DNA of 64,000 nt from Cyanophora paradoxa CCMP329 (lineage: Eukaryota; Plantae; Glaucophyta). Under the pieces are notes generated by a model that was not told where the DNA came from, did not search any database, and saw only the letters and a program-made list of their open reading frames with translations. Location of the stretch: NCBI GenBank assembly GCA_004431415.1, contig QPMI01000453.1:62001-126000 (forward strand). The letters are read 5' to 3'. Below, piece after piece: positions 1-64,000 of this stretch. Within the stretch, counting starts at the first letter, position 1. Every line of letters begins with the position of its first letter. The position numbers were made by a program, and so were the translations under genes.

Positions 1-3000
1 TAGGAATGAGGCGGGCGGCGGCAGCGGCGGCGGGGCGCACGGAACGGGGGCGGCTCCGGCCCGGCCCTTCTAGGAACGGCGGCGGCTTCCTAACGGGGTG
101 GGGTGGGGCGGGGCGGGGCGGACGCGGCGGGCGTTCTAGAGACCCGCTCTCGCGCTTCAAGGAACGATCTCTCTCCTAGGGTCTCCTAGGCGGAGCGGGA
201 GGGGCGGGGCGGCTTCCTAACGGGGCGGGGCGGGGCGGGGCGGGGCGGACGCGGCGGGGGTTGTGGAGGCCGTAGGCCTTGAGGATGGCCTCCAGCCGCT
301 CCGCCACGGGCCTGCGCATGGGCGTTGGGGAGGCGTTCCCGTAGACGGCTTGTCCACTAAGAGAAGAATCTTAGAACTAAAAGAATCCCCTAGTAAGAAA
401 AGACGCCGCCACGGGCCTGCGCGGGCGTTGCAGGAGGAGGAGGAGGAGGAGAGGGGGAAGCGCTGGGAAGCCGAGCGAGCCGCCGTAGACGGCTTGTCCA
501 CTAAGAGAAGAATCTTAGAACTAAAAGAGTCCCCTAGTAAGAAATCCCCGTTGCAGGAGGAAGAGGAGGAGGAGGGGGAGGAGGAGGAGGACGAGGAAGC
601 TAAGAGCTGTGCGAATCTCTAACTAAGAGAAGAAGCTTAGAACTAAGAGGCTAACTAAGAGAATCTCTAACTAAGAGAAGAAAGACAAGCTGGCGGAGGG
701 GAAGGGCGTACACGTCGAAGGCGGAGTCGGAGGCGCCGGGGAGCTCGGAGCCGTGCTCGCCCATCGCCGCCATGTGCGCCACCGCCCGCACCGCCGCCCG
801 CGCAGTCTTCGGAGGGGGGTACGGTGAGTGTGTGAGAGAGAGAGAGAGAGGGAGAGAGAGGACGCGGCGGCGGCGTTGTGGGTTCATCTAAGCGTCTATG
901 CTTCGTTCGTCTCGGCAGCACCTTCATAGATGCATAGATAGATCAAGAATCAAGAAGACCCTATATATAAAGAGCTTCTTCAGGGTCTTATATATAAGCA
1001 CCTTCAGGGTCTTCTTGAAGCGCGCGGTGACGCCCCCGGCCCCGGCCCCGGCCCCAGCGCCGCCCTCGCCCTTGGCCGACGCCGCGCCGCCCCCTTGCTG
1101 CGGCTCCGGCTCGTCGGCGCTCGCCGCGTTCTCCGCCCCGATGCGCGCCGCGGCGGCCAGATCCAGCAGCTTGAGAGCCGGCTTGGGCTTGATGTTGCCG
1201 GCCGGCTTCGGGGCCGCGTCGCCGTCGCCGTCGCCGCCGCTTTCAAAGGCGGCCGCCTCTGCGGGGGCGGGCGGGCGGGGGCCGCTCAGGGCCGGAGGAG
1301 GAAGGGAGGGGAGAGGGGGGGGGGGAGGGGGAGGGGGGTATGCGCACTGCGGAAGCGGACGGAGACGCTGCCGGCCGCCGGGGACGGGCCCTCTGCAGCC
1401 GACGCCGGCGCCGGCGCCGGCGCAGCCTCAGCGGCGGCGGCCGGCGCCGACGAGTCGTCCTCCTCAGCGGTCGGATCGTCTCGGGCCCGCCTGGGCGCGC
1501 GCGCGGGCGGATCAAATCTCGGATCAATTCTCGGATCAAATCTCTGCTCTACGCACTTGGCCATGAGCCCGACGGCGCGCGCCATGGAGATGACCTTCTC
1601 CCCCTCCCCGTGCCGCGAGAAGTACTGCGCCGAAAAAGTCTCAGAGCGCACGCGCTTGAGGCCACTGCCGCAAGCGCAAGAGGCCTCGTAGGGAGAGGAG
1701 TTCGAGGGGGCGCGCCCGCGCGCCTTTAGGATGGCGTTTATAGCTTAAGAGCGCGTAAAAAGAGCTGTGCTTTAGGGCGCTCAAAAAGAGCTTGAGAGCG
1801 CTTATGTAGTAAGGCGGCGGGGTCGTAGGCGGCGGCGGAAACGTCTCAGATCCTACATCTAAAGCTCTTGCCCGCGCGGCTCTATGATGGCCCGAGGGCG
1901 CGCGTTCGCTCGCCTTGAGGATGGCGTTCATGGGGTTGTAGACGGCAGCAGCTTAAGAACGCTAAAGAGGAGCTTATAAAGAGCTTATATAAGAGGACGG
2001 CGCTCGCTCTCGCTCGCCTTGAGGATGGCGTTCATTGGGTTGTAGACGGCGGCGGCCTAAGAGTGCTAAAGAGGAGCTTATAGAGAGCCTAAGGACGATG
2101 CGCTTAAGAGGCCTTATAATTAGGCTTAAGAACGCTTAAGAAACCTTGAGGATGGCGTTCATGGGGTTGTAGACGGCGGCGATGATCTCGACGTGCCGCC
2201 GCTCGAACTTGCGCCTCCCCGCCGCCTCCTTCTTCTGCTGGAGGACGCGCTCGTGGGAGCGGTCGGCCGCCAGCACGTGCTGCACGATCTGCGGCCCGAG
2301 GGGAGAACTTTAAGGCGGGAAGCTCGAAAGGCGAGGGCGAGAGAAGCAGTGCCAGAGCGGGAGGTTTTATCGTATCGTAGTTCTCCTATTCGCATCCTAG
2401 TTCTCACAAGCTCCTCGTTCTCATGAGCACAGACGTGCGGACCTTCGCTGAGAGGGCGCCCAGCAGGCCGATGCCCATGCAGGCGACGAGGATGGCGACG
2501 GCGCGGCCGACGACCGTCCGGGGGGCCAGGTCCCCGTACCCGATCGTCCCCAGCGTCCCCAGCGCGAACCTGGGGGGCGGGAGGGGGGGAGGGAGGGGGA
2601 GGAGGATTGGTAAGAAGGAAGGATGTGAATGAAGCAAGCATGCCCGTCTAAGCGTTCCCGGCTGCCCGGCGTCCCCCGCGCGCAGGCGCGCAAGGCAGGC
2701 CCCCGGGGTTCTCTCTGTGTACCCCTCCCGAGGCGTCCTCCCCTTATGCGTTCCTCCCCAGGAGCAGCGTCCAAGCGAGGCAGAGGACGGTGCAGAGGTC
2801 GGTCCTGGACGTCAAGTCGCTTGGCGAGCTCCCGCTCTAGAAGCGACAGCCACCATACCATATCTATCATGAGCAAGGCAAGGCAACCGCCCCAGGCCCC
2901 AGGCAGTCAAGGCAAGGCAAGGCAGCCGCCTACAACCGCCGTAAGACGGATGGAAGCGAGGGACACTCCAGCCCGCCCCACGGCCGCCCGCCCCAGCCCG

Positions 3001-6000
3001 CCCGCCCCAGGCCTAGGCCGCCCGCCCCAGCCCGCCCGCCACAGGCCTAGCCCGCGCCGTCTACTCACCAGATGACGTTGCCGAGATCCCGAAAGTCGGA
3101 CTGGCCCGTCTGCTCCACGATCTTGAGCACGATCGAGGCCGCGAGGATCTGCGGGGGGGAGGGAGGGAGGGAGGGAGAGGGGGGGAGGCGCCAAGGACGT
3201 GTCATGTGAGGCTTGCAGGCTTTACCAACTAAAGCTTTCTTTCGAGCGAGCTTCGGGGGCGGGAGGGCGGACCATGGCGGATGTGAAGAGGGAGAGGAAC
3301 GCGACGGGCCGCTCGACGATGAGGACGACGAAGAGGTTCTGGCGGGAGAGGCGCCGGTAGGCCCGGAAGGCCCGGAAGACCTGGCCGGGGGTACGGCGTA
3401 AGGGAGAGGGTACGATGAGGCGCCGGAGGGCGCCGGAGGGGAGGGGGAGGGGGGGAACGGCACCTTGAAGAACCGGAAGAATCGGAAGGCGCGGGCGAAG
3501 CGCGTCACGACGATGACGTTGAGGAGGCCGAGGCCGCCCGTCCCCGACGCCACCCCGGGGATGTCCGTCAGCACTGAGGGGAAAAGAGCGTCAAAAGAAA
3601 AAAAGGAAAAAGGGAAAGAAAAGGAGGGGGGTACGCACGGGAGGGGAAGTCGGCCCAGTTGGCCTTGAAGAACTTCCAGAAGGACATGGGCCGGTTGCGG
3701 ATGAGGAAGCGCATGATCAAATCCAGGGCGAAGGCCGTCGAGAAGAAGAAGTCGACCCAGACGAAGGTCGCCGTGAGGCGCGCGGGGATGCCGCCGTAGG
3801 GGTAGAAGGGTACGAGCACGAGCGCGAGGGAGACCAGGGTCATGACCAGGAGCCCCGTCCGAAGGAGCATCTCGAGGCGGCTGACGAGCGGCGGCAGGCG
3901 GACGCGGGGGCCCGGCGAGAGCGTCGGCGTGGGCCCTCCCACCGAGGAGGCGTCGTTTGCAGCCGCTGGCTGCACCATAAAGCTGCCGTTCACGGATCCG
4001 CCAGGGAGCGGGCGGGGCCGGAGCCCCAAGATCGTCGGCGCCTCGGAGGAGACGGAGGCCGAGCGGCTAAGCATACCCCCCGAGGACGACATCCCGGAGA
4101 AAACCGTACCCCCCGCGACGCTCCCCTCGAACGGGTCGAGGGGCGCCACGCGGAGGCCGCGGGTGAGGCGCCAGTAGTACACAAGGAACGCCGCCATGCC
4201 AACGACAGCGGCGAAAACGACGCAGGCGTAGACGATGTAGAGGTGGATCAATTCCGAGGTGCAGGCGGAGCGCTCGGCGCTGGTCACGCAGGATCCCGAG
4301 GCGGCCCAGATGTCCTCCTCGTCTCCCACTCCGTCGTTGTCCGAGTCACTAAAAGGAGGAGAACAGACAACTCTTTAGAACCAAGAACGTGCTTGCTCAA
4401 TCTACACATAAAAGTGTGATTACCGCCACTCGGCGCCGTCCGTGGGGAACGCGTCGTTGCTGTCGAAGACGCCGTCGTTGTCCTCGTCCAGATCGATCAG
4501 GTTGAAGCGCGCGTCCCCGCCCTAAAAGAAAGAAAGAAAGAAATAAGAGAGCAAAGAGATGGATAAAGAGAGATAGATAGACAGAGAAAGCACCGAGGCG
4601 TCCACGTCCTTCCACACGAGCTGGTCCCGGTAGATAGCGACGGAGAGGAGGGGCCGGGGCGCCCCCGCCGGCAGCGCCCGGCACGCGGAGAAGTGCCAGG
4701 GGTCCGCAGACGAGGCGCTCCACCGGAGCACGTGCACGTCCCGCGCCGCGCCGGCGCCCTGTACCCCCCGCGGTGTCGGGGAGGTGGGGGGGGGGGGGGG
4801 GGGGCAAGAAGAGAGGGTGTGTGGAGGGGTTCAGGCGCACGCGATAAAGAACGAAGGCGCCGGCGGAGGCGGCCGCTATGGAGAGCGGCTGCGGCGAGAA
4901 GCTCCCGGGTACGTCTACCGCGCCGGTGAGAAAGACTGAGAGGGGCGGAGGCGAAGAGGTAGGGGGGTACCGGTCCAGGAGGCAGTCTCAAGGGAGTAGA
5001 GGCGGAGGATGGAGGAGGAGCGGGCGGCGTCGGACAGGGAGAGCAGCGCGTACCCCCCAGAGATCCTCATCCCCTGCACGCAGACGTGCTGGGGGTACGC
5101 GGCTGCGGAGGCCTACCTCAGAAAAGGAAAAAATGGAAAGGAAAAGGAGAGGGGCGCACGGGAGGACCAGGAGGAGGGGGGGAAGGAGAAGGCGTCACGG
5201 GAGGGGAGGAGGAGGAGGCGGATAACGGCGTCCGAGAGGCACGAGGCGGGGTCCGGGGCCACGAAGTGCTCCGAGTCGGCGAAGAGCGCGGTACCCGTCT
5301 CGAGCCACGCGGCCGCGCAGAGGGGCGGGCCTCCCTCCTCGCCCCCGCCGGCCTGCAGAAGGTCCATCTGGGACAGGAAGGCCCGCCGGGCCCGCAGCGG
5401 GCTGCTGAGGGCCTCCGGGCTACCCCCGTCCAGCGAGACGAGCGCCACGGTCGCCTCGGGGACGCCTGTACCCCCCGCTCCCCGCGAGAACTCCGTGTAG
5501 AAGGCGTGGGATCCGCAGGTCTCTACGGCCGTCCGAGAGGCGTTCGCAGGCAGGGGCGGCAGTGCCAGCTGCGGGGCGCGTCACGGAAGGAAAGAAAGAG
5601 GGTGCGGGGAAGGGGCGGTGCGGGCCTTCAGAGTGCTCGTCTCAGCGACAAGGTAAATGCGCTGGTCGGCAGCGGCGGGCGCCCCCGCAGGAGCCTCCAC
5701 CCAGGACACGTGCTGGTCCCCACCCCGCAGCTGCCTGCGCCCGCCCGGTTTAGACGAGCGGCGGACCCGCCTGAGCCTAGGGCGAACGCACTTGGGCTCC
5801 CGCGTGTCGAACATAAGCACGCGGCTCCGTTCCTGCGGCGGGGCGGGCGGGGCGCTCGGCGCGGGGCGGGGCGGGGCGGGGCGGCGCGCGGGGATTGGCG
5901 GCGGGGCGCGGCGCGGCGGACCGGGTAGCTCTCGAGGTAGAGCCCCACGGGGTTGGTCCCCGAGTTCGTTATGCTCGCCAGCGGGTCGCTGTTGGTCGCG

Positions 6001-6534
6001 TCGAGGCCCATGAGGTCCAGATAGGATCGGAAGTTCTGCTCGTAGCTGCGGCGCGTCAGCCGCAGCAGCGCCGCGCGCGCGTGGCTTGGCGGGGCCGCGC
6101 TGACCCGACCATTTGCAGGGAGAAGCACTTCTCCACGCCGTCCACATCGCTATCGATGTAGTAGATCGTGTCCGACCAGAAAGCCAAGCGCGACTCTGCA
6201 GCGCGCGCCGGGGATCAGCAGCTACGCCTGTAGAGAGAACCTTATGCGGGCGCTCACCGTGCTTGAAAGGCCCGTGGGGCGACGGGGCAAGGGACGTGAA
6301 GTTTTTAGAGAGGCGCTTCACGGGCAGGTGCCCGCGGTAGTCCTGCAGGTTCCAGCTGAAGGTCTCCTCATTGAGTATGCTACAGCTGTGCTCGGTGTCC
6401 CACACAGAGAGCGAGCCGCGGGGCGTCAGCGTCTCGGGATCCAGCGGCCTGCCAGTGAACGGGGCGCCGAGGCAGCCGGTGGCCAGTGCTAGCAGAGCCA
6501 GCACGAGGGCCTGCGCTGCCAGCGCGGCGCGCAT
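1..6534 (-). CDS. Multi-exon voltage-gated-type (6TM) potassium channel with signal peptide, large ectodomain, TSP3-like Ca-binding repeats and an extra TM helix; the 3' end appears to run off the window start
   Basis: Signal peptide MRAALAAQALVLALLALATGCLG at 6534. Repeats DLDEDNDGVFDSNDAFPTDGAEWRDSDNDGVGDEEDIW at ~4310-4510. TM LYIVYACVVFAAVVGMAAFLVYYW. S4-like TRFARAFRFFRFFK|VFRAFRAYRR at ~3340-3510. Pore FALGTLGTIGYGDLAP and S6 GRAVAILVACMGIGLLGALS at 2440-2570. The downstream exons are less certain. Confidence 0.85.
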
Positions 6535-6641
6535 GGCACCCGCTGCTGCGCTCTGCGCTGCTCTTGTGGGAGTTTTTTTTGCGCCGCTCTTCCCCCTACC
6601 CCTGAACCTCGCCTTCGGCCTTCCGACGGCCTTCGTTTGCG
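6535..6641. promoter_or_regulatory. Probable very compact bidirectional promoter between the K+ channel and TRIP4
   Basis: Only 107 bp separate the two divergent ATGs (6534 on -, 6642 on +). Confidence 0.55.
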
Positions 6642-8229
6642 ATGTCCGTGGAGCAGCAGCTCGCCGCGGGCCTCGCGTCCTGGCTGACTGGAGAGCTCGC
6701 GAAGCACGGGGTTCGCTCGCCCCGCCGCGCGCTCACGCGGGACCCGGGCTCATGAGCGCGTCAGGCGAGCTACGGAGGCGACGAGTCTATCGCCCAGTAC
6801 CTCCTCTCGATCGAGGGAGACGATGATCTGGCCGCTTACATACAGGTTCGTTCAAGTTCGGCGGCCGTCAATCCACATGAACGCGCTCACGGCGCTCATC
6901 GTGTCGCGTGCAGAGCTTCCTGGGGGATACGCGCGAGATCTCGGAGCTCAGCGCCGAGCTGATCAGGCGCCGCAAGGCGCTCGGTGGCCCCGCGGCGGCG
7001 GCGGCGGCGGCGCGCGCCGCCCCGGCGTCGCCGGAGCCCGCACAGGCGTCGCCCGCCGTGGGCGGCTTCTACCTCAAGAAGCAGGACGAACCCGCACCCG
7101 CGTGCGCCCGCCCCGCACGCCTCCTTTCCATCCCCCGCGAGAGCCGCGCCGCGCCGCGCCGCAGGCCGGCGCCCGCGAAGAAGAAGGGCAAGGAGAAGCA
7201 GCCGGCGGGCGAGGCGGGCGCCGCGGCGCAGCAGCAGCAGCAGGCGGCGCAGGGATTGACGCAGGAGGACGTGGACAAGGCCCGGCAGGGGCTCGCGCCC
7301 CAGGAGCGCTCCCGCTTCGGCGGAATCGTCGTGTCCAAGGGGCGCGCGGGCAAGGGCAAGACCGTGGACCCCGCCGAGCTGGCGCAGAGGGGACTGCTGC
7401 TGCCTGGCCGCCGCCGCTGCGACTGCATGGCCACTCGGCACCGGCTCGTCGGAAATTGCATCACATGCGGCAAGATCGTGCGCCCGGCCCGGCCCGCCCG
7501 CGCTCACATGACCTTCCCCTCGCTCGCTCGCTCGCTCGCGCTCATATGATCTCGCCCCGGACAGGTCTGCGAGCAGGAGGGGGAGGGTACGTGCCTTTTC
7601 TGCGTCGAGCTCCAGGCGGCCGCCGCCGGGGGGCCCGAGGCCGCCGCCGCCGCCGTCGCCGCCGCCGCCGCCGAGGGGTACGCCCGCATATGCATTTGTA
7701 TTTACGTACCCCGGCGCCCTTCCCTCTTCTCTGAATGTCGCGGCCGCCAGTCAGAAGAAGGGGAAGAAGTCGGCGGGGAAGGGCGACCTCCGGGCTACCG
7801 CGTTCATGCAGACGGACCCCCGGCGGAGCGGTGCGGGGCCTCTACCCCCCCCCCCTCCCCATCCCCCCTCCTCATCCGAAGCAGAGCCGAAGCGGGTGGC
7901 GGGTAAGGGCGCGAGCACGGACCCGCAGGCCGGTGCGCGCGCAGCGCCGCCCCGCCCGGCCGCCCCCACTCTCCTTCCCAGCCGACGCGTGCACAGGGGA
8001 GGAGGCACGGCTCGAGAGGGCCCTCGCCCAGTGCGCTCTCTGGCACACACACTCTACTTAGGCTACTGGGCCCGCCCCACTAGGCCCACTTCTACGTTGC
8101 TCACGGGAGGGGCGGGGCGGCGGGCAGGAAGAACAAGCTGGTGGAGTTCGACCGGACGGCGGCCCAGCGCACCGTCATCATCGATGACCAGGCGAGCGCG
8201 CCGCGGCGGGGCGGGGCGGGGGGCCGGGG

Positions 8230-8262
<33 letters not shown>

Positions 8263-11200
8263 GAGCGGGCGGAGTGGGGCGGGGCGGAAAGAGCACCCCG
8301 ATTGAGCGGGAACTCCTAACGACGACCGCGACCGCGCGTTCCGCTCCGACTGACTCTTGCGCGACACGTCCCGCTCCGGCTGATATTCACTGACCTCCAT
8401 GCAGACGGACTGGTACGACACGCGGTGGATGAGCGCGTGTCGTGCCGGTCCATTAGAGTTCATTAGTAAAAGGAACACTAGCCTCATTAGTTCATTAGCA
8501 CACACAAGTTCATTAGTTCGTTAGTACACCGTGGCACGCGCCACCAAAAGTTTAGTACACCGTGGCACGCGCCACTTACAGCGTAGCCCTCTTCCACTAA
8601 CGGTTTGGCCTCCCTCTCGCAGACGGACTGGTACGACACGCGGTGGATGAGCGCGGCGGAGCGGGACGCGAGCCTCGCGGCGGCCGCCGAGGAGAAGGCG
8701 CGGGCCGAGGAGGCGGCCCGCAGGGGGCGCTCCACCCGCCTCGCCATCGACCTCGCCGGTCCGCTCTTGACGACGCTCAAATTAAAGCTCAGAGAGCTTA
8801 TATCTTATATATCTTATATCAAATTAAAGCCGGTCCGCTCTTGACGACGCTCCTGAAGCTTAAAAGAAGCTTGGAAGCTTAATAGATATCTTCTGCTGTG
8901 TTACCTCGCCGGTCAGCGAGCCCTTCCATCTTAGAAAGAAGCTATCCGTCGAAGAGGCTATCCATCGAAGATCTTTAGATTTGAGCTTTAAGCCTAAGAC
9001 CTCGCCGGTGGGCGGGTCTCTCTTGTATGTAGCGTGCGAAGCTCTCGTTTCTGATACCTAATCCGACACACGATCGAAGGGCGGCGCGCCCGCGTGCTGC
9101 TGGACGACGAGGCGGAGGCGCTAGAGGCGGCCCAGGCGGGGGAGGATGGCGCCGGCGGACCCGCTCAGCCCGCCCGTGCGCCCCTCCCTCCCTCGAGCTT
9201 CCTCCATCCCTCCATCCCTCACTCACGGAGCGTGCAGCGCGGGGGGAGGATTTGGTGCGGACGGTGACGCGCGGGGCGGGGACCGACGCCGCGTCCGCGC
9301 GCCTCCGCCAGGCACGGGAGCCGTACCCCCCCCCCCTCCCCCCCCTTCCCTTCTGCCCCGCCCCGCCCCCTCCTCTCCCTCTTTCTCTCCTCCCGGCTCC
9401 TGGAGCCGGCGGCTAGACCCAAAGACCTGCAGCTGCTCCCTCCCGCTTAGAGATTCAACCGCGCGCCTCCGGCAGGCAAGCTCGAGCCCCCCCGGGCCGG
9501 CCGCCGGATCCCATCATGGCATAGATCTGATCTAGAACGGATCGATCAATACCAGATCTAGAGATCCGCTCCCGCTCCCCCCGGGCTCCAGGCTCCTCCG
9601 CGATTGGGCGCCGGTTGATTACAACCGGCTGCTCAAGTTATTCCATGCTAGATTCCGACTGACTGACTGATGATCAACGGCGGGCGCAGGCGCCGCTGAA
9701 GGAGGGGGCGGGCACGGGCCTCTTCCGCAACCCCTTCCTTGCCGTCGCCGCCCCCCGCTTCGTCTCGTCGACCCCCAAGCCCGAGGCGGCCAAGAAGAAA
9801 GAGAGCAAGGCGCGGCCCCCTTTCTTCCAACCTAGCTTCCTTATAGCTTCCTTAGCTTCCTTAGACGTTAGAAGGATGGCGGCGGCAAGAAGAGCAAGGC
9901 GCGACCCGCTTTTCTTCTCGCGATCCTGACGCTCTCTCTTTCGAGGCTTTTCCTTCCTAACTCTCGATCTCTTCTCTCAGGAGGAGGGCGCGCTGGCGGC
10001 GAAGGCGGCGGCGTTCCGCGAGGGCCAGCGGGAGCTGTCGCGGGGCATGGCGACCGTCCGCGCCTTCGACGAGAACGCCCGCCGGTGCGCGCGCTTCTGA
10101 GGGCTCTGGATCTCTAAGACATTCTGTTCGATGCGCAATTATAGGCTCTCTAAGAGCTCTTTAAGACGGTCTAGGTCCCCGTCTAGATCACGGAACGCCT
10201 TTGATGAGAACGCCCGCCGGTGCTTTCGCTTTTGAGAGCTCTTTAAGACGGTCTGCTAGAGGCGCAATTACAGCTCTTAGAGGCGTGACCCCCCCCTTGC
10301 GCTTCTCCACCCCGTCTAGATACCCCCCCCCCCCCCCCCCCCCCCGCCCCCTCGAAGGGCTTCTTACGGGGGCGCGCGCGTGCGAACGAAGGGTGCTGGA
10401 GCGCGTGCAGCACGACGAGATGATCGCCTCGGCCCGGCCCCCCGCCGTGCGCGCTTCCCTTCTTCTTCTTCTTCTCCCTTCAACTCGCCTCTAAGATTCG
10501 ATTCTTCTTAGATCGAGGATCTTGAGGCGGAGCCGGAGGAACTGGCGCTGGCCTCAGGGGCCGACGAGGACGCTGACTTCTGGGGCGCCGAGCCCCGGAT
10601 TCGAATCGCCCCCCAGAAAGCGAACGTTCGCCAGAACGAGGAGGACGGGCCTGGGATGACCGAGGACGGCCCGTGCGTGGGGCGGAGGCCGGCGGCGGCG
10701 GCGGCGGCGGCGGACTCCGGCGCGGCGCTCAGCATGCACCAGCCGTGGGCGAGCCTCCTCGTCCTCGGGATCAAGCGCGTGGAGGGGAGGGGGTGGCCCA
10801 CGCCCCACCGGGGTACGCTGTGGATCGCGTCGACAGTGAAGGAGGCGGACCCGGAGGAGGTGAGGGATGTGGAGGGGTACTACTCCGCCCTCGCGCGGCG
10901 CGCGGGGCGGCCCCCGCCGGCCTTCCCGGAGGCGTACCCCTCCGGCGTCCTCCTGGGATGCGTTGACGTCACGGACTGCCTGAGCCACGAGCAGTGGACC
11001 GCGGTGCGGGGCCGGCGGCTTAAGCTCAGCTCAGTCAGTTTTTATGCCTCGCTTACGGTCGGCGCAGAGGCTAGAGGCGGGTGACTGCGCCTCTTGGCCC
11101 GAGGAGAACGACTCGCGATACGTATTCGTCTGCGAGCGGCGGCGGCGCCTCCCCGTACCCTTCCCCGTCCGCGGCCAGGCGCGCGCTCTCAGATCGATCT

Positions 11201-11326
11201 GATCTGATCTGATCTGAGCCGGGATCGCTGACGGCGAGTACGTACCTGGTGGCGCAGCACAAGATCTGGAGGCTGGATCCCAAGTCGTGGGAGACGGCCA
11301 AGCGCGCCGCCGCCGGCCTCGGCTGA
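6642..11326 (+). CDS. TRIP4: Activating signal cointegrator 1 (ASC-1/TRIP4), multi-exon
   Basis: C2HC5 zinc finger CDCMATRHRLVGNCITCGKI|VCEQEGEGTCLFC (7418-7603). KNKLVEFDRTAAQRTVIIDDQ. ASCH domain ALSMHQPWASLLVLGIKRVEGRGW...YPSGVLLGCV (10725-10980). Terminal exon HKIWRLDPKSWE, stop at 11324-11326. Confidence 0.93.
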
Positions 11327-11744
11327 TCCAGTTGGATTTCGCATTAATTGCGTCTTAAGATTTGTTATCGAATATTACACGGGTTCACAATAAGCACGTG
11401 CTCGCACGGAATACGCAAAATACATGGAAATCACTCACGGAAAGCCTAAGACTGCATAACCAGCGCCCCTTGAATGAATAACGAGACGTTGCAAGAAGAA
11501 AATACTAGATCCTGACGTCACGCGAGGGATCGCTTCGCGGCGCTAGCCTATCGACGGTCTACCGTACCCCCCTTTCTCTGTCCTCGTCTGGCCTACGCGA
11601 GGCTAGCTATAAAGAGGGGCGGTGTACCGCGCGCGCGCGCGATTGGAAAAAGCGATCGGATATCGATCGGTATCGAGGCCCTCTCAAGATAAGGAAGCTC
11701 TCAGAACACTTATGTACGTTATGTAGTGGACCGATCGCGATCAA

Positions 11745-14700
11745 TCAATCGTCGTCGTCGCGGGCCGTGTTCGCGTCTGCGCTCGCGCGCCGCTCCTGCG
11801 GAGGCGGCGGCAGCAGCGTTCAGACAAAAAAAGGGTACAATATGTATGGCACAGCGAACCTGGTGCTGGTTCGCCCACCTCCAGCGCTCGACGTTCTCTT
11901 TGATGTTGGAGAGGAGGATGTCCATTGCGTTGGGCGCGATCTCCGCGACGGCCTCGTAGAGGGGCTGGACTATGTTGCCCAGGAAGAAGATCTAGAGGAG
12001 AGGAGCATAAAAAACTAAGAGGAGAAGAACATTAGAGAAGGGGAGAAGTGAGTACCTGGCGGCCCGAGGAGCCCATGTCGGGGTCATCCGTGGGCGCCAT
12101 GCCGGGGGAGACCTCGAGCCCCAGCTCCTGCTCGAGGTGCCCTTGCTCGAAGAACTCCTGCTGGATCGCTGCCGCCCAGTGCTGGCTGTTCTCGAAGGTG
12201 CGCGCCCCGTTCGCAAGGTCCGCGCACTTCAGGAGCATCGCGGCAAACAGCGTCTGAAGAGAACGAAAGGAAGTGAGACGCGGAACGGAGCAGGACTCCA
12301 AGAAAGAAAGAGAAGGAAAGCCGACCTTGTCGTCCAGGTGCGCGAGGCGCGCGCCCGGCGGTGAGGCCGCGCCGTAGAGCGGCCGCGCGGGCACGAGCGC
12401 CCCCGGCTGGACCGGGGTCAGGAACCGCGCCTTGAACGCGGCCATGTACTCCCCGTGGAGCATCATGTCCGTCGCTGAGGCAGAAGCGTAAGCTTGGACA
12501 AGACAGAAAGATAGATAGATTCTCGTTCAAAACTTCGGATCGGATCACCTAGAATGACGTCGATGACGAACTGCGTGAAGCGCTGCCGCTCCTCGGGGTT
12601 GAGCCCCGAGCAGATGTCGAGGTCGGTGCGCTCGAGGAGCACGAGGAAGCGGCTCGAGTGGTGCCGCTCCAGCGGGCTGCTGTTGCTGTACAGGAGCGCC
12701 ATCGGCGCTTTCGACTTGATGAGGAAGAGGTTCGTCAGCGCCGGGTGCTCCAGGTCTGGCGCGCTCAGATCAGATCAGAAGGCTCAGATCAGATCAGAAG
12801 GCTCAGATCAGACCGTGGGCGAGGGCCGCGATCATCAGAGCGAAAGTATCGATGTCGTCGAAGACGGGGAGCGCGGCGCGGCCGCCGGGGAGGGCCCCCG
12901 GCGCCATGTCGGCCCCCGGCGGGCCCTCGAGCGCCAAGGCCTGCCTCGGGGCCGGCCGCAGGCGCGAGATCATGTAGAACATCGCGTGCTGCGCCGAAAC
13001 AAGGTTGATTAAGTTTACGCTCAAGGGAATCAAGGATAAAAAGACTTCAAACAAAGCTATGCTAGCGAGCGCACCGAGACGTCCATTGCGTGGACCTGGT
13101 TGTGGAAGGGGTTCTTCTCGCGGTACGAGGCGAGCGCCGCCGTAATGAAGCCGTGCAGCTCCTGCGCCCGAACCTGCGCATGCGCCGAAACCAACGAAGT
13201 CAGAGGGGCGAAGACGAAGGGAAAGACTCGTCGGGGCGCGGTCCTGGCTATGGCTACGAGCTAGCCGGCCTTGGTTTTTGTGCCCTAGCCGGACTACTGC
13301 TGGGCTCAGCTGCTGACCTGGAGGCGGGAGACGACTCCGAGGGCGTCCTTTAAGGTTCTTATATGCTCTTATAGGTTCTTTAGGTTCTAAATATCTATTT
13401 TCTTATAGATTCTTTGGATTCTTCTTGTAGGTTCTGACCTGGAGGCGGGAGACGACTCCGAGGGCGTCGAGCATCTGGTGCATGAGGGCGGGGTAGCTGC
13501 CCGTCGGGAGCTGCCAGACCGCCAGGTCCGGCGAGAAGAGCCGCTCGGGGGTCTGCAGAGAGATCATAAGATAAGATTTAGGTAGGTAGAACGAAATGGA
13601 ATGTAACAAGTAAGCACCACGAAGGACTGCATGACGGCCGAGTTGCCGCGGATGTTGTGCCCCGACTGGCGCCGCATGAAAGGCGACATGGCGCTGCTGT
13701 CGGCGTTGGGCTTGACCCCCACGAGGAAGTACGTGTGCAGCTCGCCCTTGCCCTTCACCTGTACCCGCCCGCGGTCCTCGAACTCGAACTTGTACTTCAG
13801 CTGAGCGGGCGGGCGGGCGTCGGGAGGGGGGTACACTCGCACACAGAGAGAGAGAGATCGCGCAGGGGTGGGGGGTACGGTACCATCTCGTAGAGGTCGG
13901 CGGTGACCTGCGTGCGCCCGGGCACGCCGCTGCTCTCCATGCGGCTCGCCACGTTGACCGCGTCGCCCCTGCGCCGAAAACATTCGATCCGGATCGAATC
14001 CGAGAACATTCGATCCGCTTCGCTTCGTTCGCACCAGAGGTCGTAGAGGTACTTGTTCTTGCCGATGACGCCGGCGATGACCGTGCCGACGTGCATGCCG
14101 ATTCGGATGCGGAACGGCTTCCCGTCGAACGTCTTGAAGCGCGCTATGATCTCGTGCATCTCCAATGCCATTTTCTGTGGGGGGGTAGAGATGCGTCGGA
14201 TCGGGCGACGCGGGGGTACAGATGCGAACGGAAAAGGGCACCGCCATGCGCTCGACGTAGGGCTCGCGCCGCGATGAGTTGCGGTCGGGGGGTACGCCGC
14301 CGGCGCACATGAAGGCGTCGCCCAGCGTCTTGATCTTCTCCAGGCCGTATTTCTCCGCCAGGGAGTCGAACTCGGAGAAGATTTCTGAAGTCGCAGTCAG
14401 CGCCGGGAAGCCGAGCGGAGCGTAGAGCAGCGGCGGAGCGGCGGCGCACGGTTGAGGAGCGTGACCAGCTGCGCGGCGTCCATCGAGCCGGCCAGCGGCG
14501 TGAAGTTGACAATGTCGGTGAACCTGTATTGAGAGATAAGGATAATAATTAGCCAAGATCTTCAAAGGTGCTGGTCGTTTAAATCAATCAATCAATCAAC
14601 GAACATGATGGAGACGTTCTCGACGCGGTCGGCGAGAGCGCCGCGGACGGCGCCGCCGTTCCCGCGCCCCGTGGCGTTCACGATGCTGGAGGGCTTCCAC

Positions 14701-14848
14701 GACTGCTCCGCGTCCTGCATCTCCTTGAGGCGCCTGCGTGCGCCTCAAGTTAGGAGCAGGCGACTACTACTGCTGCTACTGCTAGTAGGATGCGGCTAGG
14801 AGGTTGATGATTCAGAAGATGTGGATAATTCAGTTACGAAGATGCGGT

Positions 14849-14879
<31 letters not shown>

Positions 14880-17800
14880 CCGGGCCGCGTCGCGGAGAGT
14901 TTTCAGAAAGAAATTGTAAGATGTAGAGATGATGTAGTAGCGCCTCTCTCCCCCCCCCTCTCTCTAAGAGAAGCGTCGCCTCTAAGTAGTTGTAGAACGC
15001 AACGCACTCTGCGATGCCGACGGGGAGCATGTTGCGGAGGAGGGCCTCTATCTTAGATATGTAGAGAGCGGTAGAAAGGGGGAGATGTATAGGTATCTAG
15101 GATCCTAGGATACTTTCTTTCAAGGATCCTAGAAGAAGACAACAACAAGGGCTCTCTAACTCTAAGGGGCCTCGAAGACATTGGGGCGCACTCGGCGATG
15201 CCGACGGGGAGCATGTTGCGGAGGAGCGCCTCCGTCTTCTGCCGCTCGTGCTCCAGCTCGGCTTCCATCTCCTTGCGGATCGTCACGTCGCGGATCCTGC
15301 GGGAGGGGCGGGGCGGGGCGGGGCGCGACGGGGCGGGGCGGGGCGGGGTGAGTGAGGAGGCTGAGGGTGCCGGAGAATCGGGGCGGGCAGGGGCGGGGCG
15401 GCGCGGCGCGGCGCACATCCCGATGATGAAGAAGATAGATATGGATAGACAGATAGACAGATAGATAGATAGATAGCGTATAGATAGATAGATAGAAGCT
15501 CATTAGAAGCTCTTAGAAGCTCATTAGAAGCTCTTAGAAGCTCCTTAGAAGCTCGGGCGCACATCCCGATGAAGAAGGTGCTGCCGGCGATGTGCATCTC
15601 GCTGAGGCTGATCTCGACGGGGATCTCGGAGCCGTCGCGGTGGATCCCCACGATGTCCGTCAGCGTCCCGATCACACGCTGCGGCGGGAGGAGGCAGGAC
15701 GCCCCGTCCCGTCAGGCAGGGCGGATGAGGATGGATGAGGAGGAGGAGGAGGAGGAGGAGCGCGGCAAGGCGCCCCGTCCCGTCCCGTTAGGCAGGGCGG
15801 ACGAGGACGAGGATGAGGAGGGGCGTAGGAGGAGTAGGACGAGCGGGGATGGATGGCGGGGGTGGACGAGGACCAGGATGGCATGGGGCAATTTCGATGC
15901 GTCAACATGGCAATTGTTATTATAAAGCGAAGCTTGCTGAGCTTGCTAAAGCTCGCGCACCTCGGAGCCCGTGTTGAGGTAGCGCTGGACGTACCCGTCG
16001 TGCTTGGCCGCGATCTCCGGCGGCATCAGCACGTTCACCTGCCCGCTCGCCCGGATCAAATTCGGATCAAATCAGAGGGGCGGCTCGGATCAAATCGGAT
16101 CGAATCGGATCAAATCATATCAGCGTCGCGAAGGGCGGCTCGGATCAATCGGATCAAATTGGCGGCTCGGATCAAATCGGGCGCACGTTGCGGCCGAGGA
16201 GCTCGTCCTGCTCGTAGCCGAAGAGATCCGTGGCGGAGCGGTTCATGGAGATGACGCGGCACCGCGAGTCCACCAGCACGATTGCTGGTAGGGCAGGAAA
16301 GATTAGATTAGATTAGATCCCATCGAATTCGATTAGATCCAAGCACCGTCAGGGGCTGCGTCCATGATCTGCCGCGTGCGGTACTCCTCCACGGCCGCCT
16401 TCTTGCGCGCCTCCTCGACGCGCGCGTACGCCTCGGAGACGCGCACGCTCATGCGGTTGAACGAGGCCGCCAGCTTCCCCACCTCGTCCTTCGACGTGAT
16501 CCGAACCTCCAAGCTGGAACAATAAGAAGAAGAACGTTAGATTCGGTAGGATGGATAGGATAGGATAGATTAGATAAGCGCACTTCTTCTTCATCCGCTC
16601 GAGGGACGAGGCCGCGCCGCGCCCGGCGAAGGGCCCGGCCTCGCCGCCCTCCTCGTCCTCCTCGCCGTCCTCCTCTGCATCCTCCTGGGCGGGCTGCTTC
16701 GAGGAACGGGAGGAGGAACGGTCGCCTTTGAAGAAATTCTCCACGGTCGACTGCAGCGTCGAGAGGGGCCCCGAGATGGCGCGGCCCATCCAGAGCGCCT
16801 GGGGGCGGGCGGGGGCGGGCGGGCGAGCGCGAATCAGAACCGGCGGTCCGCTACACTGCAGCGTGCTTTGGGTTCGCTCACGAGGAGGGCGGAGATGATG
16901 AAGATGGGGATGGTAGAGAGGAGCGAGACGAGGAGCGTGAACTTGAGCAGGTTGTCGGCTTCCGTGTGGGGCAGGCCCCGCACAAGGAAGGCCGCCGGCT
17001 GCCCGTTCGCGTCCGGGATCACCCGCCCGATGACCGTCATGTACGTCCCGTTGACGGCGAAGCGGGCGACGGCCGAGGAGGCCGCCCCCGCGTCCGTCGC
17101 CCTGTCCAGGAGGGTGTACCCCTCCTGGTTGCTGAGCTCGACCCCCGAGATGGCGGCCTTCCCGGGCTCGGGGCTCCACAGCGACGCGGAGAGCGCGTAG
17201 CGCGACGCCGAGGTGTCGCCCTGCTGCGAGGCCCGCTGGTAGACGGCGACGTACCCCGTCTTGAAGACCTCCATGCTGGGGGCGACCGTGTACGGCTTGT
17301 TGTTGACGACGTCCCCCGAGACGAGGATGGCGACGGGGCCCTTGGACTTGTCCGACGGGTTCGCGTACACGGGCGTCGCCACGAACCTGTCGTCGGCGAA
17401 ACAGTTAGCGAGACGCTTTGCTAATAAGCTATTAGCGAAACGAGGAAGCTTCAAACTATTAAACTATCGTAACCTATGTTAGCGACGACGACGAAACTAT
17501 ATATTGGCCGAACGACGACGCTTGACCGCAGTATCTTATCTTCTCAAAGGAAGGGCGAACGGACGGACGGACCGAACGAGCCAGAGCGTGGTCGTGTCGG
17601 CCGCGAAGAGACCCTCGGCGGCGACGAGCTCGGACCGGGGCACGAGCAGCGTGGCGGACATCTGCTTGTTCGCCTTGATGGACTTGGCGACGAGGCCGCC
17701 CAGGTTGAAGCCCTTCTCGCCCGACCGGTCCTTGTTCGCGTTCACGATGATCGCCAGCGTCTCGTCGTTCTTGACGAGCGTGGCGTACTCCTGCGAGCGG

Positions 17801-19058
17801 AGTAAAGCGCGTCAGGCGAAGCCGCTGAGCGTTGAGCGTTGGGCGTTCGGCGCCGCAGATTGGGGCGTTGTGGCTGGCGGGCGGGCGGGCGGGCGGGCGG
17901 GCGGGCGGGCGGGCGGGCGGGCGGGACGGCGGGAGGGCGGGCGGGCGTACGATGTCTCGGCGGAAGCACTCCTGCTGCAAGAGCCGTCGCGCGGCCTTTC
18001 TGGCGTCCACGGCCGCTTGCTGCGTCGATAGGCCGAGGACGCCTGCCTGGACCACGTCTGCATTCTCGGCTGACGTCTGGAGCCCGAGGGCCATCTCCCC
18101 TATCTTTATGTTGTACACGATCTCGTTGGTCAGGATCTCCGAGGCGGCGCGGGTCTCCAGCTCCTTGACCGAGGACGTGTAGAGCACGGCGACGTGCACG
18201 GATACGAGCGTCGAGATCGTCAGCAGCTGCGGTCCGGTGCGCGCGGGCGCGTGAGCGGGGCGGGGCGGGACGGGGCGGGGCGGGAGGGCGGGAGGGGCGG
18301 CGTGCGCCGCGCCGCGCCGCGCTGCGCGGGCCACACCTCGCAGAGAATGAGCGCGATGATCTGCTTCTTCCGCACCTGCGAACGGCACCGCTCGGCAGGG
18401 CGGAACGCGGCGGCGCGGCGCGGGGACACAGCGCGGGGAGCGGGGAGCGGGGCGCGGGGCGCACGTTCAGGTTGTCGTACCAGATGCCGACGCGCTTGAA
18501 AGGGTTCACGGAGCAGCCGAGGAGGTTGTCCGTCGGCTCCTGCTTCTTGAGAGTGTAGAAGGTGCCCTTCGTCGAGCTGTACTTCGCGGCCGACTTGCGC
18601 GGCATTGCGGGCAGGCGCTTCGGGCCGTCCGTGACGGACGCCTCCAGGAACATCGTCGAGAAACGGCGGCCCGCGGGGCCCCGCCCTTCCGTCGATCCGA
18701 TCGCCGAAGGGGAGCGGACCAGCTGGGGCGCTGCCGTCGGCAGCGGCAGCCGCGGCGGACGCTCGCTCGAGCTGGTTCCCGATGTACCGATGCTGTTCGC
18801 GCGGACCAGTTGGCCATGCCTGTCTCCTGGCCGATGGGGGGCGAGGCTACTGACGCCTCCGACAGCAAGCTCCTTCCGCGATCCACCAGACTTCCACGGC
18901 TTCCCGTTCTCCGCGTCAGATTCTGGTAGAGGGGACGTGTTGGACGGCTTCTTCGGCCTGCGCATGCCCGGATGCTTCCGGGTCGTCGGGGATGATGGCG
19001 CGCTGCTGGTGCGTGAGTCCGCCTGCAAAGCCGGCACAACCCGCCGCTCCCCCGGCAT
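11745..19058 (-). CDS. Membrane receptor adenylyl cyclase-phosphodiesterase fusion: TM-sensor-TM-HAMP-PAS-class III cyclase-class I PDE
   Basis: HAMP ISGPLSTLQ...SKDEVGKLAASFNRM. PAS VNVLMPPEIAAKHDGYVQRY...HRDGSEIPVEISLSE...IRDVT. Cyclase FTDIVNFT, EKIKTLGDAFM, RIGMHVG, YDLW|GDAVNVASRMES, VKGKG. PDE PFHNQVHAMDV, AH|DLEHPALTN, ATDM, KCADLAN, EFFEQG, RQ|IFFL. The exons join in frame at canonical splice sites. The start codon is tentative. Confidence 0.9.
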
Positions 19059-19644
19059 GATGGATGCCTGCTTCACCGGATGGATGCTATGCGCTCAAGC
19101 TGCCTCGCGCATGCTGGCCGAACCGCAACCTTGCAACCCTTCCGCGTTCCAGGCGGGCCGGCCCCCCGGTGCTGGTTTGAGCTCAGGTGCAAGATGTCGA
19201 TCAGTCTAGTTTGTTCTCTCGCTCTCTGCCCTCCGCACCGGCAGCTCGCTACCGGTGCTCGCTGCTTCGCGTCTTCGCAGGCGTTACAGCCAACGGATGA
19301 TACGGGGAGCTCTCTGTAGATGCTTCTGAGCCCAGCCCAGCTGCTGCTGAGCAGTCCAGGCGCCTTGACCGCAGCTGCTGAATTGCAGAGTTGTGGCCCC
19401 GTCGCAGGGGTACGCGCACTAGCACGCAATTCAGAAAGGAGCGCAGCTGCGGATGCTGTAGAAGAGCGAGCCGACAGCAACAGCAACAAGCACATGCGTA
19501 TGCTGTAGAAGAGCAAGCCGACGGCAACAGCAACGGGCGAGGGACCCCGTAGGCGCCTTCGCCAGGTTCAATGCGACCGGAGCCCGTTCCTACAACGACG
19601 ACAAGCACGCAGTCTGAGCACACGGCATACGGTGTTCCGCGGTG

Positions 19645-21917
19645 CTGCAATCATTTGCTTCTTTGACACCGATAAGCAAATCGCGTACCGCGCGGGTGCG
19701 CGCGCACGCGCCCGCCCGATCGGGGCGGCTGCCGCCGCCCCTCCGCCCGACCCGGCGCGACCCAACCCCCGCTTGTTCGCCCGCCCGCCCCCAACCCAGG
19801 ATGGCACTTTTCGCTGATCGACAACGTTTTCCTGGGAATCTACTGCTTCGAGACGGGCCTCAAGCTTTTTGTATGGCGCTGGAACTTCTTCAAGGCGCGC
19901 CGCTCAGCTTACAATTGCCATTTCCCAGCATTATAACACACCTTAGCTAAGCTTGGCTTTCGTTATGTTGAACAGGTCGGCTGGAACGTCTTCGACCTCC
20001 TCATCGTCCTGTCTTCCTTCACGGACTGGCTCCGCTTCTTCATCATGGGCATGTCCACGTCCTTCAACCCGAAGATCTTCCGACTTCTCCGCGTCCTCCG
20101 CGCGTTAAGAGCCCTTCGAGCCCTGCGGGCGCTACGCGCCATCTCTTTCCTTCAGAAGCTTCAGGTGCGTGGAAAGCGCACCTGCGGAGTAAGAAAAACG
20201 TGCGTACCCCCCTGAATCGCCTCCCCCCCCGCCCATGCAGGTGATCGTAGCGACTGTGCTGGACTCGATCCCGGCCATGGGCAGCGTCACAATGCTTCTG
20301 TTTCTCGTCCTCTGTGCGCCCGCGCCCGCCCTCGTTCGCTTCGGATCGAATCCGAGCAGGGGCTTACGGGGGGGGGATGCGCCTTTCCCGCAGACGTCTT
20401 CGCGGTCATAGGGCGGACCTCGTACGGCGACCTCATGCCCGAGCGGTGCGCGTACCCCCCGCCAGATACACCCGACACTTACCCGACCGCGTCCTCCCCC
20501 GCTCCACTCCCCTCTCCCGCCCTCCACTCACCTCTACCCAGATTCGGGAGCCTGCCGCTGACGATGATGACTCTGTTCCAGCTCATCACGCTGGACGATT
20601 GGTCCTTGTACTACGAAAAGGTGTGCCGCCGAGATCTATTTTTAGTGCGGAGGGGGGTACCCGAGTCCTTAAACTCGCTGGCTCGCTGACTCCCGCGGGC
20701 CCAGGTGCGCCTCCAGGAGCCCTCCATAATCTTCTTCTTCATCGCATACATTGTCGTCGAGACGTGCGCCCCCCCTCCATCCTTCCCGCCCCTGGGCCCC
20801 TGCCCCCTCCCCCTTCCCCTCTCCCTTCCCTAGGCGACGGCTCGGCTTCAACTCCTTCCGCCCTTTCCTCCCACCCCTTTCGGCCATGCGCTCTCCCTAG
20901 CCCCGGCACCCACTCCCCGCCCTCCCCGCCCGGCGCCCTCCGTGCGCTGACGGTACCCCTCCCCTTCTTCCCCCCCCCCCACTTCGTGCGCAGCTTCGTG
21001 TTCATCAACCTCTTCATCGCCGTGCTGCTGAACAACCTCGAGGAGACGCAGGCGAGCGGGCCCGCGAACGCTCCCCTCGCCCTCTTTCTAGATCGAATCT
21101 TAGACCTGGAGCGTTCTCCAGGAAAAAGAAGAAGCGATTGCTTTCCTGCCCTGCTAACGCTCTCCTTCCTTCCGCGGCAGGCGCGGGCCGCCAAGGCGCG
21201 GCTTCGCGCCAAGATGGCCCGCCGCAACCGCCACCACTTCGAGGGCGACGGCGGCGAGGAGGACTACGGGGGTCCCGAGGACGGGGAGGGCGCCGGGGCG
21301 CTGGGGGCGGACGGGAAGGGCGGGGAGGAGGCGCCGCAGCGGTGCGTGCGGCCCGCGCGTCTGATTCGATCTGATCTGAGCTGACGTCGTCTCGTCCGAG
21401 CAGGACCGTGGCGGACTACTACGGGCAGCATGGGCACACCCTCACGCAGCGGTGCGCTCGGCTCCGAGCCCCCCGCTCACCTGAGCCGAGCCCGCCCGAG
21501 CTCGGCCCACCTGGGTCTGAGTCTGAGCCCCGCGCAGGCAGGAGGCGCTCCTCACGTACTACTTCCAGCTCGTCGCCGCCCTCGAGAACAACGTACCCGC
21601 CTTTGCCCCCGGATCTGATCTGATCCGATCCGATCCGATCCGATCTGATCCGACCCGCCGCGCAGAGCTTCCAGTACGGTTCCCAGCAGCAGCTCATCGA
21701 CCGGCTCGTGGACGTCGTTATCGAGCGGGAGGGGGGGGAGGGCGACGGGGACGGGGACTGGGGCGGGGGCGGAGGCGGGGCCGGGGGCGGCCCCGCCTCG
21801 ACCGTCTTCCTCTCCGTTGCGGCCGCGGCCGCGCCCACGCCGACGAACGGACCGGAGGCAGACCTAGAGACGGAGTCGGACGCAGGCGGCGGCGCCGGCG
21901 CCGGCTCTGGCGCCTAG
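19645..21917 (+). CDS. Single-domain voltage-gated Ca2+ channel alpha subunit, CatSper1-like; 5' end unresolved
   Basis: S2 IDNVFLGIYCFETGLKL. FFK|VGWNVFDLLIV. S4 FRLLRVLRALRALRALRALR. Pore TLFQLITLDDWS (20570-20605). S6 FVFINLFIAVLLNNL. Stop at 21915-21917. No ATG or first half of S1 could be found. Confidence 0.85.
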
Positions 21918-22392
21918 GCCTGGCAGACCTGGCCTGGCCTGGCCCATCACCGCCCCTGCCGAGTTACGAAATCAGCATCTAGGTATATCGATATGAATTC
22001 AAAGAGCCATGCGAAAGTAAACAAGAGTATTGTGAGGGGGCCGTACACAAGCATAAGATCCGAGAGCAAATCTATGAAATCGCCCTTTAACTACTCAATT
22101 GCGAAAGCAGCTACTACTCAATTGCAGCTACTACCAGAGCCCTAAGGAACTTCGGAATCGACGTCGAATTCGAACTCAAGCTCTCTGAAGTGTCAATTCT
22201 GCACATACATGTACATATCAATGTGTTAATTAATTAAAGTACAACTAAGTATATATAATGCCAGGCGCGTCCATATGTGTCGCAATATTTTATACGACTA
22301 GTCTGCCGCTAGCTGCATATAGAAATGCGTTCGGGACTGCCCTACTATGGACGAATACATATATATGTACGCCAGCTAGTGATCGTTCTGCA

Positions 22393-23564
22393 TCAGGGAG
22401 CGGAGCGGGTAGAAAACGGGCATGTCTCGGAGTGGACAAGGGTACCCAGAGCCTCCGTAACCACAGCCACGAGGGGGGTAAGGCCCTTGGCGCACGCAGC
22501 GTCGAACCCGGCGGCCTCGCAGCGGGCCCGAAGGGGGGTACCGGGGCCCAGGTCCAGCGAGGACCAGAGCACGAGGCGGGCGCGCTGCGTACCGCTCCGC
22601 CGGCCGCGCCCCTCCTCGTCCTGCCGGATCGCCGCCGCGGCCGCCGCCCCGTCCACCGGTCCCATTTCGAAATCTGATCATCCGTGAACGTCAGGACATG
22701 TAAGAAGAATATCGAAGCTCGCAATTGCGCTTCAATGGCATTCAGAAACTGATTCTGCTTACCGAGGACGGCGGCGGCGTAGGGTTCGTGGTCGGAGGCG
22801 CACCGGAAGGCGGCAACAGCGGCGCGGCCGTCCTCGCAGACCTGAGGAGAAATTCGTGAGTTTCGATAATTTAAGAAAGCGAGCCAAATTTTGAAGCTCA
22901 ATTAAAGCTTTGTCTGGTTGAATAAAAAAACCCCACGGACCTCCAGCGTTGCGTTGGGGCACGCGAAACGAAACGCCTTTCGCGCCATCAATCTGTTCAT
23001 CGCCTGTGGAGCGAATTCAGTAAAAGCATATGGAAGCTGACGGCAAGATATAATAAAACACAAAAGGCAAAATCGCACCTCGTCGTCGGCGATTAGAAGG
23101 CGGTGGCTGCAGGTGCAGACCACGCGCGCCTTGCCGGCGACGCCCGAGGGGGTCCGCGCGGGGCTGCGCGGGACCACAAGACCCAGGCCGACGTTGGGGG
23201 ACTCCCGTTCGGATTCGAAGCACTGGTGCGCGGGCTGGAGCAGGAAGACCGCGGGGGCGGAGGAGGGCGCGGCCGGCCGCGGAGAGGTGACGTGCAGGCT
23301 GCTAGCGCTGCCGCAGGTGACCGGCAGGGCTTCGAATTCGAGCCTGCAGCTGACCGGCCGCGGGGAGAGCGGCGGAGAGCTGAGGGGCGAAAGCTGGGGT
23401 GACATGTGGGGAGACATGACAGGTGACTTGGACGGGCCATCCTCGAGGTCTATCACGGCGAAGCACGACGCCGCGCGCTCGACCTCGGCCCAGCTGCAGG
23501 AAATGCCCGAAAGACCTGACAGGCCCATGCGCTGCGCCCGCGCCGTCTCGGCTCCGCGGCACAT
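22393..23564 (-). CDS. Stand-alone response regulator (receiver domain) with a Ser/Pro-rich N-terminus
   Basis: Spliced RLLIADDE|AMNRLMARKAF...|VCEDGRAAV...AAAVL|DFEMGPVDG...LVLWSS...AGFDAACAKGL. The acidic pair, phosphoacceptor Asp, Ser and Lys of CheY-like receivers are all present. Confidence 0.85.
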
Positions 23565-25341
23565 GCCGGCGACCTGGGCTCCAAGGTCGTGTGCCGCCCG
23601 CGCTAGTGCGCTGGCGCCCGTGGTGACTGCGCGCTGCGCCGCCGTTTGTGCTTCACGCGGTGCAACAGATACTCAGTAGATCGATCGCGCGATGTCAACT
23701 GCCGCAGTGCTTTCGGGGCTGAGCGACGACCGAGGTTCGAATATAAATTCGGGCAGCTCTAACTTGGCAGACTTATACCTGCGCTCCACTGCTGCTGCTA
23801 CGTACGCTGCTGCTCCGATCGCGAGGTTATAATGCTCATGATCAGCCGCCTCATGAGCAGCGGCTGCTGCTGCTGCTGCTGCGGATGCTGCGGATGCTGC
23901 TCATCAGGAACTCCGGTCCGCTGATGGCCCGGCGCCGCGCGCGCGCGCGTCCCGGCCCGGAGTCGACGTCCGATCCGATCGCCTGCCGTACGTAGTACCC
24001 CGCCAACAGACTCTCGAGCAAAGCTCGAGACGTCCTCTTCAGTTCCGTCTTCGTCGACGCGCAAGATCGCGCGCGATTTATTCCGCTCCGGACCGCTCGG
24101 CATGCGCATGAGAGTCCGACGGTCCGGATCCGCCCCTCCAATTAAGCTTTCAAGTTTATCGTTACTGTAGAACTGGTTAATTTAGTACAGGAAAATAATT
24201 AACACTTTAATTTGCGCCAATATTTGAAACTGACATGCGCATGCCGGCGCCGCAGTGCCGCAGTGCGCATATGCATGCGCCGCGGCGCCGCCCGCGGCGC
24301 GGCGCGCAATTAATTATAAGCATGATCATGAGCCGCTGAGCAGCTGGTAAATTTTTAGTAGGTCGACGTCGATGCAGGCTCATCATGCAGCCCGCGGCGG
24401 CCTCGTGCAGGGCCGGCTTATATTAAGCTTGTAACTTACTAAGTTAGTAATTGTATACTGTCGACGTCAATGTAGGATGTTAGACGGACTCCCGGGATCC
24501 GGATAGACGAGGTATTACGGTAACCCATTCGAATTCGTCTTAGTAACTTACTAGTTAATCCCCGTCTATAGTGCTAGCTATAGCTAACTGTGCCTAGGCT
24601 ACTAGGCTTGTATGGCGGCGGAGATCGATATCGATATCGCGATCGCCCCAGTCGACGGAGCTACCCCGGCCTACTTATTTATAAGAAGTTCTCGGCTTTT
24701 GCATGCAGGCGGGATCGAACTATTTAGTAAATCGTCGACGTCCATGCAACTAAATATTTCTAGTTCCACAGGAATTTTTTCGAAGGCTCCGGATCGCGGC
24801 GGATCCAAGTTAACGTTCCGAAGTTCCGAACTTCATCCAATTGTACTTCCTGCCAGGTTCCTGGTACTGTTTACAGGCTGCTAATAGCCTACTAGCCGGT
24901 GCATTAGAGGCCTAGGGCCGATTCGAAAACGAAACTTCGGAATTCGCGTGGCATACATGTCACTTGAGTCAGTTAATTATAACGAAAAACATGTACAACA
25001 AAACGGCTGGGCCCACGGGGTACACAGCAAAAGGCAAGTTGCGGGGTACACAGCGCGATCGATCGGCGTGCCCTGCTACGCTGTCCTGCAGCGTCCAGCC
25101 GCGAACGAGCCAGAACACGCGATGAAGTTCACCTACAGCGCCTCCACGCCGCTGGCCGTCCGGTCCGAGCAGCTGACGCTGGCCTGTGACTGGGAGCCTC
25201 TGCGTTTTGGCGCGGCGCGCACGCGGGGCGTTTCGGCGCGCCCGGCCGGCGATGCCTCCAAATCTTTGATCTTATGTGACAGCGTTGTCGATCTGCCGGA
25301 CAAGTGCGTTCAGTGACTCAGTGATAGGCCTTGCTGACGCC

Positions 25342-26232
25342 ATGGCGTTGAGCCCTGCGATCCGTCGACCCGATCCGATCCGCCAATGCCGCCGCAGGGA
25401 GCTGGACTGCGATTGCAACGGCCTGGCGGAATGTGACTGTCGCCCGACCGGGAGCGTCAAGAACGCGCTGGCGAAGACGACTCCCTCCCGTGCGGCCGCC
25501 GGGTCCACGGCCAAGCTCGCGTCCGTCGGCTCCGGCCACAAGATGGTGTGTTACACTGAGAATGCGGCGGAGCCTGCCCGATCGCCGCAGCCCCTGTTCT
25601 TGATCCTGATTTGATCCGATTGCGTTTGGCAGGTGATCCTCGTGCGGGCAGACCTCGGCATGGGCTGCGGCAAAGCCTGCGCGCAGTCGGCCCACGCGGC
25701 TGTGGCCGCATACAAGGCGGCGCCCAAGGGCGCGCTGCGGGCGTGGGAGAGCGAGGGCGGCGCCAAGATCGTTCTCCGGTGCGATCGACTCGTTTGCCTT
25801 GATTGCTTTTGACGATCAAATTCAAAGCTGAGGAACGCGTCGCTCACGCCTTCTTCTCGTATTTTCGGAGCAGCGTGAATTCGGAGCAGGAGATGCTGGA
25901 TCTCCAGCGCCGGGCAGGGTCGGCCGGCCTCACCTCCGCCGTCATCTCGGACGCCGGTGCGCGTACCCCCCCCCCGCCCGCCCCGGGCCCGCCCGGCTCG
26001 CCCTCCGGGCGCCCTCGTCAGGCCCATGGCTTGGGCCGCCCAAAGGCCTAGCCTACCCTGCCTTGGCCCCGCTTCTAGAAAGTCCCTCAGAAGGCCCTCA
26101 GAAAGTACGTCTGAAACCCGTACCCCTGCAGGGCGGACGCAGGTGGCCTCCGGAACGCGCACGGTCTGCGCCATCGGTCCGGGGCCCGTGCACGTCGTCG
26201 ACTCGGTCACGGGCCACCTCCGCCTCTACTAG
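25342..26232 (+). CDS. PTH2: Peptidyl-tRNA hydrolase 2
   Basis: KM|[23 protein letters not shown]...[12 protein letters not shown]...ISDA|[19 protein letters not shown]...VTGHLRLY*. The start is tentative. Confidence 0.93.
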
Positions 26233-26638
26233 ATAGATAGGCGGTGGGGCCGCGCCTAGCTATAGCGCTCCGGAAGAGCGCAGGCGTAGGCTACTAGGCT
26301 AGTCAGCTAGCTAGCGCTAGGGGACTATAGGGGCCCGGAAGCGCTAGCGGTAGGCTAGGGGCTCGATATCCCTCCCCCACCCCCTCGATTCCCCCTTTTT
26401 TCTCCCGACCCCGGGCCCGGCCGCGGCGGGTGTACAGTGTTTTTGCAATTGTACGTACACTTGGATCAATTTTGTGCAGCCTTGTCCCTAGTTATAATGG
26501 AAGAGCACGTTCAGAACACGTTCTTGGAAGCAGAAAAGGCCATCCCGTGGCCACATCTTACTAAGTTGATATATATATATATATATATACATTAGCGTGC
26601 GCGGAATCAAATCATGTCAAGACCAAGCTATAATTAAA

Positions 26639-29600
26639 TTAAAGAGCCGGGGCCACCCGCGGCCGCGGGGCCCGGGGCGGGGCCGCCGGCCCGCGGGCAG
26701 AGAGGAGGGCGGCCAGGCCGGGGGACAGAGAGAGCTCGCGGGAGCGCGTGAAGGGCGCCGCCAGCAGGCGGCGCGGGGGGGTACAGGGCCCGGGCCCCCC
26801 GCCCTCGGCCGGCGGCGCGGGGCTCGGCGACGACGCGGAGCTGGAGGGGGTACCCGATTCGGGGCGCCCCCCGTCCGCCTCGAGGGCGGCTCGGCGCTTG
26901 AGCTCGCGCATGCGGGCGCGGGCCGCGGCCGCCGCGATCTCTTCTCCGCGCTCGCTCGCCCGGGGGCCCGAGGCCTCGGACTGGCGGCGCGGGGCCAACG
27001 GTCCGAACGAGGGGCGGGGCCCGGGCCCGGGCCCGGGTACGGCATATGCATCCTGGCCCGGTGCCATGATCGAGACGCGGCGACGCGACCCGGACCCCCC
27101 CTCCGAGCCGCCTCCGAGCAGCCCGGGTACAGACGCCGGCGCCGGCATCATCATCGAGACGCGGCGGGCGGTGCCCGAATTCGAACCCGTACCCGTCGCG
27201 GCGCCCTCGAACGCCAGCGTCGGCTCGTAAAGGTCCAGCTCGATGGATCGGCGCGGGAGGCGGGCGAGGGGGGCGAAGCGCGGGGCCCGCGGGTCCGCCA
27301 GCGCCGCCGCGTTCCGCGCCTCGAACTCCCGCAGCGCCGAAAGGAACCGGGCAACCTGGGATACCGTGATTCCGCGCGAAGGAGAGAGAACTCCCGAACT
27401 CCCCCCCCCCCCTCCCCCCCCCCCTTGTGCCCCGTTCCCCCGCCTTAGGCTCACCTGAGCGTCGAGGGGCTCGTCGTCTCCCCCCGAGAGGAGCTCGCCG
27501 CCGTACCGCAGGTCGGCGCACCGGCAGAGCGCCTGCGCTCAGATCAGATCAGATCAGATCAGATCTGATATGATATGGTCCGATCCGGCCAGAGGCCTCT
27601 GTCAAGCACTAAGCACTAGTCAGATTTATCGTATCGGATCGAAGCTAAATCTGAATCTAGACACATCGAAGCTCGGGCCGTTCGAAAGAGGGCTTCGAGG
27701 CGGCCCGCTGCTTCCCCTCTCCCCCCTCGAAGAAGAAGAAAGGCCCTCAGAGGGGCGGACGGCCCCGCCCTTCTTCCCGCCCCCTTCTGAGGGCCTCCAC
27801 AGGCCCTCAGAGGGCGGACGGTCCCGCCCTTCAAAGGCTTCTTGACCCGGTGTGTCCTCAGAGGGGCGGACGGCCCTTTCCCCTCCCCCTCCTCCCCCCT
27901 CGAAACCCTTCGTTCGCACCTCGACGAAGGAGTCGAGGCCGGCCTGGGACGCGTCGGCGTCCAGGGCGGCCAGGTCGTCGGCCCCGGCCCGCGCCCCGGC
28001 CTCCACCGACGCCAGCAGGAACGCCTGGCGAGGGATCATGAGTGAAATTAGGGGTTTGGGAGAGCTTTAAGTTACAATGAGGGGCTTTGAGACCGCTCTT
28101 CCCAAGCTACTGTTGTGTATAGTTAGTTACCTCGCGGACGCCGCGGAGGGTGAGGGACTCGTTCAGCAGGCCGGCGTCCTCGAACAGCCTGGAGAGGGAC
28201 GAGGGGGGCGAGATCAGATCAGATCGGATCGGATCGGATCAGATCAGATCAGATCGGATCGGATGGGGCCGGCGGGCTGGGTTAGAGAGAAGCTGCTGAA
28301 GGCCCCCTATATTTCTAATCTCCTGGACCTAAGCCTCGAAGCAAAACCTAGACAAGGGCGGGCGCATGCGCACTGCGTGAACTCGTCCAGGCTCATCAGA
28401 GAGAACGGGCCCCTTATCTAATCTAATCTCCTAGACAAGAAGATCGGGACCTAATCTAATCTAACCCATCTACTAATCTAAGGGCGGGCGGGCGGGCGCA
28501 CTGCGTGAACTCGTCGAGGCTCATCAGCTTGGCGTCGTGATGATGAGAGTCCGGGCGGGCGCCGCCACCGCCGCTGCCGCCCCGGGAGGAGAAGGAGGCG
28601 CCGGCGGCGGCCTCCAGAGCGTCCCGCGAGGCGTAGGCGGCGAAGAGGCGCTGCAGGAGCGGCATGGAGCCGGCCAGGAGGGCCTGAGACAGAGAGAAAG
28701 AAAGAAGTGTGAGCAGCACGAAGCTAGCTGCCATGGAGGGAAAGGGGGGAGGCGGCTTCAGCTCAGGCCGGCGGAGGGCACCTGGATGGTCGGCTGCCCC
28801 AGCTGCTCCCGGAAGGCTTCGACCTGAGCGGGCACGAACGACCCGCCAGTGAGAGGCGGAGGGGCGGGCCGAGGCCTAGGCCTAGGGACGCCCAAAGCTC
28901 TAGCTCTAGCTAGCTCTTGATCTAGCTCTAGATGTAGATCTAGGCCTAGTTCTAGAATCAGGGGACTCTCAGGGCCTGCAATCGCTTGCCTTGCGCTTCT
29001 TGGCGCGTGCGAGGACGTCGCCGACCAGCAGCGTGACGAGCCGCTGACGGAGCGAGGCGGGGGCGGCCCCGGCCCCCGAGGCCGAGGCGGAGGGGCGGGC
29101 GGAGGGGCGGGCGCCGCCGCCGCGGGCGTGTGCGAGGCGGAGGAGGCAGAGGAGGAACTCCCCTATGTGCAGCGTGCTCGTGTCGTTCGCCTGCGCAGAT
29201 AGAACGCGGGCAATCAGAACGGAATCGCTTATTAGATCGCCTATTAGAAGCTATTGTTATAATTAAGCTATAAGTGCGATCTATTAGAACGAGCTTCTAA
29301 TAATTATAAGCGATACGAGCAATCAGAACGGCCGCTTATGGAGGATGCGGGAGGAGGATGCTCGCTCGAACCTGCAGCTCGGCGGGCGTTGCGGCGGCGA
29401 CGGCGGCGGCCGTGGCGGGGCGCCCGTTCGCCCCGTCCCCCTCGCTGGGCCCCTCCGGCTCCAGGAGACCGTTCGCCAGGGCGGCCAGGCCCGGAATCGA
29501 TATCGAGGCGGAGGCGGGGGAAGCGAGGCCCGCCGCAGCCGTGGCCGGCCGGCTGCGCACGAGGTAGGTAGGGGTTCGTTCAGTCACGCTCAGACCCAGG

Positions 29601-32029
29601 CCGGCGGTCCACCTACGCGCCGGCCGGCGGTCTAATTACAGGGCCCGGGGCCTAGGACGACGCGCGGGCCTGGAGGGTCAAGCCACGCCTAGACCTGCCA
29701 GCATGGGGCCGGGCCGCCCGCGCGGACATGGCCTAGTACTTGACCAAGGTGGATCTAGAGGGAGGCGCCGGCTAGCTATAAAGCTATAGCTAATTAGGGC
29801 TTCAGTGCCTATCTATCTATATGCAGATGTCTCCTCACAGGGCCAGCGGCCTAGATCTAGATCTCATTGCGGAGCCGGATCGGACCTGGCCTCCCGGTCG
29901 GCTGAGTAGTTGTAGTACTTGTCGCTCACCGCGTTCACCGCGCTGAAGATGCCCCGCAGCTCTGCGGGGGTGGTCATGATTATAAGGACTTCAGCTTGTC
30001 TAATACTTTCGGTTCGTCTAAAGGCTTCTTATCATGTATAATGCCTTCCACTGGAATCATCAAGATCTGTTGCACGGGTTTCTGACCTTGGACGGGGAGA
30101 CCGGAGCGCCCGGCGAGGCGGCAGTCGCGGCAGAACGCGACGAACTCCCGCGCGCCCCTGCGCGCCGCGTGCGGGGGGGGGAGGTCATGATCAGACCGAG
30201 GTCCCGGAATAAACAATGAAACGGTGCGAGAAGGGGGGGGGAGAGGGGTGGTTCGGAAGCTCAGGCGCACATGGTGGCGAGCTCGGAGGCCGAGGCGCCG
30301 GCGCCGGCGTCATAGAGGGTCTAATAATAGACAGGAGCGGCCTGAAACAAACTAGAAAAGCCTAAGGAGCCAGGAGCGGCCTATACTAGAGTGCCGCCCA
30401 CTTTCCGACTCCCAACTAGCCCTGGTCGTCGGCTCTAAGCGCCGCGCACTAGACCAGATCAAATTCAAAACCAGATCAAATTCAAAACCGGATCAAATTC
30501 AAAACCGGCGCACATGGTGGCGAGCTCGGAGGCCGAGGCGCCGGCGCCGGCGTCCCCCGAGAAGTCCATCCGCGCGTAGAAGAAGAACGCCTCCCGGATC
30601 TAATTGCAGATCAAATTGTAGATCTAATTGCAATCCCGGCGGAAGCGGAAGCCCCCTCCAAAACAGAGGTGACTAAGATCTAAGCTCAAAGCTACGGCGA
30701 AGCCGGATCTAATTGTAGAAGGGGGCGGGGCGGGCAGGAGGCGAGGGGAAGTGAGGGGAGGAGAGTGGGATCGAATTCGAAAGGGCGGCGGCCCGCGTAC
30801 CCCGCTGTACTTGGACCACAGGAGCTCGTGGACGGGTATCACCTCCTGCGGTTCGCGAATTTGAAAATTCAAATTCGAATTCGAGCGGGCGCCGGGAGGG
30901 GTACACGTAGGCCGCCCGCACCTCGACGCTGTACCCCAGGAACTCGACCTCCTTCCGCAGCACAGAGGGCGGCATGAACTGAGCGCCGGCGGGCGGAGAC
31001 GTGAGGCCACGGAGTGAGGGGAAGATTTGGCCGGGGGTACCATGTCGAATTCCTTTCGGATCTGGAGCTCCGCTTCGTGCGCGGCGCGCGCCTCGCGGGC
31101 GGCGATGCCATCGGGGTTCTGGCGCGCCGCGCGGGCAGACTCGAGCGCCGCGCGCTCCTTGGGAGTGAGGTGCGTCCGCAGGAAGTGCGCGAATCGCGGG
31201 TCGCTGCGAAGCAGGGCGCGCGGGCGTGAACGACAACGTCAGCGACGGGCGGGGTGCAGGGATGGATCGGATCGGAGCAGGGGTTCACCTGTGGTGCGGG
31301 TAGCACTGCTGCCTCCGAAAAAGATCCACGGGGTCACCTGGGAATTTGGTGAATGGCGCGAGCATGCGTGCGCGAGCCCGAGGCGAGCTCGTGGTGCGGA
31401 AGCTAGAGCTGAGAGCCGGGCGGACCGACGTAGAGATCGCCGAATCGTAAGCTTAAGTTTGTTTAAAGCTCTTATTGCGTATTGCCTTGTTGCCTTTTAG
31501 CGATGTCGTGCTATGAGCGCGAGCACGTATACGGACCGACGTAGAGCTCGCCGAATCGTAAGCTTAAGTTTGTTTCAAACTCTTATAGCGATGTCGTGCT
31601 ATGAGCACGTATACGGACCGACGTAGAGCTCGCCCTTGGTCACGCGGTCCGTCGCGGAGCCGAGCCTCAGCGGGTCCGGGTCCCAGTTGAACGCATCCAG
31701 GCGCGCTAGCGTCAGCCGCGGCCGCGGATCGGATGGCGTCAGCCGCGGACGCGGGGGCGGGGCGGGGCGGGGGTGCTCTAGATCTGGATCTGCAGCTGGG
31801 GCGCACCGGCGTCGATCGAAATGAAGCCGCCGCGAAGGCCGAGCTCCTTCTCGATGTCGACGAGCTTCTTCGGCTTGAGGGGAAGCTTGATCTTCGGCTT
31901 GGCGGGCGTCGTGTTGGGCGAGGCCCCCTCGTCGCGCCGACTATGCGAGGACGCGGCGCTCCCGGTGCGCCCCGCCGCGGAGACCGGAGCCGGAACTGTC
32001 AGCGTGCGCTGCAATTCTCCCAGGCCCAT
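26639..32029 (-). CDS. Hypothetical protein with tandem p25alpha/EF-hand-like helical repeats, possibly flagellar-associated
   Basis: Exons IREAFFFYA, REFVAFCRDCRL, ELRGIFSAVN, LHIGEFLLCLLRLA, LQRLFAAYA, MSLDEFTQ|LFEDAGLL, SFVE|ALCRCADLRY, followed by a low-complexity tail. The family call rests on motif resemblance only. Confidence 0.6.
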
Positions 32030-33608
32030 GCCTGCCTGCTCAAGCCGCTCTGGCTAAGGCTGCAAGCGCGTGGCCGAATCGTCCGGTTCGCCTCTTCAGC
32101 AGCTTGGGGGGCGCACCCAGCCGCGCTGGGGCGCGCGGTGAAGCGCGCGCATCCAGAGGGCCGCAGCTAAATGTGCCTGGACCAGCGGTCTCGCTTGTAA
32201 AAGGCTTCGCCAGGGTACCGCGAAGTTCGTTGAACTGGCCTGCTGTCATCGCCCGCGGTTGCCGCCAACTGCCATCCACGCAGAAGCAGTTGAAATGCCG
32301 GCAGTGCGCGTTCGGCTGCTGTCGGGAAGTCGTTCGAGGTGCAGGCAGGCGACCGGGACCAGCTTCTGAGGAGGCTGGCGGACGTGTGCGAGGAGCACTG
32401 GGTGCACGAAGCAAAGCTCGTGCTCGTCAAGGGAACAGGTGCCGAGAGCGAGGACGTCGAGCTCGTCGATGGCCCGCTCGACTCGCAGGGCGTACGGCCG
32501 GGCGGTGCGCCGCCCCGCCGCACGCGCCGAGTCCCCCGCGATGCATGCCTGAGCGCTCCAGCAGACACGGTGCTGGCGCTGAAGCGGCGAAGAGCGCCCA
32601 GAATGACATCTGCGTCGGTGCGTGTGCGTTTCGAGCGGCCGGGGCCGGCGCGGCGCGGCGCGCGGCGCTAACGCAGCGATGCAGATGGATCCCGAGCCGG
32701 GCCCCACGGCAAACGACATCGCTGCAGTCCTTGGCCACAAGCCGAAGGTGCACGGCGCCGCAGGCGAGGCCCCTCGTCGCGCCGACTATGCGAGGACGCG
32801 GCGCTCCCGGTGCGCCCCGCCGCGGAGACCGGAGCCGGAACTGTCAGCGTGCGCTGCAATTCTCCCAGGCCCATGCCTGCCTGCTCAAGCCGCTCTGGCT
32901 AAGGCTGCAAGCGCGTGGCCGAATCGTCCGGTTCGCCTCTTCAGCAGCTTGGGGGGCGCACCCAGCCGCGCTGGGGCGCGCGGTGAAGCGCGCGCATCCA
33001 GAGGGCCGCAGCTAAATGTGCCTGGACCAGCGGTCTCGCTTGTAAAAGGCTTCGCCAGGGTACCGCGAAGTTCGTTGAACTGGCCTGCTGTCATCGCCCG
33101 CGGTTGCCGCCAACTGCCATCCACGCAGAAGCAGTTGAAATGCCGGCAGTGCGCGTTCGGCTGCTGTCGGGGAAGTCGTTCGAGGTGCAGGCAGGCGACC
33201 GGGACCAGCTTCTGAGGAGGCTGGCGGACGTGTGCGAGGAGCACTGGGTGCACGAAGCAAAGCTCGTGCTCGTCAAGGGAACAGGTGCCGAGAGCGAGGA
33301 CGTCGAGCTCGTCGATGGCCCGCTCGACTCGCAGGGCGTACGGCCGGGCGGTGCGCCGCCCCGCCGCACGCGCCGAGTCCCCCGCGATGCATGCCTGAGC
33401 GCTCCAGCAGACACGGTGCTGGCGCTGAAGCGGCGAAGAGCGCCCAGAATGACATCTGCGTCGGTGCGTGTGCGTTTCGAGCGGCCGGGGCCGGCGCGGC
33501 GCGGCGCGCGGCGCTAACGCAGCGATGCAGATGGATCCCGAGCCGGGCCCCACGGCAAACGACATCGCTGCAGTCCTTGGCCACAAGCCGAAGGTGCACG
33601 GCGCCGCA
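31917..33608. repeat. Near-perfect 846-bp direct tandem duplication (31917-32762 and 32763-33608) containing a bidirectional promoter and the 5' ends of two divergent genes
   Basis: The copies match on direct reading except for two 1-nt homopolymer differences: C5 vs C4 near the start, and G3 vs G4 in CTGTCGG(G)GAAG. Confidence 0.95.
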
Positions 33609-35703
33609 TCGCGTTTGACTTGCGCGGCGCGCTGAGCGGGCCGCGGCGCGTGCGCAGGAGGCCGGCAGCGTGCGCCTGCAGATCAGCGACCTAATGGCCG
33701 CGCTCGCTGGAATCTCGGCGGCGGCGCGGGCGGCCGGCGAGCCGGACGGCGAGGAGGAGGAGGCGCCGTCCTCCCCCGCCGCCCCGCCCGAGCCCGACGC
33801 CCAAGCCGTGCGGCTCTTCACGGTACCGCCAGCCGCGCGCTCCCTTCCTCTATCTCATACACAGTTTCTGAAACGCTTCGTTCGCTCGGAAGGACATGGG
33901 CTTCCCGGAGGCGCGTACCCGGAAGGCGCTCGTCCTCTCCGGGAACAACACGCAGCGCGCGATGGACTGGCTCCTCTCCCACGCCGACGACCCGAACGCG
34001 GACCGGCCCCTAACCGAAGCCGAGTTGGCGGCACTGACCGCGCCGGCGAGGCCCCACCGGCCCCCTGCCGCCTCCTCCTCCTCGGGACCCGATCCGGAGG
34101 TCCGCTCGCTGTCTCAGATTTGATCCGTCTCCAAGATTTGATCCGCCCCGCCCGGCGTTCCTCACGCGCGCGTGTACCCCCCCCCAGCTCGTCCGCCGCT
34201 TGGTGGAGATGGGCTTTCCCGAATCGGACGCCCAGCAGGCCCTCCAGGTACCCCCCACCCCTCCTTCTCGCCCCCCCCCCCGTCGGCCTTTGCTGACGTA
34301 CCCCCGCCTCCCCCTCCCCAGGCCACCCGGAACCGGTGCGAGGCGGCCTGCCCGCTCCAACTCGCCCCCCACCCCTCTCGCTCTCCAACCTCCAATCCCG
34401 CACTCCCGCCCTCGCCCCTTAACTAACTGCCCCTCTTAAATAACTGCCCCTAACTGCCCTAACTGCCCCTCCAGGTTCGAGGCGGCGTGCTCGTGGCTCC
34501 TGGGCGACCGAAGCGTCGTGGAGAGCCTCGAGGAGCTCGAGAACGCAGCCCTGGTTCAGGTGAGCGGGGAGGGGGGTACGCACGTAAAAGGCGGAGGCTC
34601 AGGAGGAGGAAGAGGCTCGCGAGGGGGGGGGGGGGGGGGGGGGGGGGGGGCTTGCTAGCTTCGCTCGCTACGTACGCACGTAGACGGCGGGGGAGGGCCC
34701 AGGTGGAGGAGGAGGGTCGCTCGCTCGCGACGGGGGGTGGGCTAGCTAGCTAGCTTCGCTCGCTCTCGGACTGACCGACGTATACGCACCCCGCCCTCCC
34801 TCCCTCCCCAGGGGAGGGCCCTAGGAGGCCCGCTCGCTCGCTCGCGGGAGGGGGGGGAGGGGGGGGAGGGGGGCGCTCGCTATCGGGACTGACCGACGTA
34901 CCCCGCCCTCCCTTCCCCCTCCCTCGCTCGTGCGCGCAGCACCTGCTTCGGTCCCCGCAACTCATCGCCGCCATCGCATCGCCCCGCATCGCCCGCGGTG
35001 CCCTCCCTCCCCCCCTCCCCTCCCCCCCCCCTTCTTCCTGGCCAGCGGACCTAGACATCCTCCCCCCCCCTCTCTCCCCCCCCCCGGCCCTATTTTCCCG
35101 CGGTGCCGTCCTCCCTCCCTCCCTCCTTCCCTCTTTCCGCCGTCTCCCCGCCTTCCTTCCCCCGCTTAGACCCCGCCCTCCCGCGTGCCTTCCCGCGGCG
35201 CCTCGCCCTCGCCCGCTCGCGCCCTCCTCCCCTTGCTCACGCGCCTCGCCCCCCCTTTTCTTTCCTTTCGCAGTCTTCCGGCAGATCGCGGAGGAGCCCG
35301 ACAGCGCGGCGCGGTTCCTTGCGGACCCCGAGGTGAGCGCGAGAAAGAGCTGAACTTAAGAGTTGAAGTTCAGGCTTAGTTAGGGCTTCGAGGTTTAGAG
35401 TTGGGGAGAGAGCTGAACTTAAGAGTTGAAGTGAGTGATAGGACACGAAAGATGGAAGATAGATGGGAGGTTTTTGGAAGGGATAGGAGAAAGATACGGA
35501 GGTTGAAGCTTGGAGTTGACGATTCGGGCTCGAGCGTTGGGGAGGCCGCGCCCCGCCCCGCCCCGCCCCGCCCCGTGCCCCGCGCCTCCTCATGATCACG
35601 CCCCGCCCCGCCCCGCCCCCCGCCCCCTGCGCGGCGCCGGCAGGTCCGGCCCATCCTCCTTCAGCTCCATGCCCTCGCCTCCCGCGCCCGCGCCGGGCAC
35701 TGA
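33140..35703 (+). CDS. UBL-UBA-UBA-STI1 ubiquitin shuttle protein, UBAC1/KPC2-like
   Basis: UBL-like MPAVRVRLLSGKSFEV...PG|DTVLAL. UBA1 DMGFPEARTRKALVLSGNNTQRAMDWLLSH. UBA2 LVEMGFPESDAQQALQ|ATRNR|FEAACSWLLG. STI1-like FRQIAEEPDSAARFLADPE|VRPILLQ. Confidence 0.8.
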
Positions 35704-35842
35704 TCACGAGCCCGCGATCGATCACTGGCCATATGACCTCCGAGGCCCCCCTCCCTGCCCCTCTCTGTACCCCTCGAGCTCCGTATGGTATGCTTATCTG
35801 ATCTGAACCTCCAATCATGCGCATGCGCAGCCTTATAATTAG

Positions 35843-35903
35843 GTATGCCTGCCACAAGCAGCCTTGCTGCTAAGCAATTCTAAGCCAAGTCTGATCATGA
35901 AGT
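35843..35903. repeat. Repeat B, terminal copy (61 bp; 4 mismatches to the internal copy at 39617-39677)
   Basis: gtatgcctgccacaagcagcc...ctgatcatgaagt is present at both positions. Confidence 0.9.
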
Positions 35904-36194
35904 GAAGGTCTGGATTCGCGCAGGCGAAGCAGCGAAGACAGACACATGGCTCGTCGCACGCAGGACAGTGCAAGCTGCAAAGGGAAAAGGGGCATCAGAC
36001 AAGGGGTACAGAAAATATAGCTGGGTACACGTGTACATGTAGGGTATAAGGTTGGGCTAATTTGCAACAAAAGGGGTAAGCTAATTTGCAACAAAAGGTG
36101 TACGAGAAGAGCTGCTGCGAACGCAGCAGCTAAGTACTACATGCCGACACAGACGCTGCGAACGCAGCAGACAGCAAGGGTACACAAAACAAGG

Positions 36195-37345
36195 CTAGTT
36201 TGCAACACGTGCGTGTACAGACAGCGTCAGGCGCAGCTTGCACTGGCCCAGAGCGACATAGCCAGCACCGGCGAAGCCGGCACACGCGAAAGAAGACACT
36301 AAGACAAAAGGACAGCTAGCTGCGCCGCGACGAGAGGGCGTAGAAGCCTGCTGGCGACACGACAATGGAGGCACGTAGCGAGAACCAGGGCTTGCCATCA
36401 ACGCAGCCAGAGGCGGGCGCTCAGAAGAATCGATGTAGCGACGATACACGTCAGACAAGAGCGACCAGCGGCCAACTGCTTGCACAAGCTCCTCGGGCAC
36501 ACCAGCAGCCGCTAGCGCCGTAGCACCACCGCGACGAAGCCCATGAGGCGTGATCCCCGTCGCATCTAAGCCAGCAGCCTCAAAGGCAAAGCGAAGCACG
36601 TATGCAACGGAGGCGGGCGCGAGGGGCCGCGAAGGTCGGAAGAGTTGACCAAACAGCGGCGCCTCCGGCTCGAGGTCTTGGATGGTGCGCCAATAAGCTC
36701 GAAACCAGCGAACCGGACAGATCACTGACTGCGCGACAGTGCCCAGCACAACTTGAGCGCCTTGGCGAGCGCGATCGGTCTTGGAGCCGACGATGAAGAC
36801 AACGACGCGATCCGCACGGATCTGGATGTCTTGACGACGCAGAGCAACGAGTTCACCACGACGGAGCAAGCCAAAGAAGCCAGTAAGCAACATGACGAAG
36901 GCCCGCAAGAGCTTAGCTGACGGAGCTTTCAGATAAGCACGAGCGATCGCCTCCAAATGCACAGCCGTGACGATCTTGGACTGCTTGGCCGACGACCACA
37001 CAAACGAACAATTCCTTGCAGCGCTTGTTGAACCAGAGGGTGCGCGAACGCCGTTGCAGGCTGTAGGCGCAGGCCAGTCTGATGAACCAATGCAGAGTAG
37101 CATTGCTTGACAGCAGAAACGCTGAACTCCTCGTCCGCCAGCGCAACAAGCATCGTAGCCAGACCAGATGGCTCGGGGGCCAGATGCGGAAGCCATGAAC
37201 CGCACAATGACCTTCGTATAGTTGCACCCAACGATTGTATATGCCACGAGTGCCATCACCGATGGCGTTCTCCCTGTAGTAATGGACACGCTGGAGCAGC
37301 ACATCTGCAGCAAATGCAATGTCAGGCAAGCTGCGTACGAGGACT
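36195..37345 (-). pseudogene. DIRS tyrosine recombinase, interrupted by two apparent 1-nt frameshifts
   Basis: Catalytic motifs GLLRRGE, SKTD, CPV, HGLRRGGAT, GRW and YRRY are in ORF 36195-37319. The N-terminal domain is spread over two other frames, with shifts near 37175 and 36990. Confidence 0.85.
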
Positions 37346-37399
37346 AAGAAGGGGCCCCGGATGCGAAATCGTTATATTTGCAGATGGCTAATTTGTGTG

Positions 37400-39303
37400 C
37401 TACTGCCAGGCTGCGGAAATAGCCACAAGAGACCAAGACGGAAGAACAGGAGAACGAGGGCCTGGCAAGCAGACGGTTGAAGCAGGCCCCAAGTACAACA
37501 CAGGAGCCTGCCTTGCCTGCTCAAGCTGGGGCCACCATGGGGCAGAGGGCCAATCAGGTACGACAAAGACTGCAGCTGCTCTGCACTGTCTAACATGAGA
37601 GACCACATGCAGGATCACATTGGGATCCGGAAACACGTAGTTACGAGCACCAAGCCATGACACAGTGAAGCAATCATGCCCTTCGGCACGGGCATCACGC
37701 AAATCTACAGAGAAATATCGAGAAAGGTGGGCATTGGCAGCTGTGGCCATCCTGTCCACGTCAAAAGGGCCTAAAATGCGGCTGACCATAGCAAAATATA
37801 CCGGCTTAAGGGAGTAGTCTGCTGGAAAAAAGTACCTGCTAAGAGCATCTGACCACTCGTTATCTATGCCTGGAATATGCTCGGCCTCAATGCTAACACA
37901 ACCTATCAAGGCAATGTCCCAAATCTGACGAGCGATCTCCGTCAAATAAGCATGACGACCGCCACCATTGTTGATATAAGCAACTGTCACAGAGTTGTCC
38001 GATCGAACCAAGATGTTCTGATTCTGAAGCACAGACTGATAGTGTTGCATAGCCCGTAGCACAGCTTGCAGCTCCCTCCAAGAAGAGATTCGCTGAGATT
38101 CCTCACTGTTCCACAGGCACTGGAATGGAGGCGGGCCAGGAGCACAGAGCACAGGAGGTACATCACCGATCCGCGTGGTAATCCAAGCTCCAGCACCAAG
38201 ATGACTAGCATCAGTGGTGAGCACAAGTAGCCGCTCAGGACGAATCGGACAGCGCCCGTTGTACTTGTGTATGTTGGCCAGCCACCACTGGAGCTCAGAC
38301 CGAGTCTCATCAGTAATCTGCACAGGATGGTTCCAGTGCCACTCCCGGGCCGCCACATTGATGTAACGGAACAAAGCACGAGTCCGGATGCGAGCTGGAG
38401 CAAGCCCTCGAGCCATGGATACCAAGGTGCCTGCCACCTTTGCCATATCACGGGCAGATGCTGAGTGTTTGCGTAGGAGCTTGCGGATCAGCTGAAGTAG
38501 TCTGCTCAGCTTGTCGCCAGGAACCTCAAACAACATGCGAGCCGAGTCCACAATGAAGCCCAGGAAAGCCACTGACTGAGATGGGGTAAGCGCTGACTTG
38601 CTGTTGACCACCAACTTAAGCCGTTTAAATGTAGCCAGCACAAAGTCTCGCAGCTTACAGGCCTCTAAGAAAGTAGGAGCCGCAAACCACCAATCGTCCA
38701 CATAGTTGACAACAAAGATGCCCAGTTTCCTGAAATAGTTGACCACTTGCCGCATAATTTTGACGAATGCAAAAGGCGAGTGTCGAAGGCCGAAGGGCAA
38801 AACCGTATAGACATAGTACTTGCTGTCAAAAGAGAAGCCCATGTTGCGCCAATCTTGCTCCGCCACTGGCACGTGGTGATAGCCAGACTCTAGGTCAATG
38901 GTGAACATGTACCACCCTTGACGGAGCATTGCCGCCACATGCTCAAGAGTCTCAAATCGAAATTTCCGATCTGGTAGACCTTGATTGGTGGGTCGACCGT
39001 CCCAGATCAAACGAAGTTTGGAGCCGGTCTTCTTCGGGACCACGGACAAGGAGCACACAATGTTCACCTCGTGCTGTTGGACTTCACGAATGGCCCCGGT
39101 GCGCAAGAGTTTCTGAATTTCCGTCCGCACAAAATCCCTGTGATCCTCGGCTGCAGACTTATGATTACGCCGATGCTCCGGTGGCAGATTGCGGGCCCCA
39201 GTCAGCGGGAAACCGTCACGTATCCATGACAACACCACATAGTTGGCACCAATCTCCTTCCACTGGGACCAGGCCTCACGGATGCAGGACGCCACAAAAG
39301 AAC
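37400..39303 (-). CDS. DIRS pol: reverse transcriptase, RNase H and methyltransferase-like domain
   Basis: Uninterrupted 631-aa ORF: VPKK..KLRLIWD, IDLESGYHH, LPFGL, YVDD, FLG. RNase H TDAS/RELQA/SDN/NEWSDALSR. C-terminal DRMAT...SW...YVFP...VVPDWPSAPWWP. Confidence 0.95.
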
Positions 39304-39487
39304 CTGGTGGCTAAAAGTCACAAGCGCACGGGAAGTGGGCTTGAGGCCTTAAATTGTCGCCACATCTTATCAACGACACGAGCTGACAGGCTGAGCTGCA
39401 GTTGAGTCTGGCTCAAGCTGCAGCTGGAGCTGAGTTGGAGCTGGAGCTGGTACGCTGGAGGGCGGCTGTGACACGCGAACGTGAGGA

Positions 39488-39677
39488 ATCTTCACTGCTT
39501 CGCGCGAAAGAAGACTGAAGGTTGTACCCCTAACAATCATTGTATAGAATCAAGGCTGCTTACGGAGTGGCAGGCATACAAAGTCATATGCTACGCGTTC
39601 GCTCGCATATTCAGTAGTATGCCTGCCACAAGCAGCCCTGCTTCTAAGCACTTCTAAGCCAAGGCTGATCATGAAGT
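39488..39677. repeat. Internal junction of repeats A (39488-39616) and B (39617-39677), mimicking the circle junction
   Basis: The A copy is identical over 129 bp to 41583-41711 and directly abuts the B copy. Confidence 0.92.
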
Positions 39678-40447
39678 TTTTAATAGTGAGCGTGTCACAG
39701 GTACGAATTTGTCACAACACCTGACGTTCACCTCCACGGTGGATGCGCGAAGTTCTTGAATGAAGGCACATCACAGCATGCACAGCACACACATATGGAC
39801 TCATGCAAGTACACAACTTGTTCTCTTGAATGCTTCAAAACTTGTCCAGCATGCACACCTCTGGATGAATGCGCCAACCTGCGGAACAGAATAGAAAATT
39901 GGGAGACACACCTGGATACCAAGAGATGATTTCCTCCACACCTGCGATACCAAATGATTAGATCTGAGCACCCAGCGCGCGATAGCGACACACGAGATGG
40001 CCGTTGCTGGCCAGGAACTCGGCAACTCGACCGCAGCCTGATGTGACCTGGGACGAGAAGAGGTCAGGCTGTTGGGGATTGGCTGGGGCTCGCACCAGGT
40101 TGGAGTCATCCAGGTGGCACTTATGGCCCACAAAGTTGTGATGCTCAAAGCTTATGCAAAATTCGTAGTTACAAGGCCTTGTAGACTATGGCAAATTTGA
40201 AACGATCACAAGGTCATGCACATTGCAATTGCCAAGCTAGTGTTCACCACAGACCCATTACCACAAATGCAATGCAAGCTCAAACACACATAAGAAAGCC
40301 CAGATTTATTCCTTCATGGCACACACACAGCACAGCACAGCTACGAGCACATGCACATGCCAAGTCTGGGGCCACACGAAAACGAAAAAAAAAACCTAGC
40401 ACTCTATAGCTACAGCTGCGCCCGAAAGGCTGGGCACAGGAAGCCGC

Positions 40448-41635
40448 CTACTTCTTCTCCCGCCAATCCGGGCGCGGCGGGTTGGTGCAATCCTTCACAT
40501 GGTGGCCGTGCTGGTTGCACCTAAAGCAAGCGCCGCCGTTCCGCTGGGCGGTGGGCGCCTGCTCGCGTTCGACGCGCTGCCGCTGCGGGGGCCGATAGCT
40601 AGACGGCTGGCGCTCAGCTGGTGCATACGAATTACCGGCGCCGACGCCAGCCACACGAAGCGCGTACGCCATCGACGCGGTCTGCGCGCGGTGCTCCTCC
40701 GGCACAGCTGCGAGCGCCTCGGCTGTCTTATCGCCGCCTTTGTCGCGGATATCTATCTTCTTCTTAAGCTCCTCGAGCTGCTTCAAAGACGCTTTGAGGG
40801 TTGCTGCACAGGCGACACACGAGAGGAGCCCCTTGAGCTGGAAACGCAGCTGTATCAGCTGGAACGCAAACTCCCGAAGCCAGGTATTCTTAAGCTGCAT
40901 TGCTTCATGCTGTTCGCGCTGCTGCTCCTGAGCGATTTGATGCTGGTGCTCACGGATGGACTCTACCCCTCGGTCTATGCCTTGCTGAATCTGCTTCTTA
41001 ATGTACTCATTAAGCTCACCGGCAGGGGCTGTTGTGGCGTTGACGACGGGAACCGGGCCGCGGCGGTGCCGAGTGTGCCGGCTGGGTCCTGGCTGGTCGG
41101 GAACCGGCACCTCGAGATTCGGGAACATCTGTGCGGCAAGAGCTTCCTCTCGTGTGGCTGCACCGCCGAACTGCTCACGACGCTGCACGCCGGCAATCAC
41201 ATCCTCCTCGTCCTCGGAAAATGGCTCTGGATCCGGAACGCCGTCACTGGTGCGGTTTTCGACTGCTGGGGCGGCTGGCGCCTTGCGCTTGTTGCTGGTT
41301 GACTGACGGCCACTTGGCGTTGGAGTAGGCGCCGAACCGTTGTCCTCGCCGCCGGAGTCCGCCGCCTCGGTCACACGCGTGGAACGGCGAGCTCGTGGCT
41401 GGGCGGATGCGGTCGGCCGCGGACGGGCTGTCTTGCGGGAGCCCGTTGCGGAAGACTTGCCCTTCTTGTTCGACCCCGCCTCCGCGCAGGCCGCCAAGAG
41501 GCTGAAAACGACGACGACGAGAACAAGTGTGACCACCAGAGGGGCCCAGCTAGGGCCCCTCCCACGACGAGCCACGCGACACATCTTCACTGCTTCGCGC
41601 GAAAGAAGACTGAAGGTTGTACCCCTAACAATCAT
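40448..41635 (-). CDS. Gag-like ORF1 with an N-terminal hydrophobic segment, coiled coil and CCHC zinc knuckle
   Basis: 395-aa ORF (alternative ATG at 41584). CFRCNQHGHHVKDC near the C-terminus. It occupies the 5' position in the element. Confidence 0.85.
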   Translation of the reverse strand: MIVRGTTFSLLSREAVKMCRVARRGRGPSWAPLVVTLVLVVVVFSLLAACAEAGSNKKGKSSATGSRKTARPRPTASAQPRARRSTRVTEAADSGGEDNGSAPTPTPSGRQSTSNKRKAPAAPAVENRTSDGVPDPEPFSEDEEDVIAGVQRREQFGGAATREEALAAQMFPNLEVPVPDQPGPSRHTRHRRGPVPVVNATTAPAGELNEYIKKQIQQGIDRGVESIREHQHQIAQEQQREQHEAMQLKNTWLREFAFQLIQLRFQLKGLLSCVACAATLKASLKQLEELKKKIDIRDKGGDKTAEALAAVPEEHRAQTASMAYALRVAGVGAGNSYAPAERQPSSYRPPQRQRVEREQAPTAQRNGGACFRCNQHGHHVKDCTNPPRPDWREKK

Positions 41636-41711
41636 TGTATAGAATCAAGGCTGCTTACGGAGTGGCAGGCATACAAAGTCATATGCTACGCGTTCGCTCG
41701 CATATTCAGTA
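41583..41711. repeat. Repeat A, terminal copy (129 bp)
   Basis: atcttcactgc...catattcagta is identical to 39488-39616. Confidence 0.92.
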
Positions 41712-42097
41712 TTATAGGACTACAGCCGAGGACCCAGGGGCGATCGCGACCGATCGCGAGCAGCGCTCTCAGCTTCAGTACTAGTTTGCAACACGATTCT
41801 CGGCATGCGCCGCATACTGGGTAATAATGACTGGGGGAAGGGGGCGGGGGTAGGAATCATAACAGATCTTAGCACGGATCTGAATTAACGACGGGGCGGG
41901 CCGTCAGATCTAGACGGGACCCGATCCGACGGGGGCAACGACTGTCCGGGGAAATCAAGGCCAAGGCAACGAGGAAGGAAGCTTCGAGCCCTAGCCTCCC
42001 AGAAAAGAAAGAATCAAAATCAAAACAACTTCCGAGGCGGCAAGCAAGGCGCTGAAGATAAAGACTCAGGCTACGGCTGCAGCTGCTGTATTCTGTT

Positions 42098-44412
42098 CTA
42101 TTCTATGCGTAGCTCCTTCTGGAAGCTGAGGAGCTGCCGCAGGAAGCCGCGGTTCGGCACGACGCTCGGCCGCCGCTGCAGAACTGCGAACGATGCCGTA
42201 CGCATACCAAGGTTAGCGGTATGATCAGCTTCGCGGATTAGCTTCTAGCTCAGTTGGTTAAATAGTTGAAGCTTCTAGCTAGCTAGTTAGTTAATCGTTA
42301 ATTGGTTGGTTATGCTTTAGTTAAGCTTAGCTTCTAGCCCAGTTAAATAATACTTCGTTCGCTCGCGCGCACCGTACTGGAGGGCCTGCTGGGCGGTGAG
42401 CTTCCGGACGCGCATGAGGTACGCCGCGACGATTGCCGCCGCGCGCGAGCGGCCTCCCCTGCGGGGGTAGGGGGGGTAAGTAAGTAAGCGAGAGCTCTAG
42501 GGGCGGTGAGCGAGAGGCGAAAGAGCGCTAGCTCGGTCCAGGGGGGCCCCCGCCGACGAAAAGATTAGGAAAGCCCCCGGCGAGGCGTGGCGGCCCTCGG
42601 CCCTCGGTCCCCGCCCCTCACGCTTGGGCCTCCGACTATCCAGAGGCATCCACCCCGGCCCCGGCCCGGGGGCGGAGAGCTTCATCTGAGTCCGAGGCGC
42701 GCGGACCTGCAGAAGACGAGCACGCGGCTCTCGGACACGTACGCCGCGTCGATGAAGTCTGGGCGCGAGGAGGGAGGCGCGGTCAGACTCAGCTGAGCCT
42801 GAGCTTAGGAGGCGCTCTTATCCTAAGCCTTGAGCTGAGGCTAAAGCTGAGGCTAGAGCTCGATCTGGGGAAGGGGGGGGGGGGAGGGGGGAGGGAGGGG
42901 GGGGCGAACCAAACGCCTGGGGCATGACGGCCCGCAAGTTGAAGCTGTCCGTGTCCATGATCTCCAGCGCCAGGTAGCTGTACCCTGGTGGGGAAAAAGT
43001 CGGATTCAAATTCAAATTCAAAAATTTAAATCTTCAAAGAGAGAAAGGCGTACCCTGCCGCTCGTAGGCCTGCCGGTCCGTGACGGTGTCCAGCGGGGCG
43101 CAGTTGAGGATGAAGCCGATGTCTGCGAACGAAGCAGCCCCGGGGCGGGGCGGGGCGGCAGACAGAGTCAGTCAACGAAGCAGCCCCGGGGCGGGGCGGG
43201 GCGGGGCGGGGCGGGGCGGGGCGGGGCTGCAGCTGCAGAGCCAGGCTGGGAGCGGGGAGCGTCGGAGGCTGAGCTAGGGCTTTTAGCTAAGGGGGGGGTA
43301 AGCAAGCTCAAGCAGGAGTAAGCTGAAGCTGAAGCGGGGGCGCGGGGCGCGGCGGAGGCTAAGAGCGAGAGCTAACTAAAGCTCGAGCAGAAGTAAGACT
43401 AAAGAGTACAGAAGGAAACTGAAGGCGCGGGGCGGGGCGGGGCGGGGGGTACCGGTGCGGCGGAGGGCGGCCATGTCCCGCGCGTCGGAGTCCGATCCGA
43501 GGAAGAGGAAGTTTCCGAGGATGGACGTCACGCCTGAAGCCGGGGTACGCGTAGTAAACCAAAGGGGAGGCTAAAGCGGGGCGAAGCTTTTATGGCCGAA
43601 GGTGTGTATGAACAGACGCGGGCGGGGTCGTACCGTCGGCCCGCGACGTGCGCGAGCCTCCGCCGGCCGCGCAGAGCTCCGCAAGCACGTCGACGTCTGC
43701 GCGGGGGCGAGGCGGGGCGGGGCGCGCGGATCAAATGTGGGATCGAATCCGCGCCGGGGACGCGGTCGCGGGCGGCGCCCGTTGCGGGCTGGGTTCGGCT
43801 CACCGCCCTCCTGAAGAACGCGAGCGCGAGAGAGAGTGAGCCGGCGGCGGCGGCGGGCGGGCGGGGTCGGGGCGGGCGGGCGGGCGGGCGGGCGGGCGAG
43901 ATCGAGGCACCTCGATCGGCTGCCTTGCGGGGTTCCTGCGGCGGCCGGCCGAGCGTGAGGCGGGGCGCGCGGTCGGATGGGGTGCGCCGCCACTCGCGCA
44001 CTGAGGGAGCGGCTCGGGTGCTTTGTTCATCGCCCACGGGAAGCACGATGCCGCGCGCTCGCTGAGGCGGGACCAGCACGTCTTGGACTGCGCAGGCGCC
44101 GGTGAGATCGCGATGTGTGCTTGCAGAACTCGCGTGCAAGCGGACCTTGAGCTGATCCATTACGTCGCTCTCGCCGCTCGGCGACGCCGCCTGCGACTGG
44201 TTCTGCCGACCCGAGTCGGGTGGCGGCGAGTCTGCGGGTGTCCGTTCTGCGCTGCTTGCGACACCGTTCGCATCTTCTGGCGCCGGAGCCGCTAGCTTAG
44301 CGCCGAGATTCAGCTTGGGCACGCCGGGCGCTGCAGGTGCTGTGGCGGGTGCGGGTTTCGTCTGGTTCTTCTCTGCGGCCGGCCCGGACCAGTCGTGCTG
44401 TTGCGAGAGCAT
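42098..44412 (-). CDS. Dual-specificity protein phosphatase (atypical DSP/MKP-like)
   Basis: ILGNFLFLGS, FILNCA, DFIDAA...VLVFC|RGGRSRAAAIVAAYLM, RRPSVVPNRGFLRQL. The CX5R active site is split by an intron. Confidence 0.9.
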
Positions 44413-44694
44413 CGCGACGGTCCACGCCGATCGCTCTCGCGCGTGAACCGCCGTAGTCCCGCTCGCGTGGTTCGAAACGTGTAGGGCACCGGGAGGCGCG
44501 CTTCCGCAACGCAGAGCCGGCAGAGTACGACGGATGACGACTACGGCTTCCTCGCGAGATCCAGCCGAGGCGACGAAGCGACCAAGCGCGCTGATTAAGT
44601 GTACCCCAATCGCGGCCGACTTGTCGCTGGAGTCGAAAGCTGGACCTCCGCGGGAGCTGGGAGAGGGCGATGACAGCGCGTCGTTGACGGCGGG

Positions 44695-47600
44695 ATGGGA
44701 GCGGGGGCGTCCCAGCCGCAGCCGGAGGGTGCGCAGTGGTTGCTTAGCTAACCGGGTTGCCGTCCTGCCCATGACGCCGTGGCCTGCTCTTGCGCAGCCC
44801 CGGTGGCCCAGGCGCTGCGGAGGAGCGCGCTGCCGCGGCAGCAGTCGCTCTTCTCCATCCCGGTCCCGCCCCAGGCCTTTGGCGACCAGCCCGAGGCGCC
44901 CACGGACGAGGAGATGAGGCTGCAGCGCAAGAGGGAGGTCGCGCGGCGATGGCGCCTCGCCGCCAAGGCCGTCCGGTTCGCCCGCTGACGGCCGCGCTGC
45001 CCCGCCCACACGCCCGCCCCGCGGTGCGTCACGCTGCGACGCAGGATGCGGCAGAGGCTGGAGGAAGTGGGGAAGGAAGAAGGCGCACGCCTGGCCGAGC
45101 TGGCGAGGAGCCACTCGCTCGCGCGCATTCTGAAGGCGCCGCAGCACAAGCCCAGCGTCAAGCTCATGCTCCAGGACTTGAAATTCAAACCCAAGCGCGC
45201 GGTAGCCCTCCAGGACCTCCTCGAAGCCTCCGACTCGCGTGCGGCGCCCCCCCCCCCCCCCCCCGCCCCCCCCGCCCCCCCCGCCCCCACCCCTTCCTCT
45301 CTACACCCACGCCCCACTCCGTACCCCCTTGACTTCGCTTGCTCCTCGCCCCGTCCGTAGCCGAGCAGCGCATGAAGATCGCGGAGCTTGGCGGCATACC
45401 CCTCCTCGCCCGCCTCGGAAGGGTGCGCCGCCGCCCCCCCCGCCCTTCCCCGGGGTACGCCCACTGACGCGGCGGGGTACGCGCACGCGCAGGACCCCGA
45501 GATCGGGCGCTCGCGGGCCGTCGTGCTGGCCCTCCTGCGCAACCTCACCCGCGACTCCGGTACCCCTCCACCCCCGCCCCCCCCCCTCCGATCCGGTACC
45601 CCTTGACCCCTCCCCCCCGATCCCCCGCAGCGCTGCTGGCGCAGAAGGCGGTGGTGGACGCGATCCGCATCGGCGAGATGATGGCCCTCGTCGAGCGCCG
45701 CGAGGTGAGAAGGAAAGAGAGAAATTCTAGAAAGCGTCTAATAGAAACCGTAGAAGCCGTCCTAGAGAGAAACCGTAGTATCCATCATAGAAAGCTCCAG
45801 CTGCGCTCAAGCACGGAGATGATGGCCCTCGTCGAGCGCCGCGAGGTGAGAGACCCTGACAGCCGTCTTAGAAAGCCCCAGCCCGGCTCCAGCCTAGCTG
45901 CAGCCGCCGCGCTGCGACCCCCTTACTCACTCATCCCATCCCGTCAAAGAAGGGAGCGGAGGGAGGCCTCTAGCTAGCTAGCGCTGTGCGCGCCTAGCCT
46001 AGCCTAGCCTAACCTAGCCCAGCTTCTCGCCTCCTGCGCCTCACTCTCCCCCCGCCCCTTCCTCACCGCCGCTTAGGACGGTGACCTGGATGAGTTCACC
46101 GCGGCATTCCAGGTGAGACTAAGGCGGACAGAAAGACAGAGGGCCCAGGGCAGCTCGGGCCGGGCGCGCCTGAGGCGGCGGTGAGACTTAAGGCGGACGG
46201 ACAGACAGGGGGCCCGGGGCAGCTCGGGCCGGGCGCGCCTGAGGCTGAGGCGGCGGCGCTCGCTCGGGCGCCGAGCGGGCGGGCGGGCGGCGCCGAACCT
46301 CACCTGAGCCTGACCTGACCTGACCTGACCTGAGCAGGTGGTTCTGAACCTGACAGCCCTGGACGCCATCGTCAAGCGCTACGTCGCCGAGGGGTACCAC
46401 AACGGTGAGGAGGAAGGGGAGGGGTACGGGGTCGATTGACTCAGTCGGTCCGCGCAGTGCTGTACGAGCACCTGTCGAACCCGTTCATCCAGAACCAGGT
46501 GCCCTGGCTCAGATCCGATCCGATCTGAGCTTTGAATGTGATCTGAGCCGGTCTGACCCGGGCCCGCCCCCCTCCCGGAGCAGTACCGGGAGACTCCGGC
46601 CGCGGTCCTCACGAACCTCTGCCGCGTACGCCCCGCCCCTTCCCCCCCCCTCCCCTACCCCCCTACCCCCGCCCCGCCCGGCAGCCAGCGCCTGCCCCTC
46701 CCCGATCGTGGCCGCTCATGAGGCGGGCCAGCTAGTCCCTCCCCCCCCCCCCCCCCCCACCCCACCCACCCCACCCCGCGTACGCCCCTCGAGACTAGCC
46801 TCGCCCCCGGTCCTCCTCACACTTCGTTCTCAAATCGATGTCATCTGAGACTCTCGTCTGAGCTTATTTCCTCCCCCCTCCCCTGCAGGTGGAGGCCGTC
46901 CACAAGTTCCTCAACGAGAAGGGGGAGCTCCCCAAGTGCCCCCTACCCCCCCACCTCAACTACTCCCCCCCGCCTCCCTGTTGACGCGTACCCCCATGCA
47001 CGCAGGTTCGTGCGGCAGCTGCTGACGCATCCGAGCGCGCGGATCCGCCTCAGCGGCGCCCGATGCGCCTTTCACCTCTCCAAGAACTGTGCGCGCGTAC
47101 CCCTCCCTCCCAAAACGGCGGGGAAGTAAGTTAGCTAGAGCTAGACGACGGGACACAACAACAAAGCCAAGACATCCTCAGAAGCACACTCCGCTCACTG
47201 CGCCGAAAGCTGACCGTCGCTTTCGGCGCAGTCCACATGGTGCAGGCACTCTTCAAGGTACCCTTGCTCGCCCTCATCCCCCTTATTTTTAGGCGCGCGT
47301 GCTGAGAGCTATTATATTATGGATTAGGCGCGGGTGCTGGAGGTACTCATCCCCGTCGCCGTGCCGCCGGCCGCGGAGGGGGAGGAGACCGGCGGCGTCG
47401 CGGCGGCCGCCCCGGCGGGCAAGGCCGACGGCGGCGGCGGCGAAGGCGGGAGCGGGAGCTCCCCCGACGCTCAGGTGAGCGATCGCGGGCGATCCTTTAA
47501 TCGTTCTAAGAACCTGATTGCTTAAATAAGCTCTAGCCCGAGCTGGCGGCCGGGGGGGGCGCCCCGCTTAGATCTCGATGCCCACTGGGCCCGAGCCCAC

Positions 47601-50598
47601 CGAGGTCGCTCACCTGAGTCTGAGCCTGAATTTGAATCTGAGCTCACCTGAGTCTGAACCCGCCCGCAGCTGCTTGGGGAGGTGCAGGCGGAGGCGCTCC
47701 GCGCCCTCGCCGTCTTCTCCGACTACGGTGAGACAGTTCTAGAGCCAGCTCGAGGTGGAAGGGCGCAGCGGAGGCCGCGTCTCTATCTTCCGAGACAGAG
47801 AGTGGGATTGGAACTCTTTGGGCCCTTCTCTTTCTCCTCCACCTCCTCTTCTCCCTTCGATTTCTCCACTGGGATTGAAGCTCAAGCGGGCCGGGGTACG
47901 GGCGCAGCGGAGTCGCACGACGTGCTGGTGCGGCGGGCGATCGCCGGCCTCGTCCGCCTCTCGAAGGTGAGAGAGAGAGAGAGAGAGACATGATAGCCGT
48001 CCCGTCGTCCCCGGGCTTCGCGCCCGACCCCCCCCCCCCCCCCCCCGCCCCCCGCCCCCTCCCCCCCCCCCCCCCTGCCGCTCTGACTCCGACGCGCCCC
48101 TCGCCCCCCGAAGAGGCCCAACCCGCTCTTCGCCCGCTCCGTCGCCTACGTCGTCGCCTCCCTCGCCCGCAACGGTGCGAACGAAGCGAGCGAACGAATA
48201 CGCGAACGATGAAGCCCTCCTTTGTTCCTCTTTTTCTTTCGTATTCGTTCATTCGTTCTTTTTTTCCAGGCAAGTACCGGGAGCGCGTGGCGGACGAGGG
48301 CGCGATGTTCCTGCTCCTCCCGTACGCCTCCCAGGAGCCCAAGAGCGCCGAGGACGTCAAGATCAAGGAGGCCTGTGCGTGCTCGAATGCCCTATCGCGA
48401 GTGCTCGAACGCGAATTCAATCCAAGGTAGATAGATAGATAGATCTAGATTATTTGATCCGGCCCAAACAAACTAAACTGAGCTAACCTAACCTTGCTCT
48501 GCTAAGCTCGTTCCTTCTAAGCCTTCATCTATCTAACCTTACCCTTCCTCGCCCAGGCGTGGCGGCGCTGTGGCCGGACGAGGCGCGGAAGAAGCAGCAG
48601 CGGATCCTGGACGGCCTGCGGGCGTCGGCGGCGAACAACCGGCGGCTCGTGCAGGAGGCCGAGGAGCGCATGCGCATGGAGGAGGTCCTCCGCGCCGCCG
48701 GCAAGGCGAGCGAGCCTGAGCTTCCTCTTTGTTTAGCTTTCTTAAGCTCTTGAGCTCTTTAAAGCTCTTGAGCTTTAATTTCAACGAATTCTAACATAGC
48801 TTGAGCTAGCGCTTGAGCTCCCTCTTTTATTAGATTCCAAATACCTAGCTTGCCGCTCCCGCTTAAGCTTTCCGTGCCGCCGGCAAGGCGAGCGAGCTTG
48901 AGCCTCCTCTTAAGCTTAAGCCTTTGACGCTCTTGAGCTCAAGCCTCTTTAAGCTCTTTAGCTCAAGCCTCCTAATTGTTCTATCTGGGAACCGAACCGT
49001 TTTGTTTGTTCTCCTCCGCGAGAGAACCGTTTGTTCTATCTGAGAACCGAACCGAACCCGTTCTTTAGCCGTCTTACTTCCGCTCCTTCTCGTGAGCCCC
49101 TCGCTCACCCCAATTCCCCCGCGCGCAGCCGATCCCGCGGACGAAGCCACGGGACCGCTGGCGCCGCGTGCTGCAGCTCCTGCGGGAGCACTGGGCGCAG
49201 GAGCGCCTGAACCGCGAGGTCGGCGAGGGCAAGGTCCGCTGTCTTCGGCCTCTTTGTTGTAAAGGCCCATCAAGGGTTATGTAATTACTAGTTGTGCTGG
49301 GTTTCTAGCTTTAATTTTCTTGCGCCCGCCGAATGGGCGATCACGAGATTCTCGGATTCTCACTCTCTTTCCCCCCTCAGGTCGTCGAGCTGCTGCAGGA
49401 GCGTGCCGACGAATACCGCTCCATGCTCCACGTACCCCCTCTCCTTTTTTGGTTCCTACTTACTGCTACGAGAGGCTTACGAGACTATTCTATTTTTAGA
49501 TGGAGGAGGACGCGAGGCAGGCGGAGCTGGCCGCGAGGCGCGCGCGGGCGATCAACGCCGACGGCGCCGCGGCGGGGCGCGCCGGCGCCCGCCGCGCCTC
49601 CTCCATCACTTCGTTCGCCGAGTACCGGTCGGCTTCCCTCCCCGGGCGAACGAAGGGCGGGGCCCTATCCCCCCGGCCCGCGGTACCCTCCACGGAGCCT
49701 TCCCCCTCTCGCCGCCTCCGCAAGCGGCCGACAGCAGTAGAAAGCCAGCCGGCCGCTGTGTTCCGCGGGTCGACCCGCATGGAGGAGATGGCACGGGCGG
49801 CATCCCGCGTGGGCCCGCGGGACCAGCCGCCGAGCCCGCCGCCCCAGCCGGGCCCCGACCCTTTTCAACAGTTCGTAGTAAACCCCTTCCTCTCCCACCG
49901 CGGCCCGCCCCAAGGGGGCATCCCTCACGGCCAGCGGCTCGCCCCCGCCCCCGGCCCCGCCCCCGCCCCCGCCCTCGCCCCTCACCCGCCCTCGGGACCG
50001 CCCGGGCTGCGCTTCCCCTCGCTCCCGCACACGGCGGCGCCCTCGGTCCTCGCGCGGGTCCTGGCCCCCGACGACCCCCTAGGCCTCCACCCCGAGTCCT
50101 GGCTCCAGCTCAAGGCACCGCCCCCGGCGCTCTCAAGCAGCGGCCGCTCCCCGCGCGAGTGCGTTCCAAAGTGCTTTTCCGCCCTCAAGCGCTTACGCGC
50201 GTCGCCGCAGCGCGTCGCCCATGCGGCAGCGCCCCGCGGCGGCGGATGGCGATCGCGAGGGGCGCCCCAGTGGGCTCCGCGTCGATCGCGAGGCGATCTG
50301 GGAAGGTGTGACCTGGCGCGGCCTGGGCGCCCGCGATCGAGTCCAAGGGGGGACTTTTGATCCCGCCGCTCCGAACTCGCCCCGGCCTCCGGACGCGCCC
50401 GCCCCCCCCGCCCCCCATGGCCAGCCGCAGCCGCCCCCCGCGCGAGGCCCGAAAGCGGACCCGGCCGGATCCGTACCCGCCTCGCCGCGGTCGCTGGGCC
50501 CCTTCGCGGCGGGGCGGCGGGCGCGGGTGGAGGAGATCAAGCTGCGGGCGCGGGGCGACCCCGCCGGCCTCGCCCCGCCCGCCCGCGTCCTCGCCTAG
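44695..50598 (+). CDS. Armadillo/HEAT-repeat protein with a probable N-myristoylation motif and a Pro-rich tail
   Basis: MGAGASQ start followed by a GT-AG intron that joins in frame. ARM-like exons KIAELGGIPLLARL, VLALLRNLT, EALRALAVFS, RERVADEGAMFLLL. Confidence 0.65.
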
Positions 50599-51260
50599 CC
50601 TTGGCCTAGTGTGGCCCTCGCCCAAGGTAGCCTCGGTAGCAATGAATTAGTAACTTGCAAGTCGACAAGGCGATCGTCACAGCGTCCGACTGGTGCTTCC
50701 AGGCTTGATCAGTAAATTAAAGTTCAACGCTTGTCCATGGTCATGATCATGATCATGATGCCTCTTATCTAAAGTTCAAGCCTGCCAATACTAACTATAA
50801 TATATATAATATAACTATCATGAGCCTCGGAGGTTCAGCCTGGCAAGGCCTCTGAAGTTTCAAGTTTAAACTGAAATGTTCAAACCTGAAGAACGTATAC
50901 AGTGCCGCGCGCACGTGTGCTACGCGGCAGCTGCAGTGCTTCAGGCTTTTCATGATCCTCGGATCATGAAATCGATCATCATCGACATCACGGTGCAACA
51001 GTGGGGAGACACGTGGGGAGGGGGGCAACCCCTTTAATTTCCTGCCTGCAGCTGGCCGGACCTATTCGAGCAAATTTGTTTTATGAGACATACCATCACT
51101 ACAAGCGTTCGAAGCAGCGCTACAGCTGTACAGGCCCCGATTGAGGGTAAGGGGAGCAAAAAGAGGGTGCTGGAATGGGGGCGGGGGAGGTCGATAGGAC
51201 AATGGCAACCAAGCGAGGAGCCGGACGGGCCGGGGGTACAGCCGGGCTCGCCGGGTACGG

Positions 51261-54200
51261 TTACAGCCACGCCGGGTCGCTGACCCCCGTCTGCTGGTTG
51301 CCCTGGTCTTGCGCCTGCGGGGTGCAAGGTCAAGAAGAGTTGGGGGGGAGAGGGATAGAGGGGGGTTGTACCGGCTCGGGAAGGTCCTGCATGACTCCGG
51401 ACTCGGCGTTGTTGCCCATCTGGTCGAAGTCCGCCATCCCTGTGGCCAACAAAAAGCGACTCAATCGAAAAAAGACTTTCTTCATCCATCCCGAATGAAT
51501 AATCGCGTACCCGAGTCGGCGTTGCCCCCAAGGGCGTCGAAGTCGACCATGTCGGCTCCCGGCTCGCCCGGGAGATCGCCCTCCAGGTCCCCGTGGTCCG
51601 GCTCGGGCTCGGGCTCGCGCCGCGCGTCGTCGTCCCCTGCAGAAGGAAAGGGAGGGGGAGGGAGGCGACCGATCAGATCAGCCATTCACGCTCCGCGGAA
51701 ACGAAAGAAGGGAGTAGCGGATCGGTGATGAGCGAACGGCAGCCTCGGTGGAACGGCTCGTTGGAGCCAGTGAGTGAGTTGGGAACAGACCAAAGGCCCA
51801 GAGGGGGCTCCCGCCGCCCCCCTTCCTCCCCTCCCCTCCCCCTCTATCGATCGGCGCCCGGCCCGACCCGTCCCGGCCCCACTCACCGCCCTCCTCCTCC
51901 TCCTCCTACAAATCAAAGAATCTAGACCTCATAATCATTAAGATCCGCTGATTGTTTCTAGTTCCTCTATGAGATCGCTATCTAGTTTCTAGTTGTTAGA
52001 GAGGCCCACCCACCCACTCGCGCACCGCCCTCCTCCTCCTCCTCGTCGCCGTCGTCGCCCGCCTCCTCGAGCTCCGCCGCCATCGCCGCCGCCATCCGCT
52101 CCTCGGCGCCCTCGTCGAAGGCCTGACGAGTAGTGAGGGAGAGAGGGGAGAGGAAGGAGGAGGGAGGGGTCGGACCTCCTCGTCCCCCCCCTCGTCGTCC
52201 AGCTCCTCCTCCAGCAGCTGCTGCTGCGCGTCCGCCTCCTGCGGACCGGAGCGGGAGGTCAGATCCATCGCGTTTGAGGAAGGATCTCTTGATCTTTCTA
52301 TCAACTACAGCTGAGGCCGGCCTCGACCCGGCCTAGAAATCAAAGGATCTTAAATCGAAATGATCTGAATTCGATCTATGGCATCGAATCTGGATGAGAT
52401 CGCATCCCAGCATATCGCGCACGTCGCCGAAGAGGTCGGCGCCGGCCTCGAGCTCGTCGAGCTCGTCGAGGTCGAAGTCGTCGTAGAGCTCCTCGAGGCC
52501 CGCCAGCTCCTCCCCCGCCGGCTGGTGCGCTGCGAACGAAGGAAAAGAGGGCGAAGGGGGCAGATCAAATCAGGGGTTGATTATGAAACTAGGACGCTCG
52601 CCATGAAGCCCGGAAGCTTAGAGGCTCAGAACAGATAATAACTAACTAACAGAGCTTGAGCCGCTGGCTTGTTTAAGAAGCTGCGCTGGCTTGAGGAGTG
52701 GGCCTTAAGTGGCTTGAGCTTGCGAGGCGCTTGAGGGGGCGCGCTGGTGAGGTAGTTCGCCTGGAAGGGGAAGGGCGCCAGTGGGTCTTAAAGAACTTAA
52801 AAAAAGCTAAGCGGCGCCCGGCCGGCTAATCAAACAGGCCTAGAGGCGCTGGATCGAATCCTTAGAAGATGAAGAAGCTCAGAAGGTAGAGGGGGGGGCG
52901 CTGTATTAACATTGGATGCTGGATTGGACACTTAAGAGGCGCTTAAGTACAAGGGGGCGCACTGGTGAGGTAGTTCAGTTGGAAGGGGAGGGGCGCCAGC
53001 GGGTCCGCCGTCGCCGCCCCGCCGGCGAGCACCCAGCAGCGCACACTGCTCCTGAAGCCCTGGATTCGAGGGAGATATCAGACCGGAGCTTTCAGAGGTT
53101 CGGGGGGGGGCGGGTGGGGGGTGGCGAGGGGGGGGGGGAGGGGTGGGGGGGGGTGGGGGGGGGATGGGGAGTTGGGGGAGGGGGAAAGGGCTGGGCTCCG
53201 AGGAGCTTACGGACGAAACGGGATTAAAGAGACCGGCTGGCGCTAGGATCGGAATCGCAACGCGCCGGCGCGCCGGGGCGGGGAGAGGGGGGGGTAGGGG
53301 GTAGGGGAGGGGATGGGGGGGGGATCAGGAGGATCGGATCGAATCACGGCGAAGACACGCTCGGCGGGGAGGGGGGGGGGGGGGAGGGGGTGCGGAGGGC
53401 GCACCGGGGGCGTCGCCTGCAGGAGGAAGCGGCCGCGGGGCGAGTCCCGGTCGCGGGGCGCCTCCAGCAGGTCGATGGGTACCGGGAGCGTGACCTGTGT
53501 TCGGATTTGAAAATTTGAATTCGAGTTCGGAGTCGGAAATGCTGTACCTCCCCGTAGTGGTCCGTTGTCCCGTGGAAGCGCTGGTGCTCTTCGCCATGCA
53601 AAACGACCTGTTTCAAATTCGAATTCGAATTCGCATTCGAATTCGAGATCAAATCTTCGAACCGACCTGGGCGCCGCGGAGCGGGGATTTCAAATCCGCG
53701 TCGTAGATTCGGAAGAGCGCCGGGACGCAGTCCATTAAGACCTTGCACACCGTCGTCTTGCCCTAAGAAGAGAGGCGAGCGGAGCGAGTGAGTAAGAAAG
53801 AAGAGAAGCGAGCAGAGGGCGAGGGCGCTCGCACCGGCAGGACCTGCGTCTGCTTCTTGAGGTACGGCTGGCCCCGCCAGGAGATCGCCACCGTCTTGCG
53901 CCCCGGCCGCAGCCCCGCGAACGGGAATTTGTCCGTGCCCTTCACCAGCGCTGCGGGAGGCTCAGCGCGGCGCCGGCGGATCGCTGGAGAGCCGCGGCGC
54001 GCGGGCGGACCTTCTTCGGCGCCCTGCTCATCGTAGACTGCCCGGGGCGTCAGCGCGGCGGCCCGGCGGAGCGCACGAGCGCCTGGCGAGCGCACCGATG
54101 ATGTGCTCGATGGCGTTCTGCACGTCCTTCGCCCGGATTGTGTGCTGCACCTGCGGGGCGCCTCAGGCCGAGGCCGCGGGCGGAGCTGGGGTTCGGACCT

Positions 54201-54285
54201 TGACAAGCAAGTTCCCTGTGCTCCTGTCGAGCTGCGTGGGCGTCGAGAAGAAGGATTTGACCTCCTTGACGACTTTGCGGATCAT
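51261..54285 (-). CDS. Hypothetical protein with beta-rich N-terminal modules and a long acidic C-terminal region
   Basis: Exons MIRKVVKEVKSFF, VQHTIRAKDVQNAIEHII, FPFAGLRPGRKTVAISWRG, RFHGTTDHYGE|VTLP, then E/D-rich exons ending SDPAWL*. Splice sites are canonical. No family was recognised with certainty. Confidence 0.6.
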
Positions 54286-54776
54286 GTTTGTTGACCAGCT
54301 GCGTCTGGACGGGTGACCCTAGCGGTCGAAGCTGGCGGGCGCCCGAGCGCTTCAAGGGCCTCGTCGGGGTTGCAGTGTGCGCTCCCGTGCGGCGCAGCGC
54401 GTCGGGCTGAACCGCGGTAACTTGCTGCCGCTCTAGGCTCTAGCTGCGGCGGTCTGGGCAATCAGGTTACTTCCCGCTGCGGCGGTCCAGGCTCGCTGTC
54501 TTTGAAGGACGGTGCGAGTTCAGTGCGAGGCCAGCAATGCGCCGGCAGTAGTCACAAGTTTCCGACTTTTCCAGCGGAAATTCGGCCAAGGGGTACAGTG
54601 GATGATTGGCCTGCCGCTCGCGGGTCCCTCAAAAAGGAAGCTGAGCCACCGCAGGATAATCTGAGACGCACAGTCTGCGTCACCGGAGTTGCAGGATAGC
54701 CGCTTGTGCGCTCTCAAGCGCAGGGCGTGAAGCGCTCCCTTCAAAAAGCTGAAGGCCGACCGAGCACGCCAGCGCG

Positions 54777-55423
54777 ATGCAGCCGCAACCGACGCCCTTG
54801 TATCCTTCATCGCAGCCGGGCGGAAGCTCGGGCTACGTGCGCTTCTCCGCGACGGCGACCGGGCTCGCGCCGCCGGCCGGACAGCCGTATGGCTACAGCC
54901 CGCAGCGATCGAACGCCTTTGGAAGCCAGCTCGGTGGCGTTGATCCCACGACGGCAAGCCGCGCGACGTCCATGCGGCCGAGCAGCGAGCACTACAGCGC
55001 GTACAGCAGCGGCAACGCCGGCGGATTCGAAAGGCAAATCACGGCCGGCGGCGCGGCCCCTTACTCTCGTCAGGCGGGCAACACGCTCGGCAATCCCGGG
55101 CTGAGCTACCCGGGCGGCCTCGCTGCCAGCAGCTTCGCGCCCGTTGCGCCCCCGCAGACGGCCGCGTCGGCCAACAGCTCGCACCACGCCAAGCCGCCGC
55201 AGCCCGCGTCGATGGGGCGCGAATTCGGGCGCCAGATAACGCGCACGGGGAGCGCAATCGTCCCTGTCGCGCCCGTGGCGCGCGAGGGCACCGACGAGAT
55301 GGCATTGATCCTCGCCGTCAACGAAGCGAACCTGCCCAAGGCACGCGCGCCGCTTTCTTAGCGCATCCACGCCGCCGCTTTCTCAACGAATCGCTCTTCG
55401 AACTTATCTTATCGCTCTTATAG

Positions 55424-55478
<55 letters not shown>

Positions 55479-58400
55479 AGGATCTTCGAACTCCCTGAGA
55501 CTTTCCGTTGAGGATCTGTCTATCTAATAGGTGAAGGACATATTGGCGAGCCGGCGGCCCGGTTTCGCAATCGATGCCCGGGACCCCAAGTCGAAGCGGA
55601 GCGCCCTCATGATCGCCGCGCGCAACAACAAGCTCGAGATCGCGAGCTCGCTGATCAAGCACGGCGCGGACCTCTTCGCGATCGTCGAGCAGGGCGGCAA
55701 CGCGGGGATGAACGCCCTCTTCCTCGCGGTCCTGGCGGGCCACCTCCCCATGGTCGCCCTGCTCCTCAAAAGCGCGGGCGAGCGCGCCCCGCAGCTCGTC
55801 AACACTCAGGTCCGCGCTTGCGCGCCCCGCCCAGAAGCAGTAGTGGTAGTAGTAGTAGTAGTAGAGGAAGGAGGATGAGGGGACGTCTTGACCCGAAAAC
55901 CTCACCTGAACCCGGACGCGCGCGCAGCACGCGGTGTCGAAGCAGACGGCGCTCATGTACGCGATCATCAAGGTCCGTACGAGGATTCAGGGGGCTAGGC
56001 TAGGGCTCCGGGGCGGATGGCCGGCCAGCTCCGCTAGGGGCTAGCCGCGGATTTAGGGGGCTGGGCTAGGGCTCCGGGGCGGCTAGCCGGCCAGCCGCCG
56101 GCGCGCCCAACGCCCCCAGCCTGGCGGACCGTGCAATTAGCGGACCCCTCTAGCCAGCCAGCCAGCCGCGGGCGCGCCTAGCGCTCTCCACTGCTTGGCT
56201 AGGCCAGCTCTGGGGCCCGGGGCCGCTGCTTCCAGCCAGCCAGCTCCCCGCCGCCCTTCCCACCTTGAATCTCCGTCCGTACACAGGGCCACGGGACCGT
56301 GGTTCGGCTCCTGGTGGTGGAGTTTAAGGCCGACAAAGACCTCGTCGACCGCCTCGGCAAGACCGCGTGCGCACGCGTACCCCCCACCCTCCTTCGAAGA
56401 ATCGACGAAACGCGTACCCCGCCGACGCTTTTTCCCGTCTCCTCTGCCACCAACAGGTACGACTACGCGGGGAAGTACGGCGGCCGCCGCGACGGCGTGA
56501 CCATCTTCCGGTGCGCGCGCGCGCGCGCCCCACCCCGCCCACCTACCTGCGCGCTGTCTTCCGCTTACCGGGCGGCGGCCTGGGGCCTTCCCCCTGGGCA
56601 GGATCCTGGAGCCGCGCAAGGAGGTGTGCGACACAAGCACGCCGGACGGCCTCGAGGTCGCCTCACGCCCCCGCGCCCCAGAGCTAGCTAGATAGCTAGC
56701 TAGCCGGCCCAGCCTGGATCTGAACCGGGGGCGGACGGCAGGTCGTCAACTCGTGGGCGAAGCTGGGGCCCTACTGCCCCGTCACGGAGCTCTGCGACGT
56801 CTCCCGCAACAAGGTGCACTAGAGGGATCCGGGGCGTTAGCTAGCTTGCTGCGCCCGCTAGAGGCCGGATGTGGAATCCGGGGCGTCCGCTCGCTTAAGC
56901 GAAGCGGTCTCCGCCCGCCTCTCGCCGCCCGAGGCCGGCGGGCTGGAGGCTGGCTGGCCGGCTCGCTGGCTAGACCCCCGGGGCTTCGAGGGCACGATAG
57001 AGGCTGGGCCGATGGATGGCTCTCCCCGCGGCTTCGCATTCCCTCCCCACTCTCATAGAGGGCCCCGGGGCCGTCTTCCTCACCTGTACCCCCTTTTCCT
57101 CACCCGTACCCCCCTTCCTCACCCGTACCCCCCCTTTCCTCCTCCAGGTCCACGCCGCCATGCTCTTCGCCTACGCCTTCACGGAGGTCGGGCCGCCCGC
57201 GCTCACCTGAGCTCGCCTGAGCCTCCTCCGCTCACCTGAGCGAGCCCAGGCCTCGAGGAAGGACCAGAAGTACAGGGGGGTACTGGAGGCCAAGGCCGCC
57301 GAGTCGATACAGCGCGCCAAGGAGGCGCGCGGCCGTACCCCCCCCCCGACCCCTCGTACCCCCACGATCCTCTAACGGAAAACGCGCAGTACCTCCGGGC
57401 GCACGTGCTGCGGCACGGGGAGGACAGGTCAGCCGTTTTAAAAGCTCGACCTTGACGTGCCTGTACCCCCCTCACCTCGAATCTCGTTTGGGGGGTACAG
57501 CGTCGTCGCGCTGATCGAGGAGCGCGTCTCGGAGCGGTGGTCCCCCCTCCTGCTGGCCCAGGAACTCCACGCGACGGACTTCATGGCCTGCGACGAAGTC
57601 CAGGTACGTAGAAGGGGGTGGAGAAGGGGAAGGGGGTACGGGGCTCAGAATACTTCGTTCGCAGGACGCGGTGGTGAAGCTGTGGCACGGGCGCACGGGC
57701 CACGGGTCGCGCTTCTGGAGCAGCGTCTTCGTGGCTCCGTTCGCGCGGCCCTTCCGATTCGCCGGCGACCCCGAGTGCTTCTGGGGTACCCCCCTGGTGC
57801 CTGCCCCGCCCCCGTCCCCCCTCCTCCCCCCCCCCCCTGGCCCAGGCCAAGACCCCAGGGGCTGATTTCTCCCCCTCCCCCGTTCAGGGCGAGTTCGCCC
57901 TTGAGACCCTATTTTACGTACTCTTCCTCGCGGCATACACGTGCGTAACGGCCCTGAAAAAACCACCGCCCCGTACCCCCCTCTGACTTCTTCCCCCCCC
58001 AACAGGGCGTACATGAATCTGGAGACGACTACGCACGGGGCCGCCGCGACGATCCTGTGGTGGTACATGTACATCAAGTGCGCCCAATCCCCTCAGCCAA
58101 CCGATCATAGAAGCTCTATAGCTCTTAGAAAGAGAAGCTTAAAGTTCTGAGAACCTCTTAGAAAATGAAGCTTCAAGCTCTTAAAAGGAGGAGCTTCCCA
58201 AATTGATCCCTCTTAATCTCCTTCCAGCATCCTGGGGACGGCGGGGCGCATCGCCCACTCCGTGCGCTCCCTCGGCTGGCGCTCCTTCGCCGCCGACTTC
58301 TTCAACAAGCTCGACGTGCGTACCCCCCTATCCCTCCCCCCCTTCTCGGCAGCCCTCTCTTCGCCCCACCCACCCGCCTTCTTCGCCCTCTCTCGTACCC

Positions 58401-60148
58401 AGTTGATCTCGGTCCTGGTGTTCGCGGTGGCGCTGTTGTTCAAGACTTCGGCGGCCTTCCTCCCCGCCCGCCGCGAGACCCTCCTCCGCATCCAATACGA
58501 GATCCTCGCGGTGCGTGAGAGAGTGGCTCACGCCGCGAGGCTTAGCGTGAGGCTAGGCGAGCGAAAGACAGGGCAGGGTGCGCGCATAAGACTCGCGCGG
58601 GCGGCGGCGCGTCCCCCCAAGGCCCTCCCTCGCCCCGCTCGTGCCGCTTCCCCGGCTCCACGTTTAGCATTCGACGGACCGAAGCGGGGCGAGGCGCCAT
58701 ACATAAGACCGACCGACGACTAGGCTCAGCGACTAGCGACCGACACGGGGCGGGGTTTGGACCCTTCAGACGCGGCGCGGGGCGGGGCGGAGGGCCTTTC
58801 ACAGTACGGAGGGCCTAGAACCTTAAGGCCGCCTGACGGCCGACGCGGGGCGGGGCGGGCCCCCCCGCGCAGTACGCGGCGGTGGTGATGTGGGGCCGCC
58901 TCCTCCGCGTCTGCCTCCTCTCCTCCACCCTCGGGCCCCTCATCACGGTACGATATGATAATATGTTACGTTGCGATGTGCTACGATGTGATGTGATACG
59001 ATATCAGATGATCCGGCGGATGCTGGTGGACCTGGCCTCGTTCGGGCTGCTCCTCCTCGTCATCGTGCTCGGCTTCGGCCAGACCGTCTACTCCGTCACA
59101 CGCACCGAGGTGGGCCCGGGAGAGGAGGAACGGGAGGGGGAGGGGGAGCAGCGGGGAGCTCTGCATCAGGCCCCCACCGGGGAGAGGGGAGCTCTGTAGC
59201 TGGGCATCGGATTGTATCTAAAGGAAACTTGGGAGAAACTATCTTCTATCTTCTTCTTAGAGCTAAGATTGTAAACTATCTAAGGATTGAAGGAAGGAAA
59301 CTAAGGAAACTATCTAGAAGGGAGAAAGAAGATAGAAGGGAGCTTCTATCTTCTTCTTAGAGCTCAACGTGGTTCGGCAGGTGCTGCTCTTTGGGCGGGG
59401 CGAGGAGGCTGGGCACCTCGACCACTTTGGTGAGCGAGGGCCGCCCGTACCCCCACTGGACCTTAATAAAGCCGCCTCTGCGGCGGCGGCGGCGCCCCCC
59501 CTCCCCGGCCCCCTCCCCTCTGAGCCTCCTCCTCGCCCTCGCAGGGCTCTTCTTCACGCTCTCGGGGCTGATGCGCTCGCTGCTGGGGGACGTCCACTTC
59601 GACCTGCTCGGCTCCGACACCCCCACCGTCTCCGTGCGCCAGGCCGGGCCGAGCCGGGACGAGTCCAGGCCGAGCCTAGGCGCCCGCCCGTCCAGGCCGA
59701 GGAGCAGCCGCTGGCTCGAGGGCTCTAGGGGCGGTAGAGAGAGGGTTTACATGGGCGGCCGGGCCGGTCGGGCCCAGCTGACTCCGCTGGGCCCGCTGCC
59801 CCCCTCCTCCTCGCCTCGCCTGCCCCCCTCCTCCTCGCCTCGCCTCCTCGTCGGCAGAGGGCTTAGGCTCGGGAGCTGGGACGAGCGAGCGCTCCCGCGT
59901 TGGACCTGATGCTGACTCCGCTGACTCCGCCCCCGCAGGTAGTGCTGGTGGGGCTCTACCTGGTCGTCGGCTCCGTCCTCCTCCTCAACCTCCTCATCGC
60001 CATCCTCTCCAAGCGCGCCCCGCCCCGCCCCGCCCTTCATATAACGTTTATAGGGGCCCCGCCCTTCATATAACAGTTATAGCTTCACAACGCTCGCGCC
60101 CCGCCGAAAGCTAAACACACCCGAACAGCCCCGCCAGCCGACTCTGAG

Positions 60149-60193
<45 letters not shown>

Positions 60194-62354
60194 CAGCACG
60201 TACGCGCGGATCCAGAACGCGTCGGAGAGCGAGTTCAAGTTCGGCTACTCCCTCACCGTCCTCGCATACTCCCAGGTCCACTGGGTCCCCCGGCAGCCCA
60301 CCGCCCGCTCCTAGACCGAGCCTAGAGTCGCGTCCTCGCCTGCTCACAGGCCCGCCCACCCGCTCGCCCCGTAATCCCCCCGGGGCCCCGGGGTCCACTC
60401 CTAGACTAGGCCGCCTAGAGAAGGCCTAAGGCTACTCCCTCACCGTCCTCGCCTACTCCCAGGTCGGGCGGCTACAGACGCCCTCCTCCCTCCCCCTCCC
60501 CCCTCCCCTCCGGCCCTTTTGAGCGGTCTTCGGGGCGCGCGCAGGACGTGGGCGTGTTCCCCGCGCCCCTCAACATCGTCCAGGTGAGAGCCATCTAGCT
60601 ATCCAATTCAAGCAAGCGTCTAGCTACTAGCTAGCTAGCTAGCTAGCTAGTTAGCGCCGCCCCCACCTTCGCCTCCTACCCACCTACCGCGCCGCGCCGC
60701 GCAGATGTGCCTCTTCTGGGCAGACCCCTGGGGCCTGGGGGCCCCCGGCCCCCGCTCCGTCGCGGCCAACGACGGGCGCCGCTACCGCGTTACGGCCGCC
60801 GTCACGGGCTCCATCTTCCTCGCCCTTCTCGCCCCCTTCACGTGCGTTTAACAGTTTGAGCTTGCTTAGACCAGGGTGGGCGGGCGGGCGCACGTGAATA
60901 GCTAGTAGTCTATATTTTATATCCCTCTATGATCCCTCTATAGCTTATAGCCTTTCCCACTACGGGGGCGATCTTCCTGAGGGGTCCATCTTCCTCGCCC
61001 TCCTCGCCCGCTTCACGTGCGCCCGGCCTTGTTTGTTCGATCGATTTCGAGCGGTCTCGTTCTCAAGCTTCTCTCCCTTTAGCTCTCTCTTTAGCTCTTT
61101 AGCTCTTTAGCTGAAGTTTTAAGCCTTGCGCGCGCGTGCAGGGCTCTATACCTCGTCGGCCTCGCCCTCACGTGCCAGTTCTCCGCCCTTGCCGACGTCC
61201 GCCGCGTCCTTTCGGTGCGACCGTTTGAATTTTGAATTTTTTAAATTTGAATTTTTGAATTTCGAATTTGATCTGGTTCCTAGCACTCGGACCTCGACCT
61301 GCTCGGCTCGCACGACGCGGGCGACGACGACGACGACGAGATCGAGCGCGAGGCGCGTGTACCCCTTCCCCCGACCCTCCAGCCCTGTACCCCTTCGGGG
61401 GCGCTGAGGCTCGGGGGTAGGGCCAGCGGGAGGGCCTCGTGGCCAACGCGGCGCCCATCGCCGGCGCCGCGGGCAAGAAGAAGAAGGACGACGACGGCGC
61501 GCCGTACCCCCCTTCTTTTTATCCCACACCCCTCCTTATCCCCCCCCCTTTCTTTTTTCAGACGGGGAGGAGGACCTGGTGGGGGAGGAGGACGAGGACT
61601 CGGTCTTCCGGAGCCTCGCGCGGGGCGTGCGCGACGTCGACGGTGCGAACGAAGTGGCGCCGGCTACGATGAGAGGGCCGATCTTGTTCGAATTCGATCT
61701 AAGCTTTCCTGGGCTTGCCTAGGACGCAATCGATAATAAGACTAACTAAAGCAAGGCGTTTCTTCCTTCTCTATTCGCTCACGAAGGGCCGCTTGCTTTC
61801 GATTCTGCTTGCAGACAAGACGATGCGGCGGCTGGTGGTGGAGACGTGGGAGCGCGTCACGGGCCAGGGCGCCAACGTCACCTCCAACGCCCGCCTCCGC
61901 AACCTCCGCGTCCGCTCCCGTTCACGTATCCCTCCTTTTTTCTTTCAATTGCGGGCCGACCGCTCTTTCTTTTTTTGTTTTGCGAAGCAACGGCGCCAGC
62001 AGCAGCAGGCGGTGCCGCCTCCGCCGCCGCCCCCCGCCCCGGGACCGGTGCGCCAAATTCAAGCCCCAGCGCCTCCCGCCGCCCCCCCGCTCGCCCGGCT
62101 CGCGATCGCCGAGTCACGAACGGCGGCGGCGGCGCAGGGGTACGGAGGCGTGGCGGGCCAGCAGCAGGTCATCAACATCGACCTGCGGAACCTCGAGACC
62201 AAGATGGGTACGCCGATCTCTCGAATTCGAGCTCGCCCGCCTCCTACGAGTCCAATTTGATCTCTCCGCAGAGACTATCCTGCAGGGCCTGCGCATGTGC
62301 CAATCTTTCCGCAAGCACTTCATGGGTACAGAGGGAGGCGTGCTTCACGCCTAA
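54777..62354 (+). CDS. Transient receptor potential (TRP) channel with N-terminal ankyrin repeats
   Basis: Ankyrin repeats RSALMIAARNNKLEIASSLIKHGAD, NALFLAVLAGHLPMVALLL, TALMYAIIK|GH. FFNKLD. S4-S5 WGRLLR...TLGPLIT|MIRRMLVDL. S6 VLLLNLLIAILS|NTYARIQ. FPAPLNI. Confidence 0.9.
55425..55478. repeat. (ATCT)n microsatellite in a TRP intron
   Basis: Direct tandem tatc/atct units. Similar (GATA)n at ~15436-15495 and (GATCA/GATCG)n at ~27538-27565 and ~28213-28262. Confidence 0.9.
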
Positions 62355-62762
62355 GCTTAAGCGCTGGCCGTGGTGGCTGTTGGCGGGAGATCTTGTGTGT
62401 GTTTGCCCCCGCCCCGCCCTGCGGGTTGCAGTCCTAGTTCTAGTTCGGACGCTCGAATGTTTTTCGAATTCGCTTTCTCGCAGCTGGCCTCCGGAGAGGG
62501 GGGAGGGCTGGGAGAGCGGGGGCCGGGAGGGGGGAGGGGTGGCCATGGGGGGGGGGGGTTGCGGGGGGGGTGGAGGGGGGGGTTGAGGGGAACGGGGGGA
62601 ACGGGGGGAGGGGAGTACGGACCTGCAGGAGCGCTAGCATTCGACACGAAATGCATCGCAGTACGTGCACTACCGCGCAGTGATATCGATTCAAGAATCT
62701 GTATATGTATATTATTTGCAAAAACTATGTAATGTACTTCACGAGCCAGGCAATTGCAAGCT

Positions 62763-64000
62763 CTAGAAAGGCGCGGTGTCCCCCGCTGCGATTGCGGAGA
62801 GTCCCTCCCGGTAGGTGGGGTACCTCAGCCGGACGCCGAGCTCCCTGGTGATGCGCCGGTTGGACGGCCGCTTGTTCTCGCCGTAGAAGCTGAGGATGGT
62901 CTCGCTGAGCTGTCCGGACTCCACAGAAGATGAGGATGAAGGATCCTCCTGTGCTGCTGGCTTCATGCCCAGCAGGCTCCTCGCGTAATCGATGACGACG
63001 CCGGGCTCGCAGGGCTCGTCGTCGGACACGTTCCAGACGAAGGGCTCTCCCTCCTGCTGCTGCGCGCCCTGAACTTGGGACGGGAAGGGGCCCTCGGGTT
63101 CGGGGAAAGTCGCTTGGATAACTTGGCAGATGTCCGCGACCTGCGATTGTGTCAGAAATTGAGCCGCAGACGACTAAATATATATTACAGAATGCTAAAA
63201 TGAAATTATACTCGCATGGATCCTTGAGAAAACTTGTCCGGGACGCCGCGCGCCCAGGGCCCCTGCCGGTGTCCTCCCCGACCTGTGCACCGCAAATAAG
63301 CTTCACCCAAAGGGAATATTAATCAAGCTTAAGCCTCCACAGCTCTTTCACAAACCGGAGCTTCTCAAGGGTATTCCGCTCAGGCCCATAGATTCCTACG
63401 CGTGAATCATGATCAGAAGCATTTCGCCTTTCAACCATTATTCATGATCATGCGTACCTGCGAGTCTGAAAATGTGGAGCCGGCTGCCGATGCCGAGGTC
63501 CCTCCACGCCTGCTCCGCGCGTGCCCTCCTGGCGCAAGCTTGAGTACTCATGAGGATGAGGTACCGGTGCCCCTTCTTACATATATATCTAGATCTAGCT
63601 ACTTAAGAAGCCAGATCTAGACATATACGTATACAGAACTAGTCGTAAATTGCGCACCTCCTCGCCCTCTCACTGCTAGGATTGAGGGGCGAGTCCTCGA
63701 AAACAACCTTGCCGTCTTGTTGCCCATACACTCCAGTCTTCAAATCGACCGAGTCAGAGTCAGAATAGGTGTGCAGCTTATTTGTAATTATAATCAATTG
63801 TATAATCAATTATAGACCCCAGTCTTCAAATTAACCGAGTCAGAGTCAGCATATGCATGCAGCTTATTTATAATTATAATCTTCTGAAATCGAAATCGAA
63901 CTTCGGAAAATCGCGCACAGAGGATAGGTATCCACACCAGACCAGCCGCTCGCATCCTCGGATATCTTTCCCGTGCATGTCAACGACGACGTCTCCTTCC
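62763..64000 (-). CDS. YeeZ-like atypical SDR / NAD-dependent epimerase-dehydratase, 3' part
   Basis: HIFRLA|GIYGPERN, SRIH|VADICQ, WNVSDDEP, FYGENKRPSNRRITRELGVRLRYPTYREGL. The 5' part lies beyond the window. Confidence 0.88.

What the first reader, a model, noticed from the sequence alone, without database searches (positions are those of the whole stretch)
11745..19058. One polypeptide that senses, makes cAMP and destroys cAMP: receptor-HAMP-PAS-adenylyl cyclase-PDE
Seen: in-frame exons link two TM helices, HAMP, PAS, a class III cyclase and a class I (HD) PDE. Known: the cyclase keeps both metal Asp residues (FTD, GDA), the ATP-selecting Lys (KIKT) and Asp (YDLW), and NxxxR. The PDE keeps HNxxH, HD, TD, the KxAD Asp and the invariant Gln with its downstream Phe. 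Both halves therefore look active. Cyclase-PDE fusions are known (e.g. CAPE of flagellated-sperm plants has the PDE first), but I do not recognise this bacterial-style receptor front end with cyclase-then-PDE order. Inference: a self-terminating cAMP pulse or switch receptor with two inputs.
Basis: partly seen in the sequence, partly recalled or inferred. Interest (0 to 1): 0.85.

Follow-up and report, generated by a model that had tools for sequence, protein, structure and literature searches.

The report
Glaucophyte receptor fusing cAMP cyclase and phosphodiesterase
This is a real, spliced gene of the alga Cyanophora paradoxa whose single 1429-residue membrane protein carries an outside ligand sensor, a FixL-like heme (gas) sensor, an adenylyl cyclase and a cAMP-type phosphodiesterase, a little-known glaucophyte variant of the cyclase/PDE fusions already reported in diatoms and land plants.

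Summary
The minus strand 19058-11745 holds one 25-exon gene (all introns GT-AG, 4290-nt ORF, 1429 aa).

RNA-like contigs from three studies splice the cyclase exons in frame to the PDE exons. A DNA run shows none of these joints.

Domain order:
- cytosolic tail
- TM1
- double-Cache sensor
- TM2
- HAMP (with a 45-aa acidic insert)
- FixL-type heme PAS
- signalling helix
- class III cyclase (both metal Asp, ATP-type Lys/Asp, Asn/Arg)
- ~200-aa linker
- class I PDE (all PDE4D-aligned catalytic motifs kept)

The organism is Cyanophora paradoxa. Its public gene model for this locus is a truncated 653-aa cyclase-PDE.

At least seven Cyanophora gene models carry cyclase then PDE. So does one transcript of a second glaucophyte, Gloeochaete.

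The sensor and cyclase resemble cyanobacterial proteins most closely. The PDE is eukaryote-type.

Diatom "GC/PDE" proteins, with two TM helices, an extracellular stretch, then cyclase and PDE, were published in 2016. CAPE has the opposite domain order.

I found no paper describing the glaucophyte dCache-HAMP-heme-PAS-AC-PDE version.

Enzyme activities, heme binding and pulse behaviour are all inferred, not shown.

The scan noted three similar loci elsewhere in this genome.

The parts
11745..19058 (-). Whole coding region: 25 exons, 4290-nt CDS, 1429 aa. Exons (high to low): 19058-18465, 18375-18337, 18226-17951, 17790-17573, 17386-16882, 16798-16584, 16513-16347, 16284-16187, 16038-15961, 15678-15563, 15296-15192, 14733-14605, 14523-14450, 14384-14242, 14174-14035, 13968-13884, 13800-13618, 13552-13439, 13173-13075, 12988-12814, 12755-12549, 12474-12326, 12253-12056, 11991-11860, 11795-11745.
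   Evidence: Every intron is GT..AG, and the ORF has no internal stop. Fifteen joints were seen directly in RNA-like contigs, and contig pieces fix three further exon ends (16347, 16513/16584, 17384). Exons 12-25 are each found unchanged, as exact matches, in the public Cyanophora protein P0001. Exons 3-5 are collinear with paralogs P0003 and P0152.
18465..19058 (-). Exon 1: start codon (19056-19058) and a 198-aa low-complexity cytosolic N-terminal region.
   Evidence: This is the first ATG after an in-frame TGA at 19095-19097. There is no read evidence here because it lies outside the laid stretch. The region is not conserved in the paralogs. The start is inferred.
18179..18360 (-). TM1, split between mini-exon 2 (18337-18375, VRKKQIIALILCE) and the start of exon 3.
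   Evidence: Hydrophobic segment at aa ~202-227. The mini-exon has AG/GT borders in phase 0. It restores the K(R/K)KQ motif that precedes TM1 in P0003, P0152 and the cyanobacterial MCP P0383.
16954..18178 (-). Extracellular sensor of about 290 aa with a predicted double-Cache (tandem PDC) fold.
   Evidence: No Pfam hit. The Atlas features of exon 5 point to Cache families. Exons 3-5 align collinearly (29-46% identity) with P0003, P0152 and the cyanobacterial PixJ-type MCP P0383. The AlphaFold model of paralog P0003:185-540 (pLDDT 82) matches dCache ligand-binding domains such as TlpA, DctB, LuxQ and KinD at probability 1.0.
16772..16953 (-). TM2 (end of exon 5 and start of exon 6).
   Evidence: Hydrophobic segment at aa ~521-553. 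It is one of only two such segments in the protein.
16438..16780 (-). HAMP domain: AS1 'RAISGPLSTLQSTVENFFKGD', a ~45-aa acidic insert in the connector, then AS2 'DEVGKLAASFNRM'.
   Evidence: Pfam HAMP on the AS2 exon scores 24.5 bits, E 3.5e-5, just under the 25-bit cut-off. Both helices align with the HAMP domains of P0383 and of cyanobacterial cyclases. The insert is exonic in the RNA-like contigs (piece 16584-16797).
15281..16383 (-). FixL-type (heme) PAS domain across exons 7-11, with the candidate proximal His in 'AKHDGYVQRY' (exon 9).
   Evidence: A profile of the family's PAS domains hits the FixL heme domains first (1d06 at E 5.8e-32, 1dp6 at 3.4e-28), then DosP. Window exons 9 and 10 on their own also give FixL as the best PDB match. 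The His is conserved in all paralogs.
14716..15280 (-). Signalling helix / cyclase transducer segment (rest of exon 11 and start of exon 12), interrupted by a 458-nt intron.
   Evidence: Pfam HNOBA C-terminal helix, E 1.7e-4. Joint 14732>15191 is seen in three runs.
13720..14630 (-). Class III nucleotidyl cyclase catalytic domain with adenylyl-type residues (exons 12-17).
   Evidence: Pfam PF00211 at 205.6 bits on P0001 residues 47-229. Alignment with AC5 C1 and C2 shows both metal Asp, Lys (EKIKT), Asp (YDLW), Asn/Arg (NVASR), RIGMH and KGKGE. These residues are invariant in four paralogs.
13553..13617 (-). The 65-nt intron at the cyclase-PDE junction.
   Evidence: It is spliced out (CT..AC on the + strand) in X1, X2 and X8. 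It is bridged by 952-nt contigs covering 12673-14314. The joint is absent from DNA run X15.
13108..13719 (-). Linker between cyclase and PDE (tail of exon 17, exon 18, start of exon 19), which contains an RRQS motif.
   Evidence: Alignment A1. RRQS here and RRAS in P0003 fit a basophilic-kinase site but are absent in P0152 and P0006, so this is only a lead.
11917..13107 (-). Class I (HD-type) 3',5'-cyclic nucleotide phosphodiesterase catalytic domain (exons 19-24).
   Evidence: Pfam PF00233 at 206.6 bits on P0001 residues 340-618. The best solved relatives are PDE4D and PDE4B at E 3e-33. HNxxH, HDxxHP, ExHH, ATDM, CADL, EFF and Q..F are all aligned and kept. They are invariant in four paralogs.
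15003..15054 (-). Copy of the 3' end of exon 11 plus its donor site, lying inside the following intron.
   Evidence: 92% identical to 15187-15238. It is skipped by the 14732>15191 joint.
13308..13347 (-). Copy of the 3' end of exon 18 plus its donor site, lying inside the following intron.
   Evidence: 95% identical to 13429-13468. The public model P0001 appears to use it as an extra 16-aa piece (repeated DALGVVSRLQ). The RNA-like contigs (joint 13171>13437) and all paralogs lack that piece.

Best explanation
What it is:
- The locus is one nuclear gene of Cyanophora paradoxa.
- It encodes a 1429-aa, two-pass membrane receptor.
- The receptor most likely works as a parallel dimer, as HAMP, signalling-helix and class III cyclase proteins generally do.

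How it probably works (inferred):
- A small ligand bound by the extracellular double-Cache domain is relayed through TM2 and HAMP.
- A gas or redox state is read by a FixL-type heme PAS domain.
- Both signals converge on the signalling helix and set the activity of a homodimeric adenylyl cyclase.
- A complete class I phosphodiesterase follows on the same chain. It hydrolyses the product next to where it is made.
- The output would therefore be a local, short-lived cAMP signal rather than a cell-wide rise.

Family and origin:
- The gene is one member of a glaucophyte family of heme-PAS-cyclase-PDE proteins with varied membrane front ends.
- The sensor and cyclase parts most resemble cyanobacterial proteins. 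The PDE is of eukaryotic type, so the gene looks chimeric.

Shown versus inferred:
- Shown: gene structure, a single spliced transcript, domain order, conservation of catalytic residues, the existence of the family.
- Inferred: dimer, heme, ligands, both activities, the PDE substrate, signal kinetics, evolutionary origin.
For: Gene and transcript:
- 25 GT-AG exons form one open frame of 1429 aa.
- RNA-like contigs of three studies carry 15 listed joints, all CT..AC on the + strand. None is in DNA run X15.
- One 952-nt contig joins cyclase exons to PDE exons.

Domains:
- Pfam on exons and on P0001.
- HAMP alignment.
- FixL as the top solved match for the PAS profile and for two single exons.
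- dCache fold of the paralog model, with collinear alignment of the window's exons.

Catalytic residues:
- Cyclase against AC5 C1/C2.
- PDE against PDE4D.
- All of these are invariant in four paralogs.

Family:
- Cyanophora proteins P0001, P0003, P0006, P0152, P0270, P0271 and P0274 all have PF00211 followed by PF00233.
- Gloeochaete P0402 has multi-TM, FixL-like PAS, cyclase and PDE.
- The seven Cyanophora cyclase domains form one clade, SH-aLRT 98.

Affinities:
- The cyclase is 55-59% identical to cyanobacterial class III cyclases. Many of those have dCache-HAMP-PAS-cyclase.
- The only outside relative of the sensor is an MCP (P0383, E 8.6e-28). A near-identical member of its 90% cluster (P0386) sits in a PatA-CheY-CheW-MCP-CheA operon.
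Against: - No biochemical data exist for any member.
- The runs are only guessed to be RNA, and contigs cannot prove full-length molecules.
- The 5' 1.4 kb (exons 1-4, including the start codon and the mini-exon) has no read evidence here.
- The PDE substrate cannot be read from sequence. PDE4 is the best match, but cGMP-specific PDE9 scores almost as well.
- The position of B. japonicum FixL Arg220, the O2-contacting Arg by my recollection of the FixL literature, is Thr in this gene (visible in the 1dp6/1d06 alignments and in A5). O2 may therefore not be the ligand.
- The HAMP connector carries an unusual 45-aa insert.
- The Cache assignment rests on a model of a paralog. The profile comparison with cyanobacterial dCache_1 was not significant.
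- The cyclase tree does not resolve a cyanobacterial origin.
- The cyanobacterial cyclases sampled have non-FixL PAS domains.
Confidence: 0.62

Rival explanations
1. Reciprocal switch. The sensor state does not merely tune the cyclase against a constant PDE. Instead it toggles the protein between a cyclase-on/PDE-off state and a cyclase-off/PDE-on state. This is how bifunctional GGDEF-EAL proteins and histidine kinase/phosphatases behave.
For: - Both domains sit on one dimeric chain, downstream of HAMP, PAS and the signalling helix.
- The linker is conserved in length among the paralogs, once the annotation's extra 16 aa are removed.
- The order PAS-cyclase-PDE is kept in two glaucophyte genera.
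Against: - The PDE lies after the cyclase and after a low-complexity linker of about 200 aa (roughly 90 aa of it poorly conserved).
- No helix or regulatory module such as GAF, UCR or REC is recognisable that could carry a conformational signal.
- No data on regulation exist.
Confidence: 0.15
2. Cross-talk node. The cyclase makes cAMP but the PDE mainly hydrolyses cGMP, or both nucleotides. The protein would then raise one messenger while lowering the other, rather than terminating its own product.
For: - PDE4 (cAMP) is the best match, but PDE9 (cGMP), PDE3 and PDE8 follow within about three orders of E-value.
- The residue aligned with Tyr329, which by my recollection of PDE4D numbering helps fix the glutamine in the cAMP orientation, is Ser in the alignment.
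- The diatom fusion was argued to act on cGMP (PMC4726125).
Against: - The cyclase has the ATP-type Lys/Asp pair.
- The characterised fusion CAPE prefers cAMP in both halves (PMC5159850).
- Nothing in the sequence positively indicates cGMP.
Confidence: 0.1
3. One half is not catalytic in vivo. For example, the PDE domain could act as a product-binding feedback sensor, or the cyclase only as a dimerisation scaffold.
For: - An earlier, unchecked scan note (s1-515408) reports a member with a degenerate cyclase on another piece of this genome.
- P0274 scores lower in both domains.
Against: In this gene and in three paralogs, every metal, substrate and transition-state residue of both domains is kept. 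That is not expected of a pseudo-enzyme.
Confidence: 0.08
4. There are two separate proteins: a receptor cyclase and a PDE from adjacent genes. The bridging contigs would be read-through transcripts or assembly artefacts.
For: - The public annotation splits the locus, since P0001 starts inside the PAS domain.
- Contigs cannot prove single molecules, and the tool itself warns of this.
Against: - The junction is a canonical in-frame 65-nt intron, removed in three studies.
- There is no stop between the domains.
- The public model P0001 itself joins the cyclase and the PDE.
- Six other Cyanophora models and a Gloeochaete transcript have the same fusion.
Confidence: 0.03

Closest known systems
[quoted passage not shown]
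   Same: Both have a short cytosolic N-terminus, two TM helices around an extracellular stretch, then a class III cyclase followed by a class I PDE on one chain. Both form multi-gene families. Both are known only from sequence and expression. An Atlas cluster of 130 cyclase+PDE proteins, mostly from diatoms, is the nearest named cluster to P0001 (score 0.94).
   Different: The diatom proteins were read as guanylyl cyclases with a cGMP-type PDE. This one has the ATP-type Lys/Asp pair. The cited papers report no HAMP, heme PAS or Cache domain for the diatom proteins. No diatom protein appeared among the best 120 hits of either large search, so close kinship is unlikely. A common versus independent origin of the fusion was not tested.
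CAPE (COMBINED AC with PDE) of streptophytes with motile sperm (Marchantia MpCAPE; PMC5159850, PMC8115329, PMC11032487)
   Same: A class III adenylyl cyclase and a class I PDE sit in one membrane-associated polypeptide. In CAPE both activities were shown in vitro, and cAMP is preferred.
   Different: The order is opposite (PDE first, cyclase last). In CAPE the TM helices lie between the two domains. CAPE has no Cache, HAMP or PAS domain. It is restricted to streptophytes.
Cyanobacterial dCache_1-HAMP-PAS-cyclase receptors (e.g. P0285 Microcoleaceae, P0292 Coleofasciculus, P0193 Roseofilum)
   Same: They share the front-end logic TM-dCache-TM-HAMP-PAS-class III cyclase. Their cyclase domain is 55-59% identical to this one.
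   Different: They have no PDE. Their PAS domains are not FixL-type. Their dCache_1 is not detectably similar in sequence to this sensor. They are prokaryotic and lack introns.
Cyanobacterial PixJ/TaxD-type methyl-accepting protein (P0383/P0386, 'PilJ')
   Same: It is the only outside relative of the sensor domain: 34% identity over 83% of the domain, E 8.6e-28. It shows the same TM1-sensor-TM2-HAMP layout.
   Different: Its output is GAF plus MCP signalling within a PatA-CheY-CheW-MCP-CheA operon, not a cyclase or PDE.
FixL and DosP (EcDOS) heme-PAS sensors; the DosC/DosP make-and-break pair for c-di-GMP
   Same: The PAS domain is most similar to the FixL heme domains, then to DosP, and the proximal His is kept. 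As general background knowledge, DosC/DosP and GGDEF-EAL proteins pair synthesis and breakdown of a second messenger under gas control.
   Different: The outputs here are cAMP synthesis and class I PDE activity. The BjFixL Arg220 position is Thr in this gene. Heme binding is untested.

Membership tests
Class III nucleotidyl cyclase, adenylyl type (Pfam PF00211) | Catalytic-domain profile match above the curated threshold | tested here: met
   P0001 (exons 12-25 of this gene) scores 205.6 bits against a cut-off of 21.9. Five separate exons also hit PF00211.
Class III nucleotidyl cyclase, adenylyl type (Pfam PF00211) | Two metal-binding Asp residues, plus the transition-state Asn and Arg, in one chain (homodimeric type) | tested here: met
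   FTD and GDA align with ILFADI and LGDCYYC of the AC5 C1 domain. NVASR aligns with NVASR of C2. RIGMH and KGKGE are also kept.
Class III nucleotidyl cyclase, adenylyl type (Pfam PF00211) | Purine-selecting pair is Lys and Asp (ATP), not Glu and Cys (GTP) | tested here: met
   EKIKTLGD aligns with EKIKTIGS of AC5 C2, and YDLWG aligns with YDIWG. The pair is invariant in four paralogs and is also present in Gloeochaete P0402.
Class III nucleotidyl cyclase, adenylyl type (Pfam PF00211) | Measured cAMP synthesis | not testable with these tools
   This needs recombinant protein or complementation of a cya mutant.
Class I cyclic nucleotide phosphodiesterase (Pfam PF00233) | Catalytic-domain profile match above the curated threshold | tested here: met
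   206.6 bits against a cut-off of 24.8 on P0001 residues 340-618. Exons 21 and 23 also hit on their own.
Class I cyclic nucleotide phosphodiesterase (Pfam PF00233) | Metal-binding and catalytic motifs HNxxH, HDxxH, ExHH, TD and CAD, plus the invariant Gln with Phe at +3 | tested here: met
   All are aligned residue for residue with PDE4D chain 6kjz and are invariant in four paralogs.
Class I cyclic nucleotide phosphodiesterase (Pfam PF00233) | Measured hydrolysis and substrate preference (cAMP versus cGMP) | not testable with these tools
   PDE4 is the best match, but PDE9, PDE3 and PDE8 are close behind.
HAMP domain (PF00672) | Profile match | tested here: inconclusive
   The AS2 exon alone scores 24.5 bits against a cut-off of 25. 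Paralog P0003 scores 21.1 bits.
HAMP domain (PF00672) | Position directly after TM2, with AS1 (R.I..P...L...G) and AS2 (DE.G.LA..FN.M) helices | tested here: met
   Alignment A6 with four clear HAMP domains. The connector carries a 45-aa insert.
FixL-type heme-binding PAS | Closest solved relatives are heme PAS domains | tested here: met
   The family profile hits 1d06 at 5.8e-32, 1dp6 at 3.4e-28 and DosP at 1e-20, whereas LOV domains score 1e-13. Window exons 9 and 10 alone also top-hit FixL.
FixL-type heme-binding PAS | Proximal His in the motif HD.Y..RY | tested here: met
   AKHDGYVQRY aligns with EHDGYLQRY of 1d06. The His is kept in all glaucophyte members.
FixL-type heme-binding PAS | Distal Arg that contacts bound O2 (Arg220 in B. 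japonicum FixL; residue role recalled from the literature, not tested here) | tested here: not met
   The window has Thr at that column (IGTLTDIV against IGIGRIV). P0271 and P0274 keep the Arg.
FixL-type heme-binding PAS | Heme actually bound | not testable with these tools
   This needs spectroscopy of the expressed domain.
Double Cache (dCache) extracellular sensor | Sequence-profile match to Cache families | tested here: not met
   No Pfam hit on the exons or on the paralogs. hhalign against cyanobacterial dCache_1 gave probability 0.8%.
Double Cache (dCache) extracellular sensor | Long N-terminal helix followed by two PDC modules between two TM helices | tested here: met
   The model of paralog P0003:185-540 (pLDDT 82, pTM 0.75) matches TlpA, DctB, LuxQ, KinD and Mlp24 dCache domains at E down to 1.4e-8. 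The window's own exons were not folded. They align collinearly with the modelled paralog, and the Atlas lead for exon 5 agrees.
CAPE (streptophyte AC/PDE) | PDE N-terminal, TM helices in the middle, cyclase C-terminal | tested here: not met
   Here the order is TM-sensor-TM...cyclase...PDE. The CAPE layout is taken from PMC5159850.
Diatom GC/PDE | Two TM helices with an extracellular stretch, then cyclase, then PDE | tested here: met
   The diatom topology is as described in PMC4726125 and PMC8027222.
Diatom GC/PDE | Guanylyl-type cyclase residues; sequence kinship with the diatom proteins | tested here: inconclusive
   The residues here are adenylyl-type. No diatom sequence could be fetched. 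None ranks among the best 120 hits, and only the Atlas feature score links them.

The most novel reading that the evidence does not exclude
The glaucophyte proteins would be coincidence detectors. An extracellular chemical (dCache) and an intracellular gas or redox state (heme PAS, tuned away from O2 by the Arg-to-Thr change) would jointly flip one polypeptide between making and destroying cAMP. The module would have been assembled from cyanobacterial receptor parts and a host PDE early in glaucophyte history, independently of the diatom and streptophyte fusions. That would make it a third, mechanistically distinct invention of a self-limiting cyclic-nucleotide receptor.
Probability: 0.2. Interest if true: 0.8.

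Novelty: new variant of a known kind. Interest (0 to 1): 0.58.

Why it matters
Cyclase and phosphodiesterase are normally separate proteins. How cells confine cAMP signals in space and time is still an open question.

A single chain that carries a ligand sensor, a probable heme gas sensor, the synthase and the hydrolase is a natural minimal system for studying local, self-limiting cAMP signalling.

It would also add a gas-sensing adenylyl cyclase/PDE to the few known cyclase-PDE fusions (CAPE and diatom GC/PDE), in the least studied lineage of primary algae.

The mixed ancestry is of interest too. A cyanobacteria-like sensor and cyclase are joined to a eukaryotic PDE, which bears on how bacterial signalling modules were domesticated after plastid endosymbiosis.

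Practically, the public Cyanophora gene model for this locus is truncated and contains a spurious 16-aa piece, so it should be corrected.

The compact PAS-cyclase-PDE core could serve as a scaffold for engineered gas- or ligand-controlled cAMP tools.

Tried and rejected
- My first exon model was wrong in one place. It lacked the 39-nt mini-exon at 18337-18375, which I found by comparing the pre-TM1 motif with the paralogs.
- The ORF piece 'LKLPRFANSLLAKRLANCFADDR' (17387-17454), which I first took as coding, is intronic. Both RNA-like contigs stop matching at 17384, and an AG acceptor lies at 17387-17388.
- The stop-free frame across 12254-12325 is an in-frame 72-nt intron by splice signals and PDE spacing. 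It was not seen directly among the listed joints.
- The extra 16 aa of the public model P0001 were rejected, because the RNA-like contigs and all paralogs lack them.
- Pfam on the sensor exons gave nothing.
- The hhalign comparison of the sensor with cyanobacterial dCache_1 was not significant.
- The cyclase tree (quick method, 103 rows) shows one Cyanophora clade. It leaves its position between bacterial and eukaryote-type cyclases unresolved, so no donor is claimed.
- The metagenome scan with the cyclase-PDE alignment used only cyclase patterns. It returned 80 bacterial cyclase loci, none reaching the PDE part.
- Literature searches for Cyanophora or glaucophyte with cyclase and phosphodiesterase found no description of this family. 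Most subscription journals are not covered.
- RRQS in the linker as a feedback kinase site is conserved in only 2 of 4 paralogs, so it is kept as a lead only.
- The joined 1429-aa model was not sent to any search, folding or complex tool. Searches were done exon by exon by reference, or through the database proteins P0001, P0003 and P0152.
- The join was made only transiently inside one script, to count stops, length and hydropathy. It was neither printed nor saved.

Full report
**Observation**

The region is GC-rich (about 60-66%) and interrupted by many short introns. The gene lies on the minus strand.

Pfam scans of single stop-free exon pieces, given by reference, found these domains in 5'-to-3' order:
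- HAMP (16339-16512, 24.5 bits)
- PAS (16187-16303)
- the C-terminal helix of HNOBA (15188-15295)
- five pieces of the class III cyclase domain (14525-13618)
- two pieces of class I PDE (12544-12756 at 65.6 bits; 12065-12250 at 52.4 bits)

**One transcript**

I laid 5951 bases (11700-17650, within the operators' 6000-letter limit) against three RNA-like runs from three studies and one DNA run.

- The RNA-like runs hold about 0.43 of the sampled words, as expected for exons only. The DNA run holds 0.96.
- The RNA-like contigs show 15 listed joints. All have CT..AC ends on the + strand, which is GT..AG on the gene's strand. None occurs in the DNA run.
- That joint lies inside 952-nt contigs (runs X1 and X2) that run from PDE exon 21 (12673) to cyclase exon 14 (14314). 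A 185-nt contig of X8 also carries it.
- Other contigs run from 17167 or 17384 down to about 14341-14360. X8 closes the small gap inside exon 14.

Caveats:
- The 'RNA' label of these runs is the tool's guess.
- Contigs cannot prove single molecules.

**Gene model**

I combined the joints, GT-AG signals, reading frame and paralog alignments. The result is 25 exons, a 4290-nt CDS and 1429 aa with no internal stop.

Two corrections came from comparison with relatives:
- A 39-nt mini-exon (18337-18375, VRKKQIIALILCE) restores the conserved basic motif and the first half of TM1.
- The ORF stretch 17387-17454 is intronic.

Hydropathy finds exactly two membrane segments, at aa ~202-227 and ~521-553.

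The joined protein was never searched or folded. It existed only inside that script and was not printed or saved.

**Organism and public annotation**

A HMMER search of 1.84 billion representatives with exon 21 returned a 100% match, P0001. This is EukProt Cyanophora paradoxa tig00020710_g13247.t1, 653 aa.

- Exons 12-25 are each found unchanged, as exact matches, in P0001.
- P0001 starts inside the PAS domain, skips exon 11 and carries 16 extra residues.
- Those extra residues appear to come from a 40-nt copy of the end of exon 18 that lies in the next intron.
- The RNA-like contigs and all paralogs lack that piece.
- The public model is therefore truncated but already joins the cyclase to the PDE.

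**Domains in detail**

*Cyclase.*
- P0001 scores 205.6 bits on PF00211.
- Against solved structures the best matches are mammalian AC5, AC9 and AC8 and a set of shorter adenylate cyclase chains (5o5k, 4p2m, 1yk9).
- The alignment shows both metal Asp residues (as in C1).
- It also shows the Lys of EKIKT, the Asp of YDLW, NVASR and KGKGE (as in C2).
- This is therefore a homodimeric, ATP-type enzyme by the accepted residue code.

*PDE.*
- It scores 206.6 bits on PF00233.
- The best solved relatives are PDE4D and PDE4B (E 3e-33), with HNxxH, HDxxHP, ExHH, ATDM, CADL, EFF and Q..F all aligned.
- PDE9, PDE3 and PDE8 score nearly as well, so the substrate cannot be read from the sequence.
- All of these residues are invariant in four paralogs.

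*HAMP.*
- Both helices align with clear HAMP domains.
- A 45-aa acidic insert sits in the connector and is exonic in the RNA-like contigs.

*PAS.*
- A profile of the family's PAS domains finds the heme domains of R. meliloti and B. japonicum FixL first (E 5.8e-32 and 3.4e-28).
- E. coli DosP follows at 1e-20, far ahead of LOV domains.
- Even exons 9 and 10 of the window alone retrieve FixL as the best PDB match, at collinear positions.
- The His that aligns with the FixL proximal His (AKHDGYVQRY) is kept in every member. The identification of that FixL residue as the proximal ligand is my recollection, not a tool result.
- The B. japonicum Arg220 position is Thr here.

*Sensor.*
- There is no Pfam hit, and the profile comparison with cyanobacterial dCache_1 was not significant.
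- The Atlas features of exon 5 point to Cache families.
- The only outside sequence relative is a 969-aa HAMP-GAF-MCP protein (P0383, E 8.6e-28, 34% identity over 83% of the domain).
- A near-identical member of its 90% cluster (P0386) lies in a PatA-CheY-CheW-MCP-CheA operon next to a DUF4327 gene. I read this as a cyanobacterial pix/tax-type locus.
- Exons 3, 4 and 5 align collinearly with P0383.
- An AlphaFold model of paralog P0003:185-540 (pLDDT 82, pTM 0.75) matches dCache ligand-binding domains (TlpA, DctB, LuxQ, KinD, Mlp24) at probability 1.0.

**Family and distribution**

- In two searches of 5.8 billion proteins (a full-length paralog, and P0001), the only proteins among the best 120 that carry both PF00211 and PF00233 are from Cyanophora: P0001, P0003, P0006, P0152, P0270, P0271 and P0274.
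- P0006 and P0152 are neighbouring gene models on one contig.
- Among the best 150 PDE hits, one further fusion appears. It is P0081, whose cluster includes P0402 from Gloeochaete wittrockiana, a second glaucophyte.
- P0402 has a multi-pass membrane region, a FixL-like PAS, a Lys/Asp cyclase and a complete PDE.
- The conserved core is therefore heme-PAS-cyclase-PDE, with variable membrane front ends.
- The seven Cyanophora cyclase domains form one clade (SH-aLRT 98). The position of that clade is unresolved.
- The cyclase is 55-59% identical to cyanobacterial cyclases, many of which are built as dCache-HAMP-PAS-cyclase. It is 38-47% identical to eukaryotic ones.
- The PAS domains of those cyanobacterial proteins are not FixL-type.
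- The nearest PDE domains outside glaucophytes are from volvocine green algae and animal PDE4.
- The gene thus looks like a mosaic of bacterial-type sensing and cyclase parts with a eukaryotic PDE. No donor is demonstrated.

**What is already known**

- CAPE of streptophytes unites a class I PDE and a class III AC. The PDE comes first and the TM helices lie between the domains. Both activities were shown in vitro (PMC5159850, PMC8115329, PMC11032487).
- Diatoms have a published 'bifunctional GC/PDE' family. It has a small cytosolic N-terminus, two TM helices around an extracellular stretch, then the cyclase and then the PDE.
- That family is induced by a sex pheromone and was at the time thought unique to diatoms (PMC4726125, PMC8027222, PMC5485032).
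- The Atlas confirms a 130-member cyclase+PDE cluster, mostly from diatoms, as the nearest named cluster to P0001.
- The receptor-cyclase-PDE layout is therefore not new.
- What I could not find in the held literature is the glaucophyte family, its adenylyl-type residues, or its combination with HAMP, a FixL-type PAS and a dCache sensor.

**Mechanism (inferred)**

- By analogy with HAMP/signalling-helix receptors and homodimeric class III cyclases, the protein should act as a parallel dimer.
- The dCache and heme-PAS inputs would set cyclase activity.
- The tethered PDE would remove the product locally.
- Whether the PDE is constant, reciprocally switched, feedback-regulated or directed at cGMP cannot be decided from sequence. 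An RRQS motif in the linker is shared with only one paralog.
- These alternatives are listed as rivals, each with a test.

**Verdict**

- The gene is real, is one transcript, and both halves are intact.
- It is a new variant of a known kind (cyclase/PDE fusion receptors) in a new lineage with a new sensor combination.
- Earlier notes of this scan (s1-512687, s1-512868, s1-515408) report similar loci on other pieces of the same genome. This agrees with the family found here.

Noticed in passing
window 15003-15054 and 13308-13347 (minus-strand gene): Two introns each contain a near-copy (92% and 95% identical) of the last 40-50 nt of the preceding exon, together with its donor site, lying 184 and 121 nt downstream. 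One copy misled the public gene model into adding 16 residues. They could be alternative donors or traces of local tandem duplication.
   Followed up: partly
window 16584-16720 (exon 6): A 45-aa acidic, low-complexity insert (…QPAQEDAEEDGEEDEEGGEAG…) sits in the HAMP connector and is retained in the spliced contigs. Paralog P0003 has a 10-aa insert at the same point.
   Followed up: partly
window 20045-20215 (+) and onward to about 21400: The neighbouring gene on the other strand encodes an S4-like voltage-sensor repeat (RLLRVLRALRALRALRALR). It gives a weak Ion_trans hit (E 0.0024), so a voltage-gated cation channel probably lies next to the cyclase-PDE gene.
   Followed up: partly
window 10656-11084 (+): An ORF with an ASCH domain (Pfam E 5.5e-9) lies just beyond the 3' end of the gene.
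   Followed up: no
introns throughout 11745-19058, e.g. 16290-16340, 12760-12800, 17830-17950: Many introns carry short tandem motifs (GATCC/GATCTAATC-type units, CCCGCC repeats). The read tool skipped several of them as repeats.
   Followed up: no
P0271 (Cyanophora tig00021534_g22247): This paralog has two FixL-like PAS domains in tandem, both with the His motif and both with the Arg that this gene lacks. The family may therefore have diversified in gas specificity.
   Followed up: no
Atlas result for P0001: Bacteroidota have clusters of ~440-480-aa proteins that combine a class III cyclase with an HD domain (PF01966). This may be a bacterial make-and-break analogue. It is only a feature-based lead.
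   Followed up: no
window 12207 and 12703: Two single-base differences (C>G and C>T) appear in contigs of both the RNA-like runs and the DNA run. They look like strain or allele variants rather than RNA editing.
   Followed up: no
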